From a virus, in the IMG/VR virus record IMGVR_UViG_3300031088_000004: a DNA stretch of 50,043 nt. One strand, 5' to 3'. A program made the translations under genes and the position numbers. Below, one piece after another: positions 1 through 50,043 of the stretch. The notes beneath the pieces were generated by a model that saw only the letters and a program-made list of their open reading frames with translations, was not told where the DNA came from and did not search any database. The first letter of the stretch is position 1; the number at the start of each line of letters is the position of its first letter.

Positions 1-127
1 GGTGGTAGATTGCATAGACCTTCTTCCAATGCTTGCTGTGGTGTTAAGTAACCCGCTTCATACAACAAGCGACTTCGAGCGGGAAACGACTCGTAGATTA
101 CTCCGGATTCTTTGAAAAACGGATCTT
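1..127. repeat. Left copy of exact 127-bp end duplication (circular-assembly overlap)
   Basis: Base-by-base identical to 49917-50043. Confidence 0.95.
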
Positions 128-371
128 CCATTTCTTTGCCGTTCAAAGAGATAACACGATGTAGCGGGAACTGCTCACATACATGTTCGTCTTCCTCTTC
201 CGGAATAATGTCCAAGTGTCCGCGTAAAGCAAATTTGCGATTGCAATAGGATTCGATGATCGAGCTCGCTGTGTTGATCGCTTCCTCGATATACGGCCGC
301 TTTTCTTCCGCTTCTAACCCTAGTTCTTGCTCAATTCGTTCTACAGTCGTGAGCGCGTTCACTTCTAGCAT
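1..371 (-). CDS. Head-tail connector protein (gp6-like), 5' part; continues in frame into 49700..50043 (195 aa in total)
   Basis: ATG at 371 preceded by AAGGAGGT. I translated 371->128 by hand and found no stops (MLEVNALTTVERIEQELGLEAEEKRPYIEEAINTASSIIESYCNRKF...). The frame joins the ORF ending at 49700 across the duplicated 127 bp. Confidence 0.75.
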   Translation of the reverse strand, partial: MLEVNALTTVERIEQELGLEAEEKRPYIEEAINTASSIIESYCNRKFALRGHLDIIPEEEDEHVCEQFPLHRVISLNGKEMEDPFFKESGVIYESFPARSRLLYEAGYLTPQQALEEGLCNLP

Positions 372-382
372 CGTGTACCTCC

Positions 383-628
383 TTATTTATCCGCTTTAGG
401 AGCACGCGGCTTTTTAGCGGGTTTTGTTTCAGTAGGCTTGTCCACCGCTACTTCAATCGGAGGCACTTCTTCCGGATCACTAGGCTTCTTTTCTTCGATA
501 TATTCAGCAAACCCCGCGTTTACCCAGCTCTCAGCTAACGCTTCGTCAACGAACGGTTCCGCGCCCTGGTTGAATACACCAGAGGCGGTACCGACGGAGC
601 GAATGATCTTAACTTGTTTCTGTGTCAT
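383..628 (-). CDS. Small head-module protein of unknown function (81 aa, Pro/Lys/Glu-rich tail)
   Basis: ORF directly downstream of the major capsid gene; ATG start. Confidence 0.6.
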   Translation of the reverse strand: MTQKQVKIIRSVGTASGVFNQGAEPFVDEALAESWVNAGFAEYIEEKKPSDPEEVPPIEVAVDKPTETKPAKKPRAPKADK

Positions 629-662
629 CCTTCAGCACTCCATTCTTTTTAAATCGTTCAGA

Positions 663-1925
663 TTAGGCTTGTTTTAATTTCAACAATGCGAAGGCTTCCG
701 GCTTATCTACGCCACCGCCGACACGTTTTTTGTATTTGAATCCGATCAAGTCATCTTCGATATACAATTCATCAAGACGTTGGACAGTTGATCCTTTACG
801 GTCAACGATCGTGTAACCGCGTTTGAAGTCTCCGAATACCGCTTGAACAGTTCCAGCACCCCATGCCGCGAAGTCGTCTGAGATGTAGTAAGGTTTACCG
901 TTGATTTTGTTCGGGACATCTTCGCCCAATGTTGCTTGCCATACCATGTCTCCATTGGCATTCTTCAACTTACGAAGTGTTTGCTCGAGCTTCGATGAGA
1001 TGACGTATACACCACGACGACGGTGTTGCGCTGGAACGAGATATTCCAAATCAATCAGATCCGTATCAACAACTGATTCGATAGCTGCTGTCGTGTGAAC
1101 TGGAACACCAGTTTTAGTTAAGATGCCTTCTGGCTCTTCAAAGTTATTGCCTCGACCATTTAAGACAGCTGCGTCTTCATCTTCAGCGGCTGCTTGAGCA
1201 AACGATGAACCGAGATATGTTTGCAATTCGAGATCCGTGTCTTCCAATTCGTCGACACCAATCTTAGTCAAGCCGTTCAGGTTTTGGACCCAGATATAAC
1301 GCTCAGATGGTTCGAGTTCTGATTCGAAATCAGACGTTCGTTTAGCGGATGTTTCGATTTTGCCCCAACCAGTTTGAACTTCATTCATGCCGCGTTTACG
1401 AATTTTTTCAGCGGATGTTTTACGGATGTTTACAAGACCGCGGAAGATTGTTTCTTTCGGAAGTTGGCGTTCGATTTCTTCGTCCAACTCAACTGGAACG
1501 ATGATTCGTCCTTTGTCGTCTTCCACCAATGCTTTCCGCTCGTCAGCGCTAAGTCCGCGCTTCCCTTTTCGCATGAACTGATAGAAGGCTTTACTTGCTT
1601 TGACTTTTGCTTCCCGCTCTTCGTCCGTCATTCCATCAGCGGACGCATTCCGGTTTTTCTGTGCAGCTAGACCTTTGATTTGAGTATTAAGATCGTCGAT
1701 GATAACTTGCTGATCTTCCACCTGCTGTTTCACTTCGTTAAAGTCAGGCGCGCCTTCAGTCTTAGCATCGAGCTTTTCTTTAGCGGTTTTTAAGGCTTCT
1801 AAAGCAGACTTCAGTTCTGTTTTTAACCCCTCTACTACTGAATCACTGAAAAACTGAATTCCTTTACCGTGTTTGAATGAGAGTGCATAGACAGGCTTCG
1901 AGCCGATAGCAAATTTCTTTTGCAT
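663..1925 (-). CDS. Major capsid protein, HK97 fold, with N-terminal coiled-coil delta/scaffold domain
   Basis: 420 aa. The first ~110 aa are coiled-coil-rich, followed by a Phage_capsid-like body. It sits after the prohead protease. RBS AAAGGAG. Confidence 0.9.
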   Translation of the reverse strand: MQKKFAIGSKPVYALSFKHGKGIQFFSDSVVEGLKTELKSALEALKTAKEKLDAKTEGAPDFNEVKQQVEDQQVIIDDLNTQIKGLAAQKNRNASADGMTDEEREAKVKASKAFYQFMRKGKRGLSADERKALVEDDKGRIIVPVELDEEIERQLPKETIFRGLVNIRKTSAEKIRKRGMNEVQTGWGKIETSAKRTSDFESELEPSERYIWVQNLNGLTKIGVDELEDTDLELQTYLGSSFAQAAAEDEDAAVLNGRGNNFEEPEGILTKTGVPVHTTAAIESVVDTDLIDLEYLVPAQHRRRGVYVISSKLEQTLRKLKNANGDMVWQATLGEDVPNKINGKPYYISDDFAAWGAGTVQAVFGDFKRGYTIVDRKGSTVQRLDELYIEDDLIGFKYKKRVGGGVDKPEAFALLKLKQA

Positions 1926-2050
1926 GAGTTTCTTGCTCCTTTTTGGTTTGATTTTTTGTCGTTCTTCCTCATGCGGCTTTTGTTCGGCTCAAGTGACTAA
2001 ATATGTACGGCTTGAGTGTTGAAAGTGCATGCCCCGCTGGTTATGCAGGG

Positions 2051-2830
2051 TTAGTTTTTAGCTTCGGTTTTAAATTCGTTGATGAGTGCGGCTAAATCCG
2101 GATCAGGTTGGTAGACTTCGTCGTCCGCTTTTTTGTGCACCGCGTCTAGTAGCGTTTTAAGCGAACTGTTAGCGTCTTCTAGCTCTTGGATTGCCTCTTC
2201 GATGATTGCTTTCTCGTCATCCAGAAGCTCATGTCCTGCTTTAATATCGTTGATCGTGTCCGCTACAAACTGCGAAATATCTTCCTTGAACGTTTTTTCA
2301 ATGCCGTCTCGACGATTCTTAGCGGAAGTGACCACCGCGTTTACGTTTGCCGGGAAGGTGACGACTGATACTTCCATGAGCTTGACCTCTAGCAACGTGC
2401 GGACTCCGCTATCCCGATCATATGATTCTTTGATCGTTCGATAGCCGATAGACATTTTGTTGATCGTTTTGTCCTTCACTAAGACCATTGTGTCTTTACC
2501 GCGAGTTGTCTCGCTGATCTTGACCTTGATGAACAATCCGTTTGCGTCTTCTTTGGCTTCGATGATCTGACCGATTGGTTCATTCCAATCATGCTGCCAT
2601 AAAAACACGAAAGTCTTTTGTTCTTTTAAGGTCTTAGCAAAGGCGCCTTTTTTGATGACGTCTCCCCAGCTGTCCGGTTCACCACCAAATGTAGCGGCAT
2701 AACCCTCGATGATGTTCGTTTCGTCATCTTCAGCCTTAATTTCAAACGGTAGACTCTTGTACTCTACCTCGGCGCCCTTTTTCTTTCGTTCCATGTTCAG
2801 AACGCGATTGATTGCACTTGTAGCTGTCAT
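2051..2830 (-). CDS. Prohead serine protease (HK97 / S78 family)
   Basis: Motifs IEGYAATFG...DSWGDVIKKGAF...WQHD are typical of HK97 prohead proteases. Lies between portal and capsid. RBS AAAGGAGTG. Confidence 0.9.
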   Translation of the reverse strand: MTATSAINRVLNMERKKKGAEVEYKSLPFEIKAEDDETNIIEGYAATFGGEPDSWGDVIKKGAFAKTLKEQKTFVFLWQHDWNEPIGQIIEAKEDANGLFIKVKISETTRGKDTMVLVKDKTINKMSIGYRTIKESYDRDSGVRTLLEVKLMEVSVVTFPANVNAVVTSAKNRRDGIEKTFKEDISQFVADTINDIKAGHELLDDEKAIIEEAIQELEDANSSLKTLLDAVHKKADDEVYQPDPDLAALINEFKTEAKN

Positions 2831-2834
2831 TGTT

Positions 2835-4955
2835 TCACTCCTTTACATAATGTTTCTCTGCACAGCGGCACTTGATCCGCTGTCCTACAGGTAGTTTAGG
2901 ATCACCGGGGAACTGCCCTGGATGTCCTCCGACATCATAAGGCTTGTCCATATCCCTTACTTGTCCATGACAATCGTTGTGTGAGTCACGCTGACGACCA
3001 TCTAAGGTCGTAATCCATTTCTTTTCGAGCTCTAACCCGGTGGATAATGCGCCTTGTTGAGCTCCGTAGTTCGAAGCAGATACAATCTCAGTCCGCGCAA
3101 TGGTAATGGCTCTTCGCGGTCCGAAATCGTCACCATAAATCTTTTGAATGTCTTTGCTGATTGATAGGAAAGATTTTTGTGCTGCCACTCCCTCACTAAT
3201 GACCGAGCGGAGCTTTTCGCGAGTAATTTCATTGATTTTCGTTACTAGATAGACGGAAGTGTCCGCAATGTACTTCTGAATCGCCTGTTTTGCCACTGTG
3301 AAGGCGCGTGAGAAAAATTTCTTATCAAACTCCCCAGCACCTTTACTCGCGTCGTATTCGGCTTTTAAGCGGTTATAATTCCATGTGCCGAAATGTTCAA
3401 CAGTTCCCGTGTAAAGAGCCATCATCGGCTTCTTCCACAGTTCTTCTTGAACGAGCAATTCCTTCTCAAAACCCTCTATCCCGTCGTTAGCAAGAGCCGC
3501 TGATAGTGCCTTGCCTTCTTCAGCTAATCTTTTTGTCAGCAATTTTTCAGCGGATTTGTACCAAGGTGCTCTCTCTGCTTCGATTAATTCAAAAAAAGCT
3601 GCATCCTCTTCAGTCGAATTATCCTTTTGTTGCAGGTTGTTCAGCATATTTTCAATGGACTTGATACTGTTTCCGAGCGGATCGTCTGTTTTGATCATCG
3701 TTGACGAGTCACCCGCATTTTTTGCTGGTTCCTCATCTGATTCATCTGAGGCGTCTGGCGTGTCTCCTTTTGGCGTTCGTAATTTACTCGCTTTACCGCC
3801 TACTGGCGTGTAACCAAGTGCCTCACGTCCTTCATCCGGGCTCAGTATGCCTTCTTTGACCGCTTCGTTAATTCGTTTCCACTTAGAATCGGTGTTTTCT
3901 TGCAAGGCTTCGATTCGATCCTTGTCTACTTCGATAATCAAGTTACGACCAAAGGACGGTACCAGCTGAGCATTAAGTAAGTCTACGAAGTTCCCGACAA
4001 AAGGAAGGATCGTCTCCTCGTAGAAGGAGGAACGAGCTTCTTTGTAGTTCGAGTACGTTTTATTCTGGCCATCTCCTACAATCTCAGGAGGCACGTTAAA
4101 AGCGGCGCAAATTTCGATACGATCTAATAGCTTCAAGTCCTTAAAACCAACCTCATTCGAATTGAATCCTGTCGCATGGTACGTTGCCCCATCTGTAAGG
4201 AGTGGTACTTTCCCGACATTCCGCTTTCCACCAAACATTTTTTTGATTTGAGCGTTCATCCGTTCAAACGTACTCGGTTGAACCTGTCCCGCCATCGTAA
4301 TGACGCCCGGTGGCATTCCTCCGTTATCCAGCAAGACCTTATTCCAGCTGTCTGCGCTTGCATCCATGTCAATATTCCGCGCGGCTACTTTCATCGGTGA
4401 TACTCCGTCAAGGACGTTCATCGGATTGAATAGCTTATAGAACATGACTTGATCATTTTGCAACAAGGCTTCTGTTCCGTCGCTTTTACGGTACTTATAG
4501 CCTGCTATGAATTCTTCTTGTCCGGGAATTGGTGCCACTTGGTCAGGACGTAACATCCACAGCTCTAAGATGTTCTTAAAACCATCCGCTGTGACTTTCT
4601 CGATGAATGAACTTCCACCGATCAGCAAGTATTTCGCCCATTCCTCGCGAAACTGACGTCCAGATTGATAGGGATTCGGTTTCCGTAAGAGATCGAGCAA
4701 CTCATGTTCTTCAATTTCGACCTTTCTCTTCCCCCGCTTTTCATACAACAATAGCGGGACATCTGCGGCAGCGGTGGCAATTGCATTGATACAGGCATAG
4801 ACCCATACATTGGCGTCATGCCCTTCCTCTGCAAAGCGGTCGTACTTTTTCGCTCCCCATTGTGGTTCTCCTGGTCGAGTCATATACATCGTGGAATGAG
4901 CAGCGACTGCCTTCGTCAAAACGATTCTTTTCATCTCCTGAAATATGTTGTTCAC
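2835..4955 (-). CDS. Portal protein (HK97-family N-terminal part) fused to a Mu F / SPP1 gp7-like head-morphogenesis domain
   Basis: 706 aa. Portal-like N-terminus, an acidic linker (DTPDASDESDEEP), and a C-terminus with ARTEIVSASNYG...TTLDGRQRDSH...CRC, typical of Phage_Mu_F. GTG start at 4955; the start is uncertain (an alternative ATG lies at 4934). Confidence 0.85.
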   Translation of the reverse strand: MNNIFQEMKRIVLTKAVAAHSTMYMTRPGEPQWGAKKYDRFAEEGHDANVWVYACINAIATAAADVPLLLYEKRGKRKVEIEEHELLDLLRKPNPYQSGRQFREEWAKYLLIGGSSFIEKVTADGFKNILELWMLRPDQVAPIPGQEEFIAGYKYRKSDGTEALLQNDQVMFYKLFNPMNVLDGVSPMKVAARNIDMDASADSWNKVLLDNGGMPPGVITMAGQVQPSTFERMNAQIKKMFGGKRNVGKVPLLTDGATYHATGFNSNEVGFKDLKLLDRIEICAAFNVPPEIVGDGQNKTYSNYKEARSSFYEETILPFVGNFVDLLNAQLVPSFGRNLIIEVDKDRIEALQENTDSKWKRINEAVKEGILSPDEGREALGYTPVGGKASKLRTPKGDTPDASDESDEEPAKNAGDSSTMIKTDDPLGNSIKSIENMLNNLQQKDNSTEEDAAFFELIEAERAPWYKSAEKLLTKRLAEEGKALSAALANDGIEGFEKELLVQEELWKKPMMALYTGTVEHFGTWNYNRLKAEYDASKGAGEFDKKFFSRAFTVAKQAIQKYIADTSVYLVTKINEITREKLRSVISEGVAAQKSFLSISKDIQKIYGDDFGPRRAITIARTEIVSASNYGAQQGALSTGLELEKKWITTLDGRQRDSHNDCHGQVRDMDKPYDVGGHPGQFPGDPKLPVGQRIKCRCAEKHYVKE

Positions 4956-4970
4956 CCCCTTTCCAGCGGT

Positions 4971-6374
4971 TTATCCTAGCTCGTAGAATTCCGGTTCTGT
5001 TTTCATCATGAAGCGGTTAAGCGCTTGGCTCATAGCATCCACGTCATCGTCATGTGCCGCGAACGGGAAGGAAACGATCTGCTCGATGAAATCGAATACC
5101 CACGGAGCAATTGACGGATCCGGAAGGTATACGTTCCCCGCTTCCCAATACGGCGCAATGGCGGAAACCCGCGCAATCTTGGTGCCGATTGGTTCTACCG
5201 GGATGATTCCAGGTATCTCACGTTTTAACGTCGAGATTACCGCTGGACCATTTGCCTTGTCCTCAATGAGAATTCGGTTTGAACGATGTTTTGCGTTGAA
5301 TGCTCGAATGGCTGCAAGCGTAGCGGTAAAGTCCATGACATCGTTCACGCGGTCAATGAGATACATATCCGCACCTAAGCGACCCCACTTCTGACCAGAC
5401 ACGCTGTCGGCGCCCACGCTGTCCTTGAACGTAAGGTCCCAGCTTTCCAGTACATCATTTTCGACACCGCTCGGTAACACAGTGTAGAACTTGATTTGAT
5501 TCCGCTTAATCATTGCCCCTTCGCCCGGTGCAGGTCTTTGCTGGAATAAGGCATCCCATGTACGTGAACCAACTTCAATCTTTTTGGTTTTTGCCCATTC
5601 CTCGTCATATCCAAGTTCAGGACACAACGCTTCACCGATGGCACGACCGAGTAGATCATCCTCTTCAGCGATAGCGGGTAAACGAATTCTCGTCCATTCC
5701 CTCGCTTTGTTTTGCAGAAGTCGAGCAACAAGGTCGTCTTCATGCCACCGCGTCATAATGACAACGACAGAGGCGTTCGTGTGCAATCGCGTTGACAATG
5801 TTGATTCCCACTCATCCCACACCTTTTTCCGTATGGTTGGCGAGTTCGCTTCAGTTGCGTTTTTAAACGGATCATCAATCATCAGCAAGTCTGCACCCTG
5901 ACCAGTGATTGACCCTCCGATACCAGTAGCAATCATGCCACCGGCTCTACCTTCGATGGACCAGTCGTTAGTTGAGCGGTTCTCCTTGCTGACCTTTACA
6001 CCGAACAAGTGACCATGCTCAGTGATCTTGTCGCGGTTAAGGCGACCGAACTTCCGAGCAAGAGAATCACTGTATGATGTCGCAATCACCCGCTTGTCGG
6101 GATTCTTAGCGAGATAGAAGCTAGGAAACGATTCCGTACCCGATAAAGACTTCCCGTGGCGCGGAGGTAATTCGATGATCACGAAGCGGGATTCTCCGTC
6201 CGCTATGCGTTGGAGCTCGTTTGCAATCAACAATGTGTGCCGGAAGTGACGATAGCGTCCCTTATGGGCATATACCAGATAATCGCGGTAATTCCGTTTA
6301 GCTAGAGTCTTTTTTGCTCTCTCCGCTATTTGTTGGAGTGACTGTTGGCTTAGTTTTTCTTTTGGGACTCCCAA
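4971..6374 (-). CDS. terL: Terminase large subunit
   Basis: Walker A PPRHGKS, Walker B LLMIDDPF and a C-terminal nuclease region. TTG start with G-rich RBS. Overlaps terS by 25 nt. Confidence 0.9.
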   Translation of the reverse strand: MGVPKEKLSQQSLQQIAERAKKTLAKRNYRDYLVYAHKGRYRHFRHTLLIANELQRIADGESRFVIIELPPRHGKSLSGTESFPSFYLAKNPDKRVIATSYSDSLARKFGRLNRDKITEHGHLFGVKVSKENRSTNDWSIEGRAGGMIATGIGGSITGQGADLLMIDDPFKNATEANSPTIRKKVWDEWESTLSTRLHTNASVVVIMTRWHEDDLVARLLQNKAREWTRIRLPAIAEEDDLLGRAIGEALCPELGYDEEWAKTKKIEVGSRTWDALFQQRPAPGEGAMIKRNQIKFYTVLPSGVENDVLESWDLTFKDSVGADSVSGQKWGRLGADMYLIDRVNDVMDFTATLAAIRAFNAKHRSNRILIEDKANGPAVISTLKREIPGIIPVEPIGTKIARVSAIAPYWEAGNVYLPDPSIAPWVFDFIEQIVSFPFAAHDDDVDAMSQALNRFMMKTEPEFYELG

Positions 6375-6985
6375 TCGTCATCCCCCCCAACATTCGGATC
6401 AGCCAGCTGAATGAGTTTTTCCAAGTCTTCCGTCGACATCTCCTCGAGCGGATCTTTGGATGTGCTGTTATTTTGTATGATGTGTTCAATTTTGCTTTCG
6501 GCTTTCCACTTCTTCGAATCACGATTCGCTAACCAGAACATCATTGCGCGGACATCTCCCGGTTGATGCTTTTTCACACTTTTCGTGAGAATTTGCTTAG
6601 TTCTAGGAATCGAAAGGATAAATCGCTCTCGTTCTTCTGGTGACGCCTTTTTGTTCTTTTTGTTCCAGATTGCAAGTTCAACATCCACGATCAAGTCATA
6701 TTCTTCCTGACTCATCTTGACCGTTTCATACGTGTCTTCTGTGTAGTCATATCCTGTCGCGCGCTTATGTAGCGAGTTCGAAACCTCGTAATCCGCGACT
6801 TCCTTCCCCGCGCGTAAAGCGTGCAAAATGGGAAAGTGTTTGTCTTGCCAGTTATACAGCGTCCGTCGAGAAATTTTAATCGCTGCTGCAATATCATCCA
6901 TTGTCATGCCGTCTTTTGCCCATCCTTCAAGGAGAATCAGCTTATCCGGCTCTAACCAGTCTTTTGCGTATACTCTACCTGCCAT
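6350..6985 (-). CDS. terS: Terminase small subunit (HTH type)
   Basis: N-terminal HTH (MTMDDIAAAIKISRRTLYNWQ). Lies directly upstream of, and overlapping, terL. RBS AAAGGGGTG. Confidence 0.75.
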   Translation of the reverse strand: MAGRVYAKDWLEPDKLILLEGWAKDGMTMDDIAAAIKISRRTLYNWQDKHFPILHALRAGKEVADYEVSNSLHKRATGYDYTEDTYETVKMSQEEYDLIVDVELAIWNKKNKKASPEERERFILSIPRTKQILTKSVKKHQPGDVRAMMFWLANRDSKKWKAESKIEHIIQNNSTSKDPLEEMSTEDLEKLIQLADPNVGGDDDWESQKKN

Positions 6986-7149
6986 AAGGTGACACCCCTT
7001 TCCAGATCAGCAAAAATTTGCACACTGTGAATTTAATAGCTGTTTTTATGTGTTTAAATGCTGATTTTCTATGTAAGGAAGTCGTGAACCGACGCGAATA
7101 CCATCTTTTTGGTCGCTGTATGTACACATGGTCGCGTAGCGTTTACGAC

Positions 7150-7222
7150 TACCATGCAAGGTACAAAAAATGGACATCCGCGCCTCTTCAGAACCGTTTG
7201 TCCGCTTGTATCTTGCATGCTA
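7150..7222. repeat. Imperfect inverted repeat (15-nt arms, 13/15 match, 43-nt spacer) in the terS upstream region
   Basis: taccatgcaaggtac (7150-7164) versus gtatcttgcatgcta (7208-7222). Confidence 0.5.
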
Positions 7223-7241
7223 ACCGTAAATCTCATTACAA

Positions 7242-7268
7242 AAGGTCCCCGCTGAAAACGGAGACCTT
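7242..7268 (-). terminator. Hairpin terminator downstream of the moron gene
   Basis: 10-bp stem with one mismatch (AAGGTCCCCG / CGGAGACCTT) and a 7-nt loop. On the minus strand it is followed by TTTTGTAAT. Confidence 0.55.
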
Positions 7269-7338
7269 GCAAATAATTTATCTATTGCTAATATAGCATG
7301 ACGAAATATTTTCCAACAAGATAAATTATTTTGACACT

Positions 7339-7779
7339 TTAATTTTCATCTTCCTCTCTGTCGAATGAGTTCTTCCATGCATCGTACTGTTCCTTACTAA
7401 TTTGCTGATAAAAGTCTAAAATATAATTCTCTCTATTACCCTCGTCTTCGAACATTTTATTGATCGACCTTACCCACTCGACAGGATGAGTATCCATTAC
7501 TACATTCCCCTCTAAAACAAGCACATCATCACGCCACTGCCTGAGTTTCATGAAATAGTAGCGTTTAACTTCTCCGTTATCTGTAGGGTCTTCTACAATT
7601 TTAGAGCTCACTGTGACGACGTCATTGATGCCATGAGCTTTAAATTGTTCAATCGCCTGACTCTTTAATTTGTTCATAACACGTTCCGTTGCTTGTTCTT
7701 GCTCATACCATCCACGGACTTTCTCTTCTTGTCCAGCGGGTACTTCTGTTTCAATTACGATGTCGATTTTGATTTTCAT
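7339..7779 (-). CDS. Moron-encoded acidic protein of unknown function (146 aa)
   Basis: ATG at 7779 lies 8 nt after AAAGGGG; the ORF track begins at a GTG at 7788. The gene is AT-rich relative to its neighbours and is flanked by non-coding DNA on both sides. Confidence 0.7.
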   Translation of the reverse strand: MKIKIDIVIETEVPAGQEEKVRGWYEQEQATERVMNKLKSQAIEQFKAHGINDVVTVSSKIVEDPTDNGEVKRYYFMKLRQWRDDVLVLEGNVVMDTHPVEWVRSINKMFEDEGNRENYILDFYQQISKEQYDAWKNSFDREEDEN

Positions 7780-7922
7780 TCCATACACCCCTTTATTTAC
7801 AGAATTATCTTAAGTATATAAGAAATCGGATTAATTAAAGTCTATGATTCTGAAAACATGTCAAATACATACTTTTTCGGGCATGAAAAATCTTATGTGA
7901 CTGTCATGTGATCATTCATGTT

Positions 7923-8408
7923 TTATGAATGAAGCTCAGACAGCCTTCTGAGTTCTTCTTCGGTCAAATTGTCAAACGCGTCGTCCGCTTTGTTTCCGCG
8001 GTCAAGAGTTCCCTCATGAGTAATGCTGCCCTTGAAGCGGTCTTTACGTCCCCAACGATCAGGAGCCTTTCTCTCGAGGAACCATGCAGCTGCTTGCCAA
8101 TTCTTCTCGGCCGCTTTATTGATGATCGTGAGATTTCGTGCTTCAGCGGTCGCTTCCGCTTTTTGTACTGCCTCAAAAAAATCAAGATAATCTTCTTCAG
8201 ACTCTTTCGGCTTTGCTCTTGGACTTCCCTCGAGACGGTCATATTCCCTTTGTCCACGCTTCACCCATTCCCGGTACGTTGCATATGTGACGCCAGCGGC
8301 TTGGCATGCCGTATCGAGATAATTCCCCGCATTAATTAGCGATAAGATGCGATTCCTCCGCTCTGGTGTGAACTTGCTCGGACGACCGCGTTTGGCTGTC
8401 GTTGCCAT
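7923..8408 (-). CDS. TerS-like HTH DNA-binding protein (possible late regulator or second small terminase)
   Basis: KRGRPSKFTPERRNRILSLINAGNYLDTACQAAGVTYATYREW plus WQAAAWFLERKAPDRWGRK. This architecture and motif are shared with the terS product. Confidence 0.7.
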   Translation of the reverse strand: MATTAKRGRPSKFTPERRNRILSLINAGNYLDTACQAAGVTYATYREWVKRGQREYDRLEGSPRAKPKESEEDYLDFFEAVQKAEATAEARNLTIINKAAEKNWQAAAWFLERKAPDRWGRKDRFKGSITHEGTLDRGNKADDAFDNLTEEELRRLSELHS

Positions 8409-9697
8409 TATGCGACCACCTCAGCAGGTTTGACGTCACTATAGGAAATCTCTACACCGTTCCGGATAAGGACAATGTCTTCTGTATTCCCTTTCCACTC
8501 CTTATACCGCTCCACGATAACGTCTACATATCGCGGATCGAGTTCCATTGATCGATTCACACGCCCAGTCTGTTCACTGGCAATTAAAGTGGATCCACTC
8601 CCCCCGAATAAATCGAGAACTGTCCACCCCCGCTTACTCGAGTTATTGATTGCTCGAGCAACGAGTTCGATCGGCTTCATGGTCGGGTGTAACTCTGATT
8701 TCTTCGGTCTCGCCACTTCCCATACATCTGATTGCTTTCGATCTTCGAGTGGCATCAAACGCGGAGCACCGCCTTTCCACCCGTACCAGATCGGCTCATA
8801 CTGCGTGTGATAATCCTTCCGCGATAATACAAGCGAATCTTTCGCCCAAATGATTGTTGAGGACCAATGGTAATCATTCATAGCAAGCGTCAGCATCATA
8901 TTTCCCCACTCTTGGGCGGACATGACAACATATGTACATGCACCATCTTCAGAAAAGGCAGCGGAGTTCGCAAAGATCGCATTCATGAACTGTTTAAAGT
9001 CTTCCGTTCCCATGAAGTCATTTAATATCTTTCGTGGCTTGTACCCTTGGGAATTGCCTTCCTTCACGTCTCCATAGTTCACGTTCCATGGCGGATCAGT
9101 GAAGACCATCTGCGCTTTGTTGCCATCCATGAGGACCGACACGTCCGCTTCGCTTGTTGAGTCACCACACATCAAACGGTGATTCCCTAAACGCCATACG
9201 TCCCCTAGTTGAGAGATAGCCGGTGCATTCTCCATCGCTTCGTCTAAATCAAAATTATCCTCTTCCGGATCCGCGAGCGGTTCGTCGAATGCATCGAATA
9301 AATCAGTCACCTCGTCCATGCTGAATCCTGTAATGTCGAGATCATAACCTTCTCCGTCCAAGTCTTTGAGTAGTGAAGCCAGCGCTTCGTCATCCCATTC
9401 ACCTGTGATCTTGTTCAAAGCAATGTTTAAAGCCTTCTCTGCGGTCTCGTCCAGATCGACAACAGAAACGTCCACCTCGAGCACTCCTAAATTCTTCATG
9501 ACAGTCAGACGTTGATGTCCTCCGACGATCGTTCCTGTCCGCTCGTTCCAAATGATCGGATCAACATAGCCGAATTCCTCAATGCTCCGCTCGATTCGTT
9601 TGTATTCAGGGTCCGCGGGTTTCAGCGCCTTTCGCGGATTGTAGTCCGCTGGAATCAAGTCCCGTACGCTTTTTCGTTCCACTTTGATATTCATCAT
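8408..9697 (-). CDS. ParB-like nuclease domain fused to an N6-adenine/N4-cytosine-type DNA methyltransferase (DPPW)
   Basis: N-terminus has YNPRK...GGHQRL (ParB/Srx). Also has motif IV FTDPPWNVNYG and motif I LDLFGGSGSTLIASE. Confidence 0.9.
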   Translation of the reverse strand: MMNIKVERKSVRDLIPADYNPRKALKPADPEYKRIERSIEEFGYVDPIIWNERTGTIVGGHQRLTVMKNLGVLEVDVSVVDLDETAEKALNIALNKITGEWDDEALASLLKDLDGEGYDLDITGFSMDEVTDLFDAFDEPLADPEEDNFDLDEAMENAPAISQLGDVWRLGNHRLMCGDSTSEADVSVLMDGNKAQMVFTDPPWNVNYGDVKEGNSQGYKPRKILNDFMGTEDFKQFMNAIFANSAAFSEDGACTYVVMSAQEWGNMMLTLAMNDYHWSSTIIWAKDSLVLSRKDYHTQYEPIWYGWKGGAPRLMPLEDRKQSDVWEVARPKKSELHPTMKPIELVARAINNSSKRGWTVLDLFGGSGSTLIASEQTGRVNRSMELDPRYVDVIVERYKEWKGNTEDIVLIRNGVEISYSDVKPAEVVA

Positions 9698-9792
9698 TAT
9701 CCCGCCATTCTCGGTGTATTTTGCTATATATGTGCGAATAAGGAACGGAAATCATTCTCCGCTCCTTTCGAATCATCATAGAAATCAAACTT

Positions 9793-10005
9793 TTATTGCT
9801 TGAAACGATTCCTATGCTTTTCTTCTTCGATTTCAAACTCTCTAATAGTTCTTGGTTTAGGACATTCTTCTAGCGGTTTGGGGGTTTTTCTCACTTTGTA
9901 TTTTTCGTGCAATTCATTTTTGATTTTATATCCTAGTTCACAGCAATAACTAACGTTAGAAGAATGACCATCTAATGCTCGACATCCACCACACGTTCTC
10001 TTCAT
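9793..10005 (-). CDS. Small Cys-rich protein (70 aa)
   Basis: CGGC...CC cysteine cluster. ATG with RBS GGATGGGG. Confidence 0.55.
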   Translation of the reverse strand: MKRTCGGCRALDGHSSNVSYCCELGYKIKNELHEKYKVRKTPKPLEECPKPRTIREFEIEEEKHRNRFKQ

Positions 10006-10021
10006 TTCGTCCCCATCCTTT

Positions 10022-10513
10022 TTAGAGCAACGAAAGACCCGCTCTTATTTTTCTTTCCTTCAGCAATCTAGCCTTCAATTCTTTTCTTGATACTGGACTA
10101 ATTAGACGCGCTGCCAATGTAATTTTGAAGTCCATCGAATCGACTTCGACATCTGTATACTCAATAATCTTGTATCTCTCTCCTTCGAAAGTGAACGACT
10201 GACCCGGTCTACATTTACTCAAAGGTCTTGTCGTCTCCCCTTCCCATGGATCCAATCGTTTCTTCAAGTCGTCCACACTGACTACCTGAACGAATTCAAG
10301 TTCATCACTGAATAATGACCGAGGCGAGCGATCTACATAGTCCGTATGCATCTCTTGTACCGTATACTGCACTTGTATCTTTTTCGCTGACAAGCCGAAA
10401 CGAATGTTTTCAATGCCGATCACGTAATACATTTTCTCTTCGTAATCAATCACGTCCCCAATACGATGCGGTTGCTTAAAAAAGTTATACGTGTGCTTGA
10501 TCGTTGAAATCAT
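10022..10513 (-). CDS. Hypothetical protein (163 aa)
   Basis: ORF with ATGA start/stop coupling to the upstream gene. Confidence 0.65.
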   Translation of the reverse strand: MISTIKHTYNFFKQPHRIGDVIDYEEKMYYVIGIENIRFGLSAKKIQVQYTVQEMHTDYVDRSPRSLFSDELEFVQVVSVDDLKKRLDPWEGETTRPLSKCRPGQSFTFEGERYKIIEYTDVEVDSMDFKITLAARLISPVSRKELKARLLKERKIRAGLSLL

Positions 10514-10863
10514 CAGACATCGCCTTCCTGACGGTGGTGTCCAGCTTTTTTAGGAGGATGTTCGTTTTCTTTATATGGTGGACGCGTCGTAAAGGAAGGT
10601 TTCACGACAGTCCACCTCCGCTCGACGTTTTGCTTGAATCGTTTCTCTTCTTCCCTTCTTTGTCGCTTTCTCTCTCCAAAGGCAAAATCCATATCTTTCA
10701 CTCTTTGATCAAAGTTTTTTCGGTTAAACTCCCGCTCTTTTTCCGCTTCTCGCATCTCTTTTTTAAAGGCTCTATTCTGAATCATGAATAGAATCATGAA
10801 CAGGATCAATGAGAGTACACCGAGAGCACCGATGAAGATTGCAATCATAACGAATGGCATCAT
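10513..10863 (-). CDS. Single-pass membrane protein with a highly charged C-terminal half
   Basis: Starts MMPFVMIAIFIGALGVLSLILFMILFMI. The ATG at 10863 overlaps the upstream TGA (ATGA); the ORF track starts at a TTG at 10884. Confidence 0.65.
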   Translation of the reverse strand: MMPFVMIAIFIGALGVLSLILFMILFMIQNRAFKKEMREAEKEREFNRKNFDQRVKDMDFAFGERKRQRREEEKRFKQNVERRWTVVKPSFTTRPPYKENEHPPKKAGHHRQEGDV

Positions 10864-11051
10864 TCCGCTCCCCCCTGTTCCCAAGTAGAGTATTCAATCG
10901 TTATTGTTCGAGACATGCAGAATTCCTTTTCGCATGTCGTGCAATTCATTGTCGTGTAATCTATATCGCAATCTTCATAATCCAGCGCTTCGTTTTCTGC
11001 ATTACAGTATGGGCATTTGATTACTTCATCCATATCATTTCCGCCTCTCAT
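10860..11051 (-). CDS. Zinc-ribbon mini-protein
   Basis: CPYC...CTTC. The better RBS favours an internal ATG at 11033. Confidence 0.55.
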   Translation of the reverse strand: MRGGNDMDEVIKCPYCNAENEALDYEDCDIDYTTMNCTTCEKEFCMSRTITIEYSTWEQGGAE

Positions 11052-11057
11052 GTAGAT

Positions 11058-12062
11058 TTAACAGATTAACTGCAACTGTCCATATTGCCCTTCAATCAAT
11101 CCATCACCGTAATCTTCGTTTATGATCACTTCGAAGATAGACTCGAGCACTTGGACGACGATGCTGTTCCCTGCTAGTGCGTACAGCGTTGCATTCCGCT
11201 TGCCCGGCTTCGTCGGGAACTCCTTAAGCATGAGATCGAAGTCGCTGTCACTGAATCCAAGTAGACGCCAGCACTCCCGCTCTGTAAGGTAACGATACTG
11301 CGGACTGCTTAGACGAATGATGCCCGCGTTTGGACAGCGGTCTTGCCGTTCAGTGATCGTGTAGCAAAACTCGTCGATGACGTCCAGCTGGCGTCGATAG
11401 CTTCCGGTAGGCTTTGGATTGAACTCTTTAATCTTGCTTATCATGGACGGGACAGTGATTAGATACTGTTCCGGAATGACGTCGTCTGGTCCATATTCTA
11501 AAAATTCCTTGATGTGACGCATCGGGCGCTTGTTGAGTTTTCCAAAGTCGAACCGCTTCCCCTCGAGTATCGAGATGCAGAAAACGCGCTCCCGGTTATG
11601 CGGAATCCCAAAGTCTCGCGCATCCAGAACGTCATATGAATTCGTATAACCAAGCGACTCCATTTCACTCAAATAAAAATTGAAAATTGGGATGACATTC
11701 TTATCAAGTACGCCTTTAACGTTCTCCCAAAGAATGACTTTCGGTCGCCATTCGCCCATTTCTTTGACGATCCGGATGGTCTCGAGCATGAGTTGTGAAC
11801 GCGATTCAATGTCCGCTCCTTTGCGTACTTTGTTACCTCTGCTGTTGTCCTGGCAAGGTGAACCATGAACTAAAAGGTCCGGCTTCAGGTCCCATAAACG
11901 CACGTCCTGTGGCTTGTGTAAGTTACTGTATAAAGCGTTATATGCTTTGACTCGGTTCGCTTGCCACTCGACATAGTCAATACATTTGTGTTCAATACCT
12001 AAGTTCACCAGCGCTTTTCGTGGAGCACCGATCCCACCGAACAATTCTAAAATTTTGATCAT
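11058..12062 (-). CDS. DNA (cytosine-5)-methyltransferase
   Basis: Motifs FGGIGA (I), GSPCQDNS (IV), ENVKG (VI), RERVF (VIII) and GNSI (X). The ATG at 12062 follows GAGGAGGGGTGAC; the ORF track starts at 12137. Confidence 0.92.
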   Translation of the reverse strand: MIKILELFGGIGAPRKALVNLGIEHKCIDYVEWQANRVKAYNALYSNLHKPQDVRLWDLKPDLLVHGSPCQDNSRGNKVRKGADIESRSQLMLETIRIVKEMGEWRPKVILWENVKGVLDKNVIPIFNFYLSEMESLGYTNSYDVLDARDFGIPHNRERVFCISILEGKRFDFGKLNKRPMRHIKEFLEYGPDDVIPEQYLITVPSMISKIKEFNPKPTGSYRRQLDVIDEFCYTITERQDRCPNAGIIRLSSPQYRYLTERECWRLLGFSDSDFDLMLKEFPTKPGKRNATLYALAGNSIVVQVLESIFEVIINEDYGDGLIEGQYGQLQLIC

Positions 12063-12063
12063 G

Positions 12064-12252
12064 TCACCCCTCCTCACGTTCCTCATTTTTTCTCGCCATG
12101 TCTTCCAAGCAATTTTCAAAGCGCACTGCTTCAGCAATGACCGCTTCGTCGTTCTCCTCGATCATTCGTTCAATCTTTTCTCTCCGAGCTTCCTCATCAA
12201 TTTTGATGTGATCAATCACTGAAGATGTCCATTCTTTAAAACTTCGCTTCAT
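12064..12252 (-). CDS. Hypothetical acidic protein (62 aa)
   Basis: ATG at 12252 lies 6 nt after GAGGGAG. Confidence 0.55.
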   Translation of the reverse strand: MKRSFKEWTSSVIDHIKIDEEARREKIERMIEENDEAVIAEAVRFENCLEDMARKNEEREEG

Positions 12253-12263
12253 GTCTTTCTCCC

Positions 12264-13241
12264 TCACGCTTCATGAATTAATTCGATTTGAATATCGGAA
12301 AGCCGACGCTTAGCAATGTCGATGTAGCGCGGGTTTAATTCAATTCCGATGTAATTTCGTTCGTGCTTCAACGCCACGACTCCGGTTGTTCCGGAACCGA
12401 AAAATGGATCTAACACGACGCCACCTTTTGGGCAGCCGGCGATGATACAAGGCTGAATCAATAGTTCTGGAAAGGTAGCAAAATGCGCGTCTTTAATCGG
12501 CTTAATTGCTACAGTCCATACTGATCGTTTGTTCCGTTTTTCTTTGATGGCGCGGAAAGAATCGTCTCCACGCTTCCCTGAAAATGAACCGCGTGCCGCA
12601 CTTCTCCGAACGCTTTGCTGTGGTCCCATGGCTCCAACCGATCCGCGGACATCTTGTGTTCCATAGATGGCCGCTTCTTTGATTGCTTCGTGATCATAAA
12701 AATAAACTGGACTTTTCGAGAGCAAAAAAATGTACTCATGCGCTCGTGTCGGACGATCCCGGACGCTTTCTGGCATCGGATTTGTCTTATTCCAGATGAT
12801 GTCTTGTCGTAAGTACCACCCGTCCTGTTGAAGTGCGAATGCAAGTCGCCATGGCAGCCCAACTAAATCTTTTGGTTTCAATCCTTGAACGGTTTTTGCT
12901 CGAGCAACGATCCCCGTCGCCTGTCCGATCGATTGAATACTATTGCCTCCGACGTTTGCTTTACCGTCAGAATTCCGTCCTCCGTTGCTTCCTGCATATG
13001 TGTCTCCGAGATTTACCCATAAGGTCCCCTCGTCTTTCAAAACGCGTCTGACTTCGCGGAATACTGCTACCAGTGCATTGATATATTCGTCGACCGATTC
13101 TTCTAAACCGATCTGACCATTGACGCCATAATCGCGTAATCCCCAATAAGGTGGACTCGTTACAACGCTATCGACACTCTTGTCTTGCATCCCTTTCAGA
13201 ACGTCGAGACAGTGTCCTTCGAAAATCTCATTGATGTACAT
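12264..13241 (-). CDS. DNA methyltransferase, N4-C/N6-A beta class (SPPY)
   Basis: Motif IV VVTSPPYWGLRDY lies upstream of motif I LDPFFGSGTTGVVA. The ATG at 13241 lies 5 nt after AGGAGG; the ORF track GTG is at 13268. Confidence 0.9.
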   Translation of the reverse strand: MYINEIFEGHCLDVLKGMQDKSVDSVVTSPPYWGLRDYGVNGQIGLEESVDEYINALVAVFREVRRVLKDEGTLWVNLGDTYAGSNGGRNSDGKANVGGNSIQSIGQATGIVARAKTVQGLKPKDLVGLPWRLAFALQQDGWYLRQDIIWNKTNPMPESVRDRPTRAHEYIFLLSKSPVYFYDHEAIKEAAIYGTQDVRGSVGAMGPQQSVRRSAARGSFSGKRGDDSFRAIKEKRNKRSVWTVAIKPIKDAHFATFPELLIQPCIIAGCPKGGVVLDPFFGSGTTGVVALKHERNYIGIELNPRYIDIAKRRLSDIQIELIHEA

Positions 13242-13292
13242 AAAAGCCTCCTGTTTTTCTAAAATCACTGTCGAAGAGCATAAGGGAAAACT

Positions 13293-13343
13293 GCTATCAC
13301 TCAGCGTTCTAGCCTAGGCGGTGCCTAGTGTTTCCGCGATAGC
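13293..13343 (-). other. Nested stem-loop in the methylase leader
   Basis: Outer pair GCTATC/GATAGC encloses CTAGGC-ggt-GCCTAG. Confidence 0.35.
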
Positions 13344-13344
13344 A

Positions 13345-13378
13345 TCAAAAACGTCAAAATGGCACAGTGCGTGCCATT
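13345..13378 (-). terminator. Intrinsic terminator-like hairpin (hairpin B) followed by a U-tract
   Basis: Minus strand reads AAUGGCACG-CAC-UGUGCCAUU followed by UUGACGUUUUUGA. Confidence 0.5.
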
Positions 13379-13391
13379 AAAACGTCCGTTT

Positions 13392-13408
13392 TGGCACAGT
13401 GTGTGCCA
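13392..13408 (-). promoter_or_regulatory. Hairpin A, near-identical to hairpin B, starting immediately after the stop codon of the 36-codon ORF
   Basis: TGGCACA-CAC-TGTGCCA. Its 3' arm is complementary to the 5' arm of hairpin B. Confidence 0.45.
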
Positions 13409-13519
13409 TTACTTAATTGCTTTTCTGCTCCGTTTCATCCATCCAAATACTGCTGCCAGTGCTTCAAATGAGTAAAAGATGATGATTGCCTCCACTAAAA
13501 TTTCGAGATTGTTTTGCAT
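13409..13519 (-). CDS. 36-aa hydrophobic small ORF / candidate leader peptide (not in the ORF track)
   Basis: ATG lies 8 nt after AAAGGGG. Encodes MQNNLEILVEAIIIFYSFEALAAVFGWMKRSRKAIK. Confidence 0.45.
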   Translation of the reverse strand: MQNNLEILVEAIIIFYSFEALAAVFGWMKRSRKAIK

Positions 13520-13576
13520 GGACTAAAACCCCTTTAAATATTTTGTATGGATGATACCGGAGCGTTTTAAGCAATC

Positions 13577-14101
13577 TTAATAACCTTGAGCAATACGCTG
13601 ATAATTTTTTGCGTTCATGTCGTCATAAGACTTCCGCATGTCCTCGTCGGTGTAGTAAAGAAGCTCCAAGATTAATGTCTCAACTGCTAAAATCGACATC
13701 CAGTCATTCGCCCGTTTCCCTAGTATCGGCAGCAAGGCGTGAACCTTTGAATGCTCTGTTGCATCCTTCACTTTTTCTCGGTACCGTTCCACTTCATCGC
13801 TGATCATAACATAGAGTTTTGTGCGCATAGATTCCGTATCTTCGAAATCTTGGTAAACGATTTGAGCGCCGAAGTGCCATGCATCAATGCACTCGTTTAA
13901 AATATTTTCGGCATTGTTCTCTTTATGCTTCCACCACTTTATCTCGTTTGCGAATTCGTTAAAAAACTCTCCACGTTCTGCAATGATGGCAAGTTCACGA
14001 TGTGTGAAGTTCGGTAACCAGCGAGCATTTTTCAGGAAGGCTCGGTCCAATTCTTTCTGTCGTTCGATGATATATTCAAACGTTTCACGACCCATTAGCA
14101 T
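13577..14101 (-). CDS. All-alpha NTP pyrophosphohydrolase, dimeric dUTPase-like
   Basis: The pattern ...QKELDRAF...ERGEFFNEFANEIKWWKHK...ECIDAWHF resembles the dUTPase_2/MazG-like superfamily. Confidence 0.55.
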   Translation of the reverse strand: MLMGRETFEYIIERQKELDRAFLKNARWLPNFTHRELAIIAERGEFFNEFANEIKWWKHKENNAENILNECIDAWHFGAQIVYQDFEDTESMRTKLYVMISDEVERYREKVKDATEHSKVHALLPILGKRANDWMSILAVETLILELLYYTDEDMRKSYDDMNAKNYQRIAQGY

Positions 14102-14122
14102 GCATAATCCGCTCCATTCGAT

Positions 14123-14515
14123 TCAAAATAATTTCAGCTGTCCTATTTCCGGAGGACGTTCGAATGACTTCACAATAGCGGGTGCCGGATTCGGTTCTTC
14201 GACTTTTTTATCTGGTAAACGTCCAGGAGACACCTCGTCAAATTCGCGTTGATGTTCTTCTGTCCACTCTCCAAGAATCGTGTACTTGTTGATTAGATAT
14301 TCCGGTCGACCAATCCAAAGCGTCACCAGCTTCGGCACAACGCCACTGTTCATGTTGACTCCGTCTTCTAGTGTCTTGCCCCAAAATTTATAGACGACGC
14401 ATTGAGGAACTTGTGAGTAGATCGCGCAACCGAAGCTCTCACCGTCGTTCGACTGACATGCATATTTTTTTCCGTATTCCATGACGGGAACATTCTGTTT
14501 GGCTACTTGTGCCAT
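14123..14515 (-). CDS. Hypothetical protein (130 aa)
   Basis: ATG after AAGGAGGAC. Confidence 0.65.
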   Translation of the reverse strand: MAQVAKQNVPVMEYGKKYACQSNDGESFGCAIYSQVPQCVVYKFWGKTLEDGVNMNSGVVPKLVTLWIGRPEYLINKYTILGEWTEEHQREFDEVSPGRLPDKKVEEPNPAPAIVKSFERPPEIGQLKLF

Positions 14516-14530
14516 GTGAAGTCCTCCTTG

Positions 14531-15190
14531 TTAGTTGTTGTTCAGTTTCGCTCGTACGTGGAGCTTTTTATTTCGCGTCTCCACTTCACACCAATCCGAT
14601 TCGAATTGCCTCAGCGCGCTCGAGAGGCTACTGACCGGACTTTTATAATACGTTTCGCAATGTTGTAAGACTTCCCGGAGCTCGATCCAGTCGCCCTTCG
14701 CTTCGAGATAACGACGGACACGAATAATCATCAGTCGATAGTCTGTGATATATCCACCGCCCCTGCTACCACCTGCAAGCGCGTATTTTTGCTCTTGCTT
14801 CAGATAAGCACGAATGTCTGTTTTTTTATCGAAAGCGCGACGGTAAACCGCTGCACGTTTCGTTTGAACGGATCCATCTGAATGGACGTAGAGGATGCCG
14901 ATTCCGTACTTTCGGAAGATTCGCTCAAGGAATCGCGGGAACCCGACTTTCCGTTCTGGAATAGCAATATACACGTATGCGAAGGATCGTTTCCGCTCGA
15001 TAACTTGGTCGATCAACGTCATCGACAACGTCTTTTTCATTTCGATACAGACAATTTGTTGTGCGTTAGCTGCCACGATGTCCGCTCGACCTCCGCCCGG
15101 AAGAACAACCTCTGAATAAATTTCGTAGCCAGCTCCTTCGAAGTACTCGCGGAGCGGTTCGAACATATCCGCTTCCGTCTTAAAGCTCAT
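14531..15190 (-). CDS. PD-(D/E)XK nuclease-like protein (MmcB/Hjc-like core) with a C-terminal extension
   Basis: GYEIYSEVVLPGGGRADIVA...IVCIEMKK fits a D...E-x-K core. ATG at 15190 follows a GAGG RBS. Confidence 0.55.
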   Translation of the reverse strand: MSFKTEADMFEPLREYFEGAGYEIYSEVVLPGGGRADIVAANAQQIVCIEMKKTLSMTLIDQVIERKRSFAYVYIAIPERKVGFPRFLERIFRKYGIGILYVHSDGSVQTKRAAVYRRAFDKKTDIRAYLKQEQKYALAGGSRGGGYITDYRLMIIRVRRYLEAKGDWIELREVLQHCETYYKSPVSSLSSALRQFESDWCEVETRNKKLHVRAKLNNN

Positions 15191-15623
15191 TCTGAAGGAC
15201 CTCAATGTCTTTCTTTGAGAACGCGGTATGTTGTTCTAGCCAGCTGAAGTTTGGCGGTAAATAGCGAACCGTTAAATCGTCTTCTGGAAGCGTTGTGAAC
15301 TGTGATGCGCGGTTCGATTCGTAATATGTCATCGGTTCCAAGTCTCGATTCCCTTTCAAAATACAAGCGCCCAGTGGCGTCAGAAGGGATTCAAGGTGCA
15401 ACCCGCATATCGTTAAGTGCGACCACCGCGTCACATGATCTTTTACTTCCGCTAACGCCATGTCACTATCTATGTTTTTAGCAAGGTACGAGTATTCGCT
15501 TAGTTCGCGTATTTGCTTTTTTCCGAGTGAGATCACGTTCGGGTTACAACCGTATTTTTCGTAAAAAGCGCGTTTCTTCTCTTCGATCTGAGCGACTAAA
15601 TGTTCAATTGCCACGTCCATCAT
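15180..15623 (-). CDS. Hypothetical protein (147 aa)
   Basis: ATG after GAGGTGAGAG. Confidence 0.65.
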   Translation of the reverse strand: MMDVAIEHLVAQIEEKKRAFYEKYGCNPNVISLGKKQIRELSEYSYLAKNIDSDMALAEVKDHVTRWSHLTICGLHLESLLTPLGACILKGNRDLEPMTYYESNRASQFTTLPEDDLTVRYLPPNFSWLEQHTAFSKKDIEVLQNEL

Positions 15624-15632
15624 CCTCTCACC

Positions 15633-15782
15633 TCAGAAAATTAGTGTGAGCGGGAATGAGAAGACACATGCGATTAAAACGGCTGCCATAACGTTTCGAA
15701 TGTCTTTGTCATCAGTTCCGACGATAAAGATAGAGCATAGGATCATCAACAATACGACAATGATTTGATAGACCAGCTCCAT
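15633..15782 (-). CDS. 49-aa two-helix membrane mini-protein (not in the ORF track)
   Basis: The ATG at 15782 abuts the upstream stop codon at 15784-86. Encodes MELVYQIIVVLLMILCSIFIVGTDDKDIRNVMAAVLIACVFSFPLTLIF. Confidence 0.45.
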   Translation of the reverse strand: MELVYQIIVVLLMILCSIFIVGTDDKDIRNVMAAVLIACVFSFPLTLIF

Positions 15783-15783
15783 C

Positions 15784-16011
15784 TTATTCGTCCTCTTCTG
15801 TCGGCATATCGCCGTAATATCGAATCATGTATTCTTCGGTCACTTCCCACGCTCGATCATGCAAGTTTGACATGCGAGTGCCGTACAATGGCTTTCCATT
15901 TTCGTTGTCGCGCCAAATACGCTTCTGTAAAGTTTTATACTTCAGTCCCCATAGTTTGGCTGCCTCTTTGATGCTGTAAATCTGATTCTCTCCCAAATGG
16001 AAAACCCCCAA
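15784..16011 (-). CDS. Small HTH DNA-binding protein
   Basis: YSIKEAAKLWGLKYKTLQKRI. The start is uncertain (TTG at 16011 or 15996). Confidence 0.6.
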   Translation of the reverse strand: MGVFHLGENQIYSIKEAAKLWGLKYKTLQKRIWRDNENGKPLYGTRMSNLHDRAWEVTEEYMIRYYGDMPTEEDE

Positions 16012-16015
16012 TAAA

Positions 16016-16642
16016 TTAATTAAGTGTCATCGAGAGCTGCCTCCGTTCTTCCTCTTGCTCGTGCATGAACTCTTGCCACCAGCGTTGGAGGGTGTCGGAA
16101 GAATATCGCATAGCGATCGTCTTCAGCTCTGTTCGACTTTCCTGAACTACTCGATTATACATTGCCAGTTGTTGTTCTGTATGTTTAAGAAGCTGTGGAT
16201 GATTATAGCCATTATGCTTGAACAGTTCATTTTCTTCCGAAAACGACGTGAAGTTCACCCGAGGTGTTTTCTCACCTGTTAAGGCGTGAAGGTACTCTTG
16301 CTGTATATTGGCAAGGCTTGCCGAACTTAAGCTCTCGCGAAGAAGGAAATGTTTGAACCGCGCTTCGTCTTGCTGTTCTTGCTGCTCTTTTTCTAAAAGG
16401 AATAAATCCTCATACAGCGCGATAAGCGTCCCACGAATTTCTGTTCCAGCCTTAATATCTGGATTTTCCGCTTCTCGTTCAAGAATTTGTTCTCTCTTGA
16501 TACGAATGATGTCCATCGGGAGTTCCTCATCTTCATTCTGAAAATGGATGGAAACAGCAAACTGTTCTTCCGGAAGACTCATCATTTTGTGAATCACTTG
16601 ATTGATACGATCTTCAAGCGTTTTTCGTTTTTGGATATACAT
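16016..16642 (-). CDS. Hypothetical Glu/Gln-rich protein (208 aa)
   Basis: The ATG at 16642 lies 8 nt after AAAGGGG. The track start at 16726 (ATGA coupling) remains possible. Confidence 0.6.
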   Translation of the reverse strand: MYIQKRKTLEDRINQVIHKMMSLPEEQFAVSIHFQNEDEELPMDIIRIKREQILEREAENPDIKAGTEIRGTLIALYEDLFLLEKEQQEQQDEARFKHFLLRESLSSASLANIQQEYLHALTGEKTPRVNFTSFSEENELFKHNGYNHPQLLKHTEQQLAMYNRVVQESRTELKTIAMRYSSDTLQRWWQEFMHEQEEERRQLSMTLN

Positions 16643-16722
16643 GAAAACAACCCCTTTGATTTTGTGCGGATCATGGACCCGATTGCCCGGTCGCCGTAGC
16701 GACCAGACTGTCGGACACACCA

Positions 16723-16998
16723 TCAAGCAACTTGTGTTAAGCGTCGAATCCGCTTCTTCCGGACGAGAATCACTTTGACGTTCTCAGCTGGTATCGGGTA
16801 TGGGAAGTCACGGAAAGGAACGCGGATCCGGAATGCTCCATCTAGCGTTTCGATGATTTCGAAGCTCTGACCTAACTGAATGCCGTTCTTGCTGTCGATA
16901 GGGTCTAGGACTTCGATCTTTACGAACTGGACGTTCTCGCGGACGTGAGGCGTAATTCCGAAGCATTTCATCATCTTGAAGTAGGCGCGTTTCTTCAT
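16723..16998 (-). CDS. Hypothetical protein (91 aa)
   Basis: ATGA-coupled ORF. Confidence 0.6.
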   Translation of the reverse strand: MKKRAYFKMMKCFGITPHVRENVQFVKIEVLDPIDSKNGIQLGQSFEIIETLDGAFRIRVPFRDFPYPIPAENVKVILVRKKRIRRLTQVA

Positions 16999-17342
16999 GC
17001 TGTCGCCCTCTTTGGACGGATGCCTTCACCCGCTAAGATGCCGTGGATCATGACGCGTCCGATCTGCGACCAGCGCATCGTTGTCGCCATATCCTGACGC
17101 CCATTCGAATGCATGAAGGGAAACTCGCTGATCGTCGTGAGACCTTTTTGTTCGTGTGCCGTACACACTTCCCAATTACCAAACTGATTTCGACGTTGTA
17201 CCCCGGCTTTAACAAGGATTGTGTTGAGCTTGCGAGCAGAAATCCCGTAGTCCTTTCCGATCTCCGTCGTTGTTTTGCTCCGACGATCTGACATGATGAA
17301 CCCCAAGTATTTATCCTCTGTTGTGACTGACGAATTATTCAT
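16995..17342 (-). CDS. KilA-C (antirepressor C-terminal)-like DNA-binding protein
   Basis: TTEIGKDYGISARKLNTILVKAGVQ...NWEVCTAHEQKGL resembles the KilAC domain. Confidence 0.55.
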   Translation of the reverse strand: MNNSSVTTEDKYLGFIMSDRRSKTTTEIGKDYGISARKLNTILVKAGVQRRNQFGNWEVCTAHEQKGLTTISEFPFMHSNGRQDMATTMRWSQIGRVMIHGILAGEGIRPKRATA

Positions 17343-17575
17343 AGTGAGCGCTCCTTTTCTTTGGTTGGATGTTGAACTTTGCGCGGATCGTGAACGACTG
17401 TTTCAGACATCTTCTGCGCCATATCGACGATGAATCGAAGGCTTGTCAGGTCTGGCACCAGTCCCATGTTCAGATGCGTTTTTGCGTGAAAGATACTCGC
17501 CGCTAAAATGTCTCGATCATGCGGATTGAGTATGTCTTTCATTTTTTCTTCTGTGCTAAGTAAGAATTTTTCCAT
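17339..17575 (-). CDS. Hypothetical protein (78 aa)
   Basis: ATGA-coupled ORF. Confidence 0.6.
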   Translation of the reverse strand: MEKFLLSTEEKMKDILNPHDRDILAASIFHAKTHLNMGLVPDLTSLRFIVDMAQKMSETVVHDPRKVQHPTKEKERSL

Positions 17576-18012
17576 TACACACTCCCAACTGATTCTTCAC
17601 GAATCGGAATCCCACTGAGCTCCAACCATGTGCGGATCGTCTTAGATGACCGACCGTATTTCAGCGTCATGGCGTAGATCGACAACTCATCGACAACGTA
17701 ATCTTTGGATAACTGCTTTACACCCGGATTCGGTAGTCCGTCGCGTCTCTTCCGCGTCGGTACCGTCTCAAGCGCAATATCTGCGCTCGAGTTGGTATCT
17801 GACTGCATTGGGATGACTGGACGTGGTGCTTGATTGGTAATGATTCGTTCAGATCGAGAAATCACGACTTTCGGTTCGAGATATGGTTCATCAAAAACGA
17901 ATTTTCCGTTTCGCAAGAATGCGAGACCGTGACGATCGTAATCGGAATGGAAGTACCGCTTTTCGCGGTCTTCTTGACGTTTTGCAGGAATGATTGGTCG
18001 AATAGTTGCCAT
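17575..18012 (-). CDS. Hypothetical protein with a C-terminal HTH-like segment
   Basis: LSIYAMTLKYGRSSKTIRTWLELSG. Confidence 0.6.
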   Translation of the reverse strand: MATIRPIIPAKRQEDREKRYFHSDYDRHGLAFLRNGKFVFDEPYLEPKVVISRSERIITNQAPRPVIPMQSDTNSSADIALETVPTRKRRDGLPNPGVKQLSKDYVVDELSIYAMTLKYGRSSKTIRTWLELSGIPIREESVGSV

Positions 18013-18233
18013 TAGTGTTTTTTCTCCCTTTGTGCGGTTGGTCGCTTATCGTTTTTAGCGATCATATCGTTATTAAAAAAAGTGTTTAAAGACAATTGTT
18101 CTGATCCGCCATCTTGAATTCGTGAAAGACGGTGCTCACATTTTGGTCCAATACCGCGCTCGATGCTGGCTTTAGATTTGAGCTTGCGTCGGCACACTGG
18201 ACAATATCCGTTCTTGCTTTTTGGAATTTCCAT
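18012..18233 (-). CDS. Small zinc-ribbon protein (CPVC...GIGPKC type)
   Basis: Strong RBS AAGGAGGA. Has the CPVCRRKL...GIGPKCEH motif seen in small phage proteins. Confidence 0.6.
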   Translation of the reverse strand: MEIPKSKNGYCPVCRRKLKSKASIERGIGPKCEHRLSRIQDGGSEQLSLNTFFNNDMIAKNDKRPTAQREKKH

Positions 18234-18399
18234 GCTGATCCTCCTTGTAGCGTTCTAACTTCGCTAGGATCGCGTCGAATGTTTGTTCATCTACAAATTG
18301 AGTAGACCGCGTAGCTTTTTTGATCAGCGCCTGTTTTGATACATGTGAAGGCTGTTTTCTCCGCTCATTGGCGTAAGCTGTGAAGTTGATAATCGTCAT
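18172..18399 (-). CDS. Hypothetical protein (75 aa); overlaps the next gene by 62 nt out of frame
   Basis: ATGA-coupled to the upstream gene. Confidence 0.5.
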   Translation of the reverse strand: MTIINFTAYANERRKQPSHVSKQALIKKATRSTQFVDEQTFDAILAKLERYKEDQHGNSKKQERILSSVPTQAQI

Positions 18400-18692
18400 A
18401 CTGCCTCTGACTCTTCGCGCCCAAGGATGCGATTAAACTCTTCAAGGACTGTTGTACAAATGATCCGTTCCCGGTTCATGTAATGCCCTTCTTTTTCCGT
18501 CCGCTCGATTTGTTGCTGCAAGAATTCAAGGACGCCTTCGATATTTTCCTCCGCGTTTTCACCGTAGCTTCGGTTATGAACTTCAGACATGATGCTGATA
18601 ACGAACCGTCGTGAACCGGAGTCCCTCGTTTCGTTCAATACGTCCTCAATTTTTCGTGTCATTGCCTGATATGCTTGTTTCGCGTTATCCAT
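18396..18692 (-). CDS. Hypothetical protein (98 aa)
   Basis: ORF in the operon series. Confidence 0.6.
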   Translation of the reverse strand: MDNAKQAYQAMTRKIEDVLNETRDSGSRRFVISIMSEVHNRSYGENAEENIEGVLEFLQQQIERTEKEGHYMNRERIICTTVLEEFNRILGREESEAV

Positions 18693-18882
18693 TGTGGCGC
18701 TCCCCTTTCGCTTTAGCTGGCTTTGTTCTGTAATACTCTTGGAAGCTCGAAAGAACCAAGATGAACATTGAAACCGCGAAAATTGTGGCGAGATGATAGA
18801 ACATGATGTTTGCTGGTCCGATCGTCATCAGAAGGATGAACGATATTGATGCAATGATCAGTGTGATTGGCACGTCTCTCAT
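18685..18882 (-). CDS. Two-TM membrane mini-protein (65 aa)
   Basis: ITLIIASISFILLMTIGP...LATIFAVSMFILVLSSF. Confidence 0.55.
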   Translation of the reverse strand: MRDVPITLIIASISFILLMTIGPANIMFYHLATIFAVSMFILVLSSFQEYYRTKPAKAKGERHNG

Positions 18883-19175
18883 ACGGCTTGCACCTCCAAT
18901 TCTTCCAAGTTGCGATATTTCTGTTTCAGGTAAGACCGTTTGAGCTCTTCGACTAACTGGTCAACGTCATATTCTTTTAAGTTTTTTTGAAGCTGTGGCT
19001 TCAGTGATTCAATCACTCGGTTCATTTCCTTTTCCGTTGGCTCATCGACCTTCAGCCAGATCAATTCTTCCGAAATCAAGTGTTCATGCGTTTCGATTTC
19101 GAAGAGGATCCGCGTAAGTTGCTTTGGACCCTTCCCCTCAAAGCGAAGCAATGAAATTTTTCTGTTTACGATCAT
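18879..19175 (-). CDS. Hypothetical protein (98 aa)
   Basis: ATG after GGAGGTATTCAC. Confidence 0.6.
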   Translation of the reverse strand: MIVNRKISLLRFEGKGPKQLTRILFEIETHEHLISEELIWLKVDEPTEKEMNRVIESLKPQLQKNLKEYDVDQLVEELKRSYLKQKYRNLEELEVQAV

Positions 19176-19220
19176 GTGAATACCTCCATGCGATGTGATG
19201 TGTATCGGTTGATAAGTCTA

Positions 19221-19244
19221 TTTTGTCTCCATATGGAGACAAAA
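19221..19244. repeat. 24-bp perfect palindrome TTTTGTCTCCATATGGAGACAAAA
   Basis: I verified the reverse-complement identity by hand. It is intergenic. Confidence 0.9.
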
Positions 19245-19264
19245 TCAACGTCTTTTCTTTTAAA

Positions 19265-19450
19265 TCAGGTCAATACATGCAACTTCCCTTTTCCTCTGCA
19301 TGCATCACACTTCATTTCTTCGGTAGATTTCATCGTTCTACCGAGCGAAGCACAGGCGAATCGGGTGACATTTACTTTCCCGGAACCATCGCAGAAGTGA
19401 CAAGTCTTGCTTTCATTACGGTCAATTCGTATCTCGAGCGGTCTGATCAT
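19265..19450 (-). CDS. DnaJ-type zinc-finger mini-protein (2 x CxxCxGxG)
   Basis: CHFCDGSGK and CDACRGKGK. Confidence 0.65.
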   Translation of the reverse strand: MIRPLEIRIDRNESKTCHFCDGSGKVNVTRFACASLGRTMKSTEEMKCDACRGKGKLHVLT

Positions 19451-19632
19451 TTCTTTTCACCCGTTACTGGTCGAATCCAACGTAAATGATGACTCGATAA
19501 GACTTCTTTTCCTTTTTCGTCCGGCTGTTTGTTCTTGATCGTGACCGACCAGCGATAAGCACCAATGATTTCGCCTTTGACGTCCATTCCTTTGCCGTAG
19601 GTGGTCTCGACTTGCATTCCAGGTGTCAGCAT
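19447..19632 (-). CDS. Hypothetical protein (61 aa)
   Basis: The internal ATG at 19632 follows GGGGGTGAT. The track start at 19725 would overlap recU by 100 nt. Confidence 0.5.
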   Translation of the reverse strand: MLTPGMQVETTYGKGMDVKGEIIGAYRWSVTIKNKQPDEKGKEVLSSHHLRWIRPVTGEKK

Positions 19633-20219
19633 GAGGAAATCACCCCCAAACGCTCTAATGCCCCTAAATAGTCGTATGTGACGCCTCCACCGAATCCCGC
19701 TCGCTCTGTCCGGGACCGGAACCATTCATAAGGGATTGTACGCGCAGGACGCGCCTTGTGTGCCTCTTCTTGCGTAAAAGCGTCCATAGACTCCATCGTC
19801 AGCACATACGTCTCTCCGAGGCGCTGGAAGTGAACGAGGACGAATGCGACGCCTCCAAGTGAGCGGACACGTTCCAATTGCTCCAGCTGGTGCTTCTCAA
19901 TGTTCGACAGTGGGAATCCCTTCTCATAGTTCTCACAAGTCTTCGTTTCGAACTCGAGATGTCTTCCACCGTTCAGCATTCCGACGAAATCCGGTGGCGC
20001 TTTGTCGACATGAAAGGCGGATTTGATTTTTTTATTGTCTTCTTTGTCGCGGATCATCTTTACTTCCGCGTGTGTTTTCACGATCCGCGCCTTTCCGTCC
20101 ATCAAGTACCGATCGTTCGATTTCTTTATCGCATCTTCGAAGGCTTCTCCAACCCGTCGATTGATTAAACTTTTGCTAGGACGTTTTGTCATCGTTTTTT
20201 TAGTTTGCTTCAGCGTCAT
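19626..20219 (-). CDS. recU: Holliday-junction resolvase RecU
   Basis: PDFVGML.GGRHLEFETKT...FPLSNIEKHQLEQL...GGVAFVLVHF matches the RecU catalytic core pattern. Confidence 0.8.
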   Translation of the reverse strand: MTLKQTKKTMTKRPSKSLINRRVGEAFEDAIKKSNDRYLMDGKARIVKTHAEVKMIRDKEDNKKIKSAFHVDKAPPDFVGMLNGGRHLEFETKTCENYEKGFPLSNIEKHQLEQLERVRSLGGVAFVLVHFQRLGETYVLTMESMDAFTQEEAHKARPARTIPYEWFRSRTERAGFGGGVTYDYLGALERLGVISSC

Positions 20220-20391
20220 GATAGTTCCCCCCGAGTTTTAGAAAGCATTTTTGACAATAATGGTCATACGCCGGGCGTTCGAATAACGAACGCTGGCGTA
20301 TTGTTGATGCTCCCTTGCATTTACAACATGGCTTTTTATAAACGCGTGGCTTTTTAGTGCGTTTAGTTGGCGACGGCTTTGGTGTATGCAT
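20200..20391 (-). CDS. Basic zinc-ribbon mini-protein
   Basis: CCKC...CQKC. The ATG at 20391 follows AAGGGG; the track start is 20433. Confidence 0.45.
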   Translation of the reverse strand: MHTPKPSPTKRTKKPRVYKKPCCKCKGASTIRQRSLFERPAYDHYCQKCFLKLGGNYHDAEAN

Positions 20392-20869
20392 GGTCAGCTC
20401 GCCCCTTACCAGTGATTTGTCGATCAAGGTCATTCAAGGTGAACCCGAGAGATTCAAGAATCGCTATCATGCTGCCAAGGGCAACGTTTGGACTTTCTTC
20501 TCGTTGCATGTCGTAGAGGATTCGCTCGAGCGGTTTGACGTTCTTCCGGAGTTTTGTGATTTCCTTGCCATATCCTCGTCGGATAAGCAGGATCGAATCG
20601 TCATATGTCAGTCTTGATTGATTTCTCACTTCGCAAATACTCAGGGTAAGCTCCGCCGCTGCATGCAAGATACTTTCTTTCTGTAGACCGTTCGCCGGCT
20701 CTAAATACCAAACCCATGCATCCTCGAGAGATTGCGCGAAAGCGGCTGTCTTAATACTGACCATGAGCTTCTTCGTGTAAATCGGAACAAGTGTCTTCTT
20801 TTGTCCGCGCATTTTAGAGCGGTCCGCCTGTTCTTTGCACCATGATTTCAACACATCCGTTGTCAGCAT
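20363..20869 (-). CDS. Hypothetical protein (168 aa)
   Basis: ORF in the operon series. Confidence 0.6.
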   Translation of the reverse strand: MLTTDVLKSWCKEQADRSKMRGQKKTLVPIYTKKLMVSIKTAAFAQSLEDAWVWYLEPANGLQKESILHAAAELTLSICEVRNQSRLTYDDSILLIRRGYGKEITKLRKNVKPLERILYDMQREESPNVALGSMIAILESLGFTLNDLDRQITGKGRADHAYTKAVAN

Positions 20870-21159
20870 ATGATCGTCCCCTTTTCATCCGTCCAAGTTT
20901 CTTTTACTAGTCGTTGAATAGCTTTTGCTTGAGAAAGTCCGCTTGCTACCAGTTCAGGTTTTCGATCTCCTGGCTGCATGCAATAATGGTCGATCCGATC
21001 GGTTACGAGGAAGAACTCCTGGACACTCGACTTCGTGTCCTTCTTCAAGATTTCAGGTATGGCGGTTCGCGTATAGTTTCTAGCAATCTTATCGAGTAAA
21101 ATCCAGCACGCCTGCACTTGCTCGGCGTACTCGATTCGTTTATTTTGAGTGTTAATCAA
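20863..21159 (-). CDS. Hypothetical protein (98 aa), TTG start
   Basis: GGAAGGA lies 9 nt upstream of the TTG. Confidence 0.55.
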   Translation of the reverse strand: MINTQNKRIEYAEQVQACWILLDKIARNYTRTAIPEILKKDTKSSVQEFFLVTDRIDHYCMQPGDRKPELVASGLSQAKAIQRLVKETWTDEKGTIIC

Positions 21160-21177
21160 TGTTCAACGTCCTTCCGG

Positions 21178-21197
21178 ATATGCTACAATTAGCATAT
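21178..21197. promoter_or_regulatory. 20-bp palindrome ATATGCTA-CAAT-TAGCATAT (operator-like)
   Basis: Perfect 8-bp arms, sited between a terminator and the next gene start. Confidence 0.5.
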
Positions 21198-21215
21198 AAA
21201 TTTCAGTTGTGTTTG

Positions 21216-21243
21216 TTTAAAAAACTCGTGGTGGCGACCACGA
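21216..21243 (-). terminator. Rho-independent terminator after the replication genes
   Basis: Minus strand TCGTGGT-CGCC-ACCACGA followed by GTTTTTTAA. Confidence 0.65.
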
Positions 21244-21277
21244 TCGAATGAATGTTCACTTGCTTTGGATCCGTTCC

Positions 21278-22360
21278 TCAGTAGTGAGCATTTTTTTCTT
21301 TGTCTGACGCTTTTGATCCTCCAAGCTCGGCTAACATTTTAGCGAGTTCGTCTTCGTCTGGAATATCAGATTCAAACTCCGCTTTCTTGCCTTCTTCATA
21401 CGAGCGTTGCTTTTCTTTTTCTCCGTCAAGCCATGCTGGCGCCTTCATTCCGTTTCCAGAACCTCGCTTGTTGCCATATCCAGTCCGCGCTGGCTGATCC
21501 ATTTGAATCTTCAGTTGGGAGAATTTCTCTCTGAGCTTCTTCGTCGAGAGGATATTTGATTTCCAGAAGTCCTCGTTGGTTGTCCATTCCATAACAGATT
21601 TGATTTCTTCAGGAGTTCGTTTGTCTTGTTCGATGAGAAGTCGAATATGATCACACCAAACTTGAATGTTAGGCTTTTTGAACTTTGGATCGTTTTTCGT
21701 AATTAGTCCAACAAAGAAGTTTACTAATTTCATTTCAACATCAGAGTCGTCGAAAACGCGCTTGCCGCGTTGGCGACTTTTCTTTTTATCTTTACTATCA
21801 GTTGTAGTCTCAGTAGAAGTCTCAGGTAATGCTTGGTTCACTTTGGACCGCTCGACGGACCATTTTGAACTCTTGGTAAGGTCAAAATGACCCCATGGAA
21901 AGCTCACTCGTTTTTCGTTGGTATCACCCATTAGTTCATTTTGACCCAATGGAGGAACAATTTCTGAACCCTTGTTTTTTCCCATTAGTTCATTTTGACC
22001 CAATGGTTGGTTCACTGTTGGTTCATCCTCTTTTTCAAGCGAAAGCAATTTATCGTAATCAATCGTATACCAAAGCGTTTTATCAATTTTCAAAGTGTTG
22101 TACTTATCCGTTGCGATGAGTAGCTCTTGATCTCGTAAACTTTTCAATGTCCGCTTGAGCGTACTGAGTGACCAGAAAGGAAATTGCTGATTCCATTTAT
22201 CAAGAGTATTGTATGTCCACGTTTGACCGTCCCGAACCTTGTCGCTTCGATCCAACCAATAGTGAACTTGCTGAAGCACGATAGCTTCGTTCAAGCCGAT
22301 AGCGCACGCTAATTTTGGTAAAACCATCAAAGGTTGTTCGTTGATTAGTAATTTACTCAT
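21278..22360 (-). CDS. Replication protein (replisome-organizer / DnaD-like)
   Basis: N-terminus is winged-helix-like (AIVLQQVHYWL...W.YNT...FPFWS..TLKRTL). The C-terminus has FWKSNILSTKKLREKFSQL, as in DnaD/phage replication C-terminal domains. Confidence 0.7.
   Translation of the reverse strand: MSKLLINEQPLMVLPKLACAIGLNEAIVLQQVHYWLDRSDKVRDGQTWTYNTLDKWNQQFPFWSLSTLKRTLKSLRDQELLIATDKYNTLKIDKTLWYTIDYDKLLSLEKEDEPTVNQPLGQNELMGKNKGSEIVPPLGQNELMGDTNEKRVSFPWGHFDLTKSSKWSVERSKVNQALPETSTETTTDSKDKKKSRQRGKRVFDDSDVEMKLVNFFVGLITKNDPKFKKPNIQVWCDHIRLLIEQDKRTPEEIKSVMEWTTNEDFWKSNILSTKKLREKFSQLKIQMDQPARTGYGNKRGSGNGMKAPAWLDGEKEKQRSYEEGKKAEFESDIPDEDELAKMLAELGGSKASDKEKNAHY
21927..22006. repeat. Two exact 26-bp direct repeats (period 54 bp) inside the replication gene
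   Basis: cccattagttcattttgacccaatgg occurs at 21927-21952 and 21981-22006; it encodes PLGQNELMG twice. Confidence 0.9.
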
Positions 22361-22403
22361 ATGTGTGTCCCTCGATTTCCCTCTTACTAGGTTTTCAGAC
22401 CTG

Positions 22404-22437
22404 TAACTTGTAAGTCATACCCCTATAACTTGTAAGT
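22404..22437. repeat. Two 12-bp direct repeats TAACTTGTAAGT (period 22 bp), intergenic
   Basis: 22404-22415 and 22426-22437. Confidence 0.85.
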
Positions 22438-22457
22438 AACAGGGGATGAAGCATGTG

Positions 22458-23414
22458 TCATTTCTCCAACTCTTCTTCAAAAACCATGTAATGAATCGGA
22501 GCCTCCATTCTCTCCATGACTCCGCGTACTTTCTCTACTCCATAAATTAGAATTGAATCTTTCACTTGATCCAAAATGTAGTCAGAAGCCGTTCCTCTTT
22601 TTGCTCTCCAAAGCTCCAAGAGTTCAAGCACTTCGTCGGTCATCTCAAGTGTTTCATTTTCAATTGTTTGGAGTCTTTTTGTGTTGTGTGATTTTCTTCC
22701 TGGCTTCTTTTTTTCTTCCTCACGATTCGTACCACGATTCGTAGGACGATTCGTTAATGCGTCGGATGAATGTTCCATAGAAGCACTTTCTTCACGATTC
22801 GTATGACGATTCGTACCACGATTCGTTAAATCGCTTTGTATCAACGTTTCTGCATCTTCTTGAAGATTAGATACAGGTTCATCTTCCACTTCTTCACGAT
22901 TCGTACCACGATTCGTAGGACGATTCGTTAATTCTGTGGAGGCGGCGACTTCTTCACGATTCGTACCACGATTCGTAGGACGATTCGTTAATTCGTTTTC
23001 GATAGCGTTTAAGACCATCGTTCGAACCTTTTCAGAAGGAATTTTCCGAGCGACAATTTCCGCGAAATCCAAGCGAATTACTTCTCGTAATTCCTTCTTA
23101 ATCAAGTCCTCGACAGGCTTTCCGCCTTTTTTAAAGTTGAACTTTCCCCAGTTCAGAATGCATATTTCTCGAGAGGAAGCATCGTACTGGATCAACTTAT
23201 ATTCGCTTTCGAATCGCTTCATGAGCGTTTCGATGACTTCCGGAGCGAGTCCGGATTCGTACGACATTTGACGCGGTGACACTTTGTAGACACCAACTTG
23301 TTTCGTGTTAGCGTTCGTCAGCAGATACAAGAAGAACAGTTTATCTTCCGTACCGAACTCAGCGACTTTCTCATCGTTCCAAAACGCTGATTGGATATTA
23401 CGCGATACATTCAT
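22458..23414 (-). CDS. Replication initiator / replisome-organizer-like protein carrying (x-T-N-R) repeats
   Basis: The N-terminus AFWNDEKV...KLFFLYLLTNANTKQVGVY resembles phage replication-organizer N-terminal domains. RBS AGGAGGA. The gene contains the iteron array. Confidence 0.65.
   Translation of the reverse strand: MNVSRNIQSAFWNDEKVAEFGTEDKLFFLYLLTNANTKQVGVYKVSPRQMSYESGLAPEVIETLMKRFESEYKLIQYDASSREICILNWGKFNFKKGGKPVEDLIKKELREVIRLDFAEIVARKIPSEKVRTMVLNAIENELTNRPTNRGTNREEVAASTELTNRPTNRGTNREEVEDEPVSNLQEDAETLIQSDLTNRGTNRHTNREESASMEHSSDALTNRPTNRGTNREEEKKKPGRKSHNTKRLQTIENETLEMTDEVLELLELWRAKRGTASDYILDQVKDSILIYGVEKVRGVMERMEAPIHYMVFEEELEK
22722..22988. repeat. Iteron-like array: 12 identical ACGATTCGT 9-mers in four triplets at 12-bp phase
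   Basis: 9-mer starts: 22722/34/46, 22794/806/818, 22896/908/920 and 22956/968/980. A 47-bp perfect direct repeat links 22888-22934 and 22948-22994. Confidence 0.9.
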
Positions 23415-23461
23415 TCGATTGATCCTCCTGTGATATAAAGATGAATTTCAGAAACACGAAA

Positions 23462-23650
23462 TTAAGACTTGGTGAGCTCTTTAATGGCTTTCTCAAACTT
23501 GTCTTTTGTTTCGTCTGATTCATCATTTAACCAGCGATAGATCGTCATCTCAGATACATCGAAGTATTCCGCAAGATGATAGGTGTAAAGTCCAGCGGCT
23601 TTGATCTTAATCCGTAGATCAAAGTTTCGAACTCGTTTCACTTCAGGCAT
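23462..23650 (-). CDS. Small HTH regulator (Cro/excisionase-like, 62 aa)
   Basis: LAEYFDVSEMTIYRWL. RBS TTAGGAGGG. Confidence 0.7.
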   Translation of the reverse strand: MPEVKRVRNFDLRIKIKAAGLYTYHLAEYFDVSEMTIYRWLNDESDETKDKFEKAIKELTKS

Positions 23651-23682
23651 TTCTGACCCTCCTAAGATGTATTTAAGGAAAA

Positions 23683-23742
23683 ATGTTAGTCAACTAACAT
23701 CCCTTATGTTGTTAGTCTAACAACAATAACGAAATAAAGCAA
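23683..23742 (-). promoter_or_regulatory. Promoter TTGCTT-17-TAGACT with two perfect palindromic operators
   Basis: -35 at 23737-42 and -10 at 23714-19. O2 TGTTGTTAG-T-CTAACAACA (23707-25) covers the -10. O1 ATGTTAGT-CA-ACTAACAT (23683-700) lies in the leader. Confidence 0.55.
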
Positions 23743-23781
23743 TCGTCCTCTATACATTTTTTTGAAGAGAGAACAGAAATC

Positions 23782-23824
23782 AGACGTAGCATACGAAAAA
23801 GGTCTATTTCCGCGTGCTACGTCT
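23782..23824 (-). other. Stem-loop with a perfect 10-bp stem and 23-nt loop downstream of ssb
   Basis: AGACGTAGCA ... TGCTACGTCT. Confidence 0.45.
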
Positions 23825-23884
23825 TTGATGTAGGTTCTAGCACACCTAGTATGAAACGCGCTCTGATTGAGCTGTAGCGTTTAT

Positions 23885-24313
23885 TTAGAACGGTAAATCA
23901 TCGTCATTCAGATCGAGTGAGCTTCCGGATGTAAAGGGATCGTGATTTCCGTACGATCCAGGTGCTTGAGATGGTGAAGTGGATCCACTAGCTCCCTTGC
24001 TCTCGAGGAATCGGACGGAATCTGCTACGACCTCCGCACGATACCGCGTCTGCTGTTCTTTGTCCTTGTAGCTGCTGATTTGAAGGCGTCCTTCAACGCC
24101 AGCAAGTTTCCCCTTGGATAGATACTTAGCGACGTTATCGGCTTGTTTACGCCATACTACGCAGTCGATGAAGTCCGCTTCACGGTTTCCGTCTTGCCCA
24201 GTAAAAGGACGATCACAAGCAAGGGTGAAACGAGCGACAGAGACACCCGTTTGTGTAGATCGAAGCTCAGGGTCCCGCGTCAATCGACCGACAAGAACGA
24301 TTCGGTTAATCAT
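23885..24313 (-). CDS. ssb: Single-stranded DNA-binding protein
   Basis: MINRIVLVGRLTRDPELR... OB fold and an acidic C-terminal tip DDDLPF. Confidence 0.95.
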   Translation of the reverse strand: MINRIVLVGRLTRDPELRSTQTGVSVARFTLACDRPFTGQDGNREADFIDCVVWRKQADNVAKYLSKGKLAGVEGRLQISSYKDKEQQTRYRAEVVADSVRFLESKGASGSTSPSQAPGSYGNHDPFTSGSSLDLNDDDLPF

Positions 24314-24663
24314 CGAACTGTCTCCGGTGCTTGTTCATCGGTTTTGAGAGCAACACGCTTTTTAAGGTTATTCTTCATTTCATTGGCTACACTTAGAATA
24401 TGGTTTCCAGACATAGTCAAAAATTCAGCTTTTAAAACAGTTTTTAAGTCTTCGTTTTGTTCCGCTATATTCAGAATCAAGTTCGCAAGTTCCACTGGAC
24501 TCATGCCGTCAACACCTTCAATCTCCACTTCTGTGTCGCCTTCTTCGGTTTGGTTTCGAGTGATGAGAACATAACTTTCTGCTCGTAATGTTTTCTTTTC
24601 TTGTCCAGCTGCAGATACTTCAATAATTGTCTTTTCATTTTCTTGTTCTTGGATTTTTGTCAT
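24310..24663 (-). CDS. Hypothetical acidic early protein (117 aa)
   Basis: First gene after the 375-bp control region. RBS GAGGAG. Confidence 0.65.
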   Translation of the reverse strand: MTKIQEQENEKTIIEVSAAGQEKKTLRAESYVLITRNQTEEGDTEVEIEGVDGMSPVELANLILNIAEQNEDLKTVLKAEFLTMSGNHILSVANEMKNNLKKRVALKTDEQAPETVR

Positions 24664-24687
24664 CTTTCGTTCATCTCCTCATGTGTT

Positions 24688-24726
24688 CTGTATTTGAAGT
24701 ACAGTTTTTTGTGTATTTAAAATACA
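24688..24726. promoter_or_regulatory. Two TGTA-N7-TACA operator-like palindromes 23 bp apart
   Basis: cTGTATTTGAAGTACAg (24688-704) and TGTATTTAAAATACA (24712-726, perfect). Confidence 0.5.
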
Positions 24727-24927
24727 AATAATAAAAAAATTCTCCATTAGATGAATCTTTTTATTTAGTTGCCCCGTATTAGTGAACAGCAACAAGAAAA
24801 ACTCCAATTTTTTGGACTTTCGGAAAAATCACATATAAGCTAAAAACCGCTTAATACCATGCTTAAATCAACCTGTTAATCGTTTAATAGATGGGTTGTT
24901 TTTTTAAAATTGTATATCTGGTCTCGG

Positions 24928-24966
24928 AGCGAGTTACGCAATCGTATTCCAGCGAGTAAACTCGCT
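24928..24966. promoter_or_regulatory. Three AGCGAGT half-sites (one direct plus one perfect palindrome AGCGAGT-AA-ACTCGCT)
   Basis: 24928-34, 24951-57 and 24960-66. Confidence 0.4.
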
Positions 24967-24972
24967 AAAATA

Positions 24973-25002
24973 TTGACTATAGATGATTTTTACACCTATC
25001 AT
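24973..25002 (+). promoter_or_regulatory. Candidate sigma-A promoter TTGACT-18-TATCAT, reading antisense into the XRE gene and toward int
   Basis: Hexamers at 24973-78 and 24997-25002. Confidence 0.4.
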
Positions 25003-25038
25003 TTCTTCTCTATCGCCTTGCTTAAATGATACAATTTT

Positions 25039-25311
25039 TTAGACACCATCTTGTGGCGATTTAAAAACTTTCTTCTTTATCTTAACAGTTTTTTTAGCTG
25101 GATAAAGCACATCGCTTTCATCAAAAAATAATAGATGTGGTGTTGTCTTAAATAGAGTAGCGATTTTCTGCATATCGTTTCTGTTCGGAGAAGAAGTATT
25201 GTTATTCCAGTTATGGATTGTTGATTTTGATTTTCCGATTGCTTGCGCTAATTCATTGATTGTCATACCATGCTCATTACGAATTCGTTCTAATTTATCT
25301 TGCCATATCAT
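25039..25311 (-). CDS. XRE-family HTH regulator (90 aa; candidate repressor or Cro)
   Basis: HGMTINELAQAIGKSKSTIHNWNNN. Divergent from the integrase. Confidence 0.8.
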   Translation of the reverse strand: MIWQDKLERIRNEHGMTINELAQAIGKSKSTIHNWNNNTSSPNRNDMQKIATLFKTTPHLLFFDESDVLYPAKKTVKIKKKVFKSPQDGV

Positions 25312-25390
25312 AGCGTAATAATCACCGCCCTTATTCCAAACGCCACAAACGTTAATACTTACCGATTACTTATTTAAGTTTATATGTCGC

Positions 25391-25396
25391 ATTATA
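25391..25396 (-). promoter_or_regulatory. -10 box TATAAT (preceded by TG) for the XRE gene
   Basis: Minus strand reads GGACACTGTATAATG. The -35 is weak. Confidence 0.4.
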
Positions 25397-25445
25397 CAGT
25401 GTCCACAAATAAAGAGAATCTCTCCGAGACCCGCCCTCTAATTTC

Positions 25446-25475
25446 TTGGAGACCATTTGAATGGTTTTATATAAT
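25446..25475 (+). promoter_or_regulatory. Integrase promoter TTGGAG-18-TATAAT with the palindrome ACCATT-TG-AATGGT in the spacer
   Basis: -10 at 25470-75; palindrome at 25452-65. Confidence 0.5.
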
Positions 25476-25498
25476 CCTATGACGAGGTGAAAACAAAA

Positions 25499-27040
25499 AT
25501 GAGTAATAGTAAAACGTCGGTCGCCTTGAACGTGGCGATCTACCTTAGAAAAAGTAGAACAGATATAGAAGAAGAAAGAAAAGCTCGAGAAGCTGGTGAA
25601 ACGTATGACACACTCAGCCGGCACCGGAAACAACTTATGGATATTGCCCGTCGTGAAGGGTACCATGTCGTAGACATCTTTGAAGAAGTCGTGTCTGGTG
25701 AATTCCTCAGTGAACGTGAGCAAGCGACTGAGATGCTTCGTAAGGTCCAGCTAGGCTATTATGACGCGGTACTATGCGTCGACGTTGATCGTCTTAGTCG
25801 TGGTGGAAAACAGGATGAATACCGCATCGAAACAGCGTTTAAACAATCCGGTACCATTTTAATCACAACAGACGAAGTAATCGACTTCAGCGAAGAAAGC
25901 CAAGAGTTAAATAATGACCTTAAACTCATGCTGTCGCGGATTGATCATAAGAAGATCAAGAAACGCCTTCACGCAGGTCGCCTTCGTTCAACCAGTGAAG
26001 GGAAGGAAATGAGCACGAAACCCCCTTACGGTTATCATAAAGACGAAAATTTGAAACTCGTTATATTTGAACCAGAAGCGCGAATCGTCCGGAAAATTTA
26101 TCAATGGAGTCTCGAAGGAGTCGGCCGCGTTAAGATCGCGGAAAGGCTAACCGACATGGGCATCCCTTCACCATCGGGAAAGGGTGAGTGGGGACATGCT
26201 AGTGTGCGCCGAATCCTAAAGAGTCCGAAGTATAAAGGCGCCATGTTCTTCGGTAAAAATCAATCGATAAAATCCGAAGGCAGCGGCTATGTCAAAAAAG
26301 TTCGTCGTGACGAAAAGAAATATGTGTATAAAGAAGATGCGCATGAACCGATTATCTCCCGCGAAGATTGGGAAGCGGTTCAAGAAGGCATGCTAAATCG
26401 TAAAACGAACGTTAATCCAAATAAAACACTAATCAACCCTTTCGCATCCCTTATCAAGTGTAAAAAATGTGGTCATACTTTATTGGCCAACAATCCGAAA
26501 ACAAGACCAAGTATTTATTTATACTGCAGCACAAAAGACTGTGATACGAAAATGATTTCGACAGATAAAGTTGAAGCTGCTGTGCTTGATTATCTAAGAG
26601 ACACACTGGACCAACTGAACGTATCTGAAGATGGTCAAAACTATAATGAGCAATTAGAGAAAGAAACAATTATAGAGATTCAACGAATCGAACAAGAGAT
26701 CGAGGAAGACGCAGAGCGACGCGATAAACTTCACGATCTTATCGAAAACGGCACGTACGATAAAGCGACATTCCTGGATAGAATGCGTGTGATCACAGAA
26801 CGTCGGAAAAATTATGATCAACAATTGCATCGACTTCATAGACGCCTTGAACAGCTGCAAGATCAGACACAAGGTAAGAAAGACTTAAAACCACTTATAG
26901 AGAACGTCCTCGAAAAATATAAGCCAGAATTATCAGCTGGCGAAAAGAACGAACTTTTAAAGAGCGTGATCCATGTTATCCGATACCAGCGCGATCGCGA
27001 CTGGAAACATTTTAAATTAGACATCGAATTAAAATATTGA
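25499..27040 (+). CDS. int: Large serine recombinase (integrase)
   Basis: Has a resolvase catalytic domain (IYLRKSRTD, DRLSRGG), a recombinase domain (PPYGY...GIPSPSGK.EW), a zinc ribbon (CKKCGH...CSTKDC) and a C-terminal coiled coil. The ATG at 25499 lies 9 nt after GAGGTG. Confidence 0.92.
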   Translation: MSNSKTSVALNVAIYLRKSRTDIEEERKAREAGETYDTLSRHRKQLMDIARREGYHVVDIFEEVVSGEFLSEREQATEMLRKVQLGYYDAVLCVDVDRLSRGGKQDEYRIETAFKQSGTILITTDEVIDFSEESQELNNDLKLMLSRIDHKKIKKRLHAGRLRSTSEGKEMSTKPPYGYHKDENLKLVIFEPEARIVRKIYQWSLEGVGRVKIAERLTDMGIPSPSGKGEWGHASVRRILKSPKYKGAMFFGKNQSIKSEGSGYVKKVRRDEKKYVYKEDAHEPIISREDWEAVQEGMLNRKTNVNPNKTLINPFASLIKCKKCGHTLLANNPKTRPSIYLYCSTKDCDTKMISTDKVEAAVLDYLRDTLDQLNVSEDGQNYNEQLEKETIIEIQRIEQEIEEDAERRDKLHDLIENGTYDKATFLDRMRVITERRKNYDQQLHRLHRRLEQLQDQTQGKKDLKPLIENVLEKYKPELSAGEKNELLKSVIHVIRYQRDRDWKHFKLDIELKY

Positions 27041-27046
27041 TCCTCT

Positions 27047-27090
27047 CTCCTGTCCGCGATTCTGTAGACAGGAGATTTTTTGTCTTTTTT
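27047..27090 (+). terminator. Integrase terminator
   Basis: CTCCTGTC-N12-GACAGGAG followed by ATTTTTTGTCTTTTTT. Confidence 0.7.
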
Positions 27091-27434
27091 AGCTTCTGTC
27101 CCCTCCAAAAACCGTTTTAACCGTACACAGGATGAACCGCGATGTTCATATCGAGACCAAACCACCGTACATTTTTTTGCAAAAAAGATGCCCAAGCTGG
27201 ACATCTCATTCAGTAAATTCGTTTTTCCGAACGAAAATACTTTTCGTAGACAAACTGTTTACTCTGTGAATTAAATTACCATTTTGCTTTCGTGGCTTCA
27301 TGATAACATGCGAACAAGTGTTTGCAAACTAGAAACTTTAAAATTTTAAGCGATAACAATTTTTTCATCGGTCCTATTTCATACCCCGGTGGGTGCTTCC
27401 AGATAAATTACTAACTTTAGAATTTTGTTGGAAA

Positions 27435-27478
27435 CAAAAAAGGACGCCTGTCTGCTTCAGGCGTCCTTTTATTTATTG
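27435..27478. terminator. Strong bidirectional rho-independent terminator
   Basis: 10-bp GC-rich stem AGGACGCCTG/CAGGCGTCCT, flanked by an A6 run and TTTTATTTATT. Confidence 0.8.
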
Positions 27479-27738
27479 AGTTGTCTTCATGCTCGTTACT
27501 AAAAATTTTTTCACCCTGTAGAGCTTCAGTTAAGGATCAAGCAATTTAAAGCGCTAGAAATTTGTACATAACAGGCTTAAAAAGCTGTATTCTCAACATT
27601 CAACTCCTTTCTGGTGCGTGAATTGTGGTTTTCATCGACTTGTTCGTGTTCTTTCGCTCTGCCCTCTAGCAAGTTATTCGATCACTGGTCAGCGACTATA
27701 TCCCCAATACCACTAGATGCTCGATCGAGCACCCTACA
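27435..27738 (-). ncRNA. Candidate ~300-nt transcript without a credible long ORF (ncRNA or 17-codon peptide mRNA)
   Basis: Bounded by the promoter at 27745-73 and the terminator at 27435-78. The only RBS-linked ORF is 27546-27599 (MLRIQLFKPVMYKFLAL). Confidence 0.3.
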
Positions 27739-27744
27739 AAAATT

Positions 27745-27773
27745 ATTGTACTTCCAATTTCCTACGTTTTCAA
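27745..27773 (-). promoter_or_regulatory. Near-consensus sigma-A promoter TTGAAA-17-TACAAT
   Basis: I derived the hexamers and the 17-nt spacer by hand from the reverse complement. It lies 35 nt downstream of the endolysin stop. Confidence 0.55.
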
Positions 27774-27807
27774 TCAATTTTTTGGTATTTTCGTAAGAAA
27801 ATTAATT

Positions 27808-28737
27808 TTAGAACAACATGCTCCATGTCTCTGGACCTACTCGACCGTCAATTTCCAACTTCTTTCGTTTCTGATAGGCTTTGACGGCTGCCGTTGTCGC
27901 TGCATCGAATTTCCCTGTCGGATCCACCTTAACCGCGCGCTGGATGCGTTCAATGTCTTTTTTGTTCATGCCCTCTGCTTTTGCGTGATAGACCTTACCC
28001 GGATAAGGAACAAGGTCCTTCGATTTGCTTGCAGCTGGTTTCGGTTTTGAAGCGGCTTTCGGTTTGACGACTTTGAGCACGTCCCCCGGATAGATAACTG
28101 TATTCTTCAGACCATTCCACTTCATCAGATCCGCAACAAGGACTTTGTGTTGTTCTGAAATCTCACTCAATGTATCGCCTTTCTTCACCTTGTATGTTGC
28201 CGCCTTTTCGGTATCTTTAGGGATTGTTACCGGATTGTTGGCATCTTTTGAACTTGTAGGTGGTTTGGCTCCTGCCCGTAGCTGAGTTGTTGTTAATCCG
28301 AACGTATACTCGAGGTGAGGAGCGTCCGGGAATCCGCGCCAGTCACCGCCCCATGCGAATCCAAGGCTTTTGGCGATTGCGACGACTTCCGCCCAGTCCG
28401 CTTTTCCATCGCGATCATAGTCGACTTTCTGGTCCCATACGACTTGCTGTCCACTTGGTGTGTACAGCGCGAAGTCGATGGCGAGTCCAAAGTTATGATT
28501 GGAATAGCCACCCGGTGCGTTCGTAACGATCTTCTCCTTGTTTCCATAGCGTCCTTTCGCATACAAGGCATCCTGTTCAGCAATCGAACGATAACCTTGT
28601 GTGATGCATACAGGGACACCAGCTGCATGAGCGCGTTTGACAAGTTCTTTCCCCATGCTGGCGACGATCGGGTTCATACCTTTCACGTTTAAGCGGACGT
28701 TCGACTTCTCTTGCAATGTTTTTAAGTCCATGATCAA
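27808..28737 (-). CDS. Endolysin: M15 (VanY / L-Ala-D-Glu peptidase-like) + LysM + PG_binding_1
   Basis: GYRSIAEQDALY...SNHNFGLAIDF...GGDWRGFPDAPH; a LysM segment YKVKKGDTLSEIS; and a C-terminal AVKAYQKRKKLEIDGRVGPETW. Confidence 0.9.
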   Translation of the reverse strand: MIMDLKTLQEKSNVRLNVKGMNPIVASMGKELVKRAHAAGVPVCITQGYRSIAEQDALYAKGRYGNKEKIVTNAPGGYSNHNFGLAIDFALYTPSGQQVVWDQKVDYDRDGKADWAEVVAIAKSLGFAWGGDWRGFPDAPHLEYTFGLTTTQLRAGAKPPTSSKDANNPVTIPKDTEKAATYKVKKGDTLSEISEQHKVLVADLMKWNGLKNTVIYPGDVLKVVKPKAASKPKPAASKSKDLVPYPGKVYHAKAEGMNKKDIERIQRAVKVDPTGKFDAATTAAVKAYQKRKKLEIDGRVGPETWSMLF

Positions 28738-28753
28738 TGTTCCTCCTGTGCGG

Positions 28754-29311
28754 TCATTCCGCTAGTTTTTTGTTTTCCACGACTTCTTCGACGATGTCGA
28801 CTTCTTGGGAAATCGGTTCTGTCTGTTCACCCGGCTTTGCCAGCTTTTTTGCTGCCTTATCAATTGGACTAAGTGCTGTGTTGTCTTTTAGTTGAGCGAA
28901 GAACTCGACGAATTTCGGAGGGAATTTAATCCCTAGAATAGCTGCGTTTTCAATCGTGCTGACGGACTCGCGCCAGATGTAATAATAGATCGCCATGTTC
29001 CGGAAAACTGGTGCGCCATTATTGACCGCGTCATCTGCAAGAACACAGAGATAGAGGACACCAATCGTTCCCGCTTTTCGAAGTCCGCCCCAGAACATGA
29101 CATCCGAATTGATCTGCTTCTTTCGAACGGCAGCGGAAAATCCTGTCACATAGTCAAACATCATGAGATAGATCAAGAACTTCAGCGCGGCATCCCATCC
29201 TCCTAACTCGCCTGTGAGAATTTGAAATGACGTCGCTCCTAATGCAAAAATTCCGCCAAGAGCGCGAGACCCCATTTCCGATAAAGCATCAAAAAATTTC
29301 ATTACGTTCAT
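28754..29311 (-). CDS. Holin (phage_holin_4_1-like) with an acidic C-terminal tail
   Basis: FDYVTGFSAAVRKKQINSDVMFWGGLRKAG, several TM segments, and a position directly upstream of the endolysin. Confidence 0.8.
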   Translation of the reverse strand: MNVMKFFDALSEMGSRALGGIFALGATSFQILTGELGGWDAALKFLIYLMMFDYVTGFSAAVRKKQINSDVMFWGGLRKAGTIGVLYLCVLADDAVNNGAPVFRNMAIYYYIWRESVSTIENAAILGIKFPPKFVEFFAQLKDNTALSPIDKAAKKLAKPGEQTEPISQEVDIVEEVVENKKLAE

Positions 29312-29385
29312 CTCCTTATTCGATTTTTAAAGTCCTGAAACCCATGAAATGCACGCTCCTTTTCCAGTGGTAATCATCTATGGGC

Positions 29386-29415
29386 ATAAAAACAGAACGA
29401 CCTGAAAAAGGTCGT
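29386..29415 (-). terminator. Terminator between the tail-fibre genes and the lysis cassette
   Basis: ACGACCT-TTTTC-AGGTCGT followed by TCTGTTTTTAT on the minus strand. Confidence 0.6.
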
Positions 29416-29487
29416 CCTATTGGGATTTTCATAGTTTGTACATATGGTCGCGGAACGTTTAAAGCAATTATACACTATGCACTTAAG

Positions 29488-30324
29488 TCATTTCGAAAAA
29501 GATTTAGCATTTGCTCGCTTCCAAGATGCTTCAAGTGGATAAGAACGTGGCGTCTGGATCGGATCAGTCCCTCCGCCTCCTGTTGATCCCTCTAACATTT
29601 CAAGCGTATAGCCGTTTGCTCGTTGAACAATTCGCGTGCCAGTTCCGCCAATCGGTTCTATTCTTTCATCTGCTGCCCTTTTAAACTGTGCTGGACGCGT
29701 AAAAGATCCAACAAGCGCTTCTGGCGCTTCTACAACTTCGATAAGTGGAGCAAGTGCACCGGGAGCACCACCTGGATCAGTTCCAAATGTAAATAATACA
29801 TTTCCATTCGGTCCCTTATATTGCGCATAAGCAATTGTAAAGCCGCGCCCGTAATCATATGTGCCGGATGGTCCAGTATAGGTGCGTCCCACCCATAACG
29901 ATTGTTGTGGTGCGGTTCCGGGATATGGAGATGAAGGGAAATTGATTGTATGTACAACCACTCCATCAATCAGAATCGTAATTGTAGACCCGACACGTGT
30001 TATTTTAAGACGTTTCCATACTCCAATCGGAAGTTGGGGAGCTGAGGCAGATCCGGAAGTCCAATCAACAGCGTTAGTTCCGTATTCGTGACGATAATAT
30101 GGGCGTTGGTTGAGATTTAATTCAAGCGCCCATAAAATATTGCAGTTTGGATTTTCAGTGCCGTTTGGATCAAAGTCGGACAACGATATGATGGATCCTT
30201 GAGCTGTGCCGTTGTCGATTCTAAGAACAACCTCGACTTCGATGTTTCCTGTTTGATACCACGCGCTATTGCGTCCATAACTAAGTGAATCAGTGGCTTG
30301 TAACAGCGGATATAGAAACCCCAT
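29488..30324 (-). CDS. Distal tail / receptor-binding candidate with a ConA/LamG-like lectin fold
   Basis: Has GSIISLSD...WALELN...WKRLKITRVGSTITILIDGVVV, a jelly-roll pattern. It is the last structural gene. Confidence 0.55.
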   Translation of the reverse strand: MGFLYPLLQATDSLSYGRNSAWYQTGNIEVEVVLRIDNGTAQGSIISLSDFDPNGTENPNCNILWALELNLNQRPYYRHEYGTNAVDWTSGSASAPQLPIGVWKRLKITRVGSTITILIDGVVVHTINFPSSPYPGTAPQQSLWVGRTYTGPSGTYDYGRGFTIAYAQYKGPNGNVLFTFGTDPGGAPGALAPLIEVVEAPEALVGSFTRPAQFKRAADERIEPIGGTGTRIVQRANGYTLEMLEGSTGGGGTDPIQTPRSYPLEASWKRANAKSFSK

Positions 30325-30346
30325 CGGTTATGCTCCTTTCTTGATG

Positions 30347-31273
30347 TTAAGCAATTCGATAAACTACATAACCCGCTTGAAATCCGCCAGACATTGGGGT
30401 TTGCGGGCGCATTACTTCTAAGGTCATACCTTGATATTGAATAAGATCGCCATCTAATAAACCACCATCCGGCAAAAAGAACGATGATGGATGACGGAGC
30501 CGCATTCCACTGTTAGTATCAACTCCATATACATAGAGCAACATAAATAATCCATTTACATCTGGCGATTTACCGGGTGCGATACTACGTGCCTGAATCG
30601 TTTCGTAAGAACTTGCTGCATTGGGTGGCACTGGTGAAGGAATATTAAGAGGCGTATCTGCAACATGAAAGTTGGCATTTGAAGTTGCACCGTTTGTAGA
30701 ACCTGTAACGGTAGTGATTCCACTATTTTTTTCTTTCCCCAAAATATCTGGCAATCCAAAGAAAAGGTACCCGCCCGCTTCTGAATAAAAATTCGGCGTC
30801 CGAATTGCTAAAGACACGTTGTGAGCTGTAATACAAAAGCGAACATTCAATGGTGTATCAGCTGGATAAATTGTCGTGTTATACGTTCCGAATAGCGTCC
30901 ACTGAAAATTATTATTAGCGGGCGTTGTTGCCGCTGCCGAAAGGGGATACGTCCCCTTAGATGTTGTTCCAGACGTCCCTGCTGCACCCGGTGTATAGTC
31001 GAGCAAGGGAATAATATTCATTTGTCCTGAATAAGTGTTGTTATGTCTTTGACGAGTAGCGTAGCCGTTGATGGCAACATAAGTATCCATGTTGTCGCTT
31101 GCTCGTTTCCCTTTCATTACGAAAAAGCGACCTGTTGTACCATCAGCGACGGAAGTCGGTGGATTTGATCCAATTTGTTGCCATCCTGCTGCCTGCATTT
31201 TAGCGATCAACCAAAACTCTAAATCCTTTTTTAATACTGTTTCTTGCTGGTAGATATAATCTGTCACCGCCAT
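30347..31273 (-). CDS. Distal tail protein, unknown family (308 aa)
   Basis: The ATG at 31273 lies 6 nt after GGAGGGA. The N-terminal segment L..K.QAAGW resembles those of the 35071 and 36822 gene products. Confidence 0.6.
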   Translation of the reverse strand: MAVTDYIYQQETVLKKDLEFWLIAKMQAAGWQQIGSNPPTSVADGTTGRFFVMKGKRASDNMDTYVAINGYATRQRHNNTYSGQMNIIPLLDYTPGAAGTSGTTSKGTYPLSAAATTPANNNFQWTLFGTYNTTIYPADTPLNVRFCITAHNVSLAIRTPNFYSEAGGYLFFGLPDILGKEKNSGITTVTGSTNGATSNANFHVADTPLNIPSPVPPNAASSYETIQARSIAPGKSPDVNGLFMLLYVYGVDTNSGMRLRHPSSFFLPDGGLLDGDLIQYQGMTLEVMRPQTPMSGGFQAGYVVYRIA

Positions 31274-31274
31274 T

Positions 31275-31679
31275 TTAGTTCCCTCCACTCATTGGAATGA
31301 TTTTGATAGTGTAATGAACCGTTGTCGGTTCATTACCAGTGTTCGTAAAGAAGGCGTGAAGCCTTTGATTCCCGCTTTTGTCAGATGCAGGGACATTTAC
31401 AATGTCATAGACACCATGTATTCCTTCTAACTCAGTGCTCTTGTAATAACTCATTCCAGCGTTTTCCCGATCTTGGAGATCAATCGAAACGTAAACTGAT
31501 TTATCCGGATCCACGTAGACCGTTTTAACTTCATAACGATGCGCCCCGGCATCAATTGGAACATAGACTGTTCCGTTCGCCGGAACGTTAATGACACCCG
31601 TTAATTCGTTGAAAGTAAGCGAAAACCCGACCCCTCCACCCGAAGATAGCGGTCTGGAAAGTTCCATTCTCGTCCCCAT
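31275..31679 (-). CDS. Distal tail protein, unknown (134 aa)
   Basis: ATG after GAGGAGGGG (an alternative start lies at 31667). Confidence 0.55.
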   Translation of the reverse strand: MGTRMELSRPLSSGGGVGFSLTFNELTGVINVPANGTVYVPIDAGAHRYEVKTVYVDPDKSVYVSIDLQDRENAGMSYYKSTELEGIHGVYDIVNVPASDKSGNQRLHAFFTNTGNEPTTVHYTIKIIPMSGGN

Positions 31680-31690
31680 ACGTCCCCTCC

Positions 31691-32758
31691 TCAAATATGC
31701 GATAGATCAAATATGAATTTCAGTGGATCGAATCCGTCATAATCCGACGATTGAACAACGCGGACCCAGAACGGAATAACGGCACCAGCTGCAACAGAAG
31801 GATAGTTGATTTCGTCATAATAAGTACCGGGTGTATTACTCATGTCTCGCGCTATGTCTGCCCACTGCCAGCCGAACTTATCGCTATAGGCTTGAATTGC
31901 GACTGTGGCGTTCAATGCCGTTGATGTTGTCGGGTTATACAGATAATACTTTTTCTGTAGAATCCCATTCGTCATTTGTCCCAAGTCGGTCAAGTCGGTA
32001 CGACTCAACTCTTCCTTGGTTGTCGGATCAACTATGATTTTCAAGTTTGCTCCGGAATCATAACGGTCGCCTCCTGCGAACAATGCGCTTAATTCTTCGA
32101 CGACGGTCGTTCCATTCTTAATCCGGAGCTTCCCTTGAACCAAAAGGCGCGGCATAGCAAGGCTCACAACGCCTTTATATGCGATTGATGAAGCGAGTAC
32201 AGCGTTCGTTTCGTCTAGGAGTTCGACTGTCACACCGTCCGTCAAATTCGCTACTGTGAGACGGTCGCCGGCTGTAATTGTGATACGCTTCAAATCCATT
32301 GGTACATAACCGTTTCCGATGCCTTTTTTCAGAACGATTCCGATTTTTTTAGGAATAAATCCAATCAGACTGTCGGTAAAGTTAAACCCTCCACCGCTAT
32401 CAGAATAAAAATCCCAATCGTTCGTTTGATTGCTCACTGCTCGCCATCTTGCGACAGTTTGTGTCGTACTCGAGTCTGATCGTTCTAAAAACTCCGCTGT
32501 CGATTCCGCGTCGCGGAAGAGGATCAACCCACCTGCGTCCCCTGTCTCTTTTGGCGTGTAATCCGTCGTGATTTCAATCGCACAAGTACCTGGTACGTCA
32601 GTCAGGACGCGGACGTCTTCGATATTGTCGTGTTGTAGCTGCAGAGCACTACCAGTTAGGGTGTAGCGGTTGAGCGGTGAAACGATGTAGCCTGCCGGGA
32701 TGGTGTTCGTAAACACATCATCCCGAATGCGACCGTCGATTCGTTTATAAAGCGACAT
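31691..32758 (-). CDS. Distal tail protein with an N-terminal ConA-like domain (355 aa)
   Basis: GSALQLQ...DAGGLILFRDAES... pattern. RBS AAAGGAG. Confidence 0.55.
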   Translation of the reverse strand: MSLYKRIDGRIRDDVFTNTIPAGYIVSPLNRYTLTGSALQLQHDNIEDVRVLTDVPGTCAIEITTDYTPKETGDAGGLILFRDAESTAEFLERSDSSTTQTVARWRAVSNQTNDWDFYSDSGGGFNFTDSLIGFIPKKIGIVLKKGIGNGYVPMDLKRITITAGDRLTVANLTDGVTVELLDETNAVLASSIAYKGVVSLAMPRLLVQGKLRIKNGTTVVEELSALFAGGDRYDSGANLKIIVDPTTKEELSRTDLTDLGQMTNGILQKKYYLYNPTTSTALNATVAIQAYSDKFGWQWADIARDMSNTPGTYYDEINYPSVAAGAVIPFWVRVVQSSDYDGFDPLKFIFDLSHI

Positions 32759-32773
32759 AGATTGGCTCCTTTC

Positions 32774-35056
32774 TTAACGTGTTTTTTTCGAAATGCTCCA
32801 CGGATCCCAACTGTTTCCGCGTGTTGGAATGAGCCAGATTCGTTTCTTTTTCTTGATGAGAAGTTCGAGCTCATCAAATTCTTGAACGGTAGTATTTTCA
32901 ATCGCGACACGTTCCATTCTGTCCGCGCTAACGATGACACCAGACGTCAAAGTTTTGTTGGCGTAAGAATACTCGAGTAAGGTCGTATAGTTTACCGCAA
33001 TCCGTTCTACCTTCTCCGTATCAATGACATAAGCGTCTTCAATATCTCTTCGTTTAACTGACTCTGGATCAATCATGAATGCATCTTTTTCTCGCATTCG
33101 ATCCATTGCTTCAGGTGTCCAGATGACCGTCGCATTTTTATCATTACTACGTGCCATTCCATCTAGTACATCCATATGAATCAAATGATCACTATACTTC
33201 CGCGCTGTAAAATCAAAAGCAATCAGTGTCGTTGAAATTCCTTGATAGAAGCGGTCCATCTTTGTTGCTCGAGCAATGTGAGTGTGCACGTGCTTGGCGC
33301 GACGTGTCGGCTTGTAGACTCGTTGAATTGCCGTTTCCAGCGGTACGACATGGATCGACGCCTCATCCATCTCAACAACGTTTGTAAATTCCGCTTTATT
33401 GAATGCTTTGACATATGACTGGTCAACCATCTTGACTGATCGTTCTTCATTTTTTCGAACCATGCCATCAAAGCGATACTCTTGCACCGGGATTGCTGCG
33501 CCTAACAACCCATCATAAGTAAGAACTGCAGCATCATATTGTTTCGGCTGAATCGAAAGATAAGCATGTTGTTGCAGTGTACCTTCTACAAGATTTGACG
33601 TTCGGTCTATCGCCTCGAGATCATGCAGGACACCCTCTTTTGCGGTGTCGTTCCGGATGAGGGACAGTTGTGGATCAACATGAGCCGATCGCGTCACGTT
33701 CCTTGATAGCGGTTCTGTTTCTATCAGCATTACTTCGTCGTTTGAATAGGACTTTTCGATGGAATCAATTTCTTGCATGTAGACCGGATGCGTCATTGAA
33801 CTTTCTAGTGAATCGATTTGTTGAAGAACAGTATTTCTCACTTCTCGCTGAACATGAAGATGATCTCGAAGCATGAGATGTGTTTCTTGACCATGTGTAT
33901 ACAAGTCCATGAAATCACTAGATTCGAGATATGCTACTGAACCCTTGTTTTCGCGGGACAACATGTCGTCCGACAAGAGGGAAACCATACGTCCGTTCAT
34001 ATGAGAATCGAACGCATACGTCTTCGTGACCGCAACGTCATAGAGTCTTTCGTTTCTAACAAATGAGTCGAAAGAGAGCACTTCAGTCGGAATAAGCACG
34101 TCCGCTGATTCGAAGAACTCCGTTTTTGCTAGGGATCCGGAAGCAACATGATCACGCTGCAGTTCTTCGTTGCCCAGCTGCAGAACATGATGTTCTTTTA
34201 CTGGTCGTTCCATGCCATACGTTCTGAATTCGTATGTTTCGAGATAAGGTGGATCCAATTTATCCATTTCAAGCACGATCGCATCTAAAACAGGACGATC
34301 AATGGTTCCGCGCCACGCTTCTTCGATGTGAACAAATTTTTCTTGTAGAGTAGCGTCTAGCACTTCGTAACTAAAAGTCGAGGCATCAATAGGACTGTCA
34401 GGCGTTTGAAGATTGAATAGGTCAATCATTTCAACGGCGCGGATAGTCGTCCGGAGGAACGTGTCAGCTCCCTGAACGTGTGTCAGGTGTTCCGTTTGAC
34501 GTTCTGTCGGTTCGAGCAGAAGTTCTTCCGTAGCAAAAATACGTTCAGTTAATTGAGTAGCTCCGAATGACGTTATTTCTGTAGATTGTTCAACGTCGCG
34601 GACTACCTTTTCCATGGATTTCACGACTGCCGATTGCTCTGACTCGATAGAGGCGGATTCTTGCGCGAAAACAAGCGCGCTGTGTTCGACGACGCGTTTC
34701 GTTGACTCAAAGGTCACGCCATCCGTACTCGCGACGACAGCGCCCCTTACAGCGTTTTCAGGATGTTGGATATGCGTATGGATTGTTAGAGGCTTGATGA
34801 TGCCTTGTTGTGGCGATTCCAGCGTCGTGATGACTTCTCGCGTTCTACGTGTGACTCGATCCGCTACTATTAAGTGCGCTTTTCGTCTCGAGATAGGCGA
34901 AATCATGAGCGGGTATTCGTCGCGTTGAACAATCTTGTTCTCGACTTGGACGAAATACCGTTTCTTACTGGATAGGACAGGCGACACCGACGTCTGAAAG
35001 CCATACTGCTTCCGGACGTTCGGTGTGACCTGGACGCCATATTGCGTCGTCGGCAT
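32774..35056 (-). CDS. Large virion-associated ORFan (760 aa)
   Basis: RBS AAGGAGG. I recognise no family. Has C-terminal pseudo-repeats VERIAVNYTTLLEY / MERVAIENTTVQEF. Confidence 0.6.
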   Translation of the reverse strand: MPTTQYGVQVTPNVRKQYGFQTSVSPVLSSKKRYFVQVENKIVQRDEYPLMISPISRRKAHLIVADRVTRRTREVITTLESPQQGIIKPLTIHTHIQHPENAVRGAVVASTDGVTFESTKRVVEHSALVFAQESASIESEQSAVVKSMEKVVRDVEQSTEITSFGATQLTERIFATEELLLEPTERQTEHLTHVQGADTFLRTTIRAVEMIDLFNLQTPDSPIDASTFSYEVLDATLQEKFVHIEEAWRGTIDRPVLDAIVLEMDKLDPPYLETYEFRTYGMERPVKEHHVLQLGNEELQRDHVASGSLAKTEFFESADVLIPTEVLSFDSFVRNERLYDVAVTKTYAFDSHMNGRMVSLLSDDMLSRENKGSVAYLESSDFMDLYTHGQETHLMLRDHLHVQREVRNTVLQQIDSLESSMTHPVYMQEIDSIEKSYSNDEVMLIETEPLSRNVTRSAHVDPQLSLIRNDTAKEGVLHDLEAIDRTSNLVEGTLQQHAYLSIQPKQYDAAVLTYDGLLGAAIPVQEYRFDGMVRKNEERSVKMVDQSYVKAFNKAEFTNVVEMDEASIHVVPLETAIQRVYKPTRRAKHVHTHIARATKMDRFYQGISTTLIAFDFTARKYSDHLIHMDVLDGMARSNDKNATVIWTPEAMDRMREKDAFMIDPESVKRRDIEDAYVIDTEKVERIAVNYTTLLEYSYANKTLTSGVIVSADRMERVAIENTTVQEFDELELLIKKKKRIWLIPTRGNSWDPWSISKKTR

Positions 35057-35070
35057 GAGTCAGCGCCTCC

Positions 35071-36822
35071 TTATTCCATCGTAGTCTTGAAAATCCCCCA
35101 CCCGATCGGATTGAACGGTGTAAATTCGTCGATACGCATTGGTGTGAGCGGTGTCGTTGCTAAAGCGTATTGATAGAGGTGTTTGGCTTTATAAGAAGCG
35201 GTTAGCTCTATACCTGCAGCAACAGGAACGTCGAATAAAAACGACTTCGTGTCTTTATCGAATGTGAACCCGGTCGTGATCTCGTTGCAATCTCCAAAAA
35301 GAAGCGGTTTAGTTTCATTTGGTGTATGTGCGACATGGAAAACCTTTCGGACACCGTCTCCAACGCCGATTTCCTCATGCGGAACGATCTTGTCGAGTTC
35401 GAGCTCATCCCATTGCTCGATATTTTTCGGGTGAACCGCGAAGACGTCGTCTAAGATGCCGACCATTCCTTCGTTCGGGTGAACAATTGCCATTTGAGAA
35501 ACGTGATACTTCCCGGTATAAGCAGACGGGTTGAACTTCGTGTCAGGTAGATCAAGACTGACGTGGTGCGAAATGAAGGCAAGATAATGCGCTTGATATA
35601 ACGCACCGCCTAGCGTCTGGTGCAACAAGACGGATTGATTTCCATTCGAGCTCTTCGTTCCGTAGTTGAGCGAGGAACCACCAAGAACGAGCTTTTCGTC
35701 CCAAGGAATGACGCCACCTGTCTTCGCGCCACCAATAATGACGGTATTTCGCTGAGGCTGATTTCCGACAACGTGAATCCGACCAAAATAGAACGGGATG
35801 AACAACGATTTCTTTGGATCAGCAGAAGCGTCGACGCGGATCATGAGCGCTAGACGATCTTTATTGACCGATCCGCGTAAGTACACGAATGTATCGCGCG
35901 AGAACGTCCGTGAGAAGTTTAAGTCGTCTGTGAAGGACATCATGGTCGGGATCGACGCTTGGATGTACGTGATCGCGCTGTAAGCAAGGTTCATGTATGA
36001 TTTCGCAAGAAGATTGTCACTGTCGGTCGTAGGCGCTTCAATGTCGCCATAGTCAACGCCACGAATCGGCGTAATGAAGACGCGACAATCCATTTCAACG
36101 TTCCCCGTTGTAGGAGCGTCATTGAATGTGATCGTCCCCGTTTCATAGTCCACGACATACGCGGAATCGTTAACGAGAAGGCTGTTAACGTACATTTTTA
36201 ACGTTCCTGGACGAATCTTTTTCCCATTTGTCGTGAACGTCTTTTTAGTACCGTCCGCTGTACCGAGCAAGGCGCTTGGTGTGCCTTTAGCAATTGCTTG
36301 GTCGAAATAAACGTCGTTGTAAGTAAAGACTCCGAATGAATTGGCGGGTTCATGCGCTTTAGATGACAAATATCCGCTTCCTTTGACGATTTTCCCGACT
36401 GACGGAGCCGTTGTAAAGGTGATTTCGTCGTACTGTGGACCGACTGTATAAGATGATTTTGCAACTTCAACGCCCTCAACGATGATTCGTTCTGTTCCTT
36501 GTTGCAACGGACCCGCGGGAAACTTAAATGTCTTTTTCGTTCCGTCACCTACGCCCAACATTGCCAAGCGGGATGTCTCTGAAATGAAGCGAGAGTCGTC
36601 AAACGTCGGTTTGTCGAGGTCATACCCCCACGCCATACCAAGGTTCCGTCGGAGTTTGTCGGATCCGATTGATTCAAAGATACGAACTTCTGTGTACTGA
36701 CGTGACCCTTTTTTAACCGCACGATAGCGAGCGATCATCGCCCACCCCGCGCTTGCTAAAAGAGCTGTCATTTTTTGTGGATATTCTTGTAAAGTGATTT
36801 GAGTATCAATATATGTTGGCAT
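35071..36822 (-). CDS. Distal tail protein, paralog of the 36822..38207 product (583 aa)
   Basis: Shared motifs: GALYQAHYLAF / KFNPSAY / IVHPNEGMVGIL. Confidence 0.65.
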   Translation of the reverse strand: MPTYIDTQITLQEYPQKMTALLASAGWAMIARYRAVKKGSRQYTEVRIFESIGSDKLRRNLGMAWGYDLDKPTFDDSRFISETSRLAMLGVGDGTKKTFKFPAGPLQQGTERIIVEGVEVAKSSYTVGPQYDEITFTTAPSVGKIVKGSGYLSSKAHEPANSFGVFTYNDVYFDQAIAKGTPSALLGTADGTKKTFTTNGKKIRPGTLKMYVNSLLVNDSAYVVDYETGTITFNDAPTTGNVEMDCRVFITPIRGVDYGDIEAPTTDSDNLLAKSYMNLAYSAITYIQASIPTMMSFTDDLNFSRTFSRDTFVYLRGSVNKDRLALMIRVDASADPKKSLFIPFYFGRIHVVGNQPQRNTVIIGGAKTGGVIPWDEKLVLGGSSLNYGTKSSNGNQSVLLHQTLGGALYQAHYLAFISHHVSLDLPDTKFNPSAYTGKYHVSQMAIVHPNEGMVGILDDVFAVHPKNIEQWDELELDKIVPHEEIGVGDGVRKVFHVAHTPNETKPLLFGDCNEITTGFTFDKDTKSFLFDVPVAAGIELTASYKAKHLYQYALATTPLTPMRIDEFTPFNPIGWGIFKTTME

Positions 36823-38207
36823 TAGTTAGCCTCCTTCTCGTAGATAGCGAACCCAGCTGGTGAATAAACAATCGCCGGACTTTTCGTGAGCGGAGACACC
36901 GCGTCGACGACGAAAAACTTATAGAGATCGAAAACGTTTGGACAGGCTTCCCGCTTCACCTTCAAGCGGTCGGTGTTGATCAGACCGATAGAGCTCGTCA
37001 TCAGCATGTCTTTCAGATAACCCCGGACCCCTTCTTCCGGATGAATGACATACGCACGTGAAGCCACGACTTTATTCAAGTAGCTCGACGGATTGAACTG
37101 GTACTGATACTCATCGTTCTGTTGGTTTTTCCAAGCAGACGCGTAACTACGTCCATCTGTACTCACGCGGTCGGGTGGCATCGTGTCTGATCCGGTATGG
37201 AACGACAGGTAGTAGGCTTGATAAAAGGCACCCATTTTCGCGCGCTTAACAATGATATTGTCGATGCCGTTCCCTGGCTTTTTCGCATAGTTTTTGCCGA
37301 TCGGCATGAGAGGCGTCGCGGTATGCGGTTTTGTACTTCGATAGTCGTAAGTCGCTAACGGAACAGCGGTACCACCGAAGAGGACAGATTCGTTCGTGTC
37401 TGCTGCGTCTTCCGGAACAAGTTGTCCCATGTAGATCGGGATTGTTGGAACGTTGTTGTCTGCGTATGCTGCAGTATTATCACACTGAATGATGATTGAG
37501 ACCGTTTCAGGTGACACACGCCCTTCGACGCGGATTTTCGAATCTGGCCACCAGTTCGTCATCCAACCGTTTCCGGTTGTCCCTACTTCACGTGTCTTTA
37601 CGCGCATCATTGGGGATTGCATGATTTCTGGATGACTGTTTGCACCATCAAAGTTGTAATACAATGTCGATCCATTCATTCCGGAAAACGGCTTATACCC
37701 TAGATTTTCAACGTCAATGACCGCTTGTGCGTCGTCACTTGGATAGACGTTGATCGTGCCATCCTCGATGAATGGTTTATCTTTCAGCATGTAGAAATAG
37801 AGCTCGCTTGTATCGATTGCAACGTTGTTGAACTGATCAATCATCCATTGATGCAGTTTCCCGCGAAGGACACCATCTGCAGCAATCAATTTTGTTGAAT
37901 CAGGGTATTTGTCCGTTCCTTTGAATTCAGCGGGTAAATCGCGGAACTTTTTCGACATGGAACTCATACGCGCCATTCCGAATAGCTCACCAGACCCATT
38001 GCGAACGACGATATGGTCTGCTAGATAGATCGTGAATGAAATTGAATCTGGATCAACGGAACTGTTTGGTGGTTTCTGATAGAACGAACCAAAGTTGAAA
38101 CCGAGTTTTTTGAATGAACTTTCAGCGGTCCACCCGTTCGAAACGAGAAGGTCCTTCATCTCTGTCATAAAGCCGCCTTCAGTGAATAGTTGTTTAATAT
38201 ATGGCAT
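36822..38207 (-). CDS. Distal tail protein, paralog of the 35071..36822 product (461 aa)
   Basis: The ATG at 38207 follows AAGGAGAG; the track start at 38321 overlaps the upstream gene. Motifs: GAFYQAYYLSF / QFNPSSY / VIHPEEGVRGYL. Confidence 0.65.
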   Translation of the reverse strand: MPYIKQLFTEGGFMTEMKDLLVSNGWTAESSFKKLGFNFGSFYQKPPNSSVDPDSISFTIYLADHIVVRNGSGELFGMARMSSMSKKFRDLPAEFKGTDKYPDSTKLIAADGVLRGKLHQWMIDQFNNVAIDTSELYFYMLKDKPFIEDGTINVYPSDDAQAVIDVENLGYKPFSGMNGSTLYYNFDGANSHPEIMQSPMMRVKTREVGTTGNGWMTNWWPDSKIRVEGRVSPETVSIIIQCDNTAAYADNNVPTIPIYMGQLVPEDAADTNESVLFGGTAVPLATYDYRSTKPHTATPLMPIGKNYAKKPGNGIDNIIVKRAKMGAFYQAYYLSFHTGSDTMPPDRVSTDGRSYASAWKNQQNDEYQYQFNPSSYLNKVVASRAYVIHPEEGVRGYLKDMLMTSSIGLINTDRLKVKREACPNVFDLYKFFVVDAVSPLTKSPAIVYSPAGFAIYEKEAN

Positions 38208-38218
38208 GTTATCTCTCC

Positions 38219-38605
38219 TTATCGGTCTAGCATGTGATAGTTGACGTATACGGCTTTGCTCGAGAGGGACACATTCGTAAAGCGGAATCGAAGTCGGTCG
38301 CCTTGCTGAAGCGGAATGCATGCATACAGCTGTAGTCCTTCAGGTAGGTCTTTGGTGTAGATGGTTTCAGCGACGATCTTGTCATTCACGAAAAAACTCC
38401 AATGATCCTTATCTGCGTAACGCTCGCATGCGGTCGCAATACTGATCAAGTCCGCATATTCACTTTCGACCACGTATTCTTCCTCGACGATCTCGTCAGC
38501 GGACGTGACTTGTATGCGTAATCCTTTAAAATGCGGGTTATGGAAACGTGGCATAAACGGGTAATCGTGCCGTCCTCCCGCTTGATAAACTGGATTAAAT
38601 CCCAT
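38219..38605 (-). CDS. Distal tail module protein, unknown (128 aa)
   Basis: TAATG-coupled ORF. Confidence 0.55.
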   Translation of the reverse strand: MGFNPVYQAGGRHDYPFMPRFHNPHFKGLRIQVTSADEIVEEEYVVESEYADLISIATACERYADKDHWSFFVNDKIVAETIYTKDLPEGLQLYACIPLQQGDRLRFRFTNVSLSSKAVYVNYHMLDR

Positions 38606-39102
38606 TACATTCGTTCACCCTCTCCGTTTTCATCGCTCCAATCGTAATCGGTGATAGAACCGTCATACGTTGGCTCGAGATCAATGTCTTCCGTATCTGG
38701 TGATTCAGGTTCATATTCATCTGTTTCTTGCGGATCTTCGTCATATCCAAGCGGCTCTCCCTCTTCCAGCACGATTGGTATGACTTCAATCAACCGCCAT
38801 GACACTTCGTCATAAATCAGCTGAGTTAAAACGATGCGTCCGGTGACTTTGTTCGTCTCAAGTACTGATTCGAGTCTCCCGAAATCATCTCGAGCAAGGT
38901 CCATGACCATGACGTCTTCACCTTCAACGTTGTACAGCAGACCGTTTTCGTCATAAGAAAGCGTTAGTTTCTCGATAACTTCCGAGATGATTTGCGTGTA
39001 ATTTTTTGAGTTATCTTCAATGCGTTCGATCCGACTCAGGACGCCGTTTTTCAACATCCGCTTGATCGGATCAAACATGTTATTTCGGTTGCGTGCTTTC
39101 AT
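38605..39102 (-). CDS. Distal tail module protein with an acidic C-terminus (165 aa)
   Basis: The ATG at 39102 lies 7 nt after AGGAGG; the track start is 39135. Confidence 0.55.
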   Translation of the reverse strand: MKARNRNNMFDPIKRMLKNGVLSRIERIEDNSKNYTQIISEVIEKLTLSYDENGLLYNVEGEDVMVMDLARDDFGRLESVLETNKVTGRIVLTQLIYDEVSWRLIEVIPIVLEEGEPLGYDEDPQETDEYEPESPDTEDIDLEPTYDGSITDYDWSDENGEGERM

Positions 39103-39113
39103 CAGCGGTCCTC

Positions 39114-40718
39114 CTATACGCGGGTGATGACCCATGTCCGCACAGGTCGCTTATTAGGGTCGTAATAGCCTGATTTATGAATAATGTTTGTTCGCGCCAT
39201 CTCAAGGTCCGGTAATTCCCCAGCATCATACAAGATCGCTCCGCTTGCCTTCCGAACGCGGAAGCGTCCGGATAAGGTAGACATCGTCCCAGCTGAAACG
39301 CCAACGAATTTCAGGACGTTAGGACCCATTTTGAGCGGTAGATTCAGCACAAACGGCTTGTTTCGGATGAAAACATTCGTTTTAAGTCGTCTTCCGTTGA
39401 AATACACATTCATTCGGTCCCCATCTTCGACACTGAAATCCCATACTTCGATTGAAATCTTCGACTCCGTTACGCTGAACGGTGGAAGATCGCTTGGAGG
39501 TGGAGGCGGTGGGGGTGGTAAGTGTTCTGGACTGCTTATTTTGAAGCCTGTGTTATCTGCAAGCTCGAGCGTTTGGAATAGACCGTCAGACGTATAGGAA
39601 TACTTGATTCCGCGAATATGTAGGTTCCAGTTCACCTGACTAATCCGTTCGCGGGCAAGCACGACGTCTAGTAATTCAAGCGGCAGCACTGCCGGCACTG
39701 TAATGGACAACTTACGCCAGCGCATTGCCATTTGATTAAACAAGGATTTTGCAACGTAGTACCGCTTTTCATAGGTATCTGCCCATGGCACTTCAACTTC
39801 CATCTCGCGATAACTTTTCTCATGAAAAATGTTTTTTCGAATGGTTGAACTTTCAAAACGGTTTGCTTCTTTCCCGCATTTGATCAGAATCGCGTTGTAA
39901 ATTTCGCTATCATCAATTTCAAAGTCAGACTCCTGAATCTCGATCGTGTCATCAAACGTGTAGACAGCTTTAGACGTCCGCGAGAAGACAGGCACATTCT
40001 TCATCCGGAGGACCCCCATCTTGTCCTCAATTAGTACTGTAAACGTGCTATCGACCATTGACGTGATGAGATCAGCGGGTTTCTCCCGTCGAAGTCCCAT
40101 CTTCTTCGTAACGATGAAAGGATCACTGCTCCCTGGCTCTTTGAGCGTGAAAACTTCGCTTTCTAATCCCACCGCCTTCAGCAATTCTTTAACTGCTGTT
40201 CCAACGTTCATGTTTTTATCTTCGATCACATACGTTTTTTCCGGTCGTAGTGTGTCCGACAATGCTTTTTTATACATAGAGCGCCCGGTAATCTTAATGG
40301 TCCTTCCCTGACTGTCGATGTTGACGTTATCAATGGTCCCGGTCATCATTCGCATGTAATTGCCGTTATACCCGAAGTGGATAGAAAGCTTCGTTTCTGG
40401 AAGAAGTACGTTCCGCCATGGCGACGGGATCGGAACTTCATGGAACATGCGAACGTCGCCGTATTTGTTGAAGCGGTAGTCCGCTGAAAGCGAACCATTT
40501 TCGTTTGAACAGATGATCGTGAACGTTTTTGCTGGCGATTCAATGTCTGTGTCCAGTTCGATGCTGATCACATCGGGCAACCATGCGTCCGTAACGAGAA
40601 ATTCCGATGCTTCCGGTGGTCGCTCGATGATTACTGCAGCTGAAGGACGTCTAAAATTCTTACCATTTTGCCATGCTGAGGTCATGGCTTGCTGTAGTTC
40701 AATGTTTACTGGTTTCAT
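39114..40718 (-). CDS. Tail-tip protein (Tal-like) with a Pro8 linker and an extra C-terminal domain
   Basis: 534 aa, immediately after Dit. The Pro8 tract is encoded at 39495-39518. Confidence 0.65.
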   Translation of the reverse strand: MKPVNIELQQAMTSAWQNGKNFRRPSAAVIIERPPEASEFLVTDAWLPDVISIELDTDIESPAKTFTIICSNENGSLSADYRFNKYGDVRMFHEVPIPSPWRNVLLPETKLSIHFGYNGNYMRMMTGTIDNVNIDSQGRTIKITGRSMYKKALSDTLRPEKTYVIEDKNMNVGTAVKELLKAVGLESEVFTLKEPGSSDPFIVTKKMGLRREKPADLITSMVDSTFTVLIEDKMGVLRMKNVPVFSRTSKAVYTFDDTIEIQESDFEIDDSEIYNAILIKCGKEANRFESSTIRKNIFHEKSYREMEVEVPWADTYEKRYYVAKSLFNQMAMRWRKLSITVPAVLPLELLDVVLARERISQVNWNLHIRGIKYSYTSDGLFQTLELADNTGFKISSPEHLPPPPPPPPSDLPPFSVTESKISIEVWDFSVEDGDRMNVYFNGRRLKTNVFIRNKPFVLNLPLKMGPNVLKFVGVSAGTMSTLSGRFRVRKASGAILYDAGELPDLEMARTNIIHKSGYYDPNKRPVRTWVITRV

Positions 40719-41437
40719 ATGCCATTCGACCCCGCTCCCGGTCGTTGATCGGATATTAATTTAACGCGGAGGAAGACTGACGCCCCTTTGGTTGTTGGTT
40801 CACTGTCTAATCCGTTCAAATAACCGCCATACAAGCCATAGCGTGATTTGAGCACCATATAACTGTCATGGCGTGTATCCATGAACTTATTGAAACCCTC
40901 ATGCGTCAAAAAGCAGAGCGTCATGCCAATTTCACAGCCTGTATTGCCTGTACGTTGCGTTCGGACGGACCCTTCTAGGGTATTTTGCAGTTGGATGCCG
41001 TACAGCGGCTTTGGTGGTGTTAATTGATCGACGGCATAGACATAAGTTGATGGCACATAACGGTGATAGAAGATGCGTCTTACATTCACTTTGTCTGTTG
41101 ACCGAAAATAGTCGTTTGTCGCAATACCGATCTTTCGTTGCCCAGAATCAACTGGTAAGAAGACTCGCGTCCATGTGCGGGATCCGCGAACGATTTTACG
41201 CTGGCGTGTATAGCTTGATTTGGCGTTATGCGTAACGAGAGCAATTTCTGCTCGAGTAATCTCCCCTTGAGACGTGACAGCTGCTTGAACCGCGTAATCC
41301 ATCGCGAGCATACCGACTTCGTCTTCCTGAACATCGACCATAGGTGACAACCATAGTTTTTCTGGTCCAGTCACCACTAGCGAGGGACCGGAAAAAATCT
41401 CGGTCTCCTCTACGTGGCTATAAAGCGTTGGTAACAT
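40715..41437 (-). CDS. Distal tail protein (Dit-like)
   Basis: 240 aa, directly downstream of the tape measure gene. Assigned by synteny and size. Confidence 0.65.
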   Translation of the reverse strand: MLPTLYSHVEETEIFSGPSLVVTGPEKLWLSPMVDVQEDEVGMLAMDYAVQAAVTSQGEITRAEIALVTHNAKSSYTRQRKIVRGSRTWTRVFLPVDSGQRKIGIATNDYFRSTDKVNVRRIFYHRYVPSTYVYAVDQLTPPKPLYGIQLQNTLEGSVRTQRTGNTGCEIGMTLCFLTHEGFNKFMDTRHDSYMVLKSRYGLYGGYLNGLDSEPTTKGASVFLRVKLISDQRPGAGSNGI

Positions 41438-44400
41438 TAGTTTCCTCCTCCCCGTCGATTGACTTCTTTTTGCGTGTTGTCGACGATCGTCCGTTGAACG
41501 TTTCGACCGAGTGCATCGAAATCAGCGTCTCGATCCATTGATTGAACGTTAACCGCAACAGGCATGTTCTTGATCTGGATAAACTGTGGTGATTGTTGCT
41601 GTGTGTTGAGATCAACTTGCGCGGCAGCGGCATTGATTTGAGCGTTGACGTCATATCCCGCACCAATGGAGCTCGCAATCATGCTTGTCGCAAGATCGTT
41701 CACGTTCCCACTGAATTCCGGAATGATGTCGACCTTCGCCCCACGACTGAAATCACCAGTCGCGGCATCGACCATGCCCGCTGTCTCGTCTTGAACACGT
41801 CCGACATTGTCATTGATACCAAGTGCGACCCCTTCAGGAATCCACTTCGCAAGCGCCCGCATGAGACGTGATGGTGAAGCAATGCCCATCGTCTTTTTGA
41901 AGGTACTCATGATGTCTCCGGCAAGGTCCCGAACGACGTCGAGCGCCTTCTTCGCTTTGCCACTCATCCCGCCAATGATTCCACCGATGACGTCCGCGCC
42001 CCAGCTGATAGCCTGACGAGCGAGTCCTGTGAAATAACGCTTAATTTTGCCGAATGTTCCTGAGATCGCGGATGCTGCACGACCAAGGTTTGATTTGATA
42101 TTGTTGTACACCGACCGGAATGCGTCTCTCGCGGTCCGGGCAATGTACGACATTGCCGATGAAAACGCGCGACGAACCCGACCTAGTACCTCAGACACGA
42201 TCCGCCCCACAGCAGACATCGCGTTGGACACCGCTTTTCGGATAGCCGAAAAGGCTGACGACGCTAATCGACGTAGGGTAGACATCGTGTCAGAAAAGAT
42301 TTTTCGAATACGAGAGAGCGCACCAGAGATTACCTTGCGCGTCGCTTCCATCAGATTCGAAGCAGTGCGTCGAATTGCATTAAACCCGGACGAAACGAGA
42401 CGTCGGAGGGTTGCCATGGAGTCCGAGAAAATCTTACGAATCCGGCTTAAAGCACCGGAGATCACCTTCCTCGTTGCCTCCATCAAATTTGTAGCAGTCC
42501 GGCGGATCGCGGAAAACGCTCCGGAAACCACCCGACGTACATTGGACATCGCATTACTGAAATTGCGCCGAATTTGGCTTAATGCGTTCACTATTCCTTT
42601 ACGTGTCCGCTCCATCCAGTTCCCAATAGATCGGTACATGGACGAAAACGCACTCGTTGTCGCCTTCTTCGCTGAACTCCAACCATTCAGGAAGGCGCGT
42701 CCTGCAAGGCGCAAGGCAGACGCAATGATTTTGCCGTAAGACCGAACGACAGTACCAATCGTCTTACCGACAGCTTTTAGTGCACGTGCTGCAAGGATTG
42801 GGAACCCCTTAAATATGCCCGTAAAGGCTTTTTTCAGGAATTCTCCGATCGGTCCTAGTGCTTTGACAAGATTCCCGAGCTGGTACGACCACGTTCGGTT
42901 TAATGAGCGGAGGTTCCGCCCCACCATGCCTTTGAAATCGCCCCACGCGTTGCTAAAACCGCGTTTCAGCTTTGGACCTAAGTTCGAAAACGCTGAGCCG
43001 ATGCCTGATAGTCCGGTTTTAAACCACGAAGCTATCTTACGACCGCCTTTTTTCGCCCCTGAAGCAATTGAATCCCAGTGCTCTACAATGTACTTTCCGA
43101 GCAATCCGAGAGGACCTAAGAGTGTCCCGAACAGCATTGATTTCCAATTTTTCGAGAAGTAATCGCCTATCTTACCGAAAATCTGCTTCGTTTTATCGAC
43201 AATTTCGTCCCAATACTTGTAGATCAAGTAACCGAGACCCGCGACAACCGCTACAATCGCCGCAATACCGAGTACCCATGGATTGGTTAGGAGCGGAAGA
43301 AGCATGGCTCCAAAGCGCCCTAGAACGCCACCGACACCACCGAGAGCACGTCCGATCAACGGACCCATCTTTCCAGCTGCTCCACCGATGCCCCCAAACG
43401 CTTTCTTAAGGAGACCGATCGCTCCGGTTGCCTTCCCTGCGTTGCCAGATAGTAACTTGAACGCGGATGACAGCAACCCAAGACCCGGAATCAGTTTCCC
43501 AAGCGCTCCTGTCATCATGCCGATTCCGACAGCGTACACGATATACTTCCCGGCTCCTGTTTCCATCAAGGAAGCAACAGCTTCGAGTATGACCGCCAAC
43601 GCTTCAAAGACCGGGAGAAGTACGTCCCCGAGAATTTGAGCGAGTTTGTCCATCATTTTTCCGAATCCTTCTGCTCCGGTTTGACCCGGTCCGGCGAAGG
43701 CTTCGATGATCACGTTTCCGATTCGCTTCACAGCGTCCCAGATTCGCGCTAAAACAGGCTCGAATTTGTCCCAGTTCTTATAGATCACCCATGAAAGAGC
43801 GGCAATCGTCGAAAGAATCGGGTTCATTTTCACGAATTGAACGAGGAATCCTCCAACCATGCCGGGTAAACCGCGTAGAGCGGACAAAATACCCGGTCCG
43901 AGCATCCGAAACATACGCGGAAGACCAGCAACCGCGTTTCGCGTCAAGATAAGGTTGTCGTACAGCATGCGCGCCTGTGGCGACATGACGACCATTCCTT
44001 TACCCGCGAAGCCTAGCGCTTGTCCTAGTGCTTGGAATAACCCCCTGTTCATCAGGAGGAATCCCGCAATAGGCGCCAGTACCCCAATGAGCACAAGTCC
44101 GGCTCCTCCGATCGCAATCATATGAGCGAGGAACGTTGCCATGCCTGGATTGTTGCGTAAGAACTCTGTCGCGGTGTCTGCCGCTGCGGATAAAGCGTCA
44201 GCAAGTTTGATGACGGTCGGCTCTAACGCTTTCCAAAGCTCGAGGAGGGATGTACCGAGCTTCCGGAAAGCCTTCTCGGACTTTGCTACTCCGTTATCAT
44301 CAAGACCGCTCACCATCTTCTCGTATGCGGTCATACCGTCTACCATTGTCTTGCCGTTTTTACGCCATGCGTCCTCGTTCTTATAGACATCTTTCGTGGC

Positions 44401-46359
44401 CGCTTGCAGGTCGCCTTGGTGTTTCTTCATGGCGAGTGCTAGGATGTCTGTCGCTTCTTTCTGCGTGACGCCTAAGTCCTTCGAAATCTTGTCGACTGCG
44501 GAAATCGCTTCAACAGCGTCAGTTCCCCACGCCTTTTTGAATTGAAGACCCCATTCAGCGGATTCCTTAATGTTCTCCTTAGTACGTCCCATCTGGTTAT
44601 GCAGGACGGAGAACAGCTCCCCGACTTCTTCAATCGACGTCCCTGTATCAGCGGACGTGTCCGCAATCAGGTTCTTGAAGTCTTTCATGTCCTCTGCTGC
44701 AGTAAGCGTCTGAGCTTCGAACTTGCCCCATCCTTTTTGTGCGGCATTGGCGACCGCTCCAAAGGCGACGGCAAGCGCTGCGACCGCTGGTGTGACAAAT
44801 TGGTTCAGCTGCATGCCGAACATTTGGTACTTCATCGCCAGCGCATTGATCTTCATCTTTTCTTCCGCTTTTGTCGTCTGCTTCCCGACAATTGCTTTAG
44901 CTGCGTTGTCTAGCGCTTCGTATGTCTTGTTCTGAAGGTAGGCAAGATCGCGGTTCGTGAACTGTTTGATTCGCCCTGCTAAGGCGTCCATAGCGTTATC
45001 GAACGGTTTATAGATGACGTCCTTACCAAAGAGCTTCCCTGCCTTGTAGCCATTCGCTTTCGCGATCACATCAACCGGGTTTGATTTCGCAAGTTCGGTC
45101 TTGTATCGCTTCAAGGCACGTTCGGCTTCTGCCATTTCCTCAACAAACTCATGCGAGTTCGCGGAGTTCTTCATTTCCTTCAATGCTTTTTCAGTCAGCT
45201 TGATTTGATCGCGGAGATTATCGAGACGAATATTCGCCATCGTATGCATCTGACCCTCAATGGCTTTGATTTCGGTCTTCGTGCGCCCGAATCCAAGTTG
45301 TGAGAGTTGTTTCCGCGCTGCCATGGCTCCCCGTTCGATTGCGCTGAACGTTGCCTGAAGCATGAGCATGTTCTTCGAGTCCGGGAAGTATTTGAACATC
45401 TCACTTCCCATGTCCAGTTGAATCGTTGCTCGTTTCAGCGCCGTTTGTGGCGTCAACTGCATAGCATAGCGGAGCATCCGTTGGTGATACGCCTGTAAAG
45501 CGCGGTTCGCACGATCAAGGTCGTACGTGAAGCGGTTTGTGTTTCGTGCTGCATACGCTCCGGATGCTCCGAGAGCGGTCATGGCTGCTGTTGTACCTAA
45601 GTAAGCGTTCGGATCATCAGCTGGCATCTGTCCGTATGGTTGATTCGGATATGATCCATCTGGTGGTCCGTTAGATTGAGGACCACCGCTTGGCGTTGTC
45701 TGCGGTCCCATGACTCCGGGATCGCCGGCTGTGTCATAAGTGGTCCGGACGATGCGGTTCACGTTTTCTGTAATGAATTGCTCGAGACGAATTACACGAT
45801 TCCGTAAACGATTCAGTGCATCGTCGAGCTTGGTCGCCATTCGTAATAGGTCGCCCATTACCGTACCAGCTTTACTTCCATCGACATCAACCCGGTATTG
45901 TTGCGCTGTGAGCGTGTCAGAAAGCGTCTGAGCGCGTTTCTGCATTTCCTCGAGTGTTTTCCGCGCCTTTTCTCCATCGAGGTCTATGGTGCCTTCTGGA
46001 CCGATAAACGAACGTTCGAGTTCTTCCGCTTGGTCGCGGAGGACCGTGAGTTCCTTTACAGCGGGATCCGTATCAAAATCAATCGATCCATTCGCTTTTA
46101 GATCGTCAAGCATGGCATTAAAGCTGTCCTTCACGCTTCGAATGTCTTCAAGCGCTTCTTTACTGTTGATTTCGATGTCCGGAGAAGCGGATAGACGGGA
46201 AATCGTTTCAAATGCTTTTTGAAAACGTTGTTCGAGTTTACTTGCTGTTTCTGCTCCGCGATTCTCGAGCTCGAACATGCCTTTGATTGCCTTCCCAAAG
46301 TCGACCGCGATTGTCCCTACCATCTCGAACATTTCTAAAATGTCGTTATTAGCTGCCAC
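41437..46359 (-). CDS. Tape measure protein (1640 aa)
   Basis: Supported by its length, coiled-coil N-terminus, central TM/Gly-rich block, helical repeat region, and position after the G/GT genes. GTG start after GGGGGTGA. Confidence 0.9.
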   Translation of the reverse strand: MAANNDILEMFEMVGTIAVDFGKAIKGMFELENRGAETASKLEQRFQKAFETISRLSASPDIEINSKEALEDIRSVKDSFNAMLDDLKANGSIDFDTDPAVKELTVLRDQAEELERSFIGPEGTIDLDGEKARKTLEEMQKRAQTLSDTLTAQQYRVDVDGSKAGTVMGDLLRMATKLDDALNRLRNRVIRLEQFITENVNRIVRTTYDTAGDPGVMGPQTTPSGGPQSNGPPDGSYPNQPYGQMPADDPNAYLGTTAAMTALGASGAYAARNTNRFTYDLDRANRALQAYHQRMLRYAMQLTPQTALKRATIQLDMGSEMFKYFPDSKNMLMLQATFSAIERGAMAARKQLSQLGFGRTKTEIKAIEGQMHTMANIRLDNLRDQIKLTEKALKEMKNSANSHEFVEEMAEAERALKRYKTELAKSNPVDVIAKANGYKAGKLFGKDVIYKPFDNAMDALAGRIKQFTNRDLAYLQNKTYEALDNAAKAIVGKQTTKAEEKMKINALAMKYQMFGMQLNQFVTPAVAALAVAFGAVANAAQKGWGKFEAQTLTAAEDMKDFKNLIADTSADTGTSIEEVGELFSVLHNQMGRTKENIKESAEWGLQFKKAWGTDAVEAISAVDKISKDLGVTQKEATDILALAMKKHQGDLQAATKDVYKNEDAWRKNGKTMVDGMTAYEKMVSGLDDNGVAKSEKAFRKLGTSLLELWKALEPTVIKLADALSAAADTATEFLRNNPGMATFLAHMIAIGGAGLVLIGVLAPIAGFLLMNRGLFQALGQALGFAGKGMVVMSPQARMLYDNLILTRNAVAGLPRMFRMLGPGILSALRGLPGMVGGFLVQFVKMNPILSTIAALSWVIYKNWDKFEPVLARIWDAVKRIGNVIIEAFAGPGQTGAEGFGKMMDKLAQILGDVLLPVFEALAVILEAVASLMETGAGKYIVYAVGIGMMTGALGKLIPGLGLLSSAFKLLSGNAGKATGAIGLLKKAFGGIGGAAGKMGPLIGRALGGVGGVLGRFGAMLLPLLTNPWVLGIAAIVAVVAGLGYLIYKYWDEIVDKTKQIFGKIGDYFSKNWKSMLFGTLLGPLGLLGKYIVEHWDSIASGAKKGGRKIASWFKTGLSGIGSAFSNLGPKLKRGFSNAWGDFKGMVGRNLRSLNRTWSYQLGNLVKALGPIGEFLKKAFTGIFKGFPILAARALKAVGKTIGTVVRSYGKIIASALRLAGRAFLNGWSSAKKATTSAFSSMYRSIGNWMERTRKGIVNALSQIRRNFSNAMSNVRRVVSGAFSAIRRTATNLMEATRKVISGALSRIRKIFSDSMATLRRLVSSGFNAIRRTASNLMEATRKVISGALSRIRKIFSDTMSTLRRLASSAFSAIRKAVSNAMSAVGRIVSEVLGRVRRAFSSAMSYIARTARDAFRSVYNNIKSNLGRAASAISGTFGKIKRYFTGLARQAISWGADVIGGIIGGMSGKAKKALDVVRDLAGDIMSTFKKTMGIASPSRLMRALAKWIPEGVALGINDNVGRVQDETAGMVDAATGDFSRGAKVDIIPEFSGNVNDLATSMIASSIGAGYDVNAQINAAAAQVDLNTQQQSPQFIQIKNMPVAVNVQSMDRDADFDALGRNVQRTIVDNTQKEVNRRGGGN

Positions 46360-46377
46360 ATCGTCACCCCCTCTCGT

Positions 46378-46827
46378 TTATGTAGTAAATTCGGTACCTT
46401 TCGAACTTGCGAAGAGATTGTCGATGTAATCGAGCGCTTCTTTCGCGGTGTTGACTTCGATTTCGTCCTTCTTGGTGGAACCATCTCCGAAGCCGTGTTG
46501 ATCCCAGAACTCGAGTAGTGAGATCATCTTCGCGTCTTTTCCTGCGACTAACCCTTTGATGGTCTCCGTTACTTTCCAAGCGACGAGTGAGTGTTGCTTG
46601 AACTGCATCTTGATTTCCTCTTGCTCGAGTTCAGCGGTGAGTTGACTCAGCTCCTTAAAGCGAGCGTAAGGAATGGATAAGACGTGCTCATCCGTATAGC
46701 CGTAACGACGCGAGATGCGGTCTATAGCGATCAGAATCTTTTTCGACTTTTCCTCTTCGGTTAGTTCAATGTCGCTTCCGGAGTCTTCTTCTCTTTCGGA
46801 AGTAGTCTTTTGATCGCCTTGAAAAAA
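46378..46827 (-). CDS. gpT-like -1 frame extension of the tail assembly chaperone (G-T fusion, ~305 aa)
   Basis: The -1 frame is open from 46857 to 46378 and overlaps the end of gpG. The slippery heptamer T TTT TTC lies at 46821-46827 in the gpG frame. Confidence 0.7.
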   Translation of the reverse strand, partial: FFQGDQKTTSEREEDSGSDIELTEEEKSKKILIAIDRISRRYGYTDEHVLSIPYARFKELSQLTAELEQEEIKMQFKQHSLVAWKVTETIKGLVAGKDAKMISLLEFWDQHGFGDGSTKKDEIEVNTAKEALDYIDNLFASSKGTEFTT

Positions 46828-47294
46828 GACTTGAGGTCCGGTGCTTTCACGATAGCTTCAATAATCTCGACAGCGACGTCTAATGGAATCGACTTTGTTT
46901 CTTCTTCCGGTAACCCAATAAGAGTAGCCAGTAACGGATAGACATCCTTTTCCGCGTCCTCGACGGACATGAAGAGGTTCAATGCCGTTTGAATCATGCG
47001 TTCCTGCCGCTCTTCTTCACGCGCCGCTTCTCCTGCTTTCCATTTAGCAAGACGTTCGTCATATAATAACTTCTCGTTTTCATCGAATTCTGCGATTTGT
47101 TCTTCTGTAAGCTGTACGAAATAGGAATCCGATTTGACGTCCATGTCGCGGATCATGCTCGAGAATTGATGAACGATACCCGCGCTTTTCAAGATACGAA
47201 TGAATTGAAAGGCATTTTGTAGACCAAGACGTTTGACCGTATGTTCCTTACCGTTAATTGTTACTTTTACTGGTTGATGAATTAAATTTTCCAT
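46761..47294 (-). CDS. Tail assembly chaperone (gpG-like)
   Basis: 177 aa and acidic, between the major tail and tape measure genes. RBS GAGGAGG. Confidence 0.75.
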   Translation of the reverse strand: MENLIHQPVKVTINGKEHTVKRLGLQNAFQFIRILKSAGIVHQFSSMIRDMDVKSDSYFVQLTEEQIAEFDENEKLLYDERLAKWKAGEAAREEERQERMIQTALNLFMSVEDAEKDVYPLLATLIGLPEEETKSIPLDVAVEIIEAIVKAPDLKSFFKAIKRLLPKEKKTPEATLN

Positions 47295-47372
47295 GTGTAG
47301 TGCCTCCTCGAGATAATTGAAATAGGAAGACCGCCCCTTGAAACGAGACGGTCTAGCTTATGCGTTTAGTGA

Positions 47373-48209
47373 TTAACCTTGTGTGATTGTGTAGTTGTAA
47401 TCGACAACAGCAGACGTTTGGAAACCTTCAACAGCCACTACACGAAGCGTTGTTGTCTTCGTGATGTCGATAGGGTTCTTATACTCGAATCCGTTGTTAG
47501 GCGAAGGATATGAACCATCTAGCGTATAGTAGGCTTTCGCTTGTCCTGTCACAGCAACTGTCACTTTTTGAGCTTCCGCGTACTCTCCTGCAGCTGGTGA
47601 GACAGCTGGTGCCGAAAGTGGAGAACCACCCTTTGGATAGAGGATGTAGAACGGAATTTTGGTCGGGTTTGCTGGATCGAACATACCTTCAAACTCCGTT
47701 TTCAGAACCACGTCATCTTTTCCGGTACCCATTGGAAGCTCGAGCGGATCTGTCGCTTGTGCATTTTCGATAACAATGACGATTGGATCCAGACTCCCGA
47801 CCTTTGCACCAAACAAAGCGACGTTTTGTGTCGGTGCCGGAGCAACGGAACCGTCATGTTCCAATTTGTCATAGCGCTCATTAAGGCTCGTTGATTTAAA
47901 AATGTTTAGCTTCATGAGTAAGTTTTCTTTCGATACCTCGAGTAAGTTTGTCGAAAGTTTAGACTCCGCTTTTGTTACCCAACGCATCCCTTTCACCTTT
48001 CCAAGTGCTCCGTCCGGCTCTGTATCGTGCCATTCAAGATCAAGGTTCGCTGTGTTTCCGCCCTTAGTAGCACCTAGCATGACGCCCCATGTTGCGCGGT
48101 CATCTGGATTGAAGATTGCTAAGTTAAATCCTTTTGTTAAAAGTCCCGGTCCAATCACTAAATTTTCAGCGGATCGTCCGTTTAATCCATTCATCATTTG
48201 ATAGCTCAT
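47373..48209 (-). CDS. Major tail protein with a C-terminal Ig-like (chitobiase/hexosaminidase C-terminal type) domain
   Basis: The ATG at 48209 lies 9 nt after GGAGGA. The C-terminus has SPAAGEY...AYYTLDGSYPS...Y..PI.I...TTLRVVA. Confidence 0.75.
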   Translation of the reverse strand: MSYQMMNGLNGRSAENLVIGPGLLTKGFNLAIFNPDDRATWGVMLGATKGGNTANLDLEWHDTEPDGALGKVKGMRWVTKAESKLSTNLLEVSKENLLMKLNIFKSTSLNERYDKLEHDGSVAPAPTQNVALFGAKVGSLDPIVIVIENAQATDPLELPMGTGKDDVVLKTEFEGMFDPANPTKIPFYILYPKGGSPLSAPAVSPAAGEYAEAQKVTVAVTGQAKAYYTLDGSYPSPNNGFEYKNPIDITKTTTLRVVAVEGFQTSAVVDYNYTITQG

Positions 48210-48238
48210 TAGTGTGTTTCCTCCTCTGTGTATTGTCG

Positions 48239-48703
48239 TCAATCGACAAGTAAATCATTTCGAACGTAATGAAGCTCGATTTTGACATTACGACATTTTA
48301 CTGACGGATCCGGCTGAGGAACGTTCAAAGCGGAGCGGACATATGACACCCGCGCCCCCGTTCCGATGCCATCCGGACTATCCGCGAAATGACGGTCTCG
48401 AAATAACTTTTCAATCTTGCCAGAAATCTCGATAGCCAGACTGCGGGTACCCTCAACGAAAATGTCTATAGAGACTAAGGCGTTGCCGAATAAGTTATTC
48501 GCTGCCATTGTGTCTGCCTCTTCGCGGAGGACGATGTACGGACGTCTCATGCCATCAGGAACGACGTCCTGAGCAATATTCGAGTACTCTCGTTCTTCAT
48601 AGGTATTCTCATCAAGCGCTTGATACGTCCCGAGAAGTTTTGTAATGCGCGGTTCCGCTTCAATGAGCTCCTGAACGATGTCCAATGAATAAAGGCGCGT
48701 CAT
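48239..48703 (-). CDS. Tail completion / terminator-like protein
   Basis: 154 aa, immediately upstream of the major tail gene. Assigned by synteny. Confidence 0.5.
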   Translation of the reverse strand: MTRLYSLDIVQELIEAEPRITKLLGTYQALDENTYEEREYSNIAQDVVPDGMRRPYIVLREEADTMAANNLFGNALVSIDIFVEGTRSLAIEISGKIEKLFRDRHFADSPDGIGTGARVSYVRSALNVPQPDPSVKCRNVKIELHYVRNDLLVD

Positions 48704-49221
48704 GTTCCACCTCGTTTCAACATTTCCTGTATATCGGCTTTCTTCAGGTGCCAGGTTGGTGCCATATACGGTCGTGCCTTCAAGTTGTGATAACGTCCTT
48801 CACGATCCTTTCCGACAAAACCGAATTCAAGCGCTTTGGCGTAAATAACATTGACCGGACCGACATACCCGCGATACATCTCATCTGTTTCCTCAAATTC
48901 GTACTGAAACGACGTTTTAAGTTGTCCGCGCAAGACAGCGGGTGGCGACCCCGGAGAGGACGCTTGATGCATCTTTGCTCCGACTAATTTCGTTACTGTC
49001 TGCTTATAACCGAGTTTGTTGGTGATCTGTACCTTTTCAAGACGACCTGTTTCCGGACGAATCGGGTACTTCTTCCCGGTCCCTTGTTGGTTGACGGTCT
49101 CGATCAATTCGTTTCGTAATTCCATCGTGGCTTTGACGACGTTCCGCTTAGCGCGGGCAATCAGTTCATGCTTCACTTCTTCGGTATGTGAGATCATTCG
49201 GAACGAGCTCGACACTTTCAT
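48700..49221 (-). CDS. HK97 gp10-family head-tail joining protein
   Basis: ...HQASSPGSPPAVLRGQLKTSF...GYVGP..VIYAKALEFG... pattern. Confidence 0.65.
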   Translation of the reverse strand: MKVSSSFRMISHTEEVKHELIARAKRNVVKATMELRNELIETVNQQGTGKKYPIRPETGRLEKVQITNKLGYKQTVTKLVGAKMHQASSPGSPPAVLRGQLKTSFQYEFEETDEMYRGYVGPVNVIYAKALEFGFVGKDREGRYHNLKARPYMAPTWHLKKADIQEMLKRGGT

Positions 49222-49223
49222 GT

Positions 49224-49703
49224 TTATGTCGCCCCCTTAATGACCAGCATTGTGGCTTCTCCCTTCGTGACGACTTCATAAGGGATGTCCATGAGCTTGA
49301 TCGGTGCTTCGTATGTGATGCCTTGCTTACCTGGATCAAGTGGCGTCTCCATCAGTTCATAGAGCTCGTCTCCATGCGGACCACCAACCTTCCCGCGAAT
49401 AACAGGAATGACACGATCAGCAGTCTTCCCTACTGGATCAAGCATCATGACGCGGAGCAAGGATTCAGATTCTTCTTGTCCATTCTCTAGCTGTATGTTG
49501 TTCAGGGATGCTCCTGAACGCGAAATCGTATAGAAATGCGCTTGGACGCGCCCGATCAGCTTGAAGTGTTCACCAAACTCGGTCTTGCCTCGTACCGCGA
49601 TTTTCTTGAAGACCAGTGCTTCGTCTTTCAAAAGTGATTTCGCTGTATTCAACATGACTTTCCGTCTCATTTTTTCAAGGCTTGCATTCGCTTTCCGTCT
49701 CAT
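49224..49703 (-). CDS. Head-closure / head-tail adaptor candidate
   Basis: 159 aa, between the connector and gp10-like genes; ATGA-coupled. Assigned by position only. Confidence 0.45.
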   Translation of the reverse strand: MRRKANASLEKMRRKVMLNTAKSLLKDEALVFKKIAVRGKTEFGEHFKLIGRVQAHFYTISRSGASLNNIQLENGQEESESLLRVMMLDPVGKTADRVIPVIRGKVGGPHGDELYELMETPLDPGKQGITYEAPIKLMDIPYEVVTKGEATMLVIKGAT

Positions 49704-50043
49704 CCGAGCGCCGACTTTCGATAAGGACGTAACAAGGCTTGGACATCATCCGGAATGTAGTCACTCGGACCACCGGTGGCGGAAAGAGCGGCTTTCATGT
49801 CGCCTAATTCGAACGATTTCAGCGCGGCTGTCGTGGCTGCTACTTCGCGTTCTGAGGCGTCTTCGTCGTCCGAATAGACGTACTTCACTAAATCGATGCA
49901 AGCACGCTCGAGATCAGGTGGTAGATTGCATAGACCTTCTTCCAATGCTTGCTGTGGTGTTAAGTAACCCGCTTCATACAACAAGCGACTTCGAGCGGGA
50001 AACGACTCGTAGATTACTCCGGATTCTTTGAAAAACGGATCTT
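49700..50043 (-). CDS. Head-tail connector protein (gp6-like), 3' part of the gene that starts at 371
   Basis: The open frame runs to the window edge, and 49917-50043 duplicates 1-127. Confidence 0.75.
   Translation of the reverse strand, partial: DPFFKESGVIYESFPARSRLLYEAGYLTPQQALEEGLCNLPPDLERACIDLVKYVYSDDEDASEREVAATTAALKSFELGDMKAALSATGGPSDYIPDDVQALLRPYRKSALG
49917..50043. repeat. Right copy of the exact 127-bp end duplication
   Basis: Identical to 1-127. Confidence 0.95.

Follow-up and report, generated by a model that had tools for sequence, protein, structure and literature searches.

Why should the gene for a phage replication protein carry twelve identical copies of a short sequence at a regular spacing, and is it the DNA, the RNA or the peptide that has been kept constant? 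This question is raised by a 318-aa replisome-organizer gene lying within a 50,043-bp stretch of phage DNA, which was analysed over its full length and is termed the window. An earlier note on this DNA had proposed that the repeats represent an origin of replication embedded in the initiator gene. The repeats were counted in the window, compared between related lineages and followed through the gene family.

Results

Twelve boxes in four triplets within the organizer gene

The 9-mer ACGATTCGT was counted on both strands of the window. Twelve exact copies were detected, all on the + strand and confined to 22722-22988, a span of 267 bp, with no exact copy outside this array. Copies with one mismatch occurred elsewhere in the window as scattered singletons and did not form a second cluster. 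The boxes are arranged as four triplets with a 12-bp phase (Table 1), and all of the coordinates reported in the earlier note were verified, as was its observation of a 47-bp perfect direct repeat (22888-22934 = 22948-22994) encompassing triplets 3 and 4; the remaining two triplets match at 94% and 85%. On the coding strand every box reads ACG-AAT-CGT, encoding Thr-Asn-Arg (TNR), in agreement with the earlier description. Triplet 1 in coding sense is TTA-ACGAATCGT-CCT-ACGAATCGT-GGT-ACGAATCGT-GAG, while triplet 4 is the nearest to the region coding for the N-terminal domain. Shuffled sequences contained a mean of 1.15 copies (sd, 1.19; maximum, 6), and twelve copies were reached in 0 of 100 shuffles. 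The enrichment is, therefore, beyond doubt, although the earlier expectation of well under one copy by chance was slightly optimistic.

Table 1. Positions of the organizer gene, its boxes and neighbouring features in the window
Feature	Position	Strand	Remarks
Second initiator-type gene, 360 aa (DnaD-like loader / 'replication initiation O-like')	21278..22360	-	O-like PHROGs
Replisome-organizer / initiator gene, 318 aa	22458..23414	-	ORF; PHROG 6251, phrog_1701
Small helical C-terminal domain (predicted)	aa 257-318 = 22461-22646	-	AlphaFold
A-rich, purine-rich tract, candidate DNA unwinding element	22640..22721	-	coding strand (T-rich on +)
Disordered linker (predicted) carrying boxes	aa 147-256 = 22647-22976	-	AlphaFold
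Box triplet 1	22722..22754	-	boxes 22722, 22734, 22746; nearest gene 3' end
Box triplet 2	22794..22826	-	boxes 22794, 22806, 22818; spacers GGT and CAT
Box triplet 3	22896..22928	-	boxes 22896, 22908, 22920; within 47-bp perfect repeat 22888-22934
Box triplet 4	22956..22988	-	boxes 22956, 22968, 22980; within 47-bp perfect repeat 22948-22994
N-terminal winged-helix domain (predicted)	aa 1-146 = 22977-23414	-	AlphaFold
62-aa HTH protein	23462-23650		neighbour of organizer gene
Phage single-strand DNA-binding protein (SSB)	23885..24313	-	Pfam SSB, E 7.8e-36

Predicted structure of the organizer protein

The 318-aa protein matched PHROG 6251, 'replisome organizer DnaA-like', over residues 1-266 (E 1.9e-53) and phrog_1701 (E 1.2e-36). 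AlphaFold predicted an N-terminal domain with a helix-strand-helix-helix-strand-strand topology (pLDDT 91; pTM 0.85), followed by a linker with a pLDDT of <50. A Foldseek search with the N-domain placed the RepA_N N-terminal domains 4pql_B and 4pt7_B at the top, but these matches were not significant (E 0.049-0.059; TM 0.36-0.40; rmsd, ~12 A), and the next matches, to DNA binders of the MarR, DtxR and IclR types, were also weak. When the full-length model was used as the query, the disordered linker diluted the search. Pfam yielded no match to the 318-aa protein and, at E <= 1, none to its N-domain; a sequence-profile search of the PDB likewise gave no chain at E <= 1. The NCBIfam scan returned only MutL and DnaG noise far below threshold, due to the low-complexity linker. 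A megablast search with the replication module against GenBank phages gave no match.

Conservation of box codons between lineages

Codon usage was compared between five related lineages with 60-93% protein identity (the window phage, L001, L002, L005 and L006). All of the TNR units (55/55) were encoded by ACG-AAT-CGT, and the two complete boxes of a partial gene, that of L134, also matched. Between the window phage and L002 there were no synonymous differences at 35 TNR codons, while 48 of 121 codons for the same amino acid (40%) differed synonymously in the N-domain; for L005, the corresponding values were 0 of 27 and 49 of 112 (44%). The naive probability of observing no change in the TNR codons is ~0.6^35 = 2e-8 for L002 and 0.56^27 = 2e-7 for L005. 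Outside the repeats, only 2 of the 14 Arg codons of this gene are CGT, and 4 of its 12 Asn codons are AAT. Two bases between boxes vary freely, changing the encoded amino acid (P, G, H, Y or C), and the base preceding each internal box is always a T. The remainder of the linker is heavily diverged with respect to L002, with 34 amino-acid differences and 21 conserved degenerate codons. The tape measure gene had been put forward as a contrasting case, and this contrast was borne out, with its two 44-aa units (42232-42495) differing at 22 of 34 same-amino-acid codons and having 66% nucleotide identity. The earlier note had named freely varying TNR codons in homologues as the observation that would speak against a constraint on the DNA, and the uniformity of the 55 units contradicts any such variation.

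Boxes in the wider gene family

A set of 75 homologues was selected by protein similarity, independently of any scan for the DNA pattern. ACGA-NN-CGT boxes were present at the same position of the gene (nt 380-640) in 73 of these 75 homologues, with a density of 3.14/kb in the gene versus 0.155/kb in the flanks and with spacings of 12 bp in 104 instances and of 11 bp in 26. The commonest box, ACGATACGT, accounted for 146 of 222 boxes and is not self-complementary. The number of boxes per gene ranged from 1 to 14, and the array of the window phage is among the largest (12-14 boxes in four triplets). An N-domain homologue is encoded at 29 of the 39 loci that were detected by a blind scan for two phased boxes at the DNA level, and these 29 include all of the viral contigs (21 of 21). 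Hosts of the box-bearing loci span the Bacillales, Lactobacillales and Clostridia. Family members include the Bacillus anthracis phages Gamma, Cherry, Wbeta and Fah, Geobacillus phages and Clostridioides difficile phages, and at least 572 relatives of the organizer were found in viral contigs. This N-domain/box family has neither a Pfam model nor a solved structure. Other parts of the locus vary within the family: the C-terminal domain is DnaB_2, Phg_2220_C or absent, and the gene downstream encodes a DnaB-type helicase, a DnaC-like loader, YopX or an O-like protein. DnaB_2 (PF07261) was found C-terminally in some homologues (PK3.6 and P0007) and was absent from the organizer of the window.

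Family boxes are read in frames 0, 1 and 2, and the DNA-pattern scan detected boxes in both orientations, sometimes within one gene. The peptides encoded by the same box in relatives include Y-E-S, H-D-S, R-I-V and T-I-R: the boxes of the PK3.6 gene give N-D-T/H-D-T and then T-I-R, those of an Exiguobacterium prophage gene give YES...TNR and those of the L020 gene give ERIV-HDS-TNR. The invariant TNR codons, in combination with the other frames and orientation used in distant homologues, indicate a constraint on the DNA. On this comparative evidence it is the DNA of the boxes and not the protein that is conserved, and hence the peptide (x-T-N-R)n is a by-product of the site sequence. The box is shared by the family at large and is not peculiar to the window phage, a point missed by the earlier note.

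Box type tracked the clade of the N-domain for 27 of 28 nearest neighbours, a correlation that is confounded by phylogeny and set sampling. Covariation of box type with recognition-helix residues was examined, and discriminating positions exist (e.g., 20, 46, 58, 71, 72, 90 and 94), but they were not counted as evidence, since phylogeny and the selection of sequences by their boxes are confounding factors and close relatives (L065/L069) can have a mixture of box types.

The A-rich tract adjoining the array

Immediately beyond the array, in the direction in which the gene is transcribed, lies an A-rich tract, encoding EEEKKKPGRKSHNTKR..., with a GC content of 0.34 and an AT skew of -0.70. In the 40 nt past the last box, purines make up 82% and A alone 60%, a strand bias matched by only 0.11% of the 40-mers of the window. 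The duplex stability of 22641-22680 was at the 96th percentile, and 22542-22581, ~100 bp further on, was less stable. An A-rich tract followed the boxes in 62 of 75 relatives, the counterpart being a (GAAAAA)n or EK-repeat tract; phages Gamma and Wbeta, for example, have three CGATACGT boxes and (GAAAAA)n. The tract in the window is weaker than those of most relatives (82% purine versus at least 90%).

Discussion

A candidate origin inside the initiator gene

Since the N-domain and the boxes co-occur family-wide, we infer that the organizer binds the boxes. The twelve boxes are probably organizer-binding iterons that, together with the A-rich tract, constitute a phage theta origin located inside the initiator gene. 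Transcription of the early operon would supply the SSB, the small HTH protein, the organizer and the 360-aa O-like/DnaD-like protein; the SSB gene lies upstream of the organizer gene in the same transcription unit and is part of the replication module. The winged-helix N-domains of the organizer would then bind the near-palindromic ACG-N3-CGT boxes as double-stranded DNA, with the 12-bp phase allowing three protomers to stack on each triplet. Gathering of the four triplets into a higher-order nucleoprotein complex would bend the DNA, and the resulting strain may open the adjacent A-rich tract, whose open strands would be stabilised by the SSB. Finally, the C-terminal domain of the organizer and the neighbouring DnaD/O-like protein, which is likely to be the organizer's partner in replisome assembly, may recruit the host helicase-loading and priming machinery. 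GC skew over the window exhibited a near-steady fall and no origin signal, due to the location of nearly all of the genes on one strand.

A second repeat set and the location of the origin

The gene downstream of the organizer gene in the window contains DNA-constrained repeats of its own, which were missed by the earlier note and make it a competing origin candidate. This raises the alternative that the boxes bind the organizer while replication starts at the repeats of the O-like gene or elsewhere, in which case the array would have an accessory function as a platform, whether in autoregulation, in the titration or handcuffing of the initiator, in staging of the helicase loader or as a fork barrier resembling SPP1 oriR. 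The O-like gene matches 'replication initiation O-like' PHROGs and contains a perfect 27-bp repeat (21926-21952 = 21980-22006). The CAAAATG core of this repeat is constant in every copy listed across seven lineages, despite synonymous differences at 37-39% of the same-amino-acid codons of the gene. Furthermore, in the sequenced flanks of three related phage loci (L133, L135 and L136) the O-like family is the only initiator-type gene, with no organizer gene being present. A second binding site also has a precedent in SPP1, where G38P binds oriR as well, for which a role in fork stalling has been proposed (PMC3485210). The weakness of the A-rich tract in the window would also fit a role as a platform. 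In most relatives, however, the organizer gene is followed by a gene for a helicase or a DnaC-like loader and there is no O-like gene, yet the boxes and the A-rich tract are kept; hence, the array alone carries the full origin signature where it is the sole candidate. Twelve sites are, moreover, excessive for a simple operator inside a coding region. We consider an accessory role to be unlikely, with the in-gene origin remaining the preferred explanation.

A bolder proposal, for which we would claim some chance but a good deal less than an even one, takes account of both genes. Here two adjacent initiator-type genes each carry a DNA-constrained linker array, of 12 ACGAATCGT boxes in the organizer gene and 2-3 CCAnnnGnTCAAAATGA boxes with a 54-bp spacing in the O-like gene. 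These arrays might form one composite origin of ~1.1 kb assembled by two initiators or two separate, stage-specific origins (e.g., early theta versus a later or alternative mode). Separately from this, the ACG-N3-CGT box and the N-domain would define a large initiator family in which the origin could be read from the gene in hundreds of Firmicute phages, among them the typing phages of Bacillus anthracis.

Other explanations for the constancy of the boxes

Binding of the boxes by a protein other than the organizer, namely, the O-like protein, the 62-aa HTH protein or a host factor, is very unlikely. Two more proteins of a DNA-binding type are indeed encoded next door, and the N-domain gave no significant fold match. 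The N-domain is, however, the only constant partner of the boxes in a family where downstream genes and C-terminal domains differ, and every viral contig found by the boxes alone encodes it. A single host factor is, in addition, difficult to reconcile with a host range extending over three bacterial groups.

We attach hardly any probability to selection of the repeat as a protein linker, with the identical codons arising from recent duplication, slippage or gene conversion. The copy number of the box does vary between the five lineages (9, 9, 11, 12 and 14) and a perfect 47-bp duplication encompasses two of the triplets, indicating that the array expands and contracts by recombination. Homogenisation within a genome cannot, however, account for boxes being identical in genomes whose synonymous sites differ at 40-44%, nor does it explain how two spacer bases escape and change the amino acid. 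Concerted evolution was rejected on these grounds, the boxes being identical between lineages and the spacers variable. Recent recombination of a shared segment is opposed by the divergence of the inter-triplet DNA between lineages, while the varied translations of the box in relatives and the predicted disorder of the linker argue against selection of the peptide.

A constraint on the mRNA, through pairing of near-palindromic boxes to control translation or stability, was rejected as highly improbable despite the strong fold of a 301-nt RNA (-90.7 kcal/mol versus -69.1 +/- 4.9 in shuffles; z = -4.4), as repeated near-palindromes fold strongly automatically, pairing is impossible between same-sense copies of the dominant family box, the orientation of the boxes varies and their number ranges from one to 14 per gene, and no compensatory changes retaining RNA pairing but breaking the DNA box were seen in the five lineages.

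Implications

If confirmed, the origin would be readable from sequence throughout a large organizer family of Firmicute phages. Overlapping codes are, in addition, cleanly illustrated by this locus, with a putative DNA-binding site dictating a peptide and being read in three different frames among relatives. Possible uses, again subject to confirmation, include anti-phage decoys, phage-derived replicons and the prediction of incompatibility and specificity groups. Phage origins have been cloned as decoys against phage in the lactococcal 'Per' approach. With its large array and a second array next door, the window phage would be a good system for relating site number and spacing to origin strength.

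Comparison with known origins

An in-gene layout is already known for the origins of SPP1, lambda and pSK41, and no report was found for the organizer family in the searchable literature. Searches on replisome-organizer origins returned SPP1 papers and nothing on this family, while literal searches for the box sequences gave only unrelated primers and oligonucleotides among the best matches listed.

In lambda, the part of gene O that codes for the linker joining the DNA-binding N-terminal domain to the P-binding C-terminal domain contains four iterons and, after them, a strand-asymmetric tract rich in A+T. Among lambdoid phages, the iteron sequence co-varies with the specificity of O. The lambda iterons are ~19 bp in length, each being bound by an O dimer, whereas the boxes of the window are 9-10 bp at a 12-bp phase. 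The 'O-like' PHROGs, furthermore, match the neighbouring gene of the window and gave no match to the organizer. Repeats inside a replisome-organizer gene are also present in orf13 of TP901-1 and rep2009 of Tuc2009, where they are reported to be needed for replication and to have been used as Per decoys; these lactococcal phages were absent among the tblastn matches listed (40 of 61 records).

The organizer is of almost the same size and layout (318 versus 319 aa) as Rep of the staphylococcal plasmid pSK41, a RepA_N protein whose winged-helix N-terminal domain of ~120 aa binds Rep boxes located centrally in rep (PMC5703833). In this Rep the linker, for which the ori DNA codes, is not required as protein, and the C-terminal domain is host-specific (PMC5703833). 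The two systems differ in that pSK41 is a plasmid with four boxes and the window is from a phage with twelve, and the organizer had no sequence match to Pfam RepA_N (PF06970).

In SPP1, oriL lies in gene 38 and consists of AB-box iterons bound by G38P and an A+T-rich unwinding element, with a 356-bp region supporting theta replication in vitro (PMC5737612, PMC6316719). The window resembles SPP1 in having repeats inside the replisome-organizer gene of a Firmicute siphovirus replication module with an SSB gene upstream. It differs in the box sequence, in having 12 boxes in four triplets, in lacking a second cluster comparable to oriR and in the succession of genes, with the organizer gene followed by the O-like/DnaD-like gene rather than by G39P/G40P. 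The N-terminal domains of G38P and the window protein are not detectably related (BLASTP E 39), and Phg_2220_C, found in G38P and the phage Gamma homologue only, is absent from the window protein. In this phage Gamma homologue, however, an N-domain of the window type with its boxes is joined to Phg_2220_C, the C-terminal domain of G38P.

Box array and its genomic setting

The box, ACGATTCGT, occurred exactly 12 times in the 50,043-bp window, on the plus strand only, as four triplets with a 12-bp phase; both the count and the coordinates agreed with those claimed in the earlier note. Dinucleotide-preserving shuffles gave an expected 1.15 ± 1.19 copies, with 12 copies reached in 0 of 100 shuffles. 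At one mismatch, no second box cluster was detected in the window, the remaining copies being scattered singletons. The perfect 47-bp direct repeat holding two of the triplets was present as claimed, and the other two triplets matched this unit at 94% and 85%. In the coding sense, every box read ACG-AAT-CGT (Thr-Asn-Arg), as had been asserted, and the peptide L-TNR-x-TNR-x-TNR-EE was encoded four times. The tape measure gene, put forward as a contrast, contained a 44-aa unit duplicated in tandem, the copies of which shared 36 of 44 residues and 66% nucleotide identity and differed at 22 of the 34 codons encoding the same amino acid. This duplication has the character of an old, protein-level repeat and so supplies an internal contrast to the boxes.

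Features of the window discussed in the text
Feature	Coordinates	Strand or orientation	Remarks
Organizer ORF	22458-23414	minus	318 aa; encloses the boxes
Box array	22722-22988	plus	12 boxes
47-bp perfect direct repeat			holds triplets 22896-22928 and 22956-22988
Conserved spacer segment	22832-22860		precedes the third triplet (boxes 22794-22826) in the direction of transcription
A-rich tract	22640-22721		after the last box in the direction of transcription
SSB gene		same as organizer	upstream of organizer; Pfam SSB, E 8e-36
62-aa HTH protein gene		same as organizer	upstream of organizer
Intergenic repeats	22400-22437		two copies, 22 bp apart
O-like gene	21278-22360	minus	360 aa; downstream of organizer; matches 'DnaD-like helicase loader' and 'replication initiation O-like' PHROGs
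27-bp perfect repeat	21926-21952 and 21980-22006	minus	inside the O-like gene; 54 bp apart
Serine recombinase gene	25487-27040	divergent
Tape measure gene	41437-46359	minus	44-aa tandem unit at 42232-42495

The organizer matched PHROG 6251 'replisome organizer DnaA-like' (E 1.9e-53) and also phrog_1701 'DnaD-like helicase loader', while a Pfam search returned no family for this protein. The phage is a temperate Firmicute siphovirus, and this region is its early replication module. An identical 318-aa protein was present on contigs of up to 50,057 bp, indicating that the window is probably near the whole contig. Full-length homologues of the O-like protein (∼40% identity) were annotated in Lysinibacillus and Ureibacillus genomes; these, together with organizer relatives from Bacillus, Geobacillus and Exiguobacterium, point to a Bacillales host for the phage. 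The sequence CCTrTAACTTGTAAGT was present twice between the two replication genes, each copy containing the palindrome ACTTnnAAGT. In the lineage with 60% organizer identity (L005), the intergenic sequence was altered and the palindromes were kept (ACTTAGAAGT, GACTTCCAAGTC); these repeats may serve as the operator of a dimeric protein or, alternatively, form an intergenic RNA hairpin.

Conservation of the boxes at the DNA level

The window gene was compared at the DNA level with close homologues from four lineages, which shared 93, 83, 82 and 60% protein identity with it. All four kept the x-T-N-R repeats, with 14, 11, 9 and 9 boxes. The earlier note had proposed a constraint on the DNA and had asked whether the TNR codons of homologues vary; they were fixed, ACG-AAT-CGT being used in 55 of 55 TNR units from the five lineages (one degenerate copy read GCG-AAT-CGT), despite synonymous drift in the N-domain. 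Among N-domain codons specifying the same amino acid, synonymous differences affected 48 of 121 (40%) between the window and L002 and 49 of 112 (44%) between the window and L005, against 0 of 35 and 0 of 27 TNR codons, respectively. The two complete boxes of a sixth, partial lineage (L134) matched as well. Outside the repeats, Arg was encoded mostly by AGA or CGA (CGT in 2 of 14) and Asn preferentially by AAC (AAT in 4 of 12), so codon bias does not account for the identity of the boxes. The codon between boxes was CCT, GGT, CAT, TAT or TGT (P, G, H, Y or C); as its last base was always T, the conserved unit is a 10-mer, T-ACGAATCGT, plus two free bases. The linker between triplets was heavily diverged among lineages. 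With its invariant 10-mers set among free spacers and diverged DNA, the array has the look of a protein-binding DNA site.

Two further observations were made on these genes. Approximately 20 nt of the conserved spacer segment (coding sense ...ACGTTGATACAAAGCGATTTA, encoding T-L-I-Q-S-D-L) were nearly invariant in the five lineages, whereas other spacer DNA diverged. In L006 (4750-5645), where one triplet was missing, leaving 9 boxes, the organizer gene was called as two overlapping ORFs (103 and 214 aa), which may reflect an N-domain frameshift or an assembly error.

Distribution of the box across the organizer family

Distant homologues (28 to 30% overall identity) carried a closely related box, ACGATACGT, at the corresponding site immediately following the N-domain; the boxes were spaced 11 to 12 bp apart and (GAAAAA)n came directly after them. 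The carriers were Geobacillus PK3.6, deep-sea phage D6E, and Bacillus phages Gamma and MY192. In C. difficile phage CD1801, the boxes were followed by an A-rich AAT/AAG-type repeat instead of (GAAAAA)n. Because of 11-bp spacings, the frame shifts between boxes within the single PK3.6 gene, which reads them as N-D-T or H-D-T and then T-I-R.

A blind DNA scan of public collections (596 Gb), using a pattern of two phased boxes with 19 specified bases, yielded 39 loci, 29 of which encoded an N-domain homologue, including all 21 viral contigs. The 10 loci without a homologue were mostly unrelated bacterial contigs, a number of the same order as the ∼4 chance matches expected. In the 29 homologues, boxes lay within nt 180 to 630 of the gene (mostly 400 to 630), in either orientation and in frame 0 (T-N-R), 1 (Y-E-S or H-D-S) or 2 (R-I-V or P-R-F-V), with frames or orientations mixed within some genes, such as those of an Exiguobacterium aestuarii prophage and L020. 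Three phased ACGATTCGT boxes were present at 2073-2105 of L049 (an uncultured Rickettsiales MAG), with no N-domain homologue detected on the contig, and L038, an Oscillospiraceae contig of 2.4 kb, had a two-box match at its extreme end (175-195). Such matches may have arisen by chance, or they may mark a truncated gene or an initiator that has diverged further.

Among 75 distinct homologues chosen by protein similarity only, one or more ACGA-NN-CGT boxes were present at nt 380 to 640 in 73, two or more in 67 and three or more in 37. Box density per kb was 3.14 in the genes and 0.155 in 3-kb flanks, compared to a random expectation of 0.122. Spacings were 12 bp (104 cases) and 11 bp (26 cases), more than one frame was used in 29 of the 75 genes, and a tract of ≥90% purine and ≥60% A lay in the 90 nt following the last box in 62. 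Judged by this distribution, the box belongs to the whole organizer family. Arrays typically had 2 to 5 boxes (maximum in this set, 11); the window group, whose three to four separate clusters hold 9 to 14 boxes, stands at the top of the range.

Predicted structure of the organizer

An AlphaFold model built with a 39-sequence alignment had a confident N-terminal domain (aa 10 to 145) and a small helical C-terminal domain, while pLDDT was below 50 in the linker (aa 147 to 256), exactly the part holding the boxes. The N-domain modelled alone (pLDDT, 91; pTM, 0.85) had a helix-strand-helix-helix-strand-strand (winged-helix) topology. Foldseek found no significant match for it in the PDB. The top matches, 4pql and 4pt7 (E ∼0.05, TM ∼0.4), were below significance, as were others to winged-helix DNA binders of the MarR, DtxR and IclR types; 4PT7 is the structure of a staphylococcal RepA_N initiator (PMC7145576). 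These matches support the fold class only.

A second repeat in the O-like gene and the proposed location of the origin

The 27-bp repeat of the O-like gene reads CCATTGGGTCAAAATGAACTAATGG(G) twice in the coding sense and encodes P-L-G-Q-N-E-L-M-G twice. Its CAAAATG core was present in every copy listed from seven lineages, although 37 to 39% of the same-amino-acid codons of this gene differed synonymously and codons flanking the core changed amino acid (PLG/PSG/PLA/PLV). In relatives, a further copy followed the same spacing to make three, and in more distant family members FSQNDQ or FGQNDQ occupied this position in two to five repeats. The repeat probably represents a second set of in-gene iterons. 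The firing origin could therefore lie in the O-like gene instead, or both arrays could act together, and this is the main live rival to the organizer array: the core is conserved as DNA, and in related phage loci a member of the O-like family was the sole gene of initiator type within the flanks sequenced. Three loci (L133, L135 and L136) had an O-like gene (∼50% identity), preceded by genes for a GIY-YIG protein and an 82-aa HTH_36 protein, and no organizer gene in their sequenced flanks; the ACGAATCGT box was absent anywhere in these loci. The orthologues in L002 (6062-7510) and L005 (1268-2716) were 482 aa long rather than 360 aa due to tandem duplication of a ∼120-aa N-terminal domain (MSKLLIDDQPL... 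twice).

The cross-lineage and cross-frame data contradict selection at the protein level, concerted evolution and mRNA structure alike, and gene conversion within one genome is unable to produce an identity that holds between otherwise drifted genomes.

We infer that the organizer binds the boxes and that the origin fires at the organizer array, an in-gene origin interpretation supported to the limit of sequence analysis. In the most likely mechanism, organizer N-domains would bind the ACG-N3-CGT boxes cooperatively, and the complex would distort the DNA and open the A-rich tract beside it. Recruitment of host helicase-loading and priming factors would fall to the C-terminal domain together with the neighbouring DnaD/O-like protein. 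The A-rich tract of the window was weaker than those of relatives (82% purine) and was not the least stable duplex nearby; GC skew of the window was uninformative.

Comparison with known in-gene origins

No report of the family-wide box was found in the searchable literature; it is newly recognised here, and the window adds an array of unusual size next to which lies a second one. Origins within initiator genes are themselves already well known, and the logic of the lambda O/ori arrangement is the same. In SPP1, oriL lies within gene 38; it comprises AB boxes, the iterons to which G38P binds, and an A+T-rich unwinding element, and a 356-bp fragment drives theta replication in vitro (PMC5737612, PMC6316719). 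The N-domain of G38P has no detectable sequence relationship to that of the organizer, but the phage Gamma homologue combines the C-terminal domain of G38P (Phg_2220_C) with a window-type N-domain and boxes, indicating that G38P and the organizer are modular counterparts. Pfam and PDB profile searches did not place the organizer in RepA_N by sequence. The closest architectural parallel to the organizer is nevertheless pSK41 Rep, a 319-aa protein whose winged-helix N-terminal domain binds four Rep boxes central in rep, whose ori-encoded linker is dispensable as protein and whose C-terminal domain binds host DnaG (PMC5703833).

What the first reader, a model, noticed from the sequence alone, without database searches (positions are those of the whole stretch)
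27435..27773. Orphan promoter-to-terminator unit with no real ORF between the lysis cassette and the integrase (candidate ncRNA or micro-peptide moron)
A near-consensus promoter TTGAAA-17-TACAAT (27745-73, minus strand) lies 35 nt past the endolysin stop. It fires toward the strongest terminator in the window (27435-78), about 300 nt away. The 5' end of the predicted RNA carries the 14-bp perfect palindrome TGCTCGATCGAGCA (27718-31). The only RBS-linked ORF is 17 codons long (27546-27599, MLRIQLFKPVMYKFLAL). Prophage ends next to att sites are the classic place for lysogeny-expressed morons, type I toxin/antitoxin RNAs and sRNAs.
Basis: partly seen in the sequence, partly recalled or inferred. 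Interest (0 to 1): 0.6.

Follow-up and report, generated by a model that had tools for sequence, protein, structure and literature searches.

The report
Conserved ORF-less phage small-RNA unit
Just after the lysis genes of a temperate Bacillales phage lies a strongly conserved promoter-to-terminator unit with no conserved protein. It most likely makes a roughly 300-nt structured small RNA of an undescribed family; expression is untested.

Summary
The window is a whole, circularly permuted temperate phage genome in its unintegrated form.

Two metagenomic phage contigs (L094, L095) carry the same endolysin-to-integrase gap. Synonymous (4-fold) sites of the flanking genes differ by 31-53%.
- **Promoter:** the -35 to +1 stretch is 0% diverged. 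It is the most conserved part of the 4.3 kb compared.
- **Other conserved parts:** the 5' hairpin, a Shine-Dalgarno plus ATG island, its pairing partner and the terminator.
- **Fast-evolving parts:** the RNA interior drifts with 1-nt indels.
- **Tiny ORF:** it gives 17, 14 and 17 codons with unrelated peptides after residue 4-9, so a micro-peptide or type I toxin is unlikely.
- **Fold:** the three copies fold independently into the same architecture, with six compensatory pairs against 0-2 in slid controls.

No Rfam family matches, and no other homologue was found.

No terminator separates the endolysin stop from this unit. The same sequence is therefore also the 3' UTR of the lysis mRNA.

A second conserved promoter-terminator unit follows at 27327-27176.

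Best reading (about 0.5): an independently transcribed non-coding RNA, a new family of a known kind.

The parts
27774..27845 (-). Last ~36 nt of the endolysin gene (stop at 27808-27810) plus an A/T-rich spacer upstream of the -35 box. Possible UP element or regulator-binding DNA.
   Evidence: Divergence is 0-9% among the three genomes. The endolysin C-terminal region just upstream (about 27846-27995) differs by about 12-40%.
27745..27773 (-). Promoter P1: -35 TTGAAA (27773-27768), 17-nt spacer, -10 TACAAT (27750-27745). Predicted start near 27738.
   Evidence: 10/12 match, one of 7 such sites in 100 kb of strand. All 29 columns are invariant, as are the next 10.
27715..27734 (-). 5'-proximal hairpin built on the 14-bp palindrome (27718-27731).
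   Evidence: The only substitution (A to G in L094) leaves a U-G pair on this strand. It would give C-A on the other strand.
27618..27713 (-). 5' domain: one long interrupted hairpin of four stacked helices.
   Evidence: The same topology appears in three independent MFE folds. Four pairs changed on both sides, in helices 4 and 6. Interior divergence is 22-39%.
27588..27611 (-). Conserved Shine-Dalgarno (GAAAGGAG) plus ATG/TTG island.
   Evidence: Divergence is 4-8%, with 23 of 25 columns invariant. It is predicted to pair with 27520-27535 in all three copies.
27546..27599 (-). Tiny ORF, 17 codons in the window.
   Evidence: The relatives have 14 and 17 codons, 1-nt indels and peptides that are not conserved. 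After the start island, nucleotide divergence is 36-40%, within the range of the 4-fold sites.
27520..27535 (-). Partner strand that sequesters the Shine-Dalgarno and start codon.
   Evidence: It is a conserved island in an otherwise variable stretch. Its changes are mostly wobble-compatible.
27431..27478 (.). Bidirectional intrinsic terminator T1. It ends the small RNA and, by position, the lysis transcript.
   Evidence: Two compensatory pairs (G-C to A-U) occur in L094 and L095.
27270..27335 (-). Second conserved block holding promoter P2: -35 TTGCAA, -10 TATCAT with an upstream TG (27327-27300).
   Evidence: 57 of 66 columns are invariant.
27176..27269 (-). Variable body and conserved terminator T2 (27176-27205) of a second ORF-less unit of about 90-115 nt.
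   Evidence: T2 diverges by 3-10% and the interior by 22-47%. The 113-aa ORF at 26863-27204 starts inside T2 and has no counterpart in L094.
27105..27175 (.). Conserved block with the dyad ATGAAC-N6-GTTCAT, next to the integrase terminator (27047-27090). Possible attP, unproven.

Best explanation
The stretch 27431-27773 (minus strand) is a small non-coding RNA gene of a temperate Bacillales siphophage.

Inferred steps:
- A strong sigma-A-type promoter, placed 34 nt after the endolysin stop, starts transcription near 27738.
- The transcript runs about 300 nt to a strong intrinsic terminator.
- The RNA begins with a stable hairpin. A long interrupted hairpin follows. A second hairpin then locks a Shine-Dalgarno plus AUG motif against a conserved downstream partner. 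An A/U-rich spacer and the terminator complete it.
- The promoter resembles none of the operator-bearing early promoters. It is probably host-polymerase driven and active in the lysogen, as a moron would be.
- The RNA would act as a regulatory RNA in trans. The 5' hairpin, and possibly ribosome contact at the Shine-Dalgarno, would keep it stable.
- During lytic growth the same sequence is the 3' UTR of the lysis mRNA. The layout is that of an sRNA with its own promoter that shares the mRNA's terminator.

Shown here: the sequence features, their conservation, the absence of a conserved ORF and the shared predicted fold.

Not shown: transcription, timing of expression and the target.
For: - **Synteny:** two independent phage contigs carry the same endolysin-to-integrase gap.
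- **Neutral baseline:** 4-fold degenerate sites differ by 31-48% in the endolysin and 49-53% in the integrase.
- **Selection:** against that baseline the -35 to +1 stretch is 0% diverged, the next 35 nt (5' hairpin to +45) 9-14%, the Shine-Dalgarno/ATG island 4-8% and the terminator 9-28% with compensatory stem changes. This block has the highest identity in the 4.3 kb compared.
- **No coding signal:** 1-nt indels occur throughout, the tiny ORF's frame and length are not kept, and no ORF is conserved on either strand beyond what DNA identity alone gives.
- **Structure:** the three sequences fold independently into the same architecture. The consensus has 93% of cells paired and 6 pairs changed on both sides, against 0-2 in six slid controls and 1 of 500 shuffles.
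- **Promoter quality:** it is among the 7 best sigma-A-like sites in the genome.
Against: - No expression data exist.
- Only three sequences are available, and the tested structure was derived from them.
- Fold stability of the window's own copy is unremarkable (z of -0.7 to -1.4 without the terminator).
- Much of the RNA body evolves at close to the neutral rate. Selection may therefore act on the promoter DNA rather than on the RNA.
- No Rfam family matches.
- No complementarity longer than 14 nt to the rest of the phage was found, so no target can be named.
- The terminator would be needed anyway to end the lysis operon.
Confidence: 0.5

Rival explanations
1. The conserved block is DNA-level machinery, such as a regulator-binding site, a recombination or module-boundary sequence, or attP itself. 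The terminator simply ends the lysis operon and shields the convergent integrase gene. Any RNA made from the promoter has no function of its own.
For: - Conservation is strongest over the untranscribed promoter DNA and reaches about 70 nt upstream of the -35 box.
- The RNA interior drifts at nearly the neutral rate.
- The perfect palindrome could be an operator.
- The three integrases are 87-91% identical to one another, so they should share an invariant attP. The two longest invariant runs in the gap are this block and the P2 block.
Against: - The invariant block matches a promoter element by element (-35 box, 17-nt spacer, -10 box).
- The terminator stem, the Shine-Dalgarno strand with its partner, and helices 4 and 6 show compensatory or wobble-only change. 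That is an RNA-level signature.
- Dyad symmetry around any centre in 27435-27830 is at most 12 of 24. That is background level and below my hand count of about 16/23 for Bxb1 attP, a sequence recalled from memory.
- The palindrome's centre is itself symmetric, which suits a serine-integrase crossover poorly (established knowledge of serine integrases).
Confidence: 0.2
2. The unit is a vestigial moron cassette. A former cargo gene between the ribosome-binding site and the terminator was lost, leaving promoter, Shine-Dalgarno, start codon and terminator.
For: The conserved skeleton is exactly that of an expression cassette: promoter, Shine-Dalgarno, ATG and terminator. The body between them is poorly conserved and full of indels.
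Against: - Promoter and Shine-Dalgarno stayed invariant through a divergence that nearly saturated synonymous sites, so they are still under selection.
- The 5' domain upstream of the Shine-Dalgarno keeps a shared fold.
- None of the three genomes carries a cargo gene there.
Confidence: 0.12
3. The unit encodes a translated micro-peptide (14-17 aa), or is a type I toxin mRNA whose Shine-Dalgarno is sequestered.
For: The Shine-Dalgarno and start codon are strong and highly conserved. They are sequestered in a conserved helix, as in type I toxin mRNAs. The location suits a prophage accessory gene.
Against: - The peptides are MLRIQLFKPVMYKFLAL, MLRNKRFSSLLMYN and MLRISDFKPIYLRITKS. Two 1-nt insertions shift the frame in L094.
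- They are basic, contain proline in two of the three, and are too short for a membrane helix.
- No antisense promoter turned up in the consensus scan of the window.
- Translation as such, for instance to stabilise the RNA, is not excluded.
Confidence: 0.07
4. The unit acts in cis. Transcription from P1 and P2 runs toward the attP region and the 3' end of the convergent integrase gene. It would tune integration or integrase expression by interference or antisense read-through.
For: Two conserved tandem promoters both point at the integrase 3' end. The geometry recalls control elements that lie downstream of int in other phages (established knowledge: lambda sib).
Against: Three good terminators (T1, T2 and the integrase's own) lie between P1 and the integrase coding sequence, so little read-through is expected.
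Confidence: 0.08

Closest known systems
Prophage/phage-encoded regulatory sRNAs and ORF-less 'moron' units (reviewed in PMC12197685; accessory-locus transcription in lysogens, PMC7067206)
   Same: It is a self-contained promoter-to-terminator unit. It sits in the accessory position after the lysis genes and has a host-type promoter.
   Different: It matches no described family (Rfam gathering and E-value scans are empty). The host is an uncultured or unnamed Bacillales lineage. Expression and target are unknown.
3' UTR-type sRNAs with their own promoter that share the terminator of the upstream mRNA (established knowledge of enterobacterial examples such as DapZ and MicL)
   Same: The promoter lies immediately after the upstream stop codon. 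No terminator intervenes, so sRNA and mRNA would end at the same terminator.
   Different: The unit lies in a Gram-positive phage late operon. No chaperone or seed region is known, and processing was not examined.
Type I toxin mRNAs of Firmicute prophages (bsrG/SR4, txpA/RatA, fst; established knowledge)
   Same: The RNA is about 300 nt and structured. It has a 5' hairpin, a sequestered Shine-Dalgarno and a strong terminator that reads on both strands, and it lies in a prophage accessory region.
   Different: There is no conserved hydrophobic peptide. No antitoxin promoter was found.
STAB-SD and strong-Shine-Dalgarno 5' stabilisers of Bacillus mRNAs (PMC4113751; hbs mRNA, PMC5737220)
   Same: A strong Shine-Dalgarno is conserved although it does not precede a conserved gene. 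The sequence GAAAGGAG fits the motif as I recall it.
   Different: Here the Shine-Dalgarno is predicted to be base-paired rather than exposed. It lies about 130 nt from the 5' end, behind a large hairpin.

Membership tests
Any Rfam 15 family | Covariance-model score at or above the family's gathering threshold | tested here: not met
   One search found 0 matches in the whole window. In one search the best sub-threshold hits (22.8 bits against 60, and 20 against 70) are terminator look-alikes.
Type I toxin-antitoxin (toxin mRNA) | Conserved small hydrophobic membrane peptide | tested here: not met
   the peptides are 17, 14 and 17 aa, are frameshifted and basic, and share only the first 3-4 residues and F7.
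Type I toxin-antitoxin (toxin mRNA) | Antisense or convergent antitoxin RNA with its own promoter | tested here: not met
   no plus-strand promoter-like site between 25476 and 28958. This was a consensus scan only.
Type I toxin-antitoxin (toxin mRNA) | Shine-Dalgarno sequestered by mRNA structure | tested here: met
   a 14-pair helix covers the Shine-Dalgarno and AUG in all three copies (93% of cells paired).
Phage moron (accessory transcription unit) | Own promoter and own terminator, placed between functional modules | tested here: met
   at sequence level only.
Phage moron (accessory transcription unit) | Carries a protein-coding cargo gene | tested here: not met
   no conserved ORF on either strand.
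Phage moron (accessory transcription unit) | Expressed from the repressed prophage | not testable with these tools
Structured ncRNA (general criterion) | Helices supported by compensatory substitutions beyond controls | tested here: inconclusive
   6 pairs changed on both sides against 0-2 in slid controls and 1 of 500 shuffles. Only 3 sequences were available, and the structure was derived from them.
3' UTR-type sRNA with internal promoter | Promoter at or after the end of the upstream ORF, with the terminator shared with that mRNA | tested here: met
   no terminator lies between 27808 and 27470 on the minus strand.
Large-serine-recombinase attP | Quasi-palindromic site of about 40-50 bp around a non-palindromic central dinucleotide | tested here: inconclusive
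   the best dyad score inside 27435-27830 is 12/24, which is background. The best in the gap is 13/24, at 27415, 27268 and 27146. No attB or integrated copy was available.

The most novel reading that the evidence does not exclude
The two tandem ORF-less units (P1-RNA1-T1 and P2-RNA2-T2) beside the serine integrase would form an RNA-based part of the lysogeny module. They might govern integration or excision at the adjacent attP, or control the host gene reached after integration. Alternatively they might act as RNA decoys against a host defence. This phage shows no recognisable CI-type repressor or directionality factor.
Probability: 0.06. Interest if true: 0.75.

Novelty: new member of a known kind. 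Interest (0 to 1): 0.4.

Why it matters
Small RNAs of temperate phages that infect Gram-positive bacteria are little explored (my assessment). This unit is under clear purifying selection and has no protein product. It has a defined promoter, fold and terminator, and it sits beside the integrase. It is therefore a tractable candidate for asking what a phage gains from an RNA expressed at the lysis/lysogeny junction. If it proves to be only regulatory DNA plus a late-operon terminator, it is ordinary phage architecture.

Tried and rejected
Searches for homologues that found nothing beyond L094 and L095:
- Rfam gathering and permissive scans, and ARAGORN for tRNA or tmRNA.
- blastn of the gap against phage records (with a wider 5-kb query matched only endolysin coding sequence) and against plasmids.
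- Integrase as a single query in IMG/VR and in GTDB genomes.
- Four exact or degenerate motif scans of IMG/VR for the invariant blocks.
- nhmmer of the gap alignment against 173 fetched loci.
- Covariance model R1 of the 5' half against 179 loci plus the window. The only other hit was 16 bits at E 0.53.
- A 400-genome sample of one bacterial class (reached through a Bacillus locus), searched with the endolysin to find the host. The best hit was 57% identity over the catalytic domain only.

Other dead ends:
- A complementarity search of the gap against the rest of the phage gave nothing longer than 14 nt.
- A duplex-energy scan for targets gave uninterpretable long-loop duplexes and was discarded.
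- GATC sites in the conserved islands were considered as Dam-type control. This was rejected because GATC is over-represented genome-wide, at 1.6 times expectation.
- The plus-strand 60-aa frame at 27614-27796 is open in all three copies. It has no ribosome-binding site, and its protein identity equals what the DNA identity alone gives.
- The dyad-symmetry search for attP was not decisive.

- As a result, the closest Logan relatives (integrase 74-87% identical, endolysin 77-87%) could not be fetched, and no reads could be laid.

Full report
**1. Context**

On the minus strand the window reads tail genes, holin (29311-28754) and an M15/LysM/PG-binding endolysin (28737-27808). A 767-nt gap follows. 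Next comes a large serine recombinase on the plus strand (25487-27040), then a 90-aa XRE protein, SSB and early genes.

Terminase, portal, prohead protease and capsid lie at 6985-663. They continue into the head-tail genes at the far end of the window. The window is therefore essentially a whole, circularly permuted phage genome of about 50 kb. It is in the unintegrated arrangement, not a prophage end next to host DNA.

No whole genome is held for the window. The nearest named endolysin, from Exiguobacterium sp. Leaf187, is 61% identical. The closest relatives of both endolysin and integrase come from Logan or metagenome assemblies only.

**2.

- The promoter, palindrome, terminator and 17-codon ORF are at the stated coordinates.
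- The promoter is one of seven sites scoring at least 10/12 on the two strands of the window.
- The palindrome is unique in the window.
- The terminator hairpin is second best on the minus strand by energy. It has the better T run, and it also reads as a terminator on the plus strand.
- The integrase has its own terminator at 27047-27090.

**3. Relatives**

An alignment of close endolysins (A1) pulled two metagenomic contigs:

| Locus | Contig length | Endolysin identity |
|---|---|---|
| L094 | 49,241 bp | 91% |
| L095 | 6,987 bp | 87% |

Both carry the same gap followed by the same integrase. Every other search for homologues of the gap was empty.

**4. Pattern of selection**

The neutral yardstick is the divergence at 4-fold degenerate sites of the flanking genes. 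It is 31-48% in the endolysin and 49-53% in the integrase. Pairwise divergence of each segment:

| Segment | Divergence |
|---|---|
| Last 23 nt of the endolysin gene | 0-4% |
| Spacer upstream of -35 | 6-9% |
| -35 to -10 | 0% |
| Discriminator and +1 | 0% |
| 5' hairpin to +45 | 9-14% |
| 5'-domain interior | 22-39% |
| Shine-Dalgarno/ATG island | 4-8% |
| Rest of the tiny ORF | 36-40% |
| Shine-Dalgarno partner region | 15-27% |
| A/U-rich spacer | 30-56% |
| Terminator T1 | 9-28% |

In a 50-nt sliding comparison this promoter block is the identity peak of the whole 4.3 kb for all three pairs. A peak shared by all pairs points to selection rather than a recent exchange between two of the genomes.

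**5. Not a protein**

- The tiny ORF reads MLRIQLFKPVMYKFLAL in the window, MLRISDFKPIYLRITKS in L095 and MLRNKRFSSLLMYN in L094.
- The underlying nucleotides align well but carry single-base insertions that shift the frame.
- Stop-to-stop frames on both strands match only as far as DNA identity predicts.
- The 60-aa plus-strand frame has no ribosome-binding site.
- The 113-aa ORF at 26863-27204 begins inside a conserved terminator hairpin and has no counterpart in L094.

**6. RNA structure**

Each of the three sequences, folded alone, gives the same layout:
- a 5' hairpin on the palindrome;
- one long interrupted hairpin (27618-27713);
- a hairpin that pairs the Shine-Dalgarno and AUG with 27520-27535;
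- an open A/U-rich spacer;
- the terminator.

Support from the alignment:
- The RNAalifold consensus has 75 pairs, and 93% of cells are paired.
- Six pairs changed on both sides, three of them in helix 4, one in helix 6 and two in the terminator.
- The six slid controls gave 0-2 such pairs, and 1 of 500 shuffles reached six.
- The single change in the palindrome (A to G in L094) keeps a U-G pair on this strand only.

Limits on this evidence:
- There are only three sequences, and the tested structure was derived from them.
- Fold z-scores without the terminator are -0.7 for the window, -2.0 for L094 and -2.9 for L095.

**7. What else lies in the gap**

- No terminator stands between the endolysin stop and T1. 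T1 must therefore also end the lysis transcript, and the unit doubles as that mRNA's 3' UTR.
- After T1 comes a second invariant block (27335-27270). It holds a good promoter with an upstream TG.
- That promoter is followed by a variable body of about 90-115 nt and a conserved terminator (27176-27205). This is a second ORF-less unit.
- A conserved block with a short dyad (27105-27175) then abuts the integrase terminator.
- attP could not be assigned. Dyad scores in the gap are at background level, and no integrated copy was available.

**8. Interpretation**

- **Most economical reading:** a small non-coding RNA gene with a host-type promoter, of a family not yet described. By position it works like a moron, and by layout like a 3' UTR-type sRNA.
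- **Unexplained feature:** the conserved Shine-Dalgarno/AUG strand, which is more conserved than its pairing partner. It may support ribosome contact that stabilises the RNA, as described for Bacillus mRNAs (PMC4113751, PMC5737220). It may instead be a pairing surface for a target.
- **Main rival:** selection acts on the promoter block as DNA, and the RNA is incidental. The near-neutral drift of much of the RNA body keeps that rival alive.
- **Lower-ranked rivals:** a vestigial expression cassette, a translated micro-peptide, and cis interference with the integrase.

**9. Limits**

Expression, timing, target and host are unknown. Two tools that could have extended the evidence were unavailable.

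Noticed in passing
window 27176-27335 (minus strand): A second conserved ORF-less unit. Promoter TTGCAA / TG-extended TATCAT is invariant in three genomes, the body of about 90-115 nt is variable, and a conserved terminator closes it. It lies inside the stretch another note called the probable attP region.
   Followed up: partly
window 26863-27204 (minus strand): The 113-aa ORF that overlaps the integrase 3' end is probably spurious. Its ATG lies in the T2 terminator hairpin, and L094 has no matching ORF.
   Followed up: yes
whole window: GGCC occurs 8 times against about 140 expected (ratio 0.06). CTAG is also depleted (0.35). This suggests avoidance of a GGCC-cutting restriction system in the host.
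   Followed up: no
window 1-6985 and 46761-50043: Terminase, portal, protease and capsid at the start of the window continue into head-tail and tail genes at its end. The window is a complete, circularly permuted phage genome rather than an integrated prophage.
   Followed up: partly
window 29392-29440 (minus strand): A good intrinsic terminator (hairpin -16.1 kcal/mol plus a T run) lies between the last tail gene and the holin. The lysis cassette may therefore be a separate transcription unit.
   Followed up: no
window 27396-27434: A quasi-palindrome TTCCA-N27-TGGAA lies directly after T1 and is partly conserved in the relatives. It ties for the best dyad score in the gap (13/24), but its central bases differ among the three genomes.
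   Followed up: partly
window 25487-25498: The identical database protein P0001 has 513 aa. The integrase probably starts four codons downstream of the GTG listed by the ORF finder.
   Followed up: no
window 22397-22446: A strong dyad/direct-repeat element (score 16/24, repeated TAACTTGTAAGT) lies in the intergenic gap next to the replication gene.
   Followed up: no
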